NCBI GenBank assembly: GCA_001643675.2
Contig: LSRY02000037.1
Location: 1 to 64,000 of the forward strand
Direction: 5' to 3'
Origin: Monocercomonoides exilis PA203
Lineage: Eukaryota; Protista; Preaxostyla
Length of the DNA stretch: 64,000 nucleotides
Shown here: piece after piece, positions 1 to 64,000 of the stretch
How positions within the stretch are numbered: position 1 is the stretch's first letter
Layout of the letters: every line of letters begins with the position of its first letter
The notes under the pieces: model-generated
Databases searched by the model: none
Seen by the model: the letters and a program-made list of their open reading frames with translations, nothing else
What the model was told of the DNA's origin: nothing
Translations under genes and position numbers: made by a program

Positions 1-3000
1 CTCTCAGTCAGCGTGATCAGGCTTCCCTGATATTGTTGTGTTCAATATCGACACATTCACCACTGAAATCACTTCCACTTCTGCTCCAAACTCCACAAAC
101 CCTTTCGCCACACTCAACTCAGAAAGCGTCAAATCCACAATTGCAACACTTCCTCCATCCACTCTCGCAACACAATACTTCATCTCTCCTTTCCTCAGAA
201 CAATCAATCGAACAGCTCACAACTGAAAGCATTGCAGAGGAAGACGATGATTGAATGAATGATGAATGCCTCCCCAATTCATTTGACAAAGAAAATGATA
301 TGTTCTTGAATGAAAGATGAACATTCGAAACAACCATCGATTCACCTTCTCCATTTCCATCCATTTCTCTCACTTTCAAAACTGTCCCTTTCTTTTCTCC
401 TTCGATCGTCACAATGGGAGTTTCTGTCAATGAAGGAGCTGATGGAAATGATATTCCTTTGTTGAGTGCTCCTGTTCCAACAATGTTGATGTGTGATTCC
501 CCTTCTCCAAGTGGTTCATATCTCAGTGATATCAAGTGCTCAATCGATGAACATGGTGCTTCTGAATATCCACACCCACTGAAGTCTCTTCCTCCCTCCT
601 TCGAAACAAACCCATTCCCACTCCAGTTGCTCCACAAATACACAACCAATGGAATTACATATTCCTCATTTGTGCTCACTCTCTCCCATCCACACAGCTC
701 ATCAAACGATCTCAACTCCTCTGAACTCATCTCCCATTTGAAATGATCCTTGTTCACAACCTCACTCAGATTCCATCCTGAAACAAACACATTCTTCCCT
801 TTCCAGGCATTGCATCCCTCAAATATCATTCCTTCAAGCACAAATGATCCCATTTGATGGGGAAGTTCAGCAAACATCCCTCCTCCCAATCCTCTTCCTC
901 CCTCTTCGCTATCCTCTGATGGCACTTCACATTCAGATAAATTCACATTATTCATTTCCAAGCTCCCTCCATTCCCCACCGATATCATCATCCCTCCTCC
1001 TTTCATCTCACTTCCACCTGAACATCTTGATGATAAATTGCTTTCTTCAATACAAACACTTCCCCCTTCTTCATTCATCCCCACATTCAAACATCCTCCT
1101 CCTCCATTTCCACCTGCAACTTCCACCTCCACTCCACTCACTCTGCTCTTCAAAATCTCCAATTTCACTCCATCACTCATTGATATTGGTGATTTCCCAT
1201 TCATCGTCACTGACCCTTCCATCACAAATCCATTCATAATTAATTCTCCTCCCTCAATCCTTATCACATTATATCCTATCTTTCCATCAGTCAATGCCCC
1301 ACTTTCAAATGAGACTGAACAGTTCGTCACACTGAGTGTTGATGTAGAATGAATGAATGCTTTTCTCCTTGGATCCAACTGACCTTTCACAACAAATGAA
1401 AGTCTGCTCATTGTCAGTGAACTCGAACATCCAACAAGCCATTCTTGTGTGGCTGATCCTCCATCACTCACATTCACCTGTATTTTCTCCTCCTCTTCCA
1501 AAGATTCTATTCTGCCTGAAATTATAACACCAAATGATGGTCCTGTTATTTCCTTCGTTATTGACGAAGATGAGATAATCTCTATTTCTTTTGAACTTTC
1601 ACTCAATCTTGAGTTCGCACAATAATCAACTGTCAAACACCCAAACCCTTCAAATCCACAATGATCGTGATCCTTCCCATTCCCTCCACTCCCATCAACA
1701 ATCATAGTTGTCCCCATTGTGCACAAATACACAAACAGTGGAATCACTTCACTTTCATCTCCATTTTCACTCCCACTCAACCTAAACACATCTGATGGAA
1801 TTTCACTTGTATCAAAAAGGCAAATGAAGTTGCATTTATTTTTGATTCTAACAGCACACCATCCCCACAATGAACACACACATCCTTCCCGTATGAGGCC
1901 ATATTCTCCTTCACTTTCGAAAACTCAACATTCCCTCCAATTGTCAATCCACATTCCCCATTCTCCATCCCCACAAATAATCCTCCTCCTCTCCCTCCGT
2001 TTCCTCCATTACTCCCTGCCTTGCATCCATCAATCACACTTGTTCCACTCGCTACCACATTCCCACTTCCCTGCAATCCAACATACATTCCTCCTCCATT
2101 TCCCTCCTCACACTCACAATCCTCAATTGTTATGTTGCTCACCACAAATGTCTCTTCTGACTTCACACTCTTTGCCACCACAACTCCATCTCCAATCTTC
2201 AACTTCACATTCCGAAGTGTCACATTTGACAAAACACTTTCTTCTGATGAATGTTCTGGCTCAGAAAACAATGGTTTTGAGATATTCATATCTTTGATCT
2301 CCACACCAACCATCGACAGCTGCGATAGTGGAACCACAAACACTGATGATGATATCACATATTCTCCTGTATTACTCGTGGTGATCACAACATCCTCCAA
2401 TGAGAGTGACCCGCTTCCTTCAGACACAACAGCCACACTCGGCGAAGAAGGATTTGTTGTTGAGTTACAATCAATCTTCAAGTGCATCAAACGAAGACGG
2501 CCACTTGTCACACTGAACAGAGAAATCGAAGTTGATGAAAGTGCTCCTGTTCCAATCGAACTCCTCTCTTTGCCTGTCCCAACAACAGAAATCTTCTTTG
2601 TCCCAATCTCAATTGTTGTTGTTTCGCTTTTGTGATCTCCTTCCATTGGGATGACAATCAATCTTGTCTGTGTCCTGCTTTGATGAACGGCAACGCCAAT
2701 GGTTCTGCATGCACTTGACTCATCCAATCCACACAGATCATCTTCGCCACCACCACTCGCAGCCACAAACCGATTGAGAATCCCTCTCTTCATCCAATCC
2801 TTTTTTCTGTGTGCTTGTGGTTCCAATTAGTGCCATCATAGTGTTCATAAAATAATCTTTTATCATCAATGCTTGTGGAATAGCACTCGTAAAATGGATT
2901 TCCAGAATCCAAAAGTGTTTGTAATAATCTGTATATTCAACGTCATGTCCAAATGGTGGATCAGCCAAGCATTTGCATTCATGGAAGAACAAGAAATAAC

Positions 3001-4645
3001 AATAAACTCCATCATCAGGTGGTGTTGGCCTGTTCGGAAATAGTCTCATTCCGCCTCCAATTGAATTTGCTGAACATGAAATAAACTGAATGTTCCTCAT
3101 TTTGAATGCAGCAGGAACATTATAGCAATATAGCCCTCCACCCCATGTATCAGTTATTGAACATGTTGCGAAACAGCAGTCAAACATACATGAGCTCCCT
3201 CCTTCTCCATCTTCTCCCCCAATGCACCCTGATCCAGATACACCAAAATTATCCAATCTCAACCCTCCCCCATCGAAGCGAGCTTTGCATATTTGGAATT
3301 TGCACCCACAGATAAGGGTACATGAACTTATTTGGTAAGTATATACCCCTCCCCACCATAGTTTTGTGCTGTGCACGAATTGAACACACTGCTCACCAGC
3401 TCGATCGATTTGATTGAATGGCACATGATAGCTCCTCCATGGAAGTGTGCGGTGCAATCATTGAATGCACAATTCGAAACTGAAAGTTCTCCAGAATTGA
3501 GATTATACATGCAGATTGCCCCGCCACTAGATTCTCCATCAGTATACGAATCACTTTCTCCAGTTGTATTCGATCCACTCCATTCACACCAAGTGAATAT
3601 ATTTCCTCCATCAGTTGTTTCGTTCTGTCTCCCTGGATGCTGTTTAGCATCTTTCGACCCGATGAATTCAACGTTCATTGTCCGACAACAGCAAGTAAAC
3701 GAGGTGTTTGAGGCAGTCAGAGAGGCAAAGGGGTTGTTGAGAGAGGGGACAATCCCTCCATCATACACATCACAGACTGATGAAAAGGAGCAACTGTTCA
3801 TCAAACATGTGGTTTGTGAAAATGCAGTTGTTGGAGATGGACATGCATCAGGTGCTGTTGAAATGTTGAAAAAGTGAGTTGTGAGAGAGATACAAGAGGA
3901 ATAGAGGGTGAAGAGATGAATGGGGCCGAAGACACACAAAAAGAGGAGAAATGAGAGGAACAAACTGAAACATGACATTTTTCTGAATGAACCCCTTCAA
4001 ATGGTTTTGAAGAGAAGAGAGATGGGCATTTCTGAAAATGTGAATTCAAAGGGAATCGGAGAGATATGTTGGTGAGCAGCCCACAACTTCCACTCAAACA
4101 AAATGGTGGCATTTCTCCTCCAATCTCTATCTTGCATCTGCTCACTTCGACGAAACATCCTTTCACTGCATTCAATACACTTTGACCTTCATTTGGCACC
4201 AGTCCCAGGGAGTGGAGTTTTATTGAAGAATTGGCAAACATCAAACACCCTTCAATCCAACTTTCTCCCTCAAATCTTTGTTGTTTCCTCATTTTTCGTT
4301 CATCAGACACGTTTGTTCCTCGAGCCATTTCATTTGGGCTGGCTTCTCCGAATTTGAGTTTTTCGTCCTTCTCTTCTTTTGAATCTCCATCCTTCCTTTT
4401 TCATATTTCTTCGTTATTTTCGTTCCACCTTCTCTTCCATCGTTGTTTGTTTCCAATCCAATTTTATTGGCAAAAACGTCCTCTTGAAAGATGTCCGACA
4501 AATTTCTCTCGAGATAATCATCAATTCTTTCTTTCTTGTATTCCCCCATCTGACATATTTCTTCATTTGCAGCACCATTGCACATGCACCGAAAATATAT
4601 TATGCAGACAAAACAGCATATTCCCGACAGCATTGAACCCTGCAC
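1..4645 (-). pseudogene. Large lineage-specific right-handed beta-helix (pectin-lyase-like) surface-protein family member, broken into at least 7 frameshifted ORFs; runs off the left edge
   Basis: Successive minus ORFs (4289-4645, 3801-4328, 3328-3978, 2738-3457, 1777-2826, 119-1879, 4-207) carry xxCxFxxC...GGAI/GGGL repeats and CG...PCxTI motifs (DLCGLDESSACRTI, SGCGYSEAPCSSI) also seen in 53428-56253. Several frame changes lie near homopolymers, so sequencing error is possible. Confidence 0.65.
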
Positions 4646-7247
4646 CCAAGTGGAATCTCCTTTTCTTTTTTCCTGAATTCCTTTTTTTTAATATGGGTTA
4701 TAAACTTTGAAAAATATTCATTTCAAAAGAAAAATTGTATTTTTATTTGAAGTTGCATTTATGTCAATATTTTTCAAAAGAATAAAAATTTTCATATTGA
4801 TCATATGAATAATATTAATTGAGAATACAACAATTTTGATATGTTGAGTTTTCATTTATCAACAAGTGTGCAGCGACAAAATGTGGTTTCTATGATGTTG
4901 CATTTTATTTAGAATCATCTGAGAGAGATTTACTTGCGCATTCAAATTTAACAATTGGTCAGTGGTTGTTCTTCAAAACATTTGTTTGTTCGAAGAATTA
5001 AAGAGCTTTTGGAGAAATATTCACAATTTCACATCGCAGCGTGATATTTTAAATTAATTGAGAATTTGTATTTTTGAACTTTCAAACATCAGAAACAATG
5101 ATTGATTTCTGAATTGAAGTTTGAAAAGCGAATCCTGGCCGAAATGAACATTTTCAATCAAAGACATGATCCACACAGGATTTATTTATTCATTTGTGTG
5201 CATTTCGCATTTTATGAATCGTGGATGCATTTTGCATGCTTTGGGCAGAAAAAGATGCAATTTCAGTCAAAAGAAATTTGCCAAGGGCTGAAACACTTGA
5301 AAATGGACATTTTCAGCAAAAGCAAAGATAATATTGGAAGAGAGGGGTTTTGAATAAAATGTTTGCCAAATTTTTATTTTTTCGAACAATTTCAAGAAAA
5401 CAAAACCATTTGTTTGATTATTAATTGGAATGGAAATCCACATCTGCTTTTATCTATTTTCATATTTTTAATTTCAATAGAACAATTCTAGAACAATGGA
5501 CAACGTCTCATGCGCCTTGTTTCTGGCTGATTTTCTTGACAAATTGCTTTGGTGAAAGAGGCAAAGGAAGAAAAATGAGCAGATGAATGCCAGGAGCTTT
5601 GGAAAAGTGGAGAAATGAAGTGAGATGGAAGATGGATGAATGATATTTTTTCTTTTTGGTGGAAGCGATGGAGAAATGCGTTGGGCGTGAAGGACGATTT
5701 GGGATTGGATTGCTGTTGAAGTGAAGAAAGAACAAAAATTGTGCTGGTGATTGCACAATGAAGGCATCAGATGGAAACTTGAAATGGAAGTGACTTCATT
5801 TCCATTTCAAGTTCTATTTGTGTGGGTCAGCATTGAATGAGAATGCTTGGAAGCAGCAGGAGTGAAAAGGGTTATGAGCGAATTTTTGTGAGGATGATTG
5901 AGAGAGAGAGAGAGAGAGAGAAATGCAAAGCAGAGGAAAAAGAGAATCAACCACAGCAGCAGAAGGAGATTTGGATGCACAAATCGTCATATTCACAGGT
6001 GCAACAAAAATTTCATTCGGAACATGAAAAAAAGGAATAATGAGCTGTCGAAGAATAAAATTGATGTGCAAAGATTTTTTTTCTTCTTCAACACAACAGT
6101 CTCCAAACACCCCTCAAACATCATCAACTCCTTCCTCACAATCTTCACTAATTGCTTTGGAAGAGCATGAAAAACACAAAGTGGGTGGACTATCTTCTGC
6201 CACTGTTGATTTTAAGCCACCTTTCACTTCTTCCTCTCTTGTGAATTCTGGGAGGAAAATCAATTCAACTTGTGGTGATTGAGCAGCAGAGAAGAAGAAG
6301 AAGAAGAAGAGAAAGGGAAAGAATCAGAATATTCTTTATGCATTGGCAATATGTTCTGTCATTGTTGTCAATTTTGTTCTTCTCCAACTTCATCGTCTTC
6401 TTCTTTTCATCTATCTCTTTGTTTTTCTTCTTCGACAACTCCCTTCCATTTTCATCTGTTTTGTTCTTCAATCTTCTTTGTTTCATCTATCTTTCTTGCC
6501 TTCGCTGAATTGGATGGACACGGAATCCGATTGGACGAGCAGCCAATCTGGATCTGACTTTTCTGACTCTTTTGCGAGAAAAGCAAAGAAGCAAGACAAG
6601 AGAAATGTCACTCTCTTCGTTGGTCTCTCATGCACCTTCGATTCTTTTTTGTTATTTTCATCATCATCTCCTTCATCTTCAGCAACAATCACTTATTCTC
6701 AAATAGACAAAAGCACACAGATCAACCAGTTCTGCTTTTGTATCTTGTTTGAAGGATATTGTTTCGTATGTATCGCTCTTCTGCTATGTCTCTTTTTTAA
6801 TTTCCACTCACTCAACATGCTTTCAAATCATCTGTTTATAATATTTTTATATTATTATTATTATTATTATTTGCTTTTTATTCATTTATTTAACGAAAAA
6901 AGTGGGAACACCAAAAGTAACCTTTTGCCGAACTCTTAAATTTTTAATATAAATTATAATTGTTTTATTGCACGTGTAGATAAAATGCAATGTGGTTATA
7001 ACCAGTTTGCAGTTTGGGAATAAACTAATTTTTGAAATTCTTTTTATTTTTCTTATTTTTCTTATTTGATGCAAATTTGTACCAGCATTAATAGTTTATA
7101 ATTTTATTTATTACTCATATGCTGTGATGCTCAATTCTTTTCTTTTCCTTATTGATTGGAACTTAATATAAAAGCAAAGATTATTAACATTTGAAACTTA
7201 TAATTTAAAAAAAAGTGAAATGAATTTTTTTTTGAAGAAATGAGCCC

Positions 7248-10200
7248 TCAACTCGAGCTGATGTTATAATAAGAGGTCAGCAACTGCTGCTGTTCTGTAG
7301 AGAGCGCAGCGCATGTCTGTGTCCATGCGCTTTGCGACCGGCAGACCCCAGCTATTTTCGACAGGACCTCGTAAAGACGCGTCTTCGCTTCGGCAGCAAT
7401 CGGATCTGAGGCAGGCGGATACGGCGATCCCATCGTCGGCACAACAGGATTCAGCGAAAGCAGCGCAGAAAGCAGCAGCGGAAGGTCCGCAGCAAACGGC
7501 GTGTAGTTGCTGGCCTTGATCATCTCGCATAGCCCCACCGCCGCCGACGTCACGGTGTACTTCCCCAGGTTCAGCGAGCGGTGCTCCACAGCCGCCAGGA
7601 AAGAGCGTGCCAGCGACGGACACTGCTGCAGGAACGACAGCGTCGGCAGCGAGCCAGGCGCAGCCAGCGCGGCCGCCACAGGCTGCGGGAAGGACGCCCC
7701 GACGCGGCAGAGGCAGTCTGCGCAGTGTGCAGCATACGCAAAGGCCGGGTGGTCGGGCGTGGCTGGCTCGTCCTCCCGCGACGGCACAGCCGAGTGCGGC
7801 AGCGGGATCGGCGCAATGGAGGTGGGCGTGGACGTGATGATCGGCGCTGCATACAGCATCATCGGCACCAGCGCATGCAGCATCTGCGGCAGAAACGGCG
7901 CCAGCGACGACGCATTCATGCACCCCACAATTATCTCGCTCGCACACCGCACAGCCGCCGTGGACACCGAGAAATGGCTCAGCGCATGGTCTGACACACG
8001 CTCAAAGTTCAGCGCAGGCGTGGGCGGCGGCTGGCCTGCAGCACACACACCAGCAATTCATCAAACAATTTTCGGTTGAAACAATAATAATAACAATCAA
8101 AAATAAAAAAACAAAACAAACCAGCAGCAACAATGTGTCCAGGGATCATCCGCAGCAGAACAAGCGGAAAGAGATCAGCCAGCAGCGACTGAGGCGCGGC
8201 AGAGATACCCAGCAGCGAGGCACACTCGCTTGTGCGGAACAGCTCGTCAGGCAGCTTCGTCGTGAGCGTCACCGGCACATACACCGCCAGGTTCATCAGC
8301 GTCTGCAGCGCCGACCGCAGCAGAAACGGCGCCCGCGACCGGCACGCCGCCATCAGCGCCACGGCAAACGGGCTCTGGATAAACAGCGCATTCAGCAGCT
8401 TCTCTGCCGGCGTCGTCTTGATGAACGAGCTCAGCACGTTGAACGCCGCCGTCGCCGACACCGCCTCGCTCTCTTCGTAGTTGTCCCCGTCGAAGTCCAA
8501 GTTCCACGTCTGCTGCACCGTCTTCCCCCGCGCCCGCTGCTCCGCCTCGTACCGCGTCTGCTCCGTCTTCTCCTCCCCAAGCACCATCCCGATGATCCCC
8601 GTGCAGTACTTGAAGATGTCCACCGAGTAGCTCTCCAGCGCCGCCCCTGTGATGTTGTGCACCAGGTTCGCAATCGACATCAGGATCTGCGGAACAAGAA
8701 TCTCGTCCTTCTGCGGCAGGTTGTACAGCTTCTTCAGCAGCTGCCCCATCAGCGCACTCAGCACCTCCGCCGACCGGAACAGCGCCCCCGCCGCATTCAC
8801 AATCGCATCAATCACCTCACACAGCGTCCGCACATTCCGCTTCTGGTACTTGTCGAACGCCACAAACACATTCTGCAGCAGCGTCACCACATACGGCCGG
8901 ATCCGGCTGTGCGCCTCTTCCACAACATAAATGATCGATGTGCACGCCGACCGCTGCACCTGTTTATTCCCCACGCAAACCCATCCACAAATAAATGAGA
9001 GAGAAAATGAATGAATGAATAAGAGAATGATAAAATTTGTTTCAATGAAAAATAAAAATAAAAATAAATCAAACCACTTTGAATGTGTCGAGCATCCCGT
9101 TCACAAACACCCCCAGCGCCTTCGTCAGCATCTGCCTGTCTGCTGCCCGGTGGATCGGGCGCCCAGCCTTCTCCATCTCCGCCTCCTCCTCGTGGTACCC
9201 GTTCTTCACATCCTCTGCGTCCAGAGGCCCGCACAGCCACCGCGCATACCGCCCCAGCGCCCAGTGGCAGATCATCCGGATCAGCGGGTGCTTGTCCTGC
9301 GCCAGGCTCTCCAGCCACGGCACCAGCGTCGGCACAATGCTCGCCATCGCCCTGTCCGTCGAGCAGTACTTCCCCAGCAGCCCCGTGCAGAACACCGCGC
9401 TCTCCCGCTCCAGCCACTTCTCCTCCCCTTCCATCTGCAGCAGCCGCCCAATCACTCCCGTCGCCGCCTGCACCACCTCCTCCGGGAAGTACCAGCTCAG
9501 CAGCTCAAACGCATTCCCGCAGTTCTTCCGCGGCGTCGCCGTGCTCGCCATCTGCTCCGCAATCGCATCGTCCTCCAGGTCTTCCTCGTCCCTCTTCTTC
9601 TGCAGCGCTGCCTCTGCCCCTGTCGTGTCGGCCACTATCGTCGGCGCAATGCTCTTGTCGTCGTCCACCCGGCTTTGGTCTGTGCTCAGCGAGTTTTGGA
9701 ACTCAAACAGATCCACATCGCTGTACTGCATCAGCTCTATCAGCTTCGGGATGAGACTTGAAATGGAACACATACACACAAACACACACACAAAATATCA
9801 GAATAATCAATAAAAAATTGAATGAAAATGAATTGAATGAATTTATTTCCTTTTTCTTTCAAAACTGATAAAAAGAGAGAAAGAATCACACATTGGAATC
9901 GCTTGCTTCACTTGTTCGTTTTTGATGAGAACATTTCCCTTCTCCCCTTCCTCCGTCCACGGCACCTCCACAAACGTCCGCACAAAGTCCACTGCCTCCG
10001 CCACCACATCCGCATTGCCCGACGAAAGATGGCTGATCGCAAACTGCAGCAGCGGCGTCAAATACGGCAGCAGTGGGTGTGTCAGCGGCGCCCCAGGCGA
10101 TGTGCACACACACGGAAAGCTCACAAGCGCGCTGAACGATTTGAACACCTCTTCAATCACAGCCGCCTCGCTGTGCCCGGCACACGCAAACAGACACTGC

Positions 10201-12587
10201 AGCACACACCCCACAAAAACAGCATTCATTCATTCATTCATTCAACCAATCACAACATTTTGGTGAATAAACACATGCACAGTTGAAGAGATGAAGAATT
10301 CACAATTCAATATGAAATTGAAAATGAATAAAAAAAAAAGGAAAGGAAAGGAAAGGAAAGGAAAAGGAAAAGAAAGATAGATGATGGATATGAAAATTGA
10401 ATAGTTCTTAATGAAAGAGGAAGAGAGAGAGAGAAAGAAAGAAATGCATCACCTTCAGATATGGTTCCAGTTTGCCTCCTTCCATAAACGTAATCGGCGA
10501 GTCTGTCGAAAACGCACGCACCATCTGCAGCACATCGCAGATGATGCGCACAGGCGTGGGGATTGGCGCCTGCGACGTGGTTGTCACGTAGGTCGGGTTC
10601 GCAAACGGCAGCAGCAAGTCAATCAGCTGCGACACTTCGCTGAACAAGCCACGCAAAATAAATCATCATTCCCCAAAAACAAAAACAAAAAATAAAATTA
10701 AAATAAAACCAAAAGATCTGTGCACACTTCTTCGTAAACTGCGATTTGATGATTTTCTCGTTGTCTTCAATGAGAACTGAAAGACACTTCGCTGCTCCTT
10801 CTGCAAACGTTTTCATGTCTCCCTTTTTCGTCACCTCCAGCAGCTGCCCAATCAACGGAAGCAGCTGCACATATCCTGAAAGGCAAAAGCAAAAGCAAAA
10901 ACAAAAGCAAAAAGAAAAATGAAAATGAATAAAGAAAGAAAAGAAAGAAAAGAAAGAAAGAAAGAAAAGAAAGAAAAGAAAGAAAGAAAGAAAAGAAAGA
11001 AAAGAAAGAAAAGAAAGAAAAGAAAGAAAAGAAAGAAAAGAAAGAAAAGAAAGAAAAGAAAGAAAAGAAAGAAAAGAAAGAAAAGAAAGAAAAGAAAGAA
11101 AAGAAAGAAAAGAAAGAAAAGAAAGAAAAGAAAGAAAAGAAAAAAAGAAAGAAAAGAAAGAAAAGAAAGAAAAGAAAGAAAAGAAAGAAAAGAAAGAAAA
11201 GAAAGAAAAGAAAGAAAAGAAAGAAAAGAAAGAAAAGATAGAAAAGAAAGAAAAGAAAGAAAAGAAAGAAAAGAAAGAAAAGAAAGAAAAGATAGAAAAG
11301 AAAGAAAAGAAAGAAAAGAAAGAAAAGAAAGAAAAGAAAGAAAAGAAAGAAAAGAAAGAAAAGAAAGAAAAGAAAGAAAAGAAAGAAAAGAAAGAAAAGA
11401 AAGAAAAGAAAGAAAAGAAAAAAAAGAAAGAAAAGAAAGAAAAGAAAGAAAAGATAGAAAAGAAAGAAAAGAAAGAAAGAAAGAAAAGAAAGAAAAGAAA
11501 GAAAAGAAAGAAAAGAAAGAAAAGAAAGAAAAGAAAGAAAAGAAAGAAAAGAAAGAAAAGAAAGAAAAGAAAGAAAAGAAAGAAAAGAAAGAAAAGAAAG
11601 AAAAGAAAGAAAAGAAAGAAAAGAAAGAAAAGAAAGAAAAGAAAAAAAGAAAGAAAAGAAAGAAAAGAAAGAAAAGATAGAAAAGAAAGAAAAGAAAGAA
11701 AAGAAAGAAAAGAAAGAAAAGAAAGAAAAGAAAGAAAAGAAAGAAAAGAAAGAAAAGAAAGAAAAGAAAGAAAAGAAAGAAAAGAAAGAAAAGAAAGAAA
11801 AGAAAGAAAAGAAAGAAAAGAAAGAAAAGAAAGAAAAGAAAGAAAAGAAAGAAAAGATAGAAAAGAAAGAAAAGAAAGAAAAGAAAGAAAAGAAAGAAAA
11901 GAAAGAAAAGAAAGAAAAGAAAGAAAAGAAAAAAAGAAAGAAAAGAAAGAAAAGAAAGAAAAGATAGAAAAGAAAGAAAAGAAAGAAAGAAAGAAAAGAA
12001 AGAAAAGAAAGAAAAGAAAGAAAAGAAAGAAAAGAAAGAAAAGAAAGAAAAGAAAGAAAAGAAAGAAAAGAAAGAAAAGAAAGAAAAGAAAAAAAAGAAA
12101 GAAAAGAAAGAAAAGAAAAGGCAAACCTCTTTTAACAAATGAAGAAATCAGAGATGCCAGCGTAGATCGCAGCACCGAGTTCTCATCCCCAATACACCCC
12201 AACACTTGTCGAAAAACTTCATTTTTCATTTCTTCTGAAAAATGATAATTCTTATCTTCAACAACTTGTTTCAAGAAAGTGACCGCGTACTGCCGGTGGT
12301 AGAACACCAGTGACTTGTCGCAAATAACCGCCGCAAGATACACCGGGTAGTTCGGCACAGCCTTCGCGTATTCTTTCAGTTTCTAAATCCCAAATCATTG
12401 TTCACATCAACAAACATCTCAACAATCAGCCGGCACCACAAAAGCGGGCGCCAGCCTGTGTGCATACGCTCTCCGACGTGTTCACCAGCCCGTTCGCCTC
12501 CTTCGAGAAGTTCACCACCGTCTGCTTTATTTCTTCATAAGCCGAAGGATTTATCTGGCTCTTGCTGCGCAGCGACGCCCCAACCAT
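7248..12587 (-). CDS. TNPO1: Transportin-1 / importin beta-2 (karyopherin beta2), multi-exon
   Basis: Exons match recalled transportin motifs: acidic H8 loop then TPRKNCGNAFELLS (cf. NLRKCSAAALDVLA), WLERESAVF, DKHPLIRMICHWALGRYARW (cf. [20 protein letters not shown]), NKQVQRSAC, AFDKYQKRN. GC-rich exons are separated by AT-rich GT-AG introns. Start codon approximate. Confidence 0.85.
10931..12120. repeat. ~1.2-kb (AAAAGAAAG)n polypurine minisatellite inside the transportin intron 10876-12126
   Basis: Directly visible 9-bp unit with occasional GATAG and A-run variants. Confidence 0.95.
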
Positions 12588-12919
12588 TCACTCAAACAAA
12601 ATCACACTCAAAAAAAGCATTTCTGAAAGCAACAAAAACGCAATACCATTCAACAAAATCGCTCAGAAAAGCTGATTTCCAAATGAAAATTACAAATTAT
12701 AAATGCTTCGATCATCCACTTTTTCAACATCAACAAAGCAAAATCCAAAAATAATATTTTTTCATTGTTATATGTGTTTTTTCTCTCCAAAAAAAAAAAA
12801 TATTCAAAGAGAGAATTTGCCAATCCTTTCCTGTGAAAGATTATTGTTTTGATGAAAACTATATTTCTTTTTTTTTTCTGTTTAAAATTTGATATTGTTT
12901 CAGAAAACGCAAAAATTCA

Positions 12920-13372
12920 ATGAAAAACAGCGAGAAAGAATTGATGAATGCAAGTGATTTCAAAGAATCTTCCACTGTTTTCTCAAAGGAATTGTTCATT
13001 GGTTCTGTTTTTATAACTGAAGAAATGAAAATGTCAATGGGGAATGTGTTTGTGTTGAAAAACATGAGAATGGAACGGAGGGGGAAAAAGTTAGAAAGCA
13101 TTCCTTTGGAGACGATTTGAGAAGATGGTTGAAGAAAAGGAATGTGAAAAGGAAGAAAACAACAAAAAGTCGCTTGTTTGTCTTTTGAGAATGTCTTCTT
13201 CGATTCCATTCCAGATGCTTCTGCATCTCAAAAAGACTGGCTCATAATAGCGCATCCTTCCAAAAAAGGAAACAAAATTGGCATGACTGTGGATGACAAA
13301 CTCGCTAAAAAGCAAAACAAATGCATTTTTTTATTTCTTGACAGCTGTTTATCAGCTCTTCAAGATTGTTGA
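12920..13372 (+). pseudogene. Degraded fragment of the ARM-like helical-repeat multigene family
   Basis: KESSTVFSKELFIG...EEMKMSMGNVFVLKNM aligns loosely to EEFESIFTVRMYNKI...EEKLSWRNAILLLKN of the 58874-60463 gene; contains stops. Confidence 0.4.
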
Positions 13373-13666
13373 AAGGTTGGTGCTTTGGAGCTGATTGAAA
13401 AAGCTATTTATCCACATGGCCAGTTCCAATTCCACAACAAAACGATTCCAGATGTCAAGTTGTTTTGTTTCGACTCATTGTGTCATTTTCAGCTGAACTG
13501 AAAAGAACACAAAAATGAAGAATGAGGTACTTTTTGTTGATTGTTTTCATTTTTCAAATGAAATGAAATTCCGCTCAGGGAAAAAAAAATAAAATAAAAA
13601 ACGGACGATTCAGAAGGGAAACATGCTGAAATGGCAAAAGTAAATTGCTTTCCGAAGCAACCAAAA

Positions 13667-15091
13667 TTATCTGGAGAAACTCTTCAAAAGAATTTGATTA
13701 TCTCGACTTGAACAGAAAAAGCTCAAAAAAGCATCCTCAAATCCTTCCTCCTCCAGATTCTCAAACAGATCCTTCTTCGCAATCTTTCTTTTCTCTTCGT
13801 CACTTTGTTCCTTTGGAGTCGCACTCAAACTCTCAAAAATGTCACAAATTGTTTTTGTGCATTTCTCTTTCATTCCGATTCTTATTGTTGATTGCTGCAT
13901 TTCTTGGAGAAAGACATCGACTGCTCCACCTTTCAGCAGATCGCCCACGTATCCAGCATCTTTGCTCACCATGTATCGAAATAGCCCAAAGCATTCGCTG
14001 AACACTTCTCGGCAGCTTTCCTTTGCTGAAGTGATTGTTTTTGCCACACAACGAACAAATTCAGCACATTCAGCACAGTGCATCCTGCTGTTCGAAAAGA
14101 AAGACCAAAGCGTGCCAAACCACCTCCGAATCATCCTCACCTCTTTCCTCTTTTTCACTCTTCTTTCTGTTTTCTCCCAATCGACTCCATTCTTCAGTTC
14201 TTCCAGCTCTCTTGCTGCCTCCCCTCATCAAATCCAGCTCCTTCACAATCACTTTTTCCAGTTCTCTCTCTTTTCCAATTCTCTTCACAAAAACAGCCAG
14301 GCCGATTGTGATGCAAGATGGGTGAGGTTGCGATGCTCTTCGTGGTATTCGATGATTTCTGCCATCTCGCTCACATATCTCTCTTTTTCAATGGGCTTAT
14401 CAAAGTTTTCACAACAGATGGAGTTATCCATTTCACATATTTTTATTTTGAAAAAGAAAAGAAAAAGAAAGAAAGAAAAGAAAAAGAAAAGAAAAAGAAA
14501 AATCGGAATATTCATACCGCAAAATCAGGAATGCAACTCAAAGCCAGCAACGCCATCTCCACCTCTTTTTTGTCTTTTCCTCGCTTTCCTCCTTGCTCAG
14601 CGCAACTTCCAGAAGGCAGGGCTGGCAAACCAGAAGGAGTTCGGGCTCGAAAGAAAAATAAAACTGAAAAAGGGACAGGTGGCATTCGCAAACATCCACA
14701 AGCAGCTTTTTTGTTTTTTCTCTCGTTTTTTCTTTTCTTCCTCAACAGCCATCTTCGCAAGCCTTTTGCTCAGCTGCGATTCGTCGAAACCAAAAGATGC
14801 AATGCTCTCCATCATTTTACAGCGTCCCATCTGCTTCAACAACAAAATCGCCTTTTCCAAAGACAGTTCCTCATCTTCAATCATTTGGCCTATTTCGTTG
14901 AACATCTCCGCAGAATAGAGTGTTTCCAGATTCCGCTCATCCATTTCTGAAATGGCCTCATTCAGCACCTCGAGCACTTCGATTTCATCATCATCACAGC
15001 TGCTTTTCACCGAAGAAAAAATATCTGAAATAAAAAATGAATTAAAAAGAAAATGAAAAACACTGCCAAGTGAACAGCAAATAATGCTCAA
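13667..15091 (-). CDS. ARM-like helical-repeat family paralog (possibly pseudogene)
   Basis: Shares EEELSLEKAILLLK, KEVEMALLALSCI, YHEEHRNLTHLASQSAW, LLKGGAVDVFLQEMQQST and EEEGFED with the 58874-60463 gene. Split over several frames and no clean acceptor is visible for one intron. Confidence 0.6.
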
Positions 15092-17194
15092 TGCAAATCT
15101 GGAAACTGGTCGGCCAAATGCATGTGCTCAATTTCCTTTTTTCTCCACCCTTCCAAAAAACGAAAAATAATGCTTTTTGTCAAAACAAGGAAAAAAATGG
15201 TTCAAATGAAAAAATAAAATAAACTGTTTCCATGGAATTTGTGAAATATTGACTATTCACTTTGTGAAAGAGAACATTGTGTTGGTTGATGATGAAATGA
15301 ATTCTTTCAAAATGAAGAAATATTTGCTCAGTTGTTTCAGGATAAATCAGATGAAATTGCTGGTGAATCTTCAAAATGAATCAGACCATGTTTGTCAAAA
15401 AGAAGAAGAAAATCTTTTGAGCAGCATCTCGAAAATCCATTATTCCACAAATCTTGAGAGTTCGACCATTTTTGGTTCGACGAACATTGAAAATAAAAAG
15501 CAGCTGAGCAAACAGCATTTGAACACGAAAAGTCTCCCTTTTCTGCAGGTCCCTTCTTCTTTCTCCTCTCCTTATTTCTCTCCCCAAGCTCGCATCCACT
15601 TCCACCTTCGCTTCTGCCTCTGTCTTTCTCCCACTTCCTCCATAGACCTCCATTCAACAAGCTTGGAATCTCTGCTTTTATCAAATTCAAACATTCCATA
15701 TTCCCCATCTCACAAGCAAGTTGGCCTTGGTTCTTCCAACTGCATTCTCAATCAGAATTCCAAATGGGCAGCCCCACACTCAGCATCCAAGAACATAACC
15801 ATTTTTGGATCTTGAGAAAGAATGCTCAGTTTCATGATTTTCCCTTGTCAGCAGATAAATATTCACAAATGGCAATGTCTTGCTTGATTTTGTGCCTGTC
15901 GTTGTTTCACAGGATTCCGAAGCAAACAAATCACATGTGATGTTGGTGTGTTGTTTGGCCATTCTAACTGCTTTTCCTTTTTTCCTTTTTTTTTTTCTGA
16001 TGAAATGAAATGAATATCAAAGCGGAAAACAGAAATGGAAGATTGAGATGGTTGTAGCAAATGAATGGAGCTTGCTGAACCCTTCAAAAACTGCTTCATA
16101 GCAGAGGCAAGGAAGACTCATAATAAGCACATGCAGTTGCGCTCTGCTCTTTTGAAAGAAGACACAGCAATCAGTGGAAGCACAGAAGGCGTTGAAAAAC
16201 AGAAAATCAATTTTATTTCCTGAAAGCGAGTCAACAACGGAGCAGTTGCATCGCTGTGCAACCTCAAACAAGAAGCACTTCTTCTCCAAACTGATATTAA
16301 TTTTTTTTCAAAAGAACACACATTTCCCTTCTTTTTGTAAAAGCAGAAGATTGTTCAATCCCTTTTGCGATTAACTCCCTTTTCACATGCTTCCCAGCGC
16401 TTTTTTTCTCCTTCTGCCTTTTGTTCCCACCAAGCATCCTGCTTTTGATGCTGCCATCCGCTTTCATCATTCAAAAATATTTCTTCATTCATTTTTTACA
16501 GGAGCTGTCCAATTATTCGCATTCGTCTTTTTCCTCTTTGTCCAAATGCTTTTCTGCTGAATTTGTTTTTCAGCACCAGAATCTTTGAATGTCAAAAACA
16601 TGCAATTCTTATCTGCTGATTGCCACTCCGCATTCAGCTCTCCTGTGGTGCTCTGTTTCTCGAAGATAAGATTTCCTCATTCATAATATTCGGCACATTC
16701 TCTGATTTTGTGAGGATGAAAACCGTGGAGAAATACCATGATGAAAAAGGGCAATAAAAAAAATTCAAACAAAAAGTGATGGAAGTTCGCTGTTTCAGAA
16801 AAAGAATATTATTTGCGGTTCATATTTGAAAATCTTCTCACAAAAACTTCCTTCTTTTCATTTTTATTCTTATTATTTTTTTCAACCTCTGCATCATATA
16901 ATACTTCTTATTCTGCGAGGAATGTTCATTTGGCTTTTCTCAGATCTTGTTGATCTAATATTTCCGTCTTCCGCACACCATAATTTAAAGCAGCCATAAC
17001 ATTTTCTATCAAAAGACAAAGCGTTGATTTATCTCTTGAATTGCAAGCCAGAAATGCTTATGGACAAAAGAATTGTGTGGATGCTGCGAATATTTATTTT
17101 TCATCTATTTTGTCACATTAAACGTGTGCACAATCGATGTGAATGATAAATTGCGGATGCTATCTGGGTGGACCGCTTTGGCGAAATGCAGGGA

Positions 17195-17321
17195 ATGAAT
17201 GCCTGCCAAAAATTTGGTGGTTTGTGATCATAGTTATTTTCAGGATCATGATGATGGCGTTTCTTTCCTTTTTTCTTTGTTTTTGAAGAATTGTTATCCG
17301 AGCTGGAAAATTGCGATGAAT
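17195..17321 (+). pseudogene. 5' stub of an ARM-like family gene, truncated by the DIRS element
   Basis: ATG 17195, GT-AG intron 17217-17288; spliced product MNACQKFELLSELENCDE matches the family start (EQFSKMFCELEHCRED) with the same phase-1 intron. Confidence 0.6.
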
Positions 17322-17404
17322 TCGCAATAAAGCGAATCTATGAACGCAAGGAGCAGGTTTGCTCCTCAATAATGAGTTTGATCTTAAATTATGGGTGGTT
17401 TAAG
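17319..17404 (+). repeat. DIRS left terminus (left extension plus inverted terminal repeat)
   Basis: About 17359-17404 is the reverse complement of about 23278-23323; 17319-17377 is the reverse complement of the 5' half of the ICR. Confidence 0.9.
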
Positions 17405-17479
17405 ATCAAACTTCGCTAACGAATTCACTTCTTGTTCAGACCATTGTCCGCAGCTGAAATGACGCTAGATCCTGTTAGT

Positions 17480-18625
17480 ATGGCAGACAGCGACAGCGAG
17501 GAGAAGACCTTTGATCTTGTTCAAAGGCTCAAGAGAGTTGATAATTGGATCGATAAAGTGTCGAGGAGCAGAGAATGACTAAGTCACTCCGGAGCAGTAG
17601 GAATATTACCAATGAGAAAGACGAAGAGGGAACGGCCAAGAAGAAGATCTCTGACGAGATCAAGCGAATCTGAGTCCGAAACTAATTGTTCAGAAATGAT
17701 CGCAAAGAAGAGACACAGACAGCGATTGAGGGGCAGTCGCGTATGTTACCAGACGAAGAGATGGGACGAAGAGGAAATCAGCGAGAGCGATTCCGGAAGA
17801 ACAGAAAAGCGGGAAGAAGAGCAGGAAAGATCGGAAGACTTTTTGGGAATTTTCCCAGACGTATGGCTGACGCCCAGGAGGCAGGCGGGCGAACTGAAGA
17901 GATTTATGGAGTTTTGCAAGGCCGGATCGATTTGAATAAACGATGATATCTTAAACACGTTTATTCGAGAGACGGAAAAGAACTTTTTCACCAGACACAC
18001 TGATGCGACTTTGAACGCCTTAGCGGTGACGGAGGTCACTGCTGAAGGAAGAAAGGACTTACCAGAAGCTGTCCGGGTTATGGAACTGTTCCAACCTGCT
18101 CTCGAATCGGGGTTTGAAGCTGCCAAGGCGATTGCAGCCCTCACAACAAGAGAATTGAGGAAGACACATTTAGAGGAAGAAGAGAAAGAGCGACTGAGGG
18201 GACTCTTCTGCTCATATGCACTGATTGTAGACTGTATCAGCCGGATTAATCTACTAAAATTTATACCACAGTCAAACTGGGAGAATGTGAAGTGTTTCCG
18301 TGAAGGGGGAACGTCCAAGGACGTCCCAGAGAGCCTGAGGAGGTTGGTGGAGAGTACCAGCTTTTTTCGTCCAGAGGGGGATGCTCCAGGGTACGGAGCA
18401 TCCCCCTCTTCTCCCACAGCCTTCGGCCTTGTCGCAGCCAGGATCGGACGCTCAAGGAGGTACAGCACAGGCAGGAACGCTCAGGGCTTCGCTTACAGAC
18501 AGCTCCAAAAGCATGGCTTCGATGCGAGCTTCACGAATTTCAAAGAAAGAAGGAGATCAACACCTCCCCTACCACAGGATGCCCCAGCATCACTGGAAGA
18601 CCAGTCCCTACTACGGGACCATTAA
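17480..18625 (+). pseudogene. DIRS ORF1 (gag-like), interrupted by in-frame stops
   Basis: ORFs at 17480, 17612-17935 and 18011-18625 share one frame; called by position as the first ORF of the element. Confidence 0.55.
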
Positions 18626-19199
18626 TACCGGCTCCCCCAAGAACCCAAGGAGGGACAGCTGTGGATTCGACTCTCGGAACGAGCTAGTGGTCGCAGGAGG
18701 AAGGAGGAGGAGAGGAGAGAGAGAAGAGAGAGCTGCGCTTTGCCGCGAGACCGAGAAGAGAGAGAGAATCAAATTGCAGCGAAATGGATATACAACGAGA
18801 AACCGTAGTTACGGGCGAGATGCGATCAGAGACGGAAGTACAGGAACAACACGTGAACATCGGAGAGGTTGCGAGCTCGTTAGGCCAAAAAAGAGAGAGA
18901 GAACAAGAAACCACAGGGGATCATGTGATGGAGAGACTGAGAGAAGATGTGCGACACGAGGCAACGAGAACAGAAGGAGACTCCGCATATCCCCGAGTGA
19001 CGGGACAGATGAGCGAGAGGAGGAACGAGAAGATAGTTTGGAGAGCTTCTGGGACTGTTATCGAGTCCCCAATTTGGAGCGCCCTGGAGGTGAGCTCGAA
19101 GACAGCTATTGTAGATACTCTCGAAGGAGAAGGAAATACACAGATACAGTTTGGCCACAAGACGCCTGGAGTGAAGGAGAGTATAGCGATTGGTCCACC

Positions 19200-21134
19200 G
19201 AGGGAGCCATTGCATGGGAGACTAGTGAACAGATTGAACGAGTGAAGAAGATTGGGGGAGACAAACAAGTGAGCCGTGGTATAAGAGCTCGGTGGAGAAG
19301 CCCCTAGCCTCCAAGCTCACTCGAGGAGAGAAAACACAGACTGGAATTTTGTGGAGCGATGGAGATGATGAGGAATTATTTATCCCTCTTGGAGGAGGAA
19401 TTGAAGGACGGAGTGGTGATACCCTAGAAGGAGTCGGAGGTGAAGTGGTTCAACCCGACATACATGGTGATAAAGAAGAACGGGAAGAGGAGAAAGATTC
19501 TGGATTGCAGGGCGCATAATGAGGAAGTACAGAGAAAATACTTCAAGATGGATTCCCAGGAGACAGTGGTGGAACTCCTGGAGGAAAACGATTGGATGAC
19601 CACTCTGGATGTATTGAGTGTATACCAGCATGTCAAGGTGGACGAACAATTCAGTCCTCACATGTGCTTCAGTTTTCAGAATCAATGTCACTCTTACGTA
19701 GGGATGCCATTTGGAGCGAAGGATGCTCACAGAATATTCACAAAAATAATGAGAAAGGCAGTTTCATATGTCAGAGAACAGTGGAAGGTGAAGCTTGTAA
19801 TATACCTGGACGACATACTCCTCATGCACCCAGACAGGGATTCACTGAGATTAATCACACAAGAAATTGCCCAGATCTTGAGGAGTCTGGGCTGGATATT
19901 GTCGGAAGAGAAATTGAAGTTGGAACCCACAAGGAGCGTGGAGTTTCTGGGATGGTTGTGGAACTCAGAGAAGATGGAAGTGACGCTCCAAGAGAGGAAG
20001 AGAGTGCTGCTCCTGGAGGATGTGCGAACCTGGATAGCACATGCAAAGAAAAGGAGGAGACAAAGGACGAGGGATTTAGCAGCACTCCTCGGGAGGTTGA
20101 ATTTTGTGAGGTTACAACACCCACCAGCCAGTTTGTGGATGAAGCGAATGCAATACATACTGAGGCAGGCAATAGCCCGCGGGGGCTGGAAGGGGACGGT
20201 AATAGCCAACCCAATGCTGTTGGGAGAATTAACACATTGGAGAAAGACCCTGCAAGAGAACAGACCAAGGAGTCTGAGGAGAAGAGCAAAGCCAGCAGAA
20301 CTAACAACGAACGCCTCAGAGCTTGGATGGGGTGCAGTGTTAACAATTCCGAGAGAGAACAAAAAGTAGAAGATATATATTCACGGAAGTTGGACACTCC
20401 AGGAGAGTGCGTTAGCGATAAAAGAGAAGGAGTCCAGAGCAGTGTTGAGGACACAAGAGAGAAAGGGAGCATGGCTGCAACAACAGAAGATAGATCATAT
20501 TCGTCTGAAGACAGGCAACATGTCCACGAGATGGACGATCCAGAAGAAAAGGGGAGCGCCATCGCTCATTCCAACACTGAGAGCATTAGAGAAGAAATTG
20601 AACAGCCTGGACATTACGATACAGACGGAACATCTCCCGGGAGAACAAAATACGGAAGCAGACGCACTCAGCCGGATAACGAGAAAGCCGGACTATGCAC
20701 TGAGGGGGGAGAAAGTCGCAGAGATATTTCAAATTGTCGCACCGAAAACACCAGATATTATTTCAGAACCGATTGCGCCGGTGCCCAGAGAAAGTATTTG
20801 GAGACGATCCTCTCTGAGAAGGAGGAGAGAGAGAGCAATGCCAGAAGACGAGATAGCGCTAGTCCACCAGTTCCTGAGAAACATTGGACGGGTGTTGAAG
20901 GAGAAGATGAACGAAGCTCAGAGGGAACTAACGATTCTTATTCTTCCAGCCTGGTGGGGGCAGACCTGGACCCCGCTGCTGCAGCCTGGGCATTCGATAA
21001 AGACCCTGGGGTCCTTTCAGGAGCGCATGATACCGGAAGCGAAGATGAGAAGGGAAGGCTGGAAATTACCCCCAGGAGAGGTGATATCCGTCACACTGGA
21101 GAAGAGAATATACAAGGAAGAGACCTCTTCTTAA
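19200..21134 (+). pseudogene. DIRS reverse transcriptase - RNase H - methyltransferase-like ORF with internal stops
   Basis: RKILDCR, GMPFGA, VIYLDDILL, VEFLGW; RNase H TTNASELGWG (D to N), HLPGEQNTEADALSR; C-terminal ILILPAWWGQTW as in the DIRS MT-like domain. Stops at about 19305, 19425 and 20367. Confidence 0.9.
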
Positions 21135-22444
21135 CATGGGGAGAATATGTGGGAGCAAGAGATATTGCAGCAGCAATACAAAAAAATCAGAAGAGTGAAA
21201 GAGATGTATGGAGAGCGCTGCGAAGATTAAAGCAACTCCTGGATGGGGAAAGCATGGATGACACTGATCCCCTCACAAATAAAGATGCAAAGCGGATTAT
21301 GGCAGAGTTCACCGAAACACTCTCGAATACGAACCTCTCAAACGGAGTGATTCATCAGACAGTTCGGAGAGTGCTGGATTCTATTAATTTCTTCAGAGAG
21401 ATTAAGATTGATGGGAAGGATATAAATTAACTTTAAAGTACTTATGTACGAGAGAAGAAGAGGACGGGCAAACGATATAAATCAATGTGGGATCTTGCAA
21501 TTATTACTGAATGGGCAGAAGTCACCAACGATATGACAGACCCACGAACACTCCAGATGAGAGCCCTCATCCTCACTCTGATCTTCGGAGCTTTAATGCC
21601 AGCAGAACAGGAAAGAATGAGAAGTGACACAGCTTTATTTAAGGACGAGTTAGTCCAGACACAAGTACAAACAAAAACATCAGGGGGAGAGACGGTTAAG
21701 GTTATTATAAATAAACATCCAAACCCACGTATCGATGCAGTTGTTGCGCTCCAACGTTGGATGGATTATTCAAAGACGACTTTAAAAGATGAGCATGTGT
21801 TGTTCGATATTGGTGATAATCAACCTGCAAATATACAGAGAATCAAAAAGGAATAAGTAGCTGTCCTGAGAGAGAACGGAATACCTGAAGCATTCACCGC
21901 GTTCTCCATAAGACATGCAGTGATAACACACTGAGCTAGACGAGAAGGAGCGGACTGAAAGGCAATCAATACATACGCGAGATGGGAGTCAGGTTCGAGA
22001 GTGGTCCAGGAGGATAACACCGTGTTACCGGTTCAAGATACAAAATGGATCCTGCAGACAATCGGAGGCCCAGCACCCCTTGCGGAAAAGGGAGACAAGT
22101 CGGAGAAGGACAGTGATAGAAAAAATACAAGAAATGAGAAAACAATACCAGGAATAAAGGAATATACAGGAGAAAGTTTACAAGATGGAGGAGAAGTGGA
22201 AGTGAGCAAGAGGAAGAGATCGAAGAGACGAGGGCCAATTCGAGAGAGGAGGTCGCAGCTTGAGAACGATATAACACAACCCCCCAAAGGTGACGAGACA
22301 TCCCCCATAATTCCCCGCAGCATAATGGAGCTGACGGAGGGTAGACAGACTGCCTCACAGAAAAAGTTTGAAACTGATCGGAAGAAACGCGTAGAGAGAA
22401 GCATAGGACAAATTGCCAGGTCCGCTCAAGTGTCGAAGACCTGA
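19592..22444 (+). pseudogene. DIRS tyrosine recombinase ORF overlapping the RT ORF, with internal stops
   Basis: ORFs 19592-21430, 21485-21856 and 22001-22444 share one frame. YR-like motifs LTLIFGALMPAE (catalytic R appears mutated), IDAVVALQRW, AFSIRHA, ARWESGS. Confidence 0.75.
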
Positions 22445-22596
22445 TCAAGAACACCCCGAGAACATTCCAAGAGAGGGAGGGAGTAGAGACAGGGTCCTCA
22501 CCTTCGTCCACAGTCCCTCTGTTCATCCGCCGCACGAGAAAGTGCAAGGCAGGAGGGTTAAAGATCAGGGGAGAAAAGAGAACGAGGGGTTTCAGG

Positions 22597-22693
22597 ACTC
22601 ATTATCGTGGAGCAAACCTGCTACTTGCGTTCAAAGATTAGCTTTATTGCGAATTGATAGAACTCAGTGAGACAGGATTTGCTCTGAAATAAT
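22597..22693 (+). repeat. DIRS internal complementary region (ICR)
   Basis: ACTCATTATCGTGGAGCAAACCTG...TTTATTGCGA-ATT-GATAGAACTCAGTGAGACAGGATTTGCTCTGAAATAAT is the reverse complement of right end + AAT + left end. Confidence 0.9.
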
Positions 22694-23277
22694 ACGAACG
22701 CGGATGGAGAGACTCAGAGAGGCTGGGTGCGTAAGAGAGAGAAACATATTAGGAATATGACGAGGAAAAGGGCGAGACAGCAGAGGAGAGAAGAAAGGAA
22801 AAACCGTCCAGAAAGATATAGCGCACCTTTAACCTGTATTGAGAAACAGGGAATGAAGAAAAAGTTTTAAGCATGAGCCAACTCCAATATATAATGTTAT
22901 TAAGTTGCAAAGAGAAGAGTCAGATAGATTCACACAGCATGTGGTGAGTGGTTAAGCTCTACTGAATCAGCAGAAGAGCGAAAGGCAGAGCACATCACAC
23001 GCAGTTTTCGATTCCACGCCTCGCGGAAGCTAGAGTGGTTTTTCTTTCTGCTCCGTTTTTAGCTTTCGCCTCACCGGATCCCTGCACGGACTGCAGGAGA
23101 CAGCTCCGAGGGGCAATGTCACCTGTCCTCTGGTCTTCGTTACCAAGGCGAAAAGGCGAAGTCGGTAGTGAAGTGAAGCGGACAATGCATTATTTCATTT
23201 TTCAATTATTAATGTTATTGTTTTGTATTTTATTTCGCCCTTTTTTCCACGTCATTTTGGGGAGGGAGAAGTTCTCA

Positions 23278-23349
23278 CTTAAACCATCCATAATTCAAGA
23301 TCAAACTCATTATTTCGGAGCAAATCCTGTCTCACTGCGTTCTATCAAT
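23278..23349 (+). repeat. DIRS right terminus (inverted terminal repeat plus right extension)
   Basis: CTTAAACCATCCATAATTCAAGATCAAACTCATTATT matches the reverse complement of the left terminus; the distal part matches the ICR. Confidence 0.9.
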
Positions 23350-23968
23350 AATAACTTCAAAAACGAAACATATTTGCTCACATATAATTATTTCTAATGC
23401 AACTCAAAGCCAGTAAAGCCATTTCCGCTTCTTTCTGAGTCTCCTCGTTTCCCTCTTTCTTCGAGGCAACCTTCAGAAGGCAAGGCACATAAATTGAATG
23501 AAATTCTGAAGAAATTTGTCCTTAAAGCAAAAGATGGCACTCGCAAAGATCTATCAAAAACTTTTCATTCATTTCTTCTTTCTTCTTCTCTTCGTCAATT
23601 ATCATCTTTTGAAATCTTCCGCTCAGCGAAGAACTATCAAAGAATAGGTTCCTGACATTTTTCAGCGCTTTGCAATATCGCACGGACTTCAACAACAAAA
23701 TTGCGTTTCTCCATGGCAATTTCTCTTCTCCAATCATTTTGTCTATTTTATTACACATTCTTTCTGTGAAAATTGATATGAATTCTTTTTTTTCATTTCA
23801 TTAACTATTTCATTCATTTCCTCTATTTTCTGCATTTGTTCATCTTCTCTGCAACCCTCCAGTTCACAAAACAATTCTGCAAAGGGTATGCAAAAATACA
23901 AAACTTATGTTCAGAATGGTTCAATCCAAAAAAAATGGCAAACTTGAAAACTTCTCGGTTTTGGTCAT
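23350..23968 (-). pseudogene. 5' half of an ARM-like family paralog, truncated in intron 2 by the DIRS right end
   Basis: MTKTEKFS / LFCELEGCREDEQ / NKIDKMIGEEKLPWRNAILLLK / EETQKEAEMALLALSCI closely match 58874-59642; contains a frameshift and a stop. Confidence 0.8.
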
Positions 23969-23999
23969 AATACGAATTCTTTCTTCATATTTATCGTTA

Positions 24000-24830
24000 T
24001 CACATTTTCTTATTCCGCTTGTTGCAAAATGTTTTCAAAAATTGTGGAAAAGCCTTGTAAATAACAAAATGAAAAATAAAAACAAACATAATTGATTATC
24101 TTGCAGTACATAAATGATCGCAATACAAATGGTTTTGTTTTTGCTAAAATAAAAGAAATGCAAAAGAAAGTGGATAGAAATTTCAAGGATTGGCTGAATG
24201 AAGCCACAAAATGGAAATATTTTATTTCTTTTTGATCATAACCAACAGTTTATTTTCTGAATTATGTTTTTTTGTTTGAAACAAAAGTATTCTTATTTAT
24301 CATGAATAGCATATTTCTAATTTATGAATGGAATAAATTGCAAACACTTGAGCTAGAGAAAATGAAATCTTGGGATTGAAGCAGTGAATGAAAGATTTTT
24401 CTCATTTTTTTGTGATGAAGAATGAGTCAAAAACCAAAAACAGATGAAACTTAAAGGAAAAGCATGTTTTGTGAATTGTTGCATTTAAAGTCATTTATCA
24501 ATGGACCGTTGGGTTATGAAAGATGAAAAGAAATGAAATTCTGAAAAACAACATAGATCGATAAAAGGACATGAATATAAACATGGAAAACATGAATTCT
24601 GAGTGGCGGAAGATCAAGGTTTAATGCTTTTATTTCCAAATAATCACGTATCTTGAAGAAAAGCATGAAGTCCAGCACCAACAGAAAAGATGAAGATCCC
24701 CTTGTTTTGTGAGAGTGAAACATAAAAAGAAATATGTTCATTTCATTGAACGATATTGAAAGATTTGTGCATTCAAGGCCATATTCTTTCGACTGAAATG
24801 AGATTTGGAGAAAAAAGAAAAGAAGATAAG
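24000..24830 (-). repeat. Upstream non-coding block homologous to about 58100-58870 (inverted)
   Basis: Shared strings such as CTTGAGCTAGAGAAAATGAAATCTTGGGATTGAAG and GTGATGAAGAATGAGTC occur as reverse complements at about 58470-58555. Confidence 0.85.
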
Positions 24831-25439
24831 GAGGAGGAGAAAATAAGAAGAAACGATTATTGAAAAAAAGATGACGAAAAACTGGCAAATAATGAAGATG
24901 GATATGATTAATACATTTCAAAGAAATTTGTTTAATTGAAAATGGAAAAATGGAAATTGAAAGGGAAGTTTTTAAGAAAACTGAACAAATATTGGAAACA
25001 ACATTGTTTTTCGAGTTTATTGATCTGATGGGAAGGGGGGGGGGGATTAATCTAAAAAAAATTATTTTATTCCTCTCTTTTCATATAAAATGCACTGATA
25101 AATCAGATTTTTTTAATGCATTTTTGTTCGATTCTTACAAAATCTTTTCTTCCAACAAAAAGACAAATCAATAAATTGATCATTTTATCTACGATGCAAT
25201 TATTCTGCTTCTTCTACACCTTCCTCTTCCTTTTCTTCATTTTCTTCTCTTTCCTCTCAATCATCCACAGCACTTGCGACTAATACTTCGGACATATCGA
25301 CTGTAACGATGATTGTATTATGCATGTAGGAAACAGCAGTTGCGGTGATGGATGATATCGAGAGATGGCTTCGTTGATTGTTGTATTTGAAGAATGTGAT
25401 GTGCATTGAAGGAACATACTACGGGGTTATGTTGTGGCG

Positions 25440-25925
25440 CATCGGGTGATGTTATAAAGGAAGTTGTGTGTGCGTAAGATGTGGTGCTTTCAGCGATGCT
25501 TTCGGTTCCGCTGGTAGCACCGCTTCCTTCGCTTGCAGCGTCTGTGGGAACGAAATCGGGGAGCAAGCGGATCTTTGCGGAAGCAGATGTGAATGCGTTC
25601 CCGTCAATCGACGATCTGTTTGACCTGTAGCTGCAGCTCTGGAGATCGCAACAGTCGAGGCGTGTGATGGTGAAGCTGGGTGATGACATGACAGGGCGAG
25701 GGGTTGTAGTGTGCGAAGGGGGTGAGATTGTGGAGAAGACGTTGGAGTTGGTGGAGTTGAGGATGGAGGATGTGGTTTTGTCACCAGCTGCGATTGGCCT
25801 GGCAGTACAGGAGGAGCGAGAAAAGGCAAAGTTAAATGTGAAGAAGGTGAAGAAGAAGAAGGACGTGGTACAAAAAGATAACAGGCTCATTCTGAATTCT
25901 TGGAACAGTTGTTGCATGATGAGCA
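25440..25925 (+). pseudogene. Fragment resembling IQCH (IQ-motif-containing H, ATP-grasp-like region)
   Basis: One frame reads DVVLSAMLSVPLVAPLPSLAASVGTKSGSKRIFAEADV...RVMVKLGDDMTGRGVVVCE, recalling IQCH STKSGSKRIF...WLFKxDxEFGGRG; two in-frame stops. Confidence 0.55.
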
Positions 25926-25944
25926 CAAACATATACTGCTCCTG

Positions 25945-26745
25945 AGTCAAATCTTTGAATCGCAAAGATACAGCCTTCATGTAGCTTAACTCTTTCGGTA
26001 TAAATTTCATCAAATATACAACTTCTTTGCATTGACTTATCTCAAGCACATTTGATGTTGAACCAATCTGTTCCAGTTTGAAATTTGTGATATTGATCTC
26101 ATCTCCATTCAGCAAAAATGAAATCTTCTTGAATGAAAGGAACGATATAGAACAGTTGTCAACATGAAGAATTCCATTTTCAATGTTAAACAATGTTGAA
26201 TTGAGAACAACAGATTCAATGTCTGATTCCAAAATCGAAGAAAAGTCAATAGATGAAAGAGAAAGCCGTCCACTTGTTTCATGAATGATTGAACTTCCAG
26301 AATATGAAAATGATTGATCAAAGTTGAATTTCAATGTTTCAATTCGAATATTCTCTGTGGTTGTGAAAAGACTTACCTCTTAACCAGCAATTGTTGAGTT
26401 CAAATGAACCAAAGCAGCTGAGGGAGATTGCAATGAGCGAATGGTTAAATCATGCACATCACATTCCCCATTGATGATCGTCTCCTTTGAGATTAACAGC
26501 AGCGAAAAGCGTGATGGAATGATGTGTTGCACTCCCACATCCAATGATCCACAAAACAAGATGAACTCTCCACATTGCTTTCTATCTCTGCAGTTGCCTG
26601 TTGCAAAAGATACAAATATCTTCTCGCTCTGGAATTTCACAACCCTCAGCAGAAGATCTTCTTACCCCACAAATAAGTCTTCTGTGCAGCCCCATATCAC
26701 ACTCTTTCACAAATGAAGTTTTTCAAGTTTATCAAAAATTTTGAA
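25945..26745 (-). pseudogene. Beta-helix surface-protein family fragment interrupted by the pogo element
   Basis: KIFVSFATGNCRDRKQCGEFILFCGSLDVGVQHI and FNFDQSFSYSGSSIIHETSGRLSLSSIDF are family-like; contains frameshifts and stops. Confidence 0.55.
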
Positions 26746-26747
26746 TA

Positions 26748-28781
26748 GAGTGATTTATAAAACCGAACTTTTTAAAAACCCGGACTTTTTTTTAATAATG
26801 AGTTGATTTTTCCCACTTTTAATATTTTTTATATTGTTTTCAGTATATAAGGAAAAATCAGCAGTCAGAAATTAAGATTAAATTGCAATTCCTAATCTCT
26901 GATAAGTGTGGGGGTTTGCTCCTCTATCTCTGATTAGTGCCTCCCCTGAGGAGATTAGGTAATAACAAATGGGCTGTCTAAGTTAAAGTAAAATCGAAAA
27001 TATTTTTTTTTTTTGATTTTTTTCATTTCAAATATTATTTTTTAATTAAAATGAAAAAAAGATCATTACCAGAATATTTTTTTAATGAGTATTGTTAAAA
27101 ACTTTAAAGAACGTGGATTGTTAATTCTTCGAGAAAAAATGATGTCATTTGAATACCGAAGAATTGAAAATCGATTAGAACACATGGAGCGGATAGTTGT
27201 TGATGGACATGCTCGAATCGTTTGTGCAATAAATACCAAAGAGTTCTCTCGTTCAGCAGTAATCAGAGCAGTTTCAGCAGTTGAAAGCGGCAGAGCTGTT
27301 GGAAAATCTGGCAGGTCAGAACTATTCAAAGAAGAAGACATAGACATTATTGTTGGAGTTATAAAAATCTAAAGCTTATCCGGAACAATATAAAATGCCA
27401 AGAGAACAAGAGAATTAGTTCGATTACACATTTATATATCTTTCATATTTAATATTAAATTATTTCGGATGGAATCCGTCCTTTCCGATAAAAAAAGACG
27501 ATCAGAAACAGAAGTTGATAAAAACGCCAGTGTGTCCAAAGCATATCCATATCTATTTGCAAAAAGGAATTCAGAGCTCAAAACCTCCATGCCAAAAAAT
27601 GTGGATATCCAACGTCTTTCTGTATCCAACCAACAAGCTCTTCTTCCTTTCTACGAGCTTCTTCAAAATCTTCACAATTCACATCATTATTCACCTTCCT
27701 TGATCTTTAACGCCGATGAATCTTCGCTCCGCCTATCTTATTCCTTCAAAACCCTTGCGATTCACCCTTCAGGAGTTCCAGCTGTATTTCATGCAACACC
27801 CACAAACATGCCAAATGCCACTTTGGTTGTCGCAGCTGCTGCAGATAGACATTCTCTCAAAAGCGTTGTATTGTGGCCATGTCACAAATTACCAAAGGAA
27901 ATGCGAGTTCTTCGAAGCGCATTCATTGATGTTTGGGATAACAACGATGGATGGATGACGGAAAGCATATTTCAAAGATACGTAGAAGAGGTTTTATTAA
28001 CTGGAATCATCGAAATAAGGAAAATATTAATGAAAACCAACGAGATATGTCTTCTTTTTTTGGATTCTCATTATTCTCGGGCTCAGCCAGATGTCTGGTA
28101 GAAATTTGCTGATAACAACATTGACGTCGTCACTTTTATTCCTCACAGTTCACACATCACACAACCTCTTGATCGTGGTGTGTTTGCTGTCTTCAAAAAA
28201 TGCATCAACTCTCTGTTCTCTGTGCCTTCGGATTCTTCCATTTCTCTCTGATGTGAGGCCATCTCTGACATTTTTCCACAAACTCTTCAGACAACATTGC
28301 ATCCAACAACTGTTGTTTCTTCGTTCAAAAGAAGCGGCGTGCTTTCAAACGAGTGACATTCAGAATTATCAACACTTCCAAAGGAACCTTCGGTAACACT
28401 GAAAAAGAGAACACACAGGTTTGATTTTTTTGGAAAAATTATAACTGAAAAAAAATTTCTTGAAGAATGGAAAAAAGAAAAGAAAATGAAAGAAGATAAG
28501 AAAAGAAAACATAATAATGATGAAAAAGAAGAAAAAATACTTTTCGCTGCTGAAAAGCCCAAAAAAAGAAGATTTTATAAATCCCACATTTTGAATGATG
28601 ATATTTTGGATGATGAATCAAAGCAGAAAAATTCCAGAAAAATTGAAAAAAGAGAACTTGTTGATTACGTTTATTATTGATCATTTCAATTTTCAAAATT
28701 TAAACATGATTGCTTGAAAAAAAAAATTATTTTTTTATTTCAAACAAAAATAAAAAAAAAGTTCGGGTTTATAAATCACCC
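26748..28781 (+). mobile_element. pogo-type (DDE_1 / Tc1-mariner superfamily) DNA transposon, decayed
   Basis: TA|GAGTGATTTATAAAACCGAACTTTTT ... AAAAAGTTCGGGTTTATAAATCACCC|TA (TIRs plus TA duplication). Transposase remnant 27085-28680 with IFNADES, LFLDSH and QPLDRGVF, several stops, and intron 27418-27468 whose acceptor is mutated to GG. Confidence 0.9.
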
Positions 28782-29339
28782 TAAATTATTCGTTTTTCAC
28801 ATTTGTTTGTCACTAATAAAACTATCTCAGACAACCTTTTCCAACCTTTTTATCATCATAAAGAAAATAATTTAATTCAGATATTTTTACACTTTATTTC
28901 TCGATAAGCTTTCCAATAGAAAAAATATTTTTTATTTTTAATGAATATTCTCACTATTTTTTTTTGAATTATTCACAAATAATTGCAATGTCTCCAATGC
29001 AATGAACATAATAAAAAGATATTTAGATATGATTCATTTTTTGACATTATTTTTTTAATAAAAGCATTCTGAAGATGACGATTTCTTTAGATAACATCAA
29101 AACCTTTGTTTTTCAATTATTGAAAACTGTCACTCATGTTTATCTGACATAAAATATTGTTTCTCAATAAAAATATATAAAATAAAGATGAATTTTTCAA
29201 AAATTATTGTGAAATTTTGTGGAAAATGCCATAGTTTATTCCATTGAAATGATTAAAAAAGTGACAGAGAATAATTAAAACAATGCTTAAATGTTAATAC
29301 AACACATCAAACGGTTTCTGAACAAGAAATAAATTTGCT

Positions 29340-31996
29340 AATAATTTCTTCTGATTACAATTACATCGATGTTTTTGAGTCTCAAATTCTGATCTTTGAA
29401 ACGCATTCCAATTGTCTGAAAAAAAAATTATTTAGCCTTTTCAAAGGTCTCATTTTTTGGGTAACTGCCGCTGAATTTCCATCAATTTTTCGAACATTTC
29501 CTTCAATTGTGCTTCTTTGCTTGATACATCATCAAATTTCTTCTTAACAGAGCATATTTCTTTTTTGTATCTCTCTTCCACCTCTTCAATTTCTTGTTCA
29601 TTATCTTTTATTTGCTTGGTCAATTGTTTAATTCGCTGCTTCAATTGATTCTGCGCTTTCGTTAACGATTGATTATCATAAGAAAGCACTCTTGAAACAA
29701 ATCCAACAGAAATTAAAAACATTCAATAAAATCTAACCAGTTTCAAAAAAAAATATCAAAAATCACACCTCTCTCTTTGCTGCACATCATCAAGGGATTT
29801 TGTTAAAATTGCAATTCGTTCGTCTTTTTCCTTCAAAAGAGAAACCAGCGATGGCTCAGAGGTTGAACTTGAAGCAATGTTTGAAGTGCTTCGGAAGACA
29901 GGCGCAATTGAATTCTTTTCCGAATCTAATACAGCAGACTGATATGATGATCCTTCAACAGGAGAAGTCCTTTGCAACTGCCAATAAATGAGAAAAGATA
30001 GTTTTTGTTTTATTGAATAAAAAAAAAATTTTTTTTTGGCAAAGACATATTAGTAACAATGATAATTAATAAATGTATCAAAAAATGCAAAAACATACTT
30101 GCTGCTTAATTTCTTCATTCCTTTTCAGAGTGACTTCCAATTCATCTCTCAATTTCTTGTTTTCATCTTCCAGAGCAAACAGCAGTCTGTCTTTTTCTTT
30201 TCCTTTTTCCTTCAGCTCTGTTATAATTATCAGCAGATGCGCAATATCAGCTTGTGACGTTGATAGGGCAGCCTCAGAAAACATCATTTTCTTGTCTTTC
30301 ATTCGTTCGCTCTCTGCTTTTCCTTGGCTCGCTGCTTCTTTTCTTGCGTCCTTTTCCTCTCCCATCCTCTCATTTCTTTCATCGTCACTTCCTTTTCCTT
30401 TCAGTCTGCTGACTTCTCTGCTCAGAATGCTGGCTTTCTCTTTCTCTTTGTTGCACTCAACTTCACACACTTGCAGCTGCGCCTTAGCCGAAGCCAAGTC
30501 CATCGTCAGTTTCGCAATTTGCTCAGTCTGTTGAGTCAACTGCGAAACGATGCTGAGCGAATGAGTGCCATTCTGTCGCAATCTATAAATAAAAAAAAAA
30601 AAGAAAGAAAGAAAAGAAAAATAAAAACAAAACAATTAATAAATAAACAAAATAATTTTTAAAAATATTGTTAAAAATAAAACAATCAAAGAAAATATCA
30701 ATTGAAAATACGAAGATTTCCTAAATAAACAAAGCATACTCGTTGTGAAGTGAGCTTATTGTCTTATTGAGTGAACTCTTCTCTGTTTTCAGCTGAATAA
30801 TTTCCTCGTCTTTTTGCTGAAGTGCTTGCCGGCATTTGCTAAGTTTAAATCAACCACAACAAAATAATAAATAAAAAAACCAATACTGTTTTTTTAAAAA
30901 AAAATTGTTCACTAACCATATTTCTTCTTCCCATTCATCCTTTTTTCGTTTGAAAATTTCCGCTCTTTCTGTTTCCTTTTCTTTTGCTTCAATTCTCATT
31001 CTTTTGATCTCCTCGTCTTTTCTTTTGCTTTCTTCGCTATTTACTTCTGCCTTCTTTTCAGCCTCATTCAGCTGCATATGAAGTGAATCATTTTCCTCAA
31101 AAAGCTCTCCACATTTCTGTATGTTTATCCAAAAAGTTCACAAAAAAAAAAATAAAAATAAAAAACCAATATCATAGTGACCAACAACAGAATCAAACCG
31201 TCTTTAATTTTTCAACTCTTTCTTTTTCTTGTTTAATTCCTTTCTCAATTTGTTGAATATACTCTTTCTGCTTTGAAACTGTTGCTGTCTCATCTTCCAT
31301 TCTTTCTTTTTCTTTCTTCTCTTGTTCTCGCTTCGTCTTCAATTCCATATTTGCTAATTCATCCTGAACGCAATCATACACTGCGCACTTCATCCAATCA
31401 ACAAACGATAATGACGCAGATGGATCATCACGCAATGTGGAATATTCTTCCTTTGTTAACAAAAGTTTACTAAATTGTGGTTTCAACTTGATAAGATATT
31501 TCTCAAAAGAACTTTCTGTAACTTCATCATCTTTGTGAGATGTCATATTTGAAGATTGTGATTCAGTTGCTCGTCTGAATATTTTTGAAAAAAATACAAA
31601 AATCATCAATAATCTAATAAACTTTAACATACGATTCTAGCAGTGAAAGATAGCGTTCTTCTGCTTTCTCAACTTCTTCCTGAGATAAACCTTAACATCG
31701 GCATATATTTTTTTTAAAAAACTTTAAAAAAATCAAACTTAGTTGTTGCTCCAAGTCTGATATTCTTGCTTGAAGTCTTTTGACAAGAAAAGTATCTTTA
31801 AATAGATAAAGGATCATAAAAGTCATTTATTTATGTGAACTAAAATAAAATACCTGAGTTTTGAGGTGAATCATCAAATGTACTGACTTCTGTATCATCT
31901 AAATTTGAAACAGTCTTATCATTCGATTAACTTCAAAATTTTCATTAAACTACAAAAATGCGATACAGATAAAAACGATTCATCGTCTATTTCCAT
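29340..31996 (-). CDS. Multi-exon coiled-coil protein, PIBF1/CEP90-like
   Basis: Heptad-rich exons between short GT-AG introns. LLLTKEEYSTLRDDPSASLSFVDWMKCAVYDCV recalls PIBF1 [32 protein letters not shown]. Ends approximate. Confidence 0.5.
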
Positions 31997-32489
31997 TTTC
32001 TATTAAAATAACTTTATATTTAATGAAAAAAATTTAAAAAGAAAATTGAATATTTCCCATAAAATAATTTGAATTAACATCTAAATTAATTCTGAGTGTA
32101 ATAAACTTAAAATAAAAGCATTTTCGAGATGATTTTCATTCAAATAATATCAAATAAGTTGAAATAATTGCATATACAGAATTCTGAGAACGAAAAAATT
32201 ATTCATCTAATAGATAAAATACTCATTTTTCTAACAAAAAATTAAAATGAAAATGAAAATGAAAAATAAAATTAAAATAAAAATAAACATAAAATGAATA
32301 ACAAAAAATAAGTTCTATAAATAATCATAATTTACACAAAAACAATTTCTAAAAAAATTATAATATTTAATTATTTTATTTTATTTTTTTTAAAAAAGCA
32401 ACCATTTTTAAAAAGATATTTCAACTCAGACAAAAAAAGAAATAAATAATTGTTCAAAATTCACAGTTATGCAAATTTCATATTGGCTT

Positions 32490-32787
32490 CTAAAGAAGAG
32501 TGGGTGAGGAAGGTTTCATGAAAGAGGAAGAAGAAGAGGGAGAAGAAGAGGAAGAAGGAGAAAGAGAAGAAGAGGAAGGAGAGGAAGAAGAAGAAGAAGA
32601 AGAAGAAGAAAGAGAAGAAGATTTTCTATGTTTGTGTCTTTTGTGATTATAATGTCTATGATGATTTCTCTTCTTCTCTTCATCATCATCATCATCTTCT
32701 TCTTCTTCTTCTTCTCTTCTATTACTTTCAGATTCTGAGGTTGTGTCAACAAGAATGAAAGAGGAAGAGGAAGAAGAACTGATTGAA

Positions 32788-32819
<32 letters not shown>

Positions 32820-33165
32820 AAGAGAAGAAGATGATGATGATGAAATTTCATCTTCATCTTCATCTTCATTATTTATTTTCTTCTTTTTCTCTTTCACTTT
32901 CTTCTTCTTCTCTTTGTCCTCCTTCTCTTTTTCTTTCTCCTTCTCCTTCTCTTTCTTCTCCTTCTCTATCTTTTCTCTGTGTGAATGTGAATGTGAATGA
33001 AGATGAGTGTTTTTGTGTCTGCCTCGAAAGGGAGGAATAACCAGCTGCTGCGGAGAAATGTGGAATGTGACATGAGGATGAGAAGAGGGAGGAGAGGGAG
33101 AAGGAGAAGAGGAAGAGGAGGAGGAGGAAGAGGGAGATGATGATGATGATGAAGAGGAGGAGGAG

Positions 33166-33197
<32 letters not shown>

Positions 33198-33408
33198 GGA
33201 AGAGGAAGAAAAAGGTGGAGGATGAGAGGAAGGAGAAGGAAGAGAGGGAAAGGGAGAAGGAGAAGGAGAAGAGGAAGAAGAAGAAGAGGAAGATGTTGTG
33301 ATTTCAATTGGAGATGAAGAAGAATAAGCATAAGTTTCACTCTTGTAAGGAGGAGGAGAAATATGATGAAGTGGATCAGATGATATGTTGTGTGGTGAAT
33401 GAGAAGAA

Positions 33409-33440
<32 letters not shown>

Positions 33441-34124
33441 AGAGGAGGAAGAAGAAGAAGGGGAGGAGGAAGAAGAAGGGGAGGAGGAAGAGGAAGAGGA
33501 GGAGGAAGAGGAGGAAGAAGAGGAAGAAAGAGAAGAAGAAGGTTGAGAAAGAAGAACGTTGTGTGGTGAATGAGATGTTTGAAGTGATTGTGAATGAATA
33601 GAATGCGAAAGAGGAGGAGAAGAAGAAATTGAAGAGGAAGAGTGAGAGGAAGATGAAGATGTTGATTGAGGAAATGGTGAATGGGAAGAAGAAAAGGAAG
33701 AGGAAGAGAAGGAAGAAGAAGAAAGAGAAGAGGAAGACGAGGAAGAAGAAGAAGAAGAAAGCAATTTTTGGAAAGATTTTTCGACAGATTTTCCATCTTC
33801 ATCGACAATCACAAAAAGATAAGTGTCATCTTCTGCATTTGAAGAAGAAGAGGGAAAAGAAGAGGAAGAGGAAGAAGAAGAAGGAAAGGAAGAAGGAAAA
33901 GAAGAGGAGGAAGAGGAAAAAGAAGAAGACAACAAACAATTATTGTTTGTTTCTTCATTCTTCTTTTCCATTTGAGAAGAAGAATTTTCATCAAAACTGT
34001 TGTGAAGATTGGGAGAAGGCAAAAGTTTCAATGCAATTGGAGCAGAAAGGAAAGGTTTAGAGGGAGGAGGAAGAGAAGAAGAAGAAGAAGAAGAAGAAAA
34101 GGGAGAAGATGGAGAAGAGGGAAG

Positions 34125-34157
<33 letters not shown>

Positions 34158-37100
34158 AGAAATTGAAGAAGCAGGAAGAGGAGGAGGAAAAGAAGGAGAA
34201 GCATGACTAAAGGAAGGGAGAGTTATATTAGAAGAAGAAGAGGAGGAGGAGGAGGAAGAAGAAGAGGAAGATGGCAGCAAAGAATTTGTTGCTATTGTGA
34301 AAGAAGAAGAAGAAGGAAAAGAAATGTTTGAAGAAGAAGAAGAAGAGAAAGAGGAGAAAGAGGAGAAAGAGGAGGAAGAGGAGGAAGAAGAAGAAGGAAA
34401 TGAAGAAGAGGAAGAAGAAGAAGAAGGAAGAGGAGGGCGTGGAATGAAGAAATCAACAGGAGCTGTTGAAGAAGCAATCGAAGTGTTTTGTGTGAGAGAA
34501 AGAGGAGGAATAAAAGAAGAAGAGGAGGAAGAAGAGGAAGAAGAAGGAAAAGAAGAAGAAGAAGAAGAAGCAATTAAATTAGAAGAAGAAGTATTAGAAG
34601 AAGCAGAAGAAGAGAAGAAGACAGGAGCAAGCGGAGAAGGTTTGAATGTAGTGCGGGACAAACCAGCCTCTTTCGCATAGTCAAAAGCAGACGCCTCGAA
34701 TTTTGCTCTTCTTTTCATCGCTCTTTCCCTCCTCCTCTCCAAATCCCATGCAAATTCATCGTCATCATCATCATCTTCTTCTTCTTCCTCTTCCTCTTCC
34801 TCTTCCTCTTCGATTTCTTCTTCTTCTCCTTCTTTCCCCTTCTTCTTCATTCTTCTTCTTCTTCTTCCCTTTCCATCATCACCATCATCATCTTCTTCTT
34901 CCTCCTCCTCAGCATCATTTTCATGTTTTTTGCTTCCACTTCTGCTTTTATTCACGCTTTTGTTCTTCCTCACAATTCTTGACTGCGTCAAAGACAAGCC
35001 AAAAATTCTTCTTTTCATCTTTTCGTTCTCTTCATACAACGACTGCACACGATTATGTGGAACTCTTTTGACATTCATGTTGCTTTTCTTCTTTTTCTTC
35101 TTCTTCTTCTTCTCTTTCTCTTTCTTCGCTTCATTATCTTCATTGTCATCTTCTTCTCCTTCTCTTTCTCTCTTTTTCTCTTTCTCTTTTTCTTTATGTT
35201 GTTTCTTCCCTTCACTTTGCTCGTTTTTGCTATGTTTGTGACTTTTTTCCTTCTTTTTCACAATTTCTTCTTCTTCTTCTTCTTCTTCTTCTTTCTTCAT
35301 CATCCTCTTCTTTTCTTTTTCTTTTTCTTTTTCTTTTTCTTCCTTCTCCTTCTCTTCCTTCTCCCTCTTCCTCCTCCTCTTCTCCTCTTTCTCCTTCTCC
35401 TTCTCCCTTCTCCTTAATATTTCTTTGTCTTCCTCTATCACTTTCATCATCTTCTCTTTCTCTCTCTTCAATTGCTCTTTCACTTCTTCATATTTCTTTT
35501 CTTCCACATTCACACACAAATCTTCTGCTGCTAATTTGATTCTAAAATTCTTAACTCCTTTTTTCTTCTCTTCTTCTCTTTCTCCTCTTTCTCTTTCTCT
35601 TTCTCTTTCTCTTTCTCTTTCTCTTTCTCTTTCTCTTTCTCTTTCTCTTTCTCTTTCTCTTTCTCTTTCTCTTTCTTTCTCCTTTTCCTTCTCTTTCTCT
35701 CTCTCCTTCTCTTTCAGCTTCGCTTCTTCTTTCTTTTTGATAGCCAAGTCAAACAAATCGTCTTCTTCGGGAAACAAATTCGGCTCTTTTGGACGGAAAG
35801 GCGCAATTTCTGTGACAGACACAGGGAGAAGAAGATGTTTAGAGGAAGAAGAAGAAGAAGAAGAAGAAGAAGAAGAGGTAATTCCAATAGCTTGTTCTGT
35901 ATTCACAGTTTCTCCTTCTCCTCTTTTTGTTGTTTTTATTTCTTTTCCTCCTTTTGCGCTGTTACTTTTGCTTTTGCTTTTACTCTCACTTTTTCTTTGA
36001 CTTTGACTTTGACTTTTCTCGCTTCTTCTGCTTGTTTCATTCGCTCCTTCCTTCTTTCTCGAAGGAAACAGATTCTCCAACACCACTTCTGTTACGTCGC
36101 TCTCCACACTCAACGAACACACCGACGTTTCTCCGCTGCTACTGCTGATACTACTGCTTCTTCTTCTTTTTCCCCCTCCTCCTTTTTCTTCTTCTTCTCC
36201 TCCTCCTCCTCTCCTTCTCCTCTCTTGTTCTCTTTCTCTTTCATTTTCTCTTCTATGCGAATGATTATGTTGTCTTCTTCCTGTTTTTTCTTTTTCTTTA
36301 TCATTTTCATCATCATCATCATCATCAACCGGTTTCCTTCTCACACTCATCAACATCAGCTGCCTCTCCCTCTCTGCTTTCGCCTTCTCTGTTATCATCA
36401 TCCTCCCTCCTCTTCCCTCTCTCCTTTCTCTCCCTTCTCCTCCTCTTTCCTTCTCATCTCTTCTTCTCTCTCCTCCTTCACTTCCTCCTCCTCCTTCTTC
36501 TTCTCTTCCTCCATAACTCGAACTGCTTGATGTTGATAGAGGTCTCAGTGCCATCCTCGATGAATCAGAGCCTGGCGAATACACGGCAGGAGACGAAGGC
36601 GCAGGGATATATCTTCCTTGTCTCCCCAATCGATGCTTCAAAGCAGCAGCAGAAGAAGAAGAAGAGGAAGAAGAAGATGAAGAAGAGTAAGGAGAAGCAG
36701 ACCAATCATAAACAGAGTCAAATTCGTAGCCCTCACGTGTGAATAAGTCGTGGAACATCTTTCGGAGGAAACTGTAGTCGGGCTTGGCGTCGAAGCGGAG
36801 GTCTGAGGATGGAGGAGAAGAGGTTGGTGAATGAGATGGAGGTGAAATAAAAAGAAAAAAATTTTCAATAAAAAAAAAAAAGAAATGAAATGATATTAAA
36901 AATGAAGAATAGTTGAGGAAACGGAAATGATAAATGAAAAATAATTTTGAATAAAATAGGAAATAAGAAAGAAAGAATTGGATTTTCAAGTTTATCAGAA
37001 GAAAATGACAAATGAAAAATGAATTCATCACACCTCGAATATATTTGAGATAAACAGAAAATTCAGTTGGTAAGTTTTTGCAGAGGATATCAACTGGGAT

Positions 37101-37850
37101 GGTCATTTTCATATCTCCTATTTTCATGTACTTCTCTGTTTTTGTGTGTGCTTTCACACCCATCCATGGCAACTGCCCCACGAGAAAATACACAAACATA
37201 TAGCCAATTGACTCCAAATCATCGCGTCTTGATTGTTCAATTCCTATATGAGTATTGACGCTAGTGTAACGAATTGTTCCTGTGATTCCTTTTGTTTCTC
37301 GATAAGGGATGTGCTTTTTTGTTTTTGAATCTCGAAATTTTTTTGCAAGTCCAAGATCAATCAAATACACCATATGGTCATTTTTTCCTCTTCCAATAAG
37401 AAAATTATCGGGCTTTATATCTCTGTGAATATAATTCCGCGAATGAAGATATTCTATTCGCGCCAAAAACTGCTCAGCAAGCATTAATGTTGTTTTTAAA
37501 CTAAATCGACGTCCGCATTTATTAAAAACATCTTCCAGGCTGGACCCCAAATAATCCATAATCATAACATTATACCCTCCTTCCTTTCCAAGCCACCGAA
37601 TTCGAGGAATTCCTACACCTCCCTGTAATGCTCTATAAACTTTTGCCTCGAAAAATAGTAGTCCTTGTCTTCCATCAGCAGGTTCGACTTTCGCTGCTAT
37701 TTCCTCTTTTGTTGATATTACAATTCCTTTAAAGATAGTTCCAAACGCTCCTGCACCAACTTTTTTATTTGTTGTAAGTCGAAATGTGTTGGCAATTGTC
37801 CATTCTCCAGAATCAGGAAATCCTTCTCCGGGAGAAGATGCCTTGGACAT
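32490..37850 (-). CDS. CK1: Casein kinase 1 family kinase with ~1400-aa low-complexity C-terminal tail; intron 36803-37033
   Basis: GAGAFG, IHRDIKPDNFL, IDLGLAK, GTIRYTSVNTH, EQSRRDDLES. Splicing 37033-36803 restores YIRDLRFDAKPDY. Extent of the tail is less certain than the kinase domain. Confidence 0.92.
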
Positions 37851-38034
37851 ATTGTAAAATTTTTGGCTCAGCTACTGAGACCAAAAGAAATTGATAATTC
37901 AGAAAAACAGCAAAACGTAAAAATTGAAGATCATAACCAAAATGTTTGATTCAAAAAATATCCAAAAACTATTCAAATGCACGCAAACATATTCAATATG
38001 TGCAATTTTAGATTATATGAATTCAGGAAAAGTT

Positions 38035-41000
38035 ATGAAGGTTATGATCAATAATACTATGTTATTGCTTTTTCTTGTTATAGCAGTTGAAGGTTGAGTT
38101 ATTTCCTATAGATATATTTAAAATTTAATTTTTATTTTTAAAGTCAAATCTCAAGATGAGAATACTTATCCCGATCATTTTGATTTGAGAAATATATATC
38201 CACATTGTTATTCACTTAATATGCCTTCATATACTGGTATCAAATAAATTTTTTGTTATAAATAAATATTCATTTTATTATTTTGTGATATTGTACATTT
38301 TTTTTGGAACGTAAATTTCAAGGAAACTGTCATTCATCATGGGCTTTTGCTACGATTGGTGCAATATCTGATAGAATGTGCAGTTTGCTTTTTTATTTTA
38401 AAAGCTTAATTGTGAAATTTCTTTGGATATAACTTGATGTTAAGTTCAAGGTGTTACAAATCAATTCATGTCTGTTGAAGATGTTATTCAATGCGATACA
38501 ACGAGCGACGGATGCAATATAGGATATCTAGCGAACTCCCTTGAATTTTTCAGGCAGCGACGTTTGTAATTTTATTTCATCCTTCATTATTTTTATGCTT
38601 TCTTTTTTTATTTTTTTTTATTTTTTTATTTTGAATGAATTGGAAAAAAATATTTGATGGATATGTACTTTGTCGAATAGAATTAGGATTAGTAGTTCCA
38701 GCGGTGTGCAAGAAATACAAAGGAACTTCGATGAGAAGATGTCAAGATGAATGCGATAAAGACAGTCCTGTTTCCATGGTCTGGTACTTTTTTTGAACTA
38801 TCAAATAATTGTTGAAGTGATTTTTTCTTATTAATTTTTCATGCTTTGAATAAACATTTGTGCATCACAGAAGTACGGGCAGCAATATTATTTGTCCTTT
38901 GAGACAGGCTCGCAGACCATCAACCTGGACAAAACTTATTACAAAATTCCCTCCTTGGTGAAGTTCAAAGAAGAAGAGAACAAAAAGCTTATCTCAGAAA
39001 ATCCATTCAAGGTGCTTTTCAAAGGAGAAAGACACGACCCACTTGACGAGTCATTTTTTGTTTGTGCTTCTTCTTTTTGGACTGAAATTAATGATTGTTA
39101 ATTAACTTCTTTTTTCTTTGATTAAAATTAAATCATTTTCCAACAATATTGCAAATATTAATCAATTGTTCTTTGATATTCTCAAATGTGAATGACCAAT
39201 CTTCAGGAAGAGTATCGCTTGAAAATAATGGATGAAATCATGAATCCAAACAACGGAACAGTCATAGCCAGTTTTAGGGTGTGTTTCGCATTTATTGAAC
39301 AATTTGCTTAATATTTTCATTTAATAATCTTTCTCATTATAATGTTATTATCATTGTTTATTTCAATTTTATAAATGAAATGTTATATTATGAAAAAAAA
39401 TTCAATTTCTTTTTCACTTTTCATTCAATAATTCCCCCACAAAAAGCTCTACAAAGAATTCCTCTCCTTCTTCCGGAACGAAAAAACCAAACACAAAATC
39501 TTCTCCTCAAAAGCTGTCGATGTGTCCAATGAAGGATCTTTCCTCCACTATTCACACTGCAAAATCATCGGCTTCGGAAAAGGTGACCCCAGCGATGCAG
39601 AAGGGAATGACGCCACAGACGCTCATTTCATCAGTGATGACAATGCATACAAGTATTCAAAGGGGTATTGGCTGTGCCAGTGGTTCGAGATGGACTTCGA
39701 AGACGCATACAGCGCAGATGAGGTGTTTAGAGCTAACAATTCATACACACGAAGAGAGATCTTCAAGGACTACACCAGCAAGCGCGAGGAGAAGATGGCT
39801 CAGCTGACTCGGCTGCACTACACCAGCGAAGACGGCGTGAAGTACCGAAAGGGATACTTCCGCGTCGTCTTCAACGACACCAAAATCAGATTAGAAGACG
39901 ACGTGTGGGGGGTGACTGTGAGGAGCCTGGAGCAGTACGGACTGCCTGACGAGACAGCCTGCAGAAATGTGAACAATCCGGAGCCTCGTTTTGACGACAT
40001 CAAATCACAGAGAAGATACTCCACGCTACTGGGCACGACTGACGGATTCTGTCAGACGTGCGTGGGGTCGGAGCCTGCTGCAGCGAGGGGGAGTAATAGC
40101 AACAATGTGTCTACTTCCTCCTCTTCCTCTTCATCATCATCCAATTCTTCATCCTCTCCTTCTTTTCACTCCTCCTCCTCGGCCTTCAACCGCTGTGCCT
40201 TTTGCCAGTCCACCCACCAGTGCATAGCAGTCTCAAAGGAAAGCCCATCCAGCCCATGTCTCGGCGCCTGCGAAGACATCATCGCCAGTGGCTGCCCTGT
40301 CAATCCATGTCGCCCTCTGTCCCATCTGCCTCACTTGTGTGCTGCTCAAAGCGGCTGTGGCTACTGTGCATCGACGGGTGAGTGCCTGAAGATCGACGAT
40401 GCTTCGCTCCACCGCCACTTTTTCCTGCAGGGTGAGTACACAAAGAACGACAGCACTACACATGTGAGCGAGCTGACCACGTTCAACCGTCTGGTCAACT
40501 CAGCCAATTCGCACTACGCCAGCCGCGTTGTGCCGCCCGAGCAGAGCTCAACAGCTGGAGATTACTGCCCTGTGCTGTTGAGGACACGATATGAAGCTGA
40601 GCATTCATTCCCGTGTCTCACACACAGCACGAAGGATGACTGTTTGGCAAGTGAAGGAGGCAACTGCGGGTGGTGCACTGAGACTGCGCAGTGTCTGCCA
40701 ATCAATCCTGATCTCAATGGGAGTTTGAATGCAGAGCAGCAGAAGCTTCCCTATCAGCCTCTGATTGGGCGCTGCCGATCGAAGCACTTTCTGATCAACG
40801 GGACAGTCGTAAAGCCAGCCGAAGAGCCAGCCAGCTGTGCAGCAAGACTGACGCCTGCAGCTTGTGTCACGCCTGAAGCGATGAATGGAGAAGGAGGTTT
40901 CTGCAAAGCAGCGGCAATGAGATCGAATGAGCTGTCGTGCTATTGGGATTACAAGCAGCACACGTGCAAGGAATGCGATGGAAACACACCAGAAGATATG

Positions 41001-41756
41001 AGAAAGCAGTACAACTATGCTGCAGAAGAGGACTTCTGCTCAGCGATGGATGTGACAGCCTGCCAGCGGCACTTCGATTTGAAGGGTGATGTCAGATGTT
41101 CGTGGTGCGAAGACAGAGAGGCGTGTGTGGCTGTCCGGAATGACACAAACAATCAGATCCATCCTGTTCTGATGGGATGTGCGCGCCTGCAGAGAGAGAA
41201 AGAGGTGCATGTGCATTCGGACTGCACTTCGAGGGTGTCGTGCACATCGTGCTTGAGGCAGAGTGGCTGTGCGTGGAATGCAAATGGCAGGATGTGTGTG
41301 GACAGACAACAATCAGGGCAGTCGATGCAGTCAAAGAAGGCGAGGAATGTGAAAGGAGAAGAGGGTGAAAGAGAAGGAAAAGAAGGGTTTGAGTATTCAG
41401 AGCTGTATAGAAGGATGCATCACACTTCACATTCATCATCATCTTCTTCTTCTTCTTCTCAAAATACAGATAACTCTACTAACTTCTCTGATCAATCATC
41501 TTTCTCCTTCCCTTCTTCTTCTTCTTCTTCTTCTTCTTCTTCCAATGACGATCTGATCGTTTCCTATGCGCACTGCCCGCACCGTGTGGGTGATCCTGCG
41601 TTCTCCCCTGTGGATGTGCTGATGTCATCCATCGAAGCGAAAAGAGCACAAATGAGTGGAGCTTTCTTTGACAGAAGAATGAATGGGTGGAAGGGGATGG
41701 TGATGGCTGTGGGTTCTCTTGTGATATCTTTGTTTGGAGCAGCTGCTTTGTTTTGA
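38035..41756 (+). CDS. Secreted or surface cathepsin-B-like (papain C1A fold) pseudo-protease fused to PSI-like Cys repeats and a C-terminal hydrophobic anchor; about 8 exons
   Basis: Small exons missed by the ORF track translate to a signal peptide, YPDHFDLRNIYPHC, TGNCHSSWAFATIGAISDRMC, MSVEDVIQCDTTSDGCNIGY, IMDEIMNPNNGTVIASFR. The last exon gives HYSHCKIIGFG, YWLCQW, KGYFRV, then CGYC/CGWC/CSWC/CAW repeats and MVMAVGSLVISLFGAAALF-stop. Confidence 0.8.
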
Positions 41757-41788
41757 GATTGAAGAGGGGGAAAACAAGAAAGATGGTG

Positions 41789-41862
41789 AAAGAGAAAGAG
41801 AAAGAGAAAGAGAAAGAGAAAGAGAAAGAGAAAGAGAAAGAGAAAGAGAAAGAGAAAGAGAA
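41789..41862. repeat. (AAAGAG)n microsatellite in the 3' flank
   Basis: Directly visible hexamer array. Confidence 0.9.
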
Positions 41863-43218
41863 TGTAAAGTTGTCTGTGTTTTTTATTGTTCATTTTTTTT
41901 GATTTATTTATTCACTTTGGTTGCATTTTTATTTCCTTCACCTTCTTCGCCAACTTCTCCTCCTGTTGTTATTCATAAACATGTGAATTGAGCCTATCAG
42001 AATAACAGAAATGAAATAAACATATTTCAGTTGTTTTCTGTTATTTAATGTGAAGATTGAATTCAAGTTGATTTTAAACTTATTTTTAACTTGAAGGTTT
42101 TTTTTATTTAAGTTTATCTGGAAATTCATTATTTTATTAACTACAAAATATCGTTCAATTGTATAACCGCATTTATTCTCTTTGATAATATTATCGCTTG
42201 TCTAACCTAACTCTATCTGGAATAAAGACTTATAAACTCATCCACATTGCATTTGATTTCAATTTTGATTGAAATCTCTCTCATTTGATATCGTTTGTTT
42301 GTCTGCCTGTTTCTTTGGCAATGAATCTCTTCTTCTTCTTCTTCTTCTTCTTCTTCGTTATTCTCTTTTTATGTTATCATTGAAATACATAAATGAAATA
42401 TTTCGTTTTGTATTTGCTATTCACAAAGGGAAATTTCACTTTATCTTTCTTTATTTCTTTTTATCTCTCATTTTCCTTCTCATTTTCTTTGTTAAGCGCA
42501 TTGGATGTCATATTATCCAGTTTATTTTTTTATCATATTTTTTTTCAGACTTATTTGGAATCCTTTTGCTTGTTGTACATTCGAAAATCCTATTTAAATT
42601 TCTTTTTTGATTATTATTCTTATTCAACAAATCACTTTGATAGGTTTTTTTTTTTATTATTATTATTTCCTTCGACTTTGCTTTTATTGAAGTGTGTTCG
42701 TTTTTTTTTTTTTTTCTGTTTATCCTTTTTTTCTCAAACGAGAGTAAGGAAAGCTTAAGGAATGGACTCATACTTCGTTTTTATTGAGCTTTATTTCAAC
42801 TTTCTATTTGTGTTGTTGAAACTAACGTTGCACTATTCATTTCACACAAGAATTTGTTAACTTTATTTTATTTTATTTTTTCTTTTTCAATAAGCACATT
42901 TTTTTTTAAATAAGCATTTTCATTAAGCTCTTTTAATAAATTAGACCTTCAATCATAATTTCTTCATTTATTTCTTCATTGAAATCAAAATGAAACAAAA
43001 AAAGTTTTTTTCCTTTTTAATTTTTTTTTTTCAAATGCACACACACATTTGAAATGCAGTGATTATTATAAACAGAATAAAAGCGAATGTGCAACAATCC
43101 AACCCAATCCAAATTAAGAAAACTGCAAAAAAAATATGAAAAGCAAATATTCATAAATAAATAGTCCCTCATAAGTCCATTCGACTTTATTCACAGTTGA
43201 TAAATCCTTTTCCTTCTC

Positions 43219-44718
43219 TTACTCCTTTTTCTCTTCTTTCTTCTCCTCCTCTCCTTCTTCTGCACGCTTTCCTGTCGCCTTCACAATCTTCTGCGTTGCC
43301 AGAAAGTCCATAAACATCGCCTGCAGCTCTGTAATATCTGCAAATATCTCCGTCGTGTTCGCCTTTGTGAATGAATAGTTGTCTCTCAGCAGCACTCCAT
43401 TCGCAATCACCCAACGCGCCTCTGACCCATCCGAAGCCCAAATCAGATTCTCCACAACATTCCGCTTCGACGTTGGAATCAGATTTGGCCGTGTCAAATC
43501 AATGACTGCTAAATCCATGTCATATCCAACACGCACCTGCCCGACTTTCAGACGCAGCATCTTCCCAGGAATCGCTGTGATCATCTTCAGCGCATCAATC
43601 GCAGGCACACGCTTCGCATCGTGGTGAAGTCCTCTCTGGTATTGTGATGCCAGTCTTGCAGCTGCCAGGATGTTCTGGTTGTCTGCAGAGCCGCTGCCAT
43701 CTGTGGAAATAGCAACGTCAATGCCCATTGAACGCATCTTCACAATATCCGGCATGCCTGATCCCAAAATGGTGTTAGCCAGCGGGTTGTGCACTATCTT
43801 CACGCCGTACTTTGCAATCAGCTCCAGATCGTGGTCGGTTGAGTGCACCTGGTGCGCCAGCATCGTGTCCTTTGAGAGGAATCCGATCGACTCCAGAAAC
43901 TCAACTTCAGTCATCTTGTACTTCTCCCTGAACCATTGTGTGGTTCCGTACTCTTCGGCTGAGTGGATGTGGATGAGTGTTCCGTGCTTCTCCGACCACT
44001 CCTTCTGCTGCTTCAAGATCTCCGGCCCGTTCGAGAACACCTGGTCAGGCCCTGGAATCACCCATGTTCGGGGAGTGTCCTTGAATTGGTCCCAGTATTT
44101 GTCAAGGCGCTGCGTTGCCAACTCAACTGGCAGATCCAAAACTCGAGGATCGTAGTTTCTGTCTTGCGAGCCAACAGCGATAATCATTTTTGTTCCCATT
44201 TCCAGATTTGCATGTACCAGATCTGGAACATAGTACTTGTTGAAGTTGCAGTGGTGCGTCAGTGCAGTGGTTATTCCATATGATAAATCATCAACACGAG
44301 CTTTTCTATATGCAATAAGATTTGCAGATTTTCCAAATTTAGCTTCAAGTTCTTCACGTTTTTCCGACAAAAATCTTGTGAAAGGATTAATTGCTCCATC
44401 AAGCCAATCAACAAGAGGCATGTCTTTGCAAATACCAATGATCGTTGCTTCGTGATCATGGCCATGTGCTTTCACAAAACCTGGCAAAATAGCAGCCTTC
44501 AATTTGGGAATCTGCTCTTTGGTTGTATTTGTTATATCTTTTCCAACAATTGTAAGATCATCTCCATATTCCTTCAGAATTCTTTCTCCAATTTCTGGAG
44601 TATAATGACCGCATTCTTTGATGGTTGAGCCCTCTCCAAGCACATATCCATCTTCTATTCTCTCTTCAGCTCCTTCTTCCTCACTCATTGAAAGAAGATA
44701 ATCTGCTCTAACAATCAT
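43219..44718 (-). CDS. Metal-dependent amidohydrolase, MtaD/AtzA (5'-methylthioadenosine/S-adenosylhomocysteine deaminase-like) subfamily; intronless
   Basis: ILPGFVKAHGH (HxH), IHIHSAEE, LAHQVH, VHNPLAN, ISTDGSGS, GYDMDLAVID and VIANG motifs; 499-aa unbroken ORF. Substrate is not determinable from the sequence. Confidence 0.88.
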   Translation of the reverse strand: MIVRADYLLSMSEEEGAEERIEDGYVLGEGSTIKECGHYTPEIGERILKEYGDDLTIVGKDITNTTKEQIPKLKAAILPGFVKAHGHDHEATIIGICKDMPLVDWLDGAINPFTRFLSEKREELEAKFGKSANLIAYRKARVDDLSYGITTALTHHCNFNKYYVPDLVHANLEMGTKMIIAVGSQDRNYDPRVLDLPVELATQRLDKYWDQFKDTPRTWVIPGPDQVFSNGPEILKQQKEWSEKHGTLIHIHSAEEYGTTQWFREKYKMTEVEFLESIGFLSKDTMLAHQVHSTDHDLELIAKYGVKIVHNPLANTILGSGMPDIVKMRSMGIDVAISTDGSGSADNQNILAAARLASQYQRGLHHDAKRVPAIDALKMITAIPGKMLRLKVGQVRVGYDMDLAVIDLTRPNLIPTSKRNVVENLIWASDGSEARWVIANGVLLRDNYSFTKANTTEIFADITELQAMFMDFLATQKIVKATGKRAEEGEEEKKEEKKE

Positions 44719-45654
44719 GTATTTTGTCTAAAATAAATCAAAAAATAATAATCGCTCACTTATGTGCAATAACTAATTAACGAAATCGTGAAACCAACCT
44801 CTGATTTCGGTCCGAATGATTCCATCATAAAAAATTACAAAAGTCTTTTTTGTGAAAAACAACAGGAAATCAATGGGTTAAAAGGATCAGACACAAGAAT
44901 ATTTTTCAGAAACATATCGAATTCGGGTTCTTACAGAAAAATTGAAATTGAAAATTTTCTAACAAAAAGATATACCAAAATGGAAAATCAGAGGCAAATA
45001 TTTTTTTTCTCACATGAAAAACAAAGAGAAACTAATAAAATGAAAAAAAAAACTTCAAAATCGAAGTTGTTAATTTTGTTACCAAAATAAAAAACTATGT
45101 CATGAAAGAAACTTGAAATGAAAAAAGTTGAAAAAAGCAAATCCTATTTTATTCATTATCCATATTATAAAAAATCATTCAAAAATTTCAGATATTTTTT
45201 AATAGGAATATTGAACAAGAATGAATATAAATGTGCCTTATTCATTATTCAATAATATTTGAATTTCTCTGAAAAAAGAAAATGAGATTAAAGTGTGGAA
45301 ATAACTTTTTTGTTCATTTGTGTAAAGAATAAGAAATTTTCAACACAAACTTTCAAAAATTTTTCTTTAATTATTATTTTTTTAATGTTTTGAATATTGG
45401 TTGATTGAAATAAAAAATTAGCATTTCAATCGATATGAAAACTTGAAAAAGTTAGAGTTGAGAAATATTTCTTGATCAAAAAAATATTACCTTATTTCGT
45501 ATAATTCATACGGAAAAAGAATATTTCCTTTATTTTCGAAGAAATTTGACCTTATATAAGTTTGATAAATTTTATATTAGTTTATGAAATTACGAATTAT
45601 ATCATTTTGTGAAATGAACAATTTAAACTTTATAAATAGAGAAATATTCGAAAA

Positions 45655-46777
45655 ATGTCATTATTATCTTCTTCTTCGACTCCATCTGGGAAAAAGCTTG
45701 CATCTCCAATTGTAAAATCAGAACAACAATCTGTTGATTATTATTTTGATTCCTATTCGCATTCTGGTATGATGATCTTGATCTATTTCTGAAATTAAAA
45801 ATTTCGACTTGTTTGCCAATTTTTCAAAAGGAATACATGAAGAAATGCTTAAAGACACTGTTCGAACAAAAACTTACAGAGATGCAATAATTAAAAATCC
45901 TCAATTATTTCGCGGTAAGATTGTTCTTGATGTTGGATGTGGAACTGGAATTCTTTCAATGTTTGCTGCGCAAGCGGGGGCAGCACATGTATATGGTATT
46001 GACGCATCAAACATAATTGATTCTGCGCAGCAAATAATTGAAGAAAATGGATTTAAGCAAAAAATCACATTAATTAGAGGAAAAGTTGAAGAAATTACTC
46101 TTCCTGTTGAAAAGGTAGATATTATTATTTCAGAGTGGATGGGGTATTGTTTGTTGTATGAAAACATGCTAGAGACAGTGTTGATTGCGAGAGATAAATG
46201 GTTGAAACCAGATGGAATTCTTTTACCGGATAAAGCTCGCATGTTTATTTGTGCAATCGAAGATGGAGACTACAGAAGAAGCAAGATCAATTTTTGGGAT
46301 CATGTATATGGATTTAGGATGAGTTGTTTGAAAAAAGAAGCATTGAGAGAGCCTTTGGTGGATGTTTGTGAGCCGCAGCAGGTTAGTACAAATGTGTGCC
46401 AGATGATTTCATTTGATCTGGAAAAAGTTAGCGTACCTGAGCTAAGTGTGTCTGTGCCATATAGCGTTAAAGCATCTCGCTTTGACAAAATCCATGGAAT
46501 GCTTGTGTTTTTTGACGTTCTATTTTCGCATGGCTCGTCTGTGTTCACAATGTCTACTTCTCCAATGAAACGTCCAACACATTGGAAGCAAACGGTATTT
46601 TATATGCCTGTGCCAATGTCGATTGAGCCAAACGAAACAATCAGTGGGCAATTTAGCATGACTCCTAATCCAAGAAATAAGAGAGATATGGACATTGAAA
46701 TTAGTTTTAACCACAAAAGAGGTTTTGGCCCAGGAGCCCCAACTGAAAGTCAGTCCATGAAATACAAATTAAGGTAG
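45655..46777 (+). CDS. PRMT1: Type I protein arginine methyltransferase (PRMT1-like); intron 45767-45830
   Basis: Spliced DYYFDSYSHSGIHEEMLKD, VLDVGCGTGILSMF, DIIISEWMGYCLLYE (double-E loop), THWKQT loop. Confidence 0.95.
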
Positions 46778-49008
46778 TGATTGAAATTTCAATTCAAAAT
46801 GTTCGGAGTGGGGTCAGAAATCTTTATAATGAATTTATCATTTCACTCATTTCGCAATATTTTCCTAATGTTTTAGTTAATATTTATTTAAAGGCAAAAG
46901 TATTTTAACTTTTAAGGAGCTGTTCAATTTTCATCTTGTATTATTACAGCAGTTATTCATTGCTTAATGAATATAATAGTTATTAAATATTCGGTGAAAT
47001 AAAAAAATGAACAATAGAATATTTTTCTGAAACGATAAGGCTGATCTTTTTAAAATCAGACTTTCGTTTGAATTTTGATCAAAATAATAATCTCGATGTG
47101 ATTAAGAAAAAATAAATTTTAACATTTTATTCAAACAGTTAACGATGTCGTTTTTGCAAATAAATATTATTTATAAAAAATTTTCATCGAAATTGATATT
47201 TTGATCGCAACTCGAACGAAAGTCGGATTTCATAAACGAAAAGTCAAATTCAGATAATCTAATCCATTTGAAATAAAACGTGTGTTCCTCTGTGACTATT
47301 GATAGATAAATTTTGTTTAATGACAGATTAAGAGATAATTTTCACATCAGAACCATTTCAGAAGAAACTATCATTTAGAATGAAAAAATTGTTATATATT
47401 AATTCAAATCAGAAAAGCATGAAAAATACGTTTGCCAAAAAGGTTGTTGATAAAAAGAAAAGTTTTAATTTTTCGATTATAGGACTTTCTGTGAAGTCAG
47501 TGACTGTCAATAAAGTTAGTAACTTGCAGAGCAGGAATTTTTATTTTATTTATGAAACAAAGAACAGTTTGAAGAATAAAATAAAATGATGAATTCATGA
47601 TTATTGACATATATAACGAAATCCCTAATAATCTGCAAAAATAAATATTACTTATCAAAACAAACACTGACGTTATTTTTCTATTTCTGATGGACGTGGA
47701 AAAGATTATTTTATCTGTTTCATATGTTTATTTGATAAATAATGTTTCCGAATGAATAATGTTCTTTTGTTTCAATTGATTCTGAAATATAAATTTGAGC
47801 ATTTGTATGATTGAATCCAGACTTCATTCACTTGTGAGGTTTTCACACGAATCTTCTTTTTTATTGTTTTTGCTTGTGGAATTATTTTTTGAAATCACAG
47901 TGTTTTTTTATCAGAAAAAATTCTTTCGTTTTTTGTATATGGGGGGAAATATGTACTTTCAAGCTTTTTTCGCACATTGCACTTGAAAATTGTTTCACTC
48001 ATGTCATTTCTGAACTCTCTCAGATTTCAAAATTAAATGGATTCTCATATCTATTAACATATATTATTGATATCACAACATAACGTTTTGAGTTCTCACA
48101 CATATTTCAATAAGAAAACATATTTTCCCCACATTTTTTGATCACAAGAAATCAATTAAAAGTGCATTATTTTTCAATGAAAAAGCTTGAAGTCACTCAT
48201 TATCCCCTATGAAAATAAATAATTATAATCACAATTTTTTTTCTCATAATTTTGTTCAAAATCACAAAAAAATTTTCTAAAGCCAATTCTTTCAGTCGGT
48301 TTAGCTGTCGAATTTATATTTGAATTTCCTTTTTGTTTAAGTTAACATATCATGATAATTTCAGTTTTTTGAAAAAGCGTAATTCACACTAAAGTCTTTC
48401 CACTGAAAATAAGTGAATTTTCTATTTCAGTTGCAAAATTTTTAATTTTGTTTTTTAAAATTGTTGAAATGTTTTTGAATGGTGTCAGCGGTGAGTTGTT
48501 TAAAAAAATCAAAAAGAAAGATTAAGAGATAATCACCAACGCAATAAAAATTCAAAATCTTCATGTTATTATAAGTGTTTGTTATTTTTTTTATTAAATT
48601 TTCTTTTCTTTTATTTTTATGAAATAAAATGTTCTCTATTTGTCCCAAAAAAATTCCAATTTAATAGTGGTGATGTTATTATATTATTCAAGTTATGTTT
48701 CAAAAAGATAGAAAACATTCTTTCAAATTAAAGATATGTGTGAACAAGTCAGCTATTAATTTTTGATTCAAATCGAAACTGTGAATTTATTAAAAAAAAT
48801 GAGAAATAAATAAACCTGAGTGACGTAATGACCATTGACGTGAAAATTTTCAATTCTGACGGACTCAACAAAAATATTCACTTCAGTGATTTATTGAAGT
48901 TTTTTTAATTTTTCGTGAAAGCTCAAAAAAATCAAATAATTCATAAAATTTCATTTTGAAGTTTATTATTTATGCAAGAAAATCAAAATACTTTTTTTCT
49001 CGCTATTA

Positions 49009-50016
49009 GGGTCAACTTTTTAATGGGACTTTTTCCCTTATTGGCACTTTTTTTGTTTTTGACTGCCAACTTTCAACAAACATTGATTGGCTTTCAGTGC
49101 TTCAAAAAACCTTTTTTACAAGTTTAACACAATTTATTTACAGTTTGTTTTTTAAATTTTGCTTATTACACATTGAGAAATTACGTTTTTTTGTTAAATT
49201 TGAAAGGACTTTTTCTAGCCAACTGGGAATCGCTCAAGAAATTGATGAGCTGTTTTGAATAGCAAATACTATTATCTAACTACTTTTAAATTCTTTTTTT
49301 TCACTATCACTTTTTTCTTGTTTTTTTCACATTTCATTTTTTTAACAACATTCTAACATAAAACCGATTATTTCTTTGTTCATATAATGAAATGAAAAAA
49401 ATAAAAATTTGATATGAAAAACAAATAGTCTAATAATAAAGTGTTGGAAAAATGATACATTAATTTTTTCTATTTGTCAAGAACTTAACTTTTTTACAAA
49501 AACTTGATCATCGATTATATAAAGTTAGCGCCATTTGTCCGTTTCAGATAAATAGAAAAAATTAATGTATCATTTTTCCAACACTTTATTATTAGACTAT
49601 TTGTTTTTCATATCAAATTTTTATTTTTTTCATTTCATTATATGAACAAAGAAATAATCGGTTTTATGTTAGAATGTTGTTAAAAAAATGAAATGTGAAA
49701 AAAACAAGAAAAAAGTGATAGTGAAAAAAAAGAATTTAAAAGTAGTTAGATAATAGTATTTGCTATTCAAAACAGCTCATCAATTTCTTGAGCGATTCCC
49801 AGTTGGCTAGAAAAAGTCCTTTCAAATTTAACAAAAAAACGTAATTTCTCAATGTGTAATAAGCAAAATTTAAAAAACAAACTGTAAATAAATTGTGTTA
49901 AACTTGTAAAAAAGGTTTTTTGAAGCACTGAAAGCCAATCAATGTTTGTTGAAAGTTGGCAGTCAAAAACAAAAAAAGTGCCAATAAGGGAAAAAGTCCC
50001 ATTAAAAAGTTGACCC
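49009..50016. mobile_element. Non-autonomous foldback/MITE-like element: ~467-bp inverted arms, 74-bp spacer, TA duplication
   Basis: 49009-49475 is the reverse complement of 49550-50016, with no mismatch in the stretches checked. Ends TA|GGGTCAACTTTTTAATGGGACTTTTTCCCTTATTGGCAC resemble the TIR of the pogo element at 50857. Confidence 0.9.
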
Positions 50017-50856
50017 TAATCAAAAAAAAATTTCAATGGGATACTGACGGATAGGCAAAAAAGGAATTTAAGATCGTCGGTGACCGTCATGACCGTCAGT
50101 GCAAGTCAGCATTTCAATGTTGGACAAAAAATTGAAATAAATACGAATTGGTGAAAAAGTTGCATTTTTCTATGCTGAATGTGAAATAGAATCATGCGAT
50201 GAAGAATTTTTGCGCTTTTATCAAGTAATTATGGAACAAATCAAAATTAAACACGTGCAGCGAGAACAAACAAAGAAAACTTGTCCTCAAAAAAATTCAA
50301 CAATTCGTTCAGAATTATATAGTATCAGAAAAGGGTTTATTTTTTTTAATGATACATTTAAAAGAACTATTTTTTTTATTAACAAGTTCACAAAGTTCAC
50401 TAAAATGTCCAAAGCCAGTAGTCAGATAACCAACTCCTCATTGTTTATCTTCAAGTTATTTGTTACACACACAAATATTTTGAAGATTCGGCTTCAACAA
50501 TTTCCTTTTCAAAAAAATGTTATTTTCGTTTTTTTTCATTCATCTTTCTTTCCCGACAACGTTGAAAAGTATTTATCAATTTCTTCGATCGACTTGAAGC
50601 GCCTGCCTTCCTTATCTTCATCATTTGATTTATTGAACGCAATTTTTTCAGAAACGCCTGAAGAATTTTTCTTCGAAAACGAGTGATAGAAAAAAAAATT
50701 TTGATGGTGCAAACATTCAACAAATGTTCTTGAGGATGAGGATTGCGAAATGGACGAGTTATTAACAGCTGGAAGAATTGAAAGATGATCAGAAATTTTT
50801 GATTTGATTTTTGCATTGAATGAAGATATTCACAAAAGACTTTCATAACTTTGCTA

Positions 50857-52866
50857 GGGTCATCTTTTTATTGGCACTTTTTTCTTTATTGGCACTTTTT
50901 TTTTAAATAAAAATTAATCTGACCCACAAATGATATTTTAAAATATATTTTTGGTATATATACAAATGTGATATAATCTAATATTTGAATTTTGAAAGAA
51001 ATCCAATTTCTCATGGGGGGGAAATGGGGGGGTTCAAGTCCTTCCATTGAGCTTTCATGAGAAATTGGACTGCACAAAGGTTTGTAAATATTTCTAATTC
51101 ATTCAAAAATTTAAATATTAATTAAAAATTCTTTAATGAGAATTAATAAATAAAAAAATTTATTAACGATCATTACCCATAATATATAAATGAAATTACT
51201 AGTGAAAAAGAAAGCTGAAGCGGCGCAGAAGCGGCTGAAGGAAGCAATGTCTACATTACATTACAGAAAATATAGTTCAAGATTGGAAAGAATTGCGCAC
51301 ATTGTGAATGACAATGTTGTCAGGCTGGTCGACGGTGTTAAATACGGCGGAATCAGTAAGAAGTCATTGGAGCACGCTGTCAAAGCCATAAAAAACGGAA
51401 GGCCTATTGCAAAAGTTGGTCACCCACCAATTATTAGCGGAGAAAAAGAAAAGCAATTCTTAGAAGAAGTTACAATAGAATCTCGATCTGGGACAAGCCT
51501 CTCGTTACGAAAAGCGCGTGATCTGGTTTGCGATTGATATTTGAATTGTATATTAATTGGTATTTAGATGGAAAATATAATTAATGATAGTAAAGAAGAA
51601 GAAGAAAATAAGGAAAATATAAAAAAGACAGTAACTCTAAAGACTGTTTACGCCTTCATACAGAGACATCCGGAACTGAAGTCCTCGCTACCAAAGCAAG
51701 TTGACATTAACAGACTTGCGGCATCTTGCCAGAAAGTCCTAAGGCCGTGGTACACCGAATTACAGTCACTGCACGATGAAAACAAATATCCAGAGGAATT
51801 GATCTTCAATGTCGACGAATCTTCGCTTCGAATTCCAACTTCTACACGTGGAGTCGTTGTTCATCCAGCAGATGAACAAGCTGGATTCAAAAAGACTGCC
51901 GAAAGGATGCCGAATGCTACTCTCGTTGCTGGAATTGCTGCTGATGGTTTCTCGCTTCCGTCTGTCGTGCTGTGGCCGAGTGCAACTCTTCCGAAAGAAC
52001 TGACAACGCTGTTAACACAGTCGCTTGATATTTGGCCAAACAATAACGGCTGGATGGACAAAACAGCATTCAAAAAATACGCCTTAACAGTCCTGCTGCC
52101 AGCTATCATTGACAGAAGAAAGCGAATTCTAAAAGAAACTCATCGTTGCCTTCTTCTCCTGGATTCACACTCATCGCGGGCAGATCCAACGATATGGAGA
52201 CAGTTCAAGGAAGCCAAAATTGACGTAATCACCTTCGTTCCACACACCACGCACATATCGCAGCCGCTGGACAGAGGCGTATTTGCAGTATTGAAGTCAG
52301 AGCTATCAAACAATTACAGTTCTCCATCATCCACCTCCTCATCTTCGAAAAGAACAGCTGTTGCAGATGTGTTGCCACAAGCCCTCCACACAGCATTCAC
52401 CCCATCTGTGATCAAAAAAGCCTTCATTAACAGCGGAGTCCTCAGCGGTGGATCTGGATCTGTGTTAATGAAGCTTCCTCAGTCTTCTCAATACTTCATT
52501 CCTTCTCATTCTCATTGTTTCGACTTCTTCGGAAAAGAAATAACAAAAGAAAAGCTTCTTGATGAATGGGATGAATATAATGAAAAACACAAGATGAAAA
52601 TTGAAGAAATTGAAGAAAAAGAAAAGGAAACTGAAGAAGAAGAATTCCCTTTGAAGAAAAAAGTGAAAAGGAAATTCAGAAAAATTAAAAATGATGACGA
52701 TGAAACAAGTGATGAATTTGACCCGTTTGAACGTGAAAATGGAAAAAGAAAAGTGAGAAGAGTTATTGATTCGAGTTTTGTATTTTTTTGATGTGTTTTT
52801 AACTTTTTTTCATTTCAAAAAATTTTGGTGCCAATAAAGAAAAAAGTGCCAATAAAAAGATAACCC
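50857..52866 (+). mobile_element. pogo-type DNA transposon, apparently intact
   Basis: TA|GGGTCATCTTTTTATTGGCACTTTTTTCTTTATTGGCAC ... GTGCCAATAAAGAAAAAAGTGCCAATAAAAAGATAACCC|TA; ~39-bp TIR containing TTTATTGGCAC twice. Confidence 0.95.
51190..52791 (+). CDS. DD35D pogo-like transposase, 2 exons (51190-51525, 51568-52791), 519 aa
   Basis: A 42-nt phase-0 GT-AG intron joins an N-terminal HTH-like region to IFNVDES...LLLDSH-x-QPLD, with 35 residues between the 2nd and 3rd Asp; no stops. Confidence 0.92.
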
Positions 52867-53427
52867 TAGATTCTTTTTATCTATGCACAATGAAAAGGAA
52901 GGGACGAATCATTGTTCGAATGAATGTAATATTTTTTGTTTCATGATTTTTCTTGGAAGTTATGAAAGTGGATTCATTGTTGAATAAGTTTATTTATTAT
53001 TTTAAGCTTATGCACATTAAATTTTTAATATTTTTTTCTTCAATATCTCACATCAAGTCAGAGCAATATCAAAAAGATATTTTTGTAGCACGTTGATTTT
53101 AATTGCTTTATAAAAAATACTTAATAATTCATCTCGAAATTTTAAAAAAATCAATATATTGTATTTTGTTGCTTTTGTTAACTTGTAAATCACAGAAAGC
53201 TTGCGAAATGAAACAGTTATCTGGTTTATTCATTCATCTTCTTTTACATCTTTTCTCCTTATTCAAAAATTTTTTGTTTCTTCATTATTATCTTTTGTAT
53301 CATTCTTTTTCGCATCATTGCCGCAGAATGTCATTCTCTTTGATCCGCTTGAAATAGGTTTCGTTTGGGTTTTCCTTTCATGTCCACCAACATGTTCCGA
53401 TCTCTGAGTATTCGCTTTTCTCTCTTT

Positions 53428-56253
53428 CTAATTCTTCGATTCTTCTTTGCTCATGATGCATCCTGTGAAAGCGGAGCTTCTCACCGAAAACAAGTTGGCA
53501 AGGGCGGATGATGCGAATGAGATGCACCCGCCATCTGTGGCAGTCTGTTGGTGTTGTGGAGCTGAGTTGATGTTGGTCATGGTGCAGTTGGTGAAGGAGA
53601 GGGAGAGGGCAGGGGAGGTGGCAGAGGAGAGAACACAGCTGGTGGGGGAGGCAGTGGAGGTGATATCGGTGATGTTGGAGGAGTTGAGGGTGAGTGGAGC
53701 TGTGAGGGAGGCGAGATGGAAGATGCTTTGACTGTTGAGGGCGAGACTGGTGATTGCTGTGTGGTTGAGGGCGAGGGAGCCAGCAGTGAGGAAGAAGAGG
53801 GGTGTTTTGATTGGTATGGAGGTTGTTCCGGTGATGGTGGTTGTGTTGAGGTTGAGGGAAGGGGAATCATTGGAGAGGTGGAAGAGGATGGGAATGATTT
53901 GATTTGAGGAGTTGTGGGCGATGGCGAGGGCAGAGACTGTGAGGGAACCCTGGGTCTGTTGGAAGAGGGCAGAAGTAACAGATGGATCTGGTGAAGAAGA
54001 TGCAGATGAAAATGATGATGATGAAAATGAGGAAAATGATGATGCTGATTGTGATATTTGTGAATATGAGATTGGTGGTTGGAGAATGCCACTGGAGGCG
54101 ATGGTGGTGGCATCTGTTCCATTTCCTGTGATTTTAGTGTCAACCGCGCTGAAAGTGAGTGTTTGAGTTGGAACAAATATTGAGGAAAGGAGAGTGAGAG
54201 AGGCGTCTTGGGGATCTGTCAGGTGAACAAGAGCGAATTCAATTGTTTTGCATGGACTGAGTTGTGTGATTCCGCAGAGAGCAGTGTCTGTTCCATTATT
54301 TGCCACAATTTTGTATGTTGTTATAAGAGGGAGCCACCCATTGTATTCTGAGTTATCAGCTGTTCCATTATTCCAGACTCTTTTTGATGCTGTTGTTGAG
54401 CCGCATTGCTCAAACGGGGATTGGGTGATACTATTACCATGAAGGAACACATCATTCCCTCTTCCACTTGTTGCAGTGTTTCCATCGAAGAAACAGAATG
54501 TGATGAATCTTATTTCATTCATCCAAGAATAAGTACTGGTGCAACACAGCGCTGCACCTCCCCATGAAGATGAAGAAGAGGTCAATTTGTTATTCAAAAA
54601 TTGTCAATCATTTACCAAAAATTTAATTGGTTTATTTTGTGGAGGACAATTGAATGTCAAAGAACCTGACGCATTGCCACCAGTGTTCGCAATGAACTTG
54701 CATTTGGAAAGCAAGAATTGAAAATTGGTTGAATTATTTCCTAAAGCAAAATACCAACCAGTTCCAATGTTACTTGTTATTGAACAACTTTCAACTTTGT
54801 TTTCTGAGAGTGACCAATCTGAATTTGATTGTGGCCAGCCAATATGAGCAGCTCCTCCATGTGGAGCCGAACAGCTCGTAAAATTGGATTTTACGATTTT
54901 GATTTTCAACAAACTTTCGCAATATAATGCTCCACTATGACTGTTTGTTGTACAATTATTGAATGAACAAGAAGTGATCGTGAGATTTGCATTTGCGCAA
55001 ACAACATAAAGCGCACAACCATTGTCATTTCCAGCATTTGAGTTATTCCATTCGCACCATTCAAAGAGATAGCTATTCAAATTAGTAAAGGACAATCGAC
55101 TTAATTTCTTTCTTTGAGTTTCATTTCCAATATGCTCAACAGGATCGTTTGATAAAGATCGTGTTTGGTGGAGGAAAGAAGCATTGAAAGCTGAGAGAGA
55201 AGTGGATGGGTTGTTGAGGTTGGGGAGGATGACACCATCGATGGGGTTGTGAGTGTGGAGGAAGATGGATGAGTGGATGGAAAGAGTGTAATGAATGGAA
55301 AAGGAGATGTTTGTATTTATGTTTGTGTTGGTGGAAGTGGAAGTGGAAGAAGTGATTGAGGTGGTTGAGATGAATGGGTTGAGCGAATGTGAAGGAAGGG
55401 ATGGAAGAGATGGATGGGATTGGGGAGAGGAGATGTTGGAGAAGAGGGTGTTTGAGAGATGGAGATGGAGGTGGATTTGGAGGTGGGGATGGGATAGGTA
55501 ATGGTTATGGAGAAGGGAAGGAGAAGAGGAAATAGAAGGGGAAGGGGAAGGGGAAGGAGAAGAAAAAGAAGATGATGTGGATGAGGATAAGGATGAGAAA
55601 GATGAAGGAGAAGAGGAAAGGGATGGAGATGGAGAAGGGGATGTGTAAGGGAGGGAAGAAGGAGAAAAAAGGAATGGCTGGATGAGGAAAATGAAGGAGG
55701 AGAAAGAGGAGTGAGAGATGGAGAATGAGGCAGGGATTGGGGAGTGGGGATCTGGGAGGAGATTGTTTGGGGTGGAGAAGAGGGGGAAGGAGAAGATGGC
55801 TGGCTGGTGGGTGGTGAGGGAGAAGTTTGTGAGAGCGAGGGAGGCATGGGCAGAGAGGAAAAGTGGAGATTTTGTTACTGGTTGAACTTGGCAAGTGGAG
55901 GAGCAGATGGTGGCAGCCGAGTGGTGTTGGGCAGTTAGGAGTGGGCAACCGGTGAGAGAAACCATGGTGAGACGGCTCACACATAACGAGCTGTTGATAA
56001 TTGAAATACTTGTTTCGAGACAGCAAACGCAATTGTCAGCTGCATTTTCATCTTTTGCTGCAGGGATACAAAAATGATTGTTAAACTTTCCATTTTCGTT
56101 TGAATAGTTGATCTGTCCTTTTTGGTTCTCCACAATCCTTTCTTGTTGATTTTGTTTTTCATCAAAACTTCCTCCATCTCTGCAGTTAACAGCAAGCAAC
56201 AAGATAACTACAATATTTAATGCAGCTTTTGCCCTGGTACAACACCTCGCCAT
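53428..56253 (-). pseudogene. Beta-helix surface-protein family member with one in-frame TGA (54604-54606) and probable 3' truncation
   Basis: Signal-like N-terminus (IVVILLLAVNC), FEWCEW, ITSCSFNNC...SGAL, LCGITQLSPCKTI. ORFs 54604-56334 and 53428-54597 are in the same frame. Confidence 0.7.
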
Positions 56254-57988
56254 AGATGTGGATGCGGAGGAAATTTCAAAATAAGAATTCCTGCGCCCAA
56301 TATTATATTTCGAAATAAAGAAAAAAAAGAACATAAAAACGAATGATTCTTTTATTTTGAAATAAAAAAGATAATTTATCTTTGAATAAAATTAGTCTAT
56401 TTTTAAAGTTTATGCAGTTTAGTGGACAAATGTGGATTTTATTTATTTTCCATTTTTCACAAAAAAACAGATAATAATTATTGAATATTTTTTTATTGTT
56501 TTTCATTTATTCAAAAGAAAAATCAATATTACTCAATATTCTTAAAGCGAAAGAAATAACTTTTCCATACACTTTCAAATATAAATTGTTTGCTTCAAAA
56601 TATTTCTCAATTATTTTTTTGTTTTGAATATATAACTTCTTTTTTTGCAAAGAAAATTACTTCAAAGAAAATTCATTTTCATCTTATTGATTTTATGAAA
56701 GTCTTTATTATGTATTTCAAATGTTTCAGTTTTGAAGAAAATGATTTTTGATCAAATGGAAAATTCGTTTTTGAAACTGATTCGTGTTGATTTCTCTTTA
56801 TGATAATGAATCTATTTCTTGATGTTTGAGGAGAAAATTATCTTTTGAGCTCTTTTTCAACAAATTGAGATTCAACCACTGTTACAATGTTTATTCTATT
56901 TTCTGTTTTGTTCGAATCGAGGCAGACCATGATTTGAGCAACAAAATTCAAATGCAGGGAATAATAGTTTTTAATGTTCAACGCTAATTTTTGATTCGTA
57001 GAAAAGCGGACAGACACCTCTGTTAAGGTTATTTATCCTTTGGATAATTCGATTTTTCAGTTGCGCTTCAATATTTGGCAGTCGAACATTCAAATTTGTG
57101 CAAATGCTTATAACAGAAAGACTACATTCTAAACATAAATTCTGAGTTTTAATATAATATTCAGCGTCTCGAATTCGTTTTCCAAGTGAATCAAAGTTCT
57201 TCACAAATTGAGTTTTATTCCAATGTCATACTCAAACCTCGGAGGCATCACATTTTCACTGATAATTTTTCATGTGCAATGCGAAGAGATTCAGTTTTCC
57301 CTGACATTACGTTTTTCTTGCAGGAAACAAATGTTTTTATATCTGGATGCTTCAAAATGGAAAAGAAATTCAATCTGATGTTAGTGAAATATTGGAAGAA
57401 CCATCTCTTTCACGCGGAGCATTAATGCCACTTTCACGCAAAGGAAAAATGTTTTGTTTATTTATTTATCTATGAATGCATTTGAAGAATTAATAACTTG
57501 GAGAAGCCAGAAGCTGTATATAAATCGAAATCTCAGAATCAAAATACAGAAAATGAACACATCCAAAACGAGAGTGCTGTTGTTGCATCGAAGGAAGCAG
57601 TTTTCTGAGGCAAAATGGATGCAATGCCGCGGAAGATACTGTTTCAACTTATTAGCGAAGATGCTTCTATCATAGCCGCATTAAAAATTCACTCCTCACA
57701 TCTGAATTGTTTTCTGCTCCTCAACAAATAAGAAAAGCGAAGACCAAACTATTTTTAAAAATATCGTTGCATATTAAGATTACACCAGTTGTTCCCCTCA
57801 AATCCTCAAAATTGCATCAATCCATTTTTCATTATCTTCCAAAGCAGACAATTTTTCCAGCTCCGAGTAATGTTACTATCTATTTATTGAAAGTTCACAG
57901 CAGACAACAACATCGTGAGCGATACATCTTCGTTCAAAGATTGAGGTTCTCCTCTTTATTATTATTATTATTATCATCATCATCATCA

Positions 57989-58019
<31 letters not shown>

Positions 58020-58034
58020 CTTCTTCTTCTTCTT
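55994..58034 (+). repeat. Left arm of a >=2-kb inverted duplication
   Basis: Reverse complement of about 61957-64000; identical mirror ORFs in the track (56971/62789, 57186/62568, 57454/62318). Confidence 0.95.
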
Positions 58035-58873
58035 CTCCTCCTCCTCCTCCTTCTCCTTCTCCTCCTCCTCCTCTTCTTCCTCCTCCTTCTTCTCCATATC
58101 TCAGTTCAACTAAAATGAAAACGGACTTGAATGTTCAAATCTTTCAATATCATCCAATTGATGTTTCACTCCCACAAAACTTGGGAATCTCCATTTTTTC
58201 TGTTGGTGCTGGACTTCGTGCTTTTCTTTATGATGTGTGATTATTTGGAAATTGAAGCATTGAGACTTGATATTCTGCAACTCAGGATGCATGTTCTCCA
58301 TGTTCATATTCATGTTCTTTTCTTTTCTTTTGTTTAGACAATTTGTGATTATTTTCAGAATTTCATTTCTTTTCATCTTTCACAACCCAATGATCCATTG
58401 ATAAATGAGTTCAAAAACAAAACAATTCACAAAATATGTCAAATCATTAACAATCACCTGTTTTTGGTTTTAGACTCATTCTTCATCACAAAAAACTGAG
58501 AAAAATCTTTCATTCACTTCTTCAATCCCAAGATTTCATTTTCTCTAGCTCAAGTATTTTCTATTTATTCTATTCATAAATTAGATGTGATTCAAAAATT
58601 TTATGATTTATTTGAAAAAACATTATTCTTCAAATAATTTGTTGGTTTTGATCAAAAAGAAACAAAAGATTTCCATTTTTGGCTTCATACAGCAAATCCT
58701 TGAGGTTTTTTTTCCAATTTCTTATACACTTCTTTTCATAAAGCAAAAACAAAACCATTTGTGTTGCGATCATTTTAGTACTGCAAGATAATCAACGATG
58801 TGTGTATTTATCTTTTATTTTGTTATTTGCCAAGCTTTGCCCCTAATTTTGAATATATTTTGCAACAAGCAGA

Positions 58874-60463
58874 ATGAGTTTATCAGACGATGATAATTCT
58901 GAAGATAATAATTCTGAGCATGATTATCCTGAACATGATTATTTTGAAGATCATTATTTTGAAGATAATTTTATTGAAGATCATTATTTTGGAGATAATT
59001 TTATTGAAGATCATTATTTTGAAGATAATTATTCTGAAGATGTAATTATGACTACGGCTAGAACAGAACAGTTTTCAAGTTTGTCATTGTATTTGAATTG
59101 ACCAATTCTGAACTAAATTTTTGTTTTTTTGAATTCAATTTACAGAAATGTTTTGTGAACTGGAACATTGCAGAGAAGATGAGCAAGAACAAAAAATAGA
59201 GGAAATGAATGAAATAGTTAATGAAATGAATAAAGAAGAATTTGAGTCTATTTTCACAGTTAGAATGTATAATAAAATAGACCAAATGATTGGAGAAGAG
59301 AAATTGTCATGGAGAAACGCAATTTTGTTGTTGAAGAATGCTGGATTTTGCAAAGTGCTGAAAATAATTTGCTTAGAATCTTTTGATTATTCATTATTGA
59401 GCGAAAGGATGAAAGAGATGATAACTAATGAAAATAAGAAGAAAAAAGAAGAAAAGAACGAAAAGCATTTTGTTAATCTCTGCGAATGCTTTGTTTCGCT
59501 GGTTGAAGGGGACATTTCAGATGAATTGCTTTCAATATGTGTACCTTGTCTTCTGAAAGTTGCTTTGAACAAGGAGGAAAACGAGGAAACTCAAAAAGAA
59601 GTGGAAATAGCGTTGCTATCTTTGAGCAACATAGGATATTGCGTATGAGCATATCTTGTTCATTTTTATTTTTCAAATTAATTAAATTCATTGCTTCTTT
59701 CTATTATTTTCGTTAGAATGTGGGACAAGAACAATTTTATAATGAGATCAAAGAGATTTTAAAATATCATCAGGAACATCGCAACCTAACCCATCTAGCT
59801 TATCAATCTGCTTGGCAGTTTTTTATAAGAAGAATTTTATTTTATAGAAGCTTGAAAGAAGAAGTTGTGAATGAGCTGCATTTTGTGAGGGAAGCAAGAA
59901 GAGAATTAGAAAAGCTTTCAAAATGTGTTGATGGGAAGAGAAAAGAAGGAGATGGAGGAAAAGAAATTATTATTCGAAGATGGATCGATGTTATTGATAG
60001 ACACTTGACCAGGTACACATTGTGGAATGAAGAACTTGCTGGTGTGATAGGCAGCCTTGTTCATTTATCTCGAGCATCAAGAGATAATCACCCAGATACA
60101 AGCAAACAATGCTTTTTTATATTTAGAAGAGTAGCGGAACGTGTTATTGTGAAAATTGATAGCTTATTGAAAAGTGGAGTTGTTGGTGTTGTTTTGGAGG
60201 AAATGGAGCAATCAACTTTGGATGATGGAATCATGCGGGATTGCTTGTATTTCTTTTTGAATCTTTCAAGAAGATTGAATAAAGAAGAGAAATATGAAAT
60301 GGACGAAACGAAAAGAAAAGAGTTGAAAAGGAAGATATTTGAAAAGATGGAAGAAGAGGGATATGAAGATGTCATCACAAGTTTTCATGAAATATTTTAT
60401 TTTCTATTCAGAAATTTTGATAATTTCTCTTTGGATATTTCAGATTATCTTGTGTATTTTTGA
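58874..60463 (+). CDS. Intact ARM-like helical-repeat family gene, 3 exons (58874-59078, 59146-59642, 59717-60463), about 482 aa
   Basis: Two GT-AG introns join the three ORFs in frame. Paralogs at 13667-15091, 23350-23968 and 60900-61560. The ARM-like fold is inferred. Confidence 0.8.
58886..59040 (+). repeat. 15-bp coding tandem repeat (about 10 units) encoding EDHYF/EDNFI/EHDYF
   Basis: GAAGATCATTATTTT and GAAGATAATTTTATT units are directly visible. Confidence 0.9.
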
Positions 60464-60899
60464 GGAAATAAGAGGAATTTCACTTTGAGAGTCAAACATC
60501 AGAAGAATTGTGAAAAAGCAAACATTTTTTCCTTGCCCTCCATAATTTTGTTTTGATAATTTCAGCTTTGTGAATCCTTTAAATTGTATTTGAAAATGTT
60601 TTAAGAATATTGAATTTTTTTTTTTTTTTTTTGAAAGTTGAAATTTTTTTCTTCATAACACACATAGAAAAATTCAACAAGCTTGATTCTCTTCCTGTTG
60701 ATTTTTCTTATTTCTTATTATTAATTATATACTTTAAAACAAATGTTCATCTTTCTTGAAAAGTATTGGTATTCTTTGAAAAAACACTTTTATTTAATTT
60801 TGCACATTAGAATTCCTTTATTTCCAGAACAAATGAGTTTTCTTCACAAAATATCATAAAAAAGGAAACACAAAAAGATGAAGCGAATATCTATTCAGT

Positions 60900-61560
60900 T
60901 AAATTATTAATACAAAAAATAATCTGGATTATTCTTAATCAAATGATAATCTTCAGAAACACCTTTACATATATAATGGCACAACATGATGATGTAATCT
61001 TCATATCCTTCTTCTTCCATTTTTTTCGAATATCTCCATTTTCGTTCCTTTTCTTCCCTCTTCTTCCATTTCATCTTTCTTCTTTTCTTTCGGTCTTTTT
61101 GAAATAATCAAAAAGAATAAGTTCCAAGCATTCTTATTCCATTTCTTCATTCCATGCTGATCGATGAATTTCCTCCAAAAAGAATTCAAAGACTCCGCCT
61201 TTCAACAGTCCATCAACCTCTGCCACTTCTGCAACTCTGCTTTCTTCTGCTATTTTGAATAAACGAATGAGAATCGGCTTCTCTGTTTGCCTCTTTCTAT
61301 TTAAAGAATTTTTTGGAACATTTTTGTCAAATCCATCGATATAATCTGCTTCTTCCTCTTCCTCCTTTTCATTTCTTCTTTCCTTCCAGAAAACAAAAAC
61401 TGAACAAGATATCTCCTTTATCTTCAATGCATTCAGAAGATAAGCCTGCTGAAAATGTTCAACAGCATCGCAACATAATTTCAGCAAGGTGACATTTCTG
61501 GTTCAGATTGTATTTTAATCCAATATGAGGATATTCATCACATTAATAAAATAGTTTGCT
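60900..61560 (-). pseudogene. Degraded 3' half of an ARM-like family paralog, tail-to-tail with the intact copy
   Basis: VDGLLKGGVFEFFLEEIHRS and KDEMEEEGRKGTKMEIFEK match the family C-terminus; frameshifted. Confidence 0.65.
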
Positions 61561-61956
61561 CAGATTATGATTGAAACCCATCCCTCTGCGGGTGTTGTAA
61601 ATATGCACTGCCACAACACGAAGAATGCGATTCTGTGGAAAGAGCTGCCTTTGAACCAGCTGAACCACACATTTGCCCACAAGCTCCCATTCACTGAAGA
61701 GATATCCAACTTCTTCCAAGGCCTTCTTTTCACCGAAGCCTTATTTAGTCTGCTTCAGACTCCACTTCACTTGCCTTTCTGTTTGTGTGTTGCACCGCTT
61801 CAACTCAAAATCACAGAGGTGTTTGTGTTTGTGCTTGTGTGTGTAGAACAATTGGAAACTTTCGCTTGATTGTAACACACTATCCGTCAGACATTGTTGC
61901 GAGGGCAGAGCATTGGATGGAGAAGAAGAAGAAGAAGAATTTTATGAAGAAGGAAA

Positions 61957-61973
61957 AGAAGAAGAAGAAGAAG

Positions 61974-62004
<31 letters not shown>

Positions 62005-64000
62005 TGATGATGATGATGATAATAATAATAATAATAAAGAGGAGAACCTCAATCTTTGAACGAAGATGAATCGCTCACGATGTTGTTGTCTGCTGTGAAC
62101 TTTCAATAAATAGATAGTAACATTACTCGGAGCTGGAAATATTGTCTGCTTTGGAAGATAATGAAAAATGGATTGATGCAATTTTGAGGATTTGAGGGGA
62201 ACAACTGGTGTAATCTTAATATGCAACGATATTTTTAAAAATAGTTTGGTCTTCGCTTTTCTTATTTGTTGAGGAGCAGAAAACAATTCAGATGTGAGGA
62301 GTGAATTTTTAATGCGGCTATGATAGAAGCATCTTCGCTAATAAGTTGAAACAGTATCTTCCGCGGCATTGCATCCATTTTGCCTCAGAAAACTGCTTCC
62401 TTCGATGCAACAACAGCACTCTCGTTTTGGATGTGTTCATTTTCTGTATTTTGATTCTGAGATTTCGATTTATATACAGCTTCTGGCTTCTCCAAGTTAT
62501 TAATTCTTCAAATGCATTCATAGATAAATAAATAAACAAAACATTTTTCCTTTGCGTGAAAGTGGCATTAATGCTCCGCGTGAAAGAGATGGTTCTTCCA
62601 ATATTTCACTAACATCAGATTGAATTTCTTTTCCATTTTGAAGCATCCAGATATAAAAACATTTGTTTCCTGCAAGAAAAACGTAATGTCAGGGAAAACT
62701 GAATCTCTTCGCATTGCACATGAAAAATTATCAGTGAAAATGTGATGCCTCCGAGGTTTGAGTATGACATTGGAATAAAACTCAATTTGTGAAGAACTTT
62801 GATTCACTTGGAAAACGAATTCGAGACGCTGAATATTATATTAAAACTCAGAATTTATGTTTAGAATGTAGTCTTTCTGTTATAAGCATTTGCACAAATT
62901 TGAATGTTCGACTGCCAAATATTGAAGCGCAACTGAAAAATCGAATTATCCAAAGGATAAATAACCTTAACAGAGGTGTCTGTCCGCTTTTCTACGAATC
63001 AAAAATTAGCGTTGAACATTAAAAACTATTATTCCCTGCATTTGAATTTTGTTGCTCAAATCATGGTCTGCCTCGATTCGAACAAAACAGAAAATAGAAT
63101 AAACATTGTAACAGTGGTTGAATCTCAATTTGTTGAAAAAGAGCTCAAAAGATAATTTTCTCCTCAAACATCAAGAAATAGATTCATTATCATAAAGAGA
63201 AATCAACACGAATCAGTTTCAAAAACGAATTTTCCATTTGATCAAAAATCATTTTCTTCAAAACTGAAACATTTGAAATACATAATAAAGACTTTCATAA
63301 AATCAATAAGATGAAAATGAATTTTCTTTGAAGTAATTTTCTTTGCAAAAAAAGAAGTTATATATTCAAAACAAAAAAATAATTGAGAAATATTTTGAAG
63401 CAAACAATTTATATTTGAAAGTGTATGGAAAAGTTATTTCTTTCGCTTTAAGAATATTGAGTAATATTGATTTTTCTTTTGAATAAATGAAAAAACAATA
63501 AAAAAATATTCAATAATTATTATCTGTTTTTTTGTGAAAAATGGAAAATAAATAAAATCCACATTTGTCCACTAAACTGCATAAACTTTAAAAATAGACT
63601 AATTTTATTCAAAGATAAATTATCTTTTTTATTTCAAAATAAAAGAATCATTCGTTTTTATGTTCTTTTTTTTCTTTATTTCGAAATATAATATTGGGCG
63701 CAGGAATTCTTATTTTGAAATTTCCTCCGCATCCACATCTATGGCGAGGTGTTGTACCAGGGCAAAAGCTGCATTAAATATTGTAGTTATCTTGTTGCTT
63801 GCTGTTAACTGCAGAGATGGAGGAAGTTTTGATGAAAAACAAAATCAACAAGAAAGGATTGTGGAGAACCAAAAAGGACAGATCAACTATTCAAACGAAA
63901 ATGGAAAGTTTAACAATCATTTTTGTATCCCTGCAGCAAAAGATGAAAATGCAGCTGACAATTGCGTTTGCTCTCTCGAAACATGTATTTCTATCATCAA
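61957..64000 (-). repeat. Right arm of the inverted duplication (may extend beyond the window)
   Basis: Reverse complement of 55994-58034 with only scattered differences; more mismatches in the last ~30 nt. Confidence 0.95.
63741..64000 (+). CDS. 5' start of a sister beta-helix family gene (MARCCTRAK...), runs off the window
   Basis: Mirror copy of the start at 56253. Confidence 0.6.
   Translation, partial: MARCCTRAKAALNIVVILLLAVNCRDGGSFDEKQNQQERIVENQKGQINYSNENGKFNNHFCIPAAKDENAADNCVCSLETCISII

Follow-up and report, generated by a model that had tools for sequence, protein, structure and literature searches.

A cathepsin-B-fold homolog without catalytic residues, with a PSI-like stalk and a putative GPI-anchor signal, in Monocercomonoides exilis

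TINAG and TINAGL1 are cathepsin-B-like matricellular proteins of animals that have Ser at the nucleophile position and act as extracellular, non-catalytic binders with Cys-rich modules. In TINAG the extra modules are N-terminal, the other active-site residues are kept, and the protein is secreted without an anchor. MONOS_12729 of the gut flagellate Monocercomonoides exilis resembles TINAG in that a cathepsin-B fold with a Cys to Ser exchange is fused to cysteine-rich modules, but its PSI repeats and putative anchor signal are C-terminal, and no N-terminal module was found with Pfam. Plasmodium SERA5 (PDB 2wbf, 3ch2, 6x42) likewise has a papain fold in which Ser occupies the nucleophile position; it differs in that His and Asn are kept, it belongs to another branch of the family and it has neither a PSI stalk nor an anchor, and it appeared at ranks 44-48 of our Foldseek search, below cathepsin B. 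With the PSI domains (PF01437) of plexins, semaphorins and integrins the stalk of MONOS_12729 shares the C-x-W-C cysteine pattern and a Pfam match above the cut-off, whereas its six tandem modules, four of which are below the Pfam cut-off, stand under a protease-fold head, and no sema or IPT domains are present.

Expressed inactive paralogs of cathepsin B1 in which the nucleophile is replaced, TrCB1.5 and TrCB1.6, occur beside active isoforms in Trichobilharzia regenti (PMC7054455). Both are soluble zymogens of a single domain, have a propeptide as well as an occluding loop, and have lost only the Cys, whereas in MONOS_12729 four residues are lost and a stalk and anchor signal are added. Relatives with the same build are found within Preaxostyla, where active cathepsin-B-PSI-anchor proteins have, like MONOS_12729, a signal peptide without a propeptide, a head without an occluding loop, a collinear six-module Cys stalk, a C-P motif, and a triplet of small residues followed by a terminal hydrophobic tail. 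These active relatives keep Q, C, H and N, while the lineage of MONOS_12729 has lost all four. This lineage also shows a higher rate of evolution and large insertions, which lie near the His and Asn strands and within PSI module 1. Our literature search found no paper naming MONOS_12729 or a C1A-PSI architecture.

Gene structure and transcripts

The gene was identified in a window of 64,000 nucleotides, which is the whole stretch of M. exilis DNA analysed here. MONOS_12729 (P0001, 990 aa) is labelled "putative papain family cysteine protease" in GenBank, and both of its Pfam domains are already annotated. The translation of the spliced exon chain equals P0001 exactly, and all introns between the eight exons are of the GT..AG type:

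38059..38092, + strand: exon 1, contains the start codon of the annotation and encodes a hydrophobic N-terminus that resembles a signal peptide; translation equals P0001
38144..38236, + strand: exon 2, mature N-terminus of the C1A head, T42 included; RNA contig over 38150-38235
38323..38382, + strand: exon 3, motif G-N-C-H-S-S-W-A-F with Ser48; RNA contigs of four runs with no other letters
38445..38561, + strand: exon 4, part of the L-domain including G-C-N-I-G-Y; joints 38382/38445 and 38561/38681 in all four runs
38681..38778, + strand: exon 5, short Cys111-Cys122-Cys126 segment at the place of the cathepsin B occluding loop; RNA joints
38871..39059, + strand: exon 6, mostly an M. exilis-specific insertion (about residues 135-195), predicted to be disordered
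39207..39278, + strand: exon 7, conserved N-G-x-V-x-A-S-F strand of the R-domain; RNA joints and alignment
39447..41756, + strand: exon 8, rest of the head, PSI-like stalk, Ser-rich linkers, anchor signal and stop codon (41754-56); appears as an open reading frame

MONOS_12729 is a real, spliced and expressed gene. The RNA evidence consists of contigs from four runs of one study. The joints of introns 3 to 7 are present in contigs of the four runs and match the annotated model, the joint between exons 2 and 3 (intron 2) is present in runs X1 and X3, and intron 1 (38093-38143), which lies within a repeat, is based on the annotation and not on an RNA joint. A single contig of 2661 nt extends from 38150 to 41424; exon 8 is covered over 39446-41424 and 41553-41778, and not one letter differs between the RNA contigs and the window. 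An earlier note, made from the letters alone, had assigned the upstream exons and an exon at 39522-41756 to one gene with an intact frame and had read TCA at 38337-39. The transcripts agree on each point: exons 2 to 8 are joined in RNA contigs, the frame is open over eight exons and 990 codons of a spliced transcript, and the contigs of four runs read TCA. Alternative acceptors at 38451 and 38687 and a short form of exon 6 were ruled out by RNA joints, which use the annotated acceptors 38445 and 38681, each 6 nt upstream of the rejected one, and the long form of exon 6 (joint 39059/39207 in all four runs). Translation from an in-frame ATG at 38035 would make the product of MONOS_12729 longer by 8 residues.

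The cathepsin-B-like head and its catalytic positions

Searched with Pfam, P0001 matched Peptidase_C1 (PF00112) with 59.9 bits against a cut-off of 20.7 (E 4.8e-16). The match covers residues 21-134 only; the R-domain is too divergent, or too interrupted, for alignment. Among the small exons searched singly, exon 4 was the sole one to match Peptidase_C1 (E 0.0031). The AlphaFold model of the head has a mean pLDDT of 70.7, with a core above 90, and falls below 50 over residues 144-178 of the exon 6 insertion, a segment that is missing from the aligned orthologs. When the head model was compared with solved structures using Foldseek, the top 33 rows were cathepsin B or procathepsin B, the best with TM scores by target of 0.73-0.75, and with E-values down to 5.8e-13. 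The modelled head thus matches best a papain two-domain fold closest to cathepsin B, in line with the C1A assignment proposed earlier from the letters, which the profile match likewise supports.

The head differs from solved cathepsin B, which exceeds the family profile by a long insertion at the occluding-loop point: in MONOS_12729 the Cys111-Cys126 segment is short, and the occluding loop with its His-His pair is absent, as it is from the active PSI-bearing relatives. Neither Propeptide_C1 nor I29 gave a Pfam match in P0001, in which residue 21, the first of the mature domain, immediately follows the signal-like segment. Since a divergent neighbour gene starts at 37850, only about 200 bp from the start codon of MONOS_12729, there is no space for a propeptide exon. 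The C-terminal Cys-rich domain of other cathepsin B paralogs (L010) resembles a Frizzled domain by eye, but it had no match in Pfam.

The catalytic positions map to the following features:

ACT, 38233-35, + strand: T42, at the oxyanion-Gln position in the alignment
TCA, 38337-39, + strand: Ser48, at the nucleophile Cys position by codon mapping
39546..39578, + strand: H-Y-S-H-C-K-I-I-G-F-G, with Ser257 at the catalytic His column and His258 one place later (codons of S257/H258, 39552-57)
39666..39683, + strand: Y-W-L-C-Q-W, the Asn strand without Asn and without the following Ser

Cys occupies the nucleophile column in 49 of 74 aligned sequences, and His the catalytic His column in 53 of the 74. 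All other paralogs fetched from the M. exilis genome have CGSCW, HA and NSW intact. For the Asn strand, MAFFT gave three competing placements (YWLCQW versus NSW-shifted, or LHYTSED). We favour YWLCQW because paralogs of the same genome have the consensus YWLCQNSW and because AlphaFold places a strand at residues 294-299; in every placement the catalytic column is without Asn. The motif positions of the earlier note (T42, S48, S257/H258 and YWLCQW) were all recovered, and the alignment agrees with its view that all four catalytic positions are lost, with Thr42, Ser48, Ser257 and no Asn in their place. Judged by these residues, MONOS_12729 is a homolog of the Peptidase C1A family rather than a working member of it.

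The substrate cleft also looks degraded at the sequence level. The backbone-binding Gly-Gly motif is I-G in MONOS_12729 and E-G in its Blattamonas ortholog, and the Trp after the Asn position is gone from two of the three orthologs that lack the catalytic residues. Since Gly-Gly is changed and Trp lost, any binding by the head is probably not substrate-like.

The stalk and the C-terminal anchor signal

The region behind the head comprises a cysteine-rich stalk, two Ser-rich segments and a hydrophobic C-terminus:

39960..41318, + strand: six Cys-rich modules that form the stalk (residues 393-845); the active paralogs have a collinear stalk
40116..40157, + strand: poly-Ser run (residues 445-458), part of a longer insertion interrupting the first PSI-like module
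41433..41546, + strand: mucin-like linker rich in Ser (residues 884-921), which connects the stalk to the conserved C-P motif
41655..41753, + strand: GPI-signal-like C-terminus, with an S-G-A triplet (958-960), then 11 spacer residues and, at the very end of the protein, a hydrophobic tail of 19 residues (972-990)

The stalk alignment contains 41 invariant columns, in 31 of which the residue is Cys. An insertion at the corresponding site of the first PSI-like module is also present in the Blattamonas ortholog. Over the whole of P0001, Pfam PSI (PF01437) scored 32.2 bits against a cut-off of 23.1 (E 1.4e-7). Taken singly, only modules 3 and 6 (residues 611-639 and 813-846) exceeded the cut-off, with 26.3 and 24.4 bits; module 5 was weak (14.2 bits), and modules 1, 2 and 4 had no PSI match of their own in Pfam. 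Two modules were seen only through their counterparts in the paralog P0006, which scored 22.3 bits, just under 23.1, and 12.2 bits. Of the description of this region as about six C-rich, PSI-like modules, the count of six stands, while the PSI cut-off is passed singly by two only. The stalk model is poor (mean pLDDT 56.9) and shows five helix-plus-hairpin units; with this poor model, Foldseek returned nothing at E <=0.001, and the weak rows were mostly PSI domains of plexin and semaphorin.

At the C-terminus, the sole window of P0001 with a Kyte-Doolittle value >1.5 spans residues 969-990. The same order of triplet, spacer and tail is found in P0002, P0004, P0006, P0007, P0054 and P0164. The M. 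exilis genome encodes GPI8/PIG-K, for which the transamidase E-value is 4.9e-57 against 4.7e-23 for legumain, as well as PIG-A, PIG-W and PIG-M; Gaa1 and PIG-T gave no match in this genome, and the same searches were blank in control genomes too. From these features, and because the genome encodes a GPI transamidase, a GPI anchor appears more likely for MONOS_12729 than a transmembrane helix. The terminal anchor signal previously noted was thus retained in the form of the conserved triplet, spacer and tail, and a membrane-spanning helix with a cytosolic tail was not.

It seems unlikely that the tail is a plain membrane-spanning anchor, or that the protein is located in lysosome-like or phagosomal membranes instead of at the surface. 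A tail of 19 residues is long enough to cross a membrane, the blank Gaa1 and PIG-T searches (blank in the controls as well) would fit such an anchor, and cathepsins are classically lysosomal. However, the tail has no cytosolic extension at all, a small-residue triplet is conserved 9-17 residues before it in seven family members, and GPI8, PIG-A, PIG-W and PIG-M are all present.

Origin and possible role

Two paralogs in the M. exilis genome (P0006, MONOS_12277, 'cathepsin B1'; and the C16 paralog) have the same head, stalk and tail with an intact triad, and active versions of this build are also found in Blattamonas (P0004, P0007), Paratrimastix ('cathepsin B20', P0054) and Trimastix (P0294). 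The cathepsin-B-PSI-anchor architecture is common to Preaxostyla. The earlier note had not recognised it, yet the gene was already annotated with both Pfam domains, and active same-build relatives exist in all four of these genera. MONOS_12729 is an inactive sister of working enzymes of the same build, a pseudoenzyme and not a new kind of protein.

The same four catalytic positions are lost in orthologs from Blattamonas and Streblomastix, P0002 and P0003. In the alignment, the Gln/Cys/His/Asn positions are occupied by T/S/S/- in M. exilis, A/T/S/V in Blattamonas and F/S/E/A in Streblomastix. These three dead orthologs form a clade with a support of 99/97 that was recovered in 200 of 200 bootstrap trees; this careful tree has 24 rows, and the sister of the dead clade is not fixed in it. 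A quick tree of 74 rows placed the dead clade beside the oxymonad active clade (SH-aLRT 95). Since the orthologs of Blattamonas and Streblomastix form one clade with that of M. exilis, the loss is old and the protein has been kept. All three retain 34 family-wide positions, 8 cysteines among them. Their heads evolve faster, with a core identity of 36-41% between dead orthologs compared with 50-52% between active ones. As the tree places MONOS_12729 in a Preaxostyla-specific group, its origin is independent of that of TINAG, and the resemblance between the two is convergent.

On balance, we consider it probable that MONOS_12729 is a secreted, most likely GPI-anchored pseudoprotease that arose from a duplicated active enzyme and has a non-catalytic role at the surface. 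Such a protein would consist of a signal peptide without a propeptide, a dead cathepsin-B-fold head unable to act as a cysteine protease, six PSI-type disulfide modules that form a stalk and have Ser-rich linkers, and a GPI-attachment signal. It would go back to the duplication of an active cathepsin-B-PSI-anchor enzyme, one copy of which had lost Gln, Cys, His and Asn in an ancestor shared by Monocercomonoides, Blattamonas and Streblomastix. Its place would be the cell surface, or phagosome membranes derived from it, beside the two active paralogs, where the head may bind or adhere without catalysis while the stalk keeps it off the membrane. The earlier note had proposed a surface receptor or adhesin; from these features we infer that the protein may bind or regulate at the surface without catalysis.

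The head could instead be a regulator or decoy rather than an adhesin, pairing with the co-anchored active paralogs or soaking up cystatin-type inhibitors, a role that has been proposed for inactive cathepsin B paralogs of flukes. Two active paralogs with the same stalk and tail would be expected in the same place, and in schistosomes an inactive paralog of cathepsin B1, with Cys29 replaced by Gly, can bind cystatin in vitro (PMC7054455); we nevertheless find this doubtful, since cystatins bind through the active-site cleft, the motifs of which are not conserved among the three dead orthologs. That MONOS_12729 is a decaying, functionless duplicate still transcribed by chance is very improbable: decay would fit the faster evolution, the poly-Ser expansions and the three large insertions of low complexity, but an intact frame over eight exons and 990 codons, a spliced transcript, and orthologs in three genera that keep all structural cysteines of head and stalk argue against it. 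Least credible is a serine-type papain-fold hydrolase with Ser48 as nucleophile and His258 as base, the alternative dyad that the earlier note had raised, for although M. exilis has Ser at the nucleophile position and shares with Blattamonas a motif H-Y-S-H in which His lies one residue past the canonical His, the nucleophile position is Thr in Blattamonas, the shifted His is missing in Streblomastix, and the oxyanion Gln and the Asn are gone from all three orthologs.

Returning to the favoured surface pseudoprotease, a more specific and tentative possibility is that MONOS_12729 is a dedicated oxymonad surface pseudo-cathepsin, kept since before the split of Streblomastix, Blattamonas and Monocercomonoides, whose head was repurposed for non-catalytic recognition; it might, for instance, keep hold of bacteria or of material from the host gut, or regulate the co-anchored active cathepsins. 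If this recognition head were real, metamonads would have their first described receptor-like pseudoprotease, one that arose in parallel to, and independently of, animal TINAG.

M. exilis is a commensal with an unexplained expansion of cathepsin B to 44 paralogs (PMC6759080). Our results show that part of this expansion belongs to a class specific to Preaxostyla, with a stalk, a probable anchor and no propeptide, one branch of which gave up catalysis long ago and yet was kept. For counts of the protease repertoire, the record name "cysteine protease" of MONOS_12729 is misleading. Two active enzymes and a dead one on the same scaffold in a single organism form a natural matched set, suited to studying the role of a papain fold that no longer cuts, and the folding and control of propeptide-less cathepsins.

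Gene structure and expression of MONOS_12729

The large terminal exon matched a sole database protein, P0001 (990 aa; locus tag MONOS_12729, accession KAH7819475.1), at 100% identity. The database record of P0001 already carries the precomputed domains PF00112 and PF01437. Translation of an eight-exon chain with a local script reproduced P0001 exactly, and all introns are GT..AG.

Exons of MONOS_12729, together translating to P0001
38059-38092, +, exon 1
38144-38236, +, exon 2
38323-38382, +, exon 3
38445-38561, +, exon 4
38681-38778, +, exon 5
38871-39059, +, exon 6
39207-39278, +, exon 7
39447-41756, +, exon 8

Expression was assessed in assembled contigs from four RNA-seq runs of one study, the comparison covering the gene except intron 1 and two poly-Ser stretches, which lie in repeats. 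The joints of introns 3-7 were present in RNA contigs of all four runs, and that of intron 2 in two of the four. A 2661-nt contig extends from 38150 to 41424, a second one (41553-41778) reaches beyond the stop codon, and no letter differs from the window. Removal of the introns marks these contigs as RNA-derived, as opposed to contaminating DNA. The upstream exons and the terminal exon, assigned to a single gene in the earlier note, are joined within one transcript, and the nucleophile codon at 38337-38339 is TCA in the RNA as well.

Three further features were observed in the window.
~10940-12100, purine-only satellite of >1.1 kb with the unit GAAAGAAAA (composition profile: GC skew 1.0, AT skew 0.985)
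32490-37850, -, divergent neighbour, a casein-kinase-1-like Ser/Thr kinase followed by >1400 low-complexity residues (poly-Ser, Glu/Lys, Arg/Glu) in a single open frame; the kinase domain contains a Phe/Leu-rich stretch that resembles an in-frame, read-through intron
41790-41860, (GAGAAA)n microsatellite, ~35 nt 3' of the MONOS_12729 stop; the RNA contigs end at 41778, just short of it

The cathepsin B-like head and its stalk

As anticipated, both the Peptidase_C1 and the PSI HMMs of Pfam match P0001, the former at residues 21-134 (E 4.8e-16). Residues 1-420 were modelled by AlphaFold with a 74-row alignment of cathepsin-B-like proteins as input (mean pLDDT 70.7, core >90; low-confidence regions 144-178, 272-292 and 301-347). 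The model points to a cathepsin B fold: cathepsin B structures ranked top in Foldseek (E down to 5.8e-13, TM by target 0.73-0.75), followed by cathepsins C, L, K and S, falcipain and SERA5, and the ranking of a family profile against PDB sequences agreed. According to this profile, the occluding-loop insertion of solved cathepsin B is missing in the P0001 family. P0001 has no propeptide: Pfam matches none, the mature domain follows the hydrophobic N-terminus without a gap, and the next gene upstream, a divergent one, begins just ~200 bp away.

The catalytic columns, read from alignments with active relatives, show that Gln, Cys, His and Asn have all been lost, as proposed earlier. P0001 carries Thr42 at the oxyanion position (Gln in 56 of the 74 rows), Ser48 at the nucleophile position (Cys in 49/74) and Ser257, adjoined by His258, at the His position (His in 53/74). 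The Asn strand reads YWLCQW, compared with YWLCQNSW in paralogs of the same genome, and the catalytic column stays without an Asn in every alternative MAFFT placement. CGSCW, H-A and NSW are retained by all other M. exilis paralogs fetched.

An alternative Ser/His dyad in the P0001 head is less likely than a non-catalytic head. At the Gln, Cys, His and Asn positions, the residues are A, T, S then H, and V in the Blattamonas ortholog P0002, and F, S, E then A, and A in the Streblomastix ortholog P0003. In place of the backbone-binding Gly-Gly, P0001 has I-G and P0002 E-G, and the Trp after the Asn position is missing in P0002 and P0003; therefore, the canonical cleft does not look conserved in these orthologs. 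In the 74-row set, which is biased by its P0001 query, the nucleophile column holds Ser in 14 and Gly in 4 rows, showing putatively dead Ser-type cathepsin B homologs to be common in public data.

From residue 385 to its end, P0001 aligns collinearly with active paralogs, with 41 invariant columns, 31 of them Cys. The six or so CxxC..CxWC modules described earlier can be delimited as Cys modules, but only modules 3 (26.3 bits) and 6 (24.4 bits) pass the Pfam PSI cut-off; module 5 is weak, and modules 1 and 2 are seen as PSI solely via their counterparts in the active paralog P0006. A poly-Ser insertion interrupts module 1, and at this site the Blattamonas ortholog also has an insertion. The structure model of the stalk was poor (pLDDT 56.9) and Foldseek returned nothing significant, the weak rows being mainly plexin/semaphorin PSI domains.

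The C-terminal tail and the GPI pathway

The only strongly hydrophobic window in P0001 is residues 969-990, at the extreme C-terminus. Seven family members have a small triplet (S-G-A, E-G-A or V-G-A) 9-17 residues ahead of this hydrophobic tail and lack a cytosolic one, an arrangement that has the layout of a putative GPI-attachment signal and agrees with the anchor proposed earlier. A simple transmembrane anchor is less likely than this predicted GPI-type tail. An M. exilis protein matches the GPI transamidase catalytic subunit far better than legumain (E 4.9e-57 vs 4.7e-23), and PIG-A, PIG-W and PIG-M are encoded in the genome; Gaa1 and PIG-T gave no match there, control searches being equally blank. 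The searches for the three PIG genes each matched two separate loci on different contigs, suggesting duplication of either the pathway genes or assembly regions.
C54:343558 and C10:551555, PIG-A
C15:1148901 and C64:162393, PIG-W
C23:690822 and C11:728937, PIG-M

Relatives and probable origin of the putatively inactive protein

The head as query found ~35 further papain-family places in the M. exilis genome besides its own exons, in keeping with the published count of 44 cathepsin B paralogs for this species (PMC6759080). Two of them have an intact triad and the same build (head, six-module Cys stalk, terminal hydrophobic tail), and two other intact-triad paralogs make up a second extended type of cathepsin B in M. 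exilis, with a Pro-rich linker and, at the C-terminus, a different domain that has ~10 cysteines and no Pfam match.
Contig 13 (G000:C13; L022:1663-3612), same build, P0006, "cathepsin B1", 685 aa
Contig 16 (G000:C16; L021 7138-7629 and 5628-7166), -, same build
L010:1222-2838 (G000:C5:876494-876853 region), Pro-rich linker
L008 (G000:C45:282276-282668 region), Pro-rich linker

Active PSI-repeat versions also occur in Blattamonas (P0004, P0007), Paratrimastix (P0054, "cathepsin B20") and Trimastix (P0294) and on two metagenome contigs; the searches made here, within their limits, turned up none beyond Preaxostyla. The architecture, unrecognised in the earlier note, is therefore not peculiar to P0001. 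Active papain-family enzymes normally require a propeptide for folding and latency, and its absence is unusual; in the active M. exilis (contigs 13 and 16), Blattamonas, Paratrimastix and Trimastix proteins, the mature domain directly follows the signal peptide.

HMMER, run exhaustively against 1.8 billion representatives, returned only three proteins at E <=1e-30, namely P0001 itself, Blattamonas nauphoetae BLNAU_9419 (P0002, 844 aa) and Streblomastix strix P0003 (1531 aa). The gene model of P0003 (KAA6392706.1) has an N-terminal extension (residues 1-430) before a signal-peptide-like segment and probably merges two genes of a fragmented assembly. The three proteins group as one clade in a careful 24-row tree (ultrafast bootstrap 99, SH-aLRT 97, 200/200 bootstrap trees), nested in a Preaxostyla group alongside active PSI-bearing clades, with its sister not fixed; in a quick 74-row tree it adjoins the oxymonad active clade. 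Core identity is 36-41% among the dead orthologs vs 50-52% among active orthologs of the same species pair, and the dead head therefore evolves faster. All three dead proteins are identical at 34 family-wide positions, eight cysteines included, and plain decay of MONOS_12729 is less likely than retention.

The results fit an old non-catalytic duplicate, retained and expressed as a predicted surface protein. An anchored, stalked cathepsin-B-like enzyme would have been duplicated, the MONOS_12729 lineage would have given up catalysis before the oxymonad genera diverged, and the dead copy would then have been kept at the surface. The main rival to a binding function is that P0001 acts as a regulator or decoy toward co-anchored active paralogs or their inhibitors, a role with a precedent in a fluke whose inactive cathepsin B binds cystatin (PMC7054455). 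We favour the view that P0001 carries, on its stalk, a head that would bind without catalysis. Public records already list MONOS_12729 with its two Pfam domains, and a literature search found no paper naming either the gene or this architecture. New here are the dead state of the head, the age of that state and its retention in three genera, the family context and the predicted GPI-type tail.
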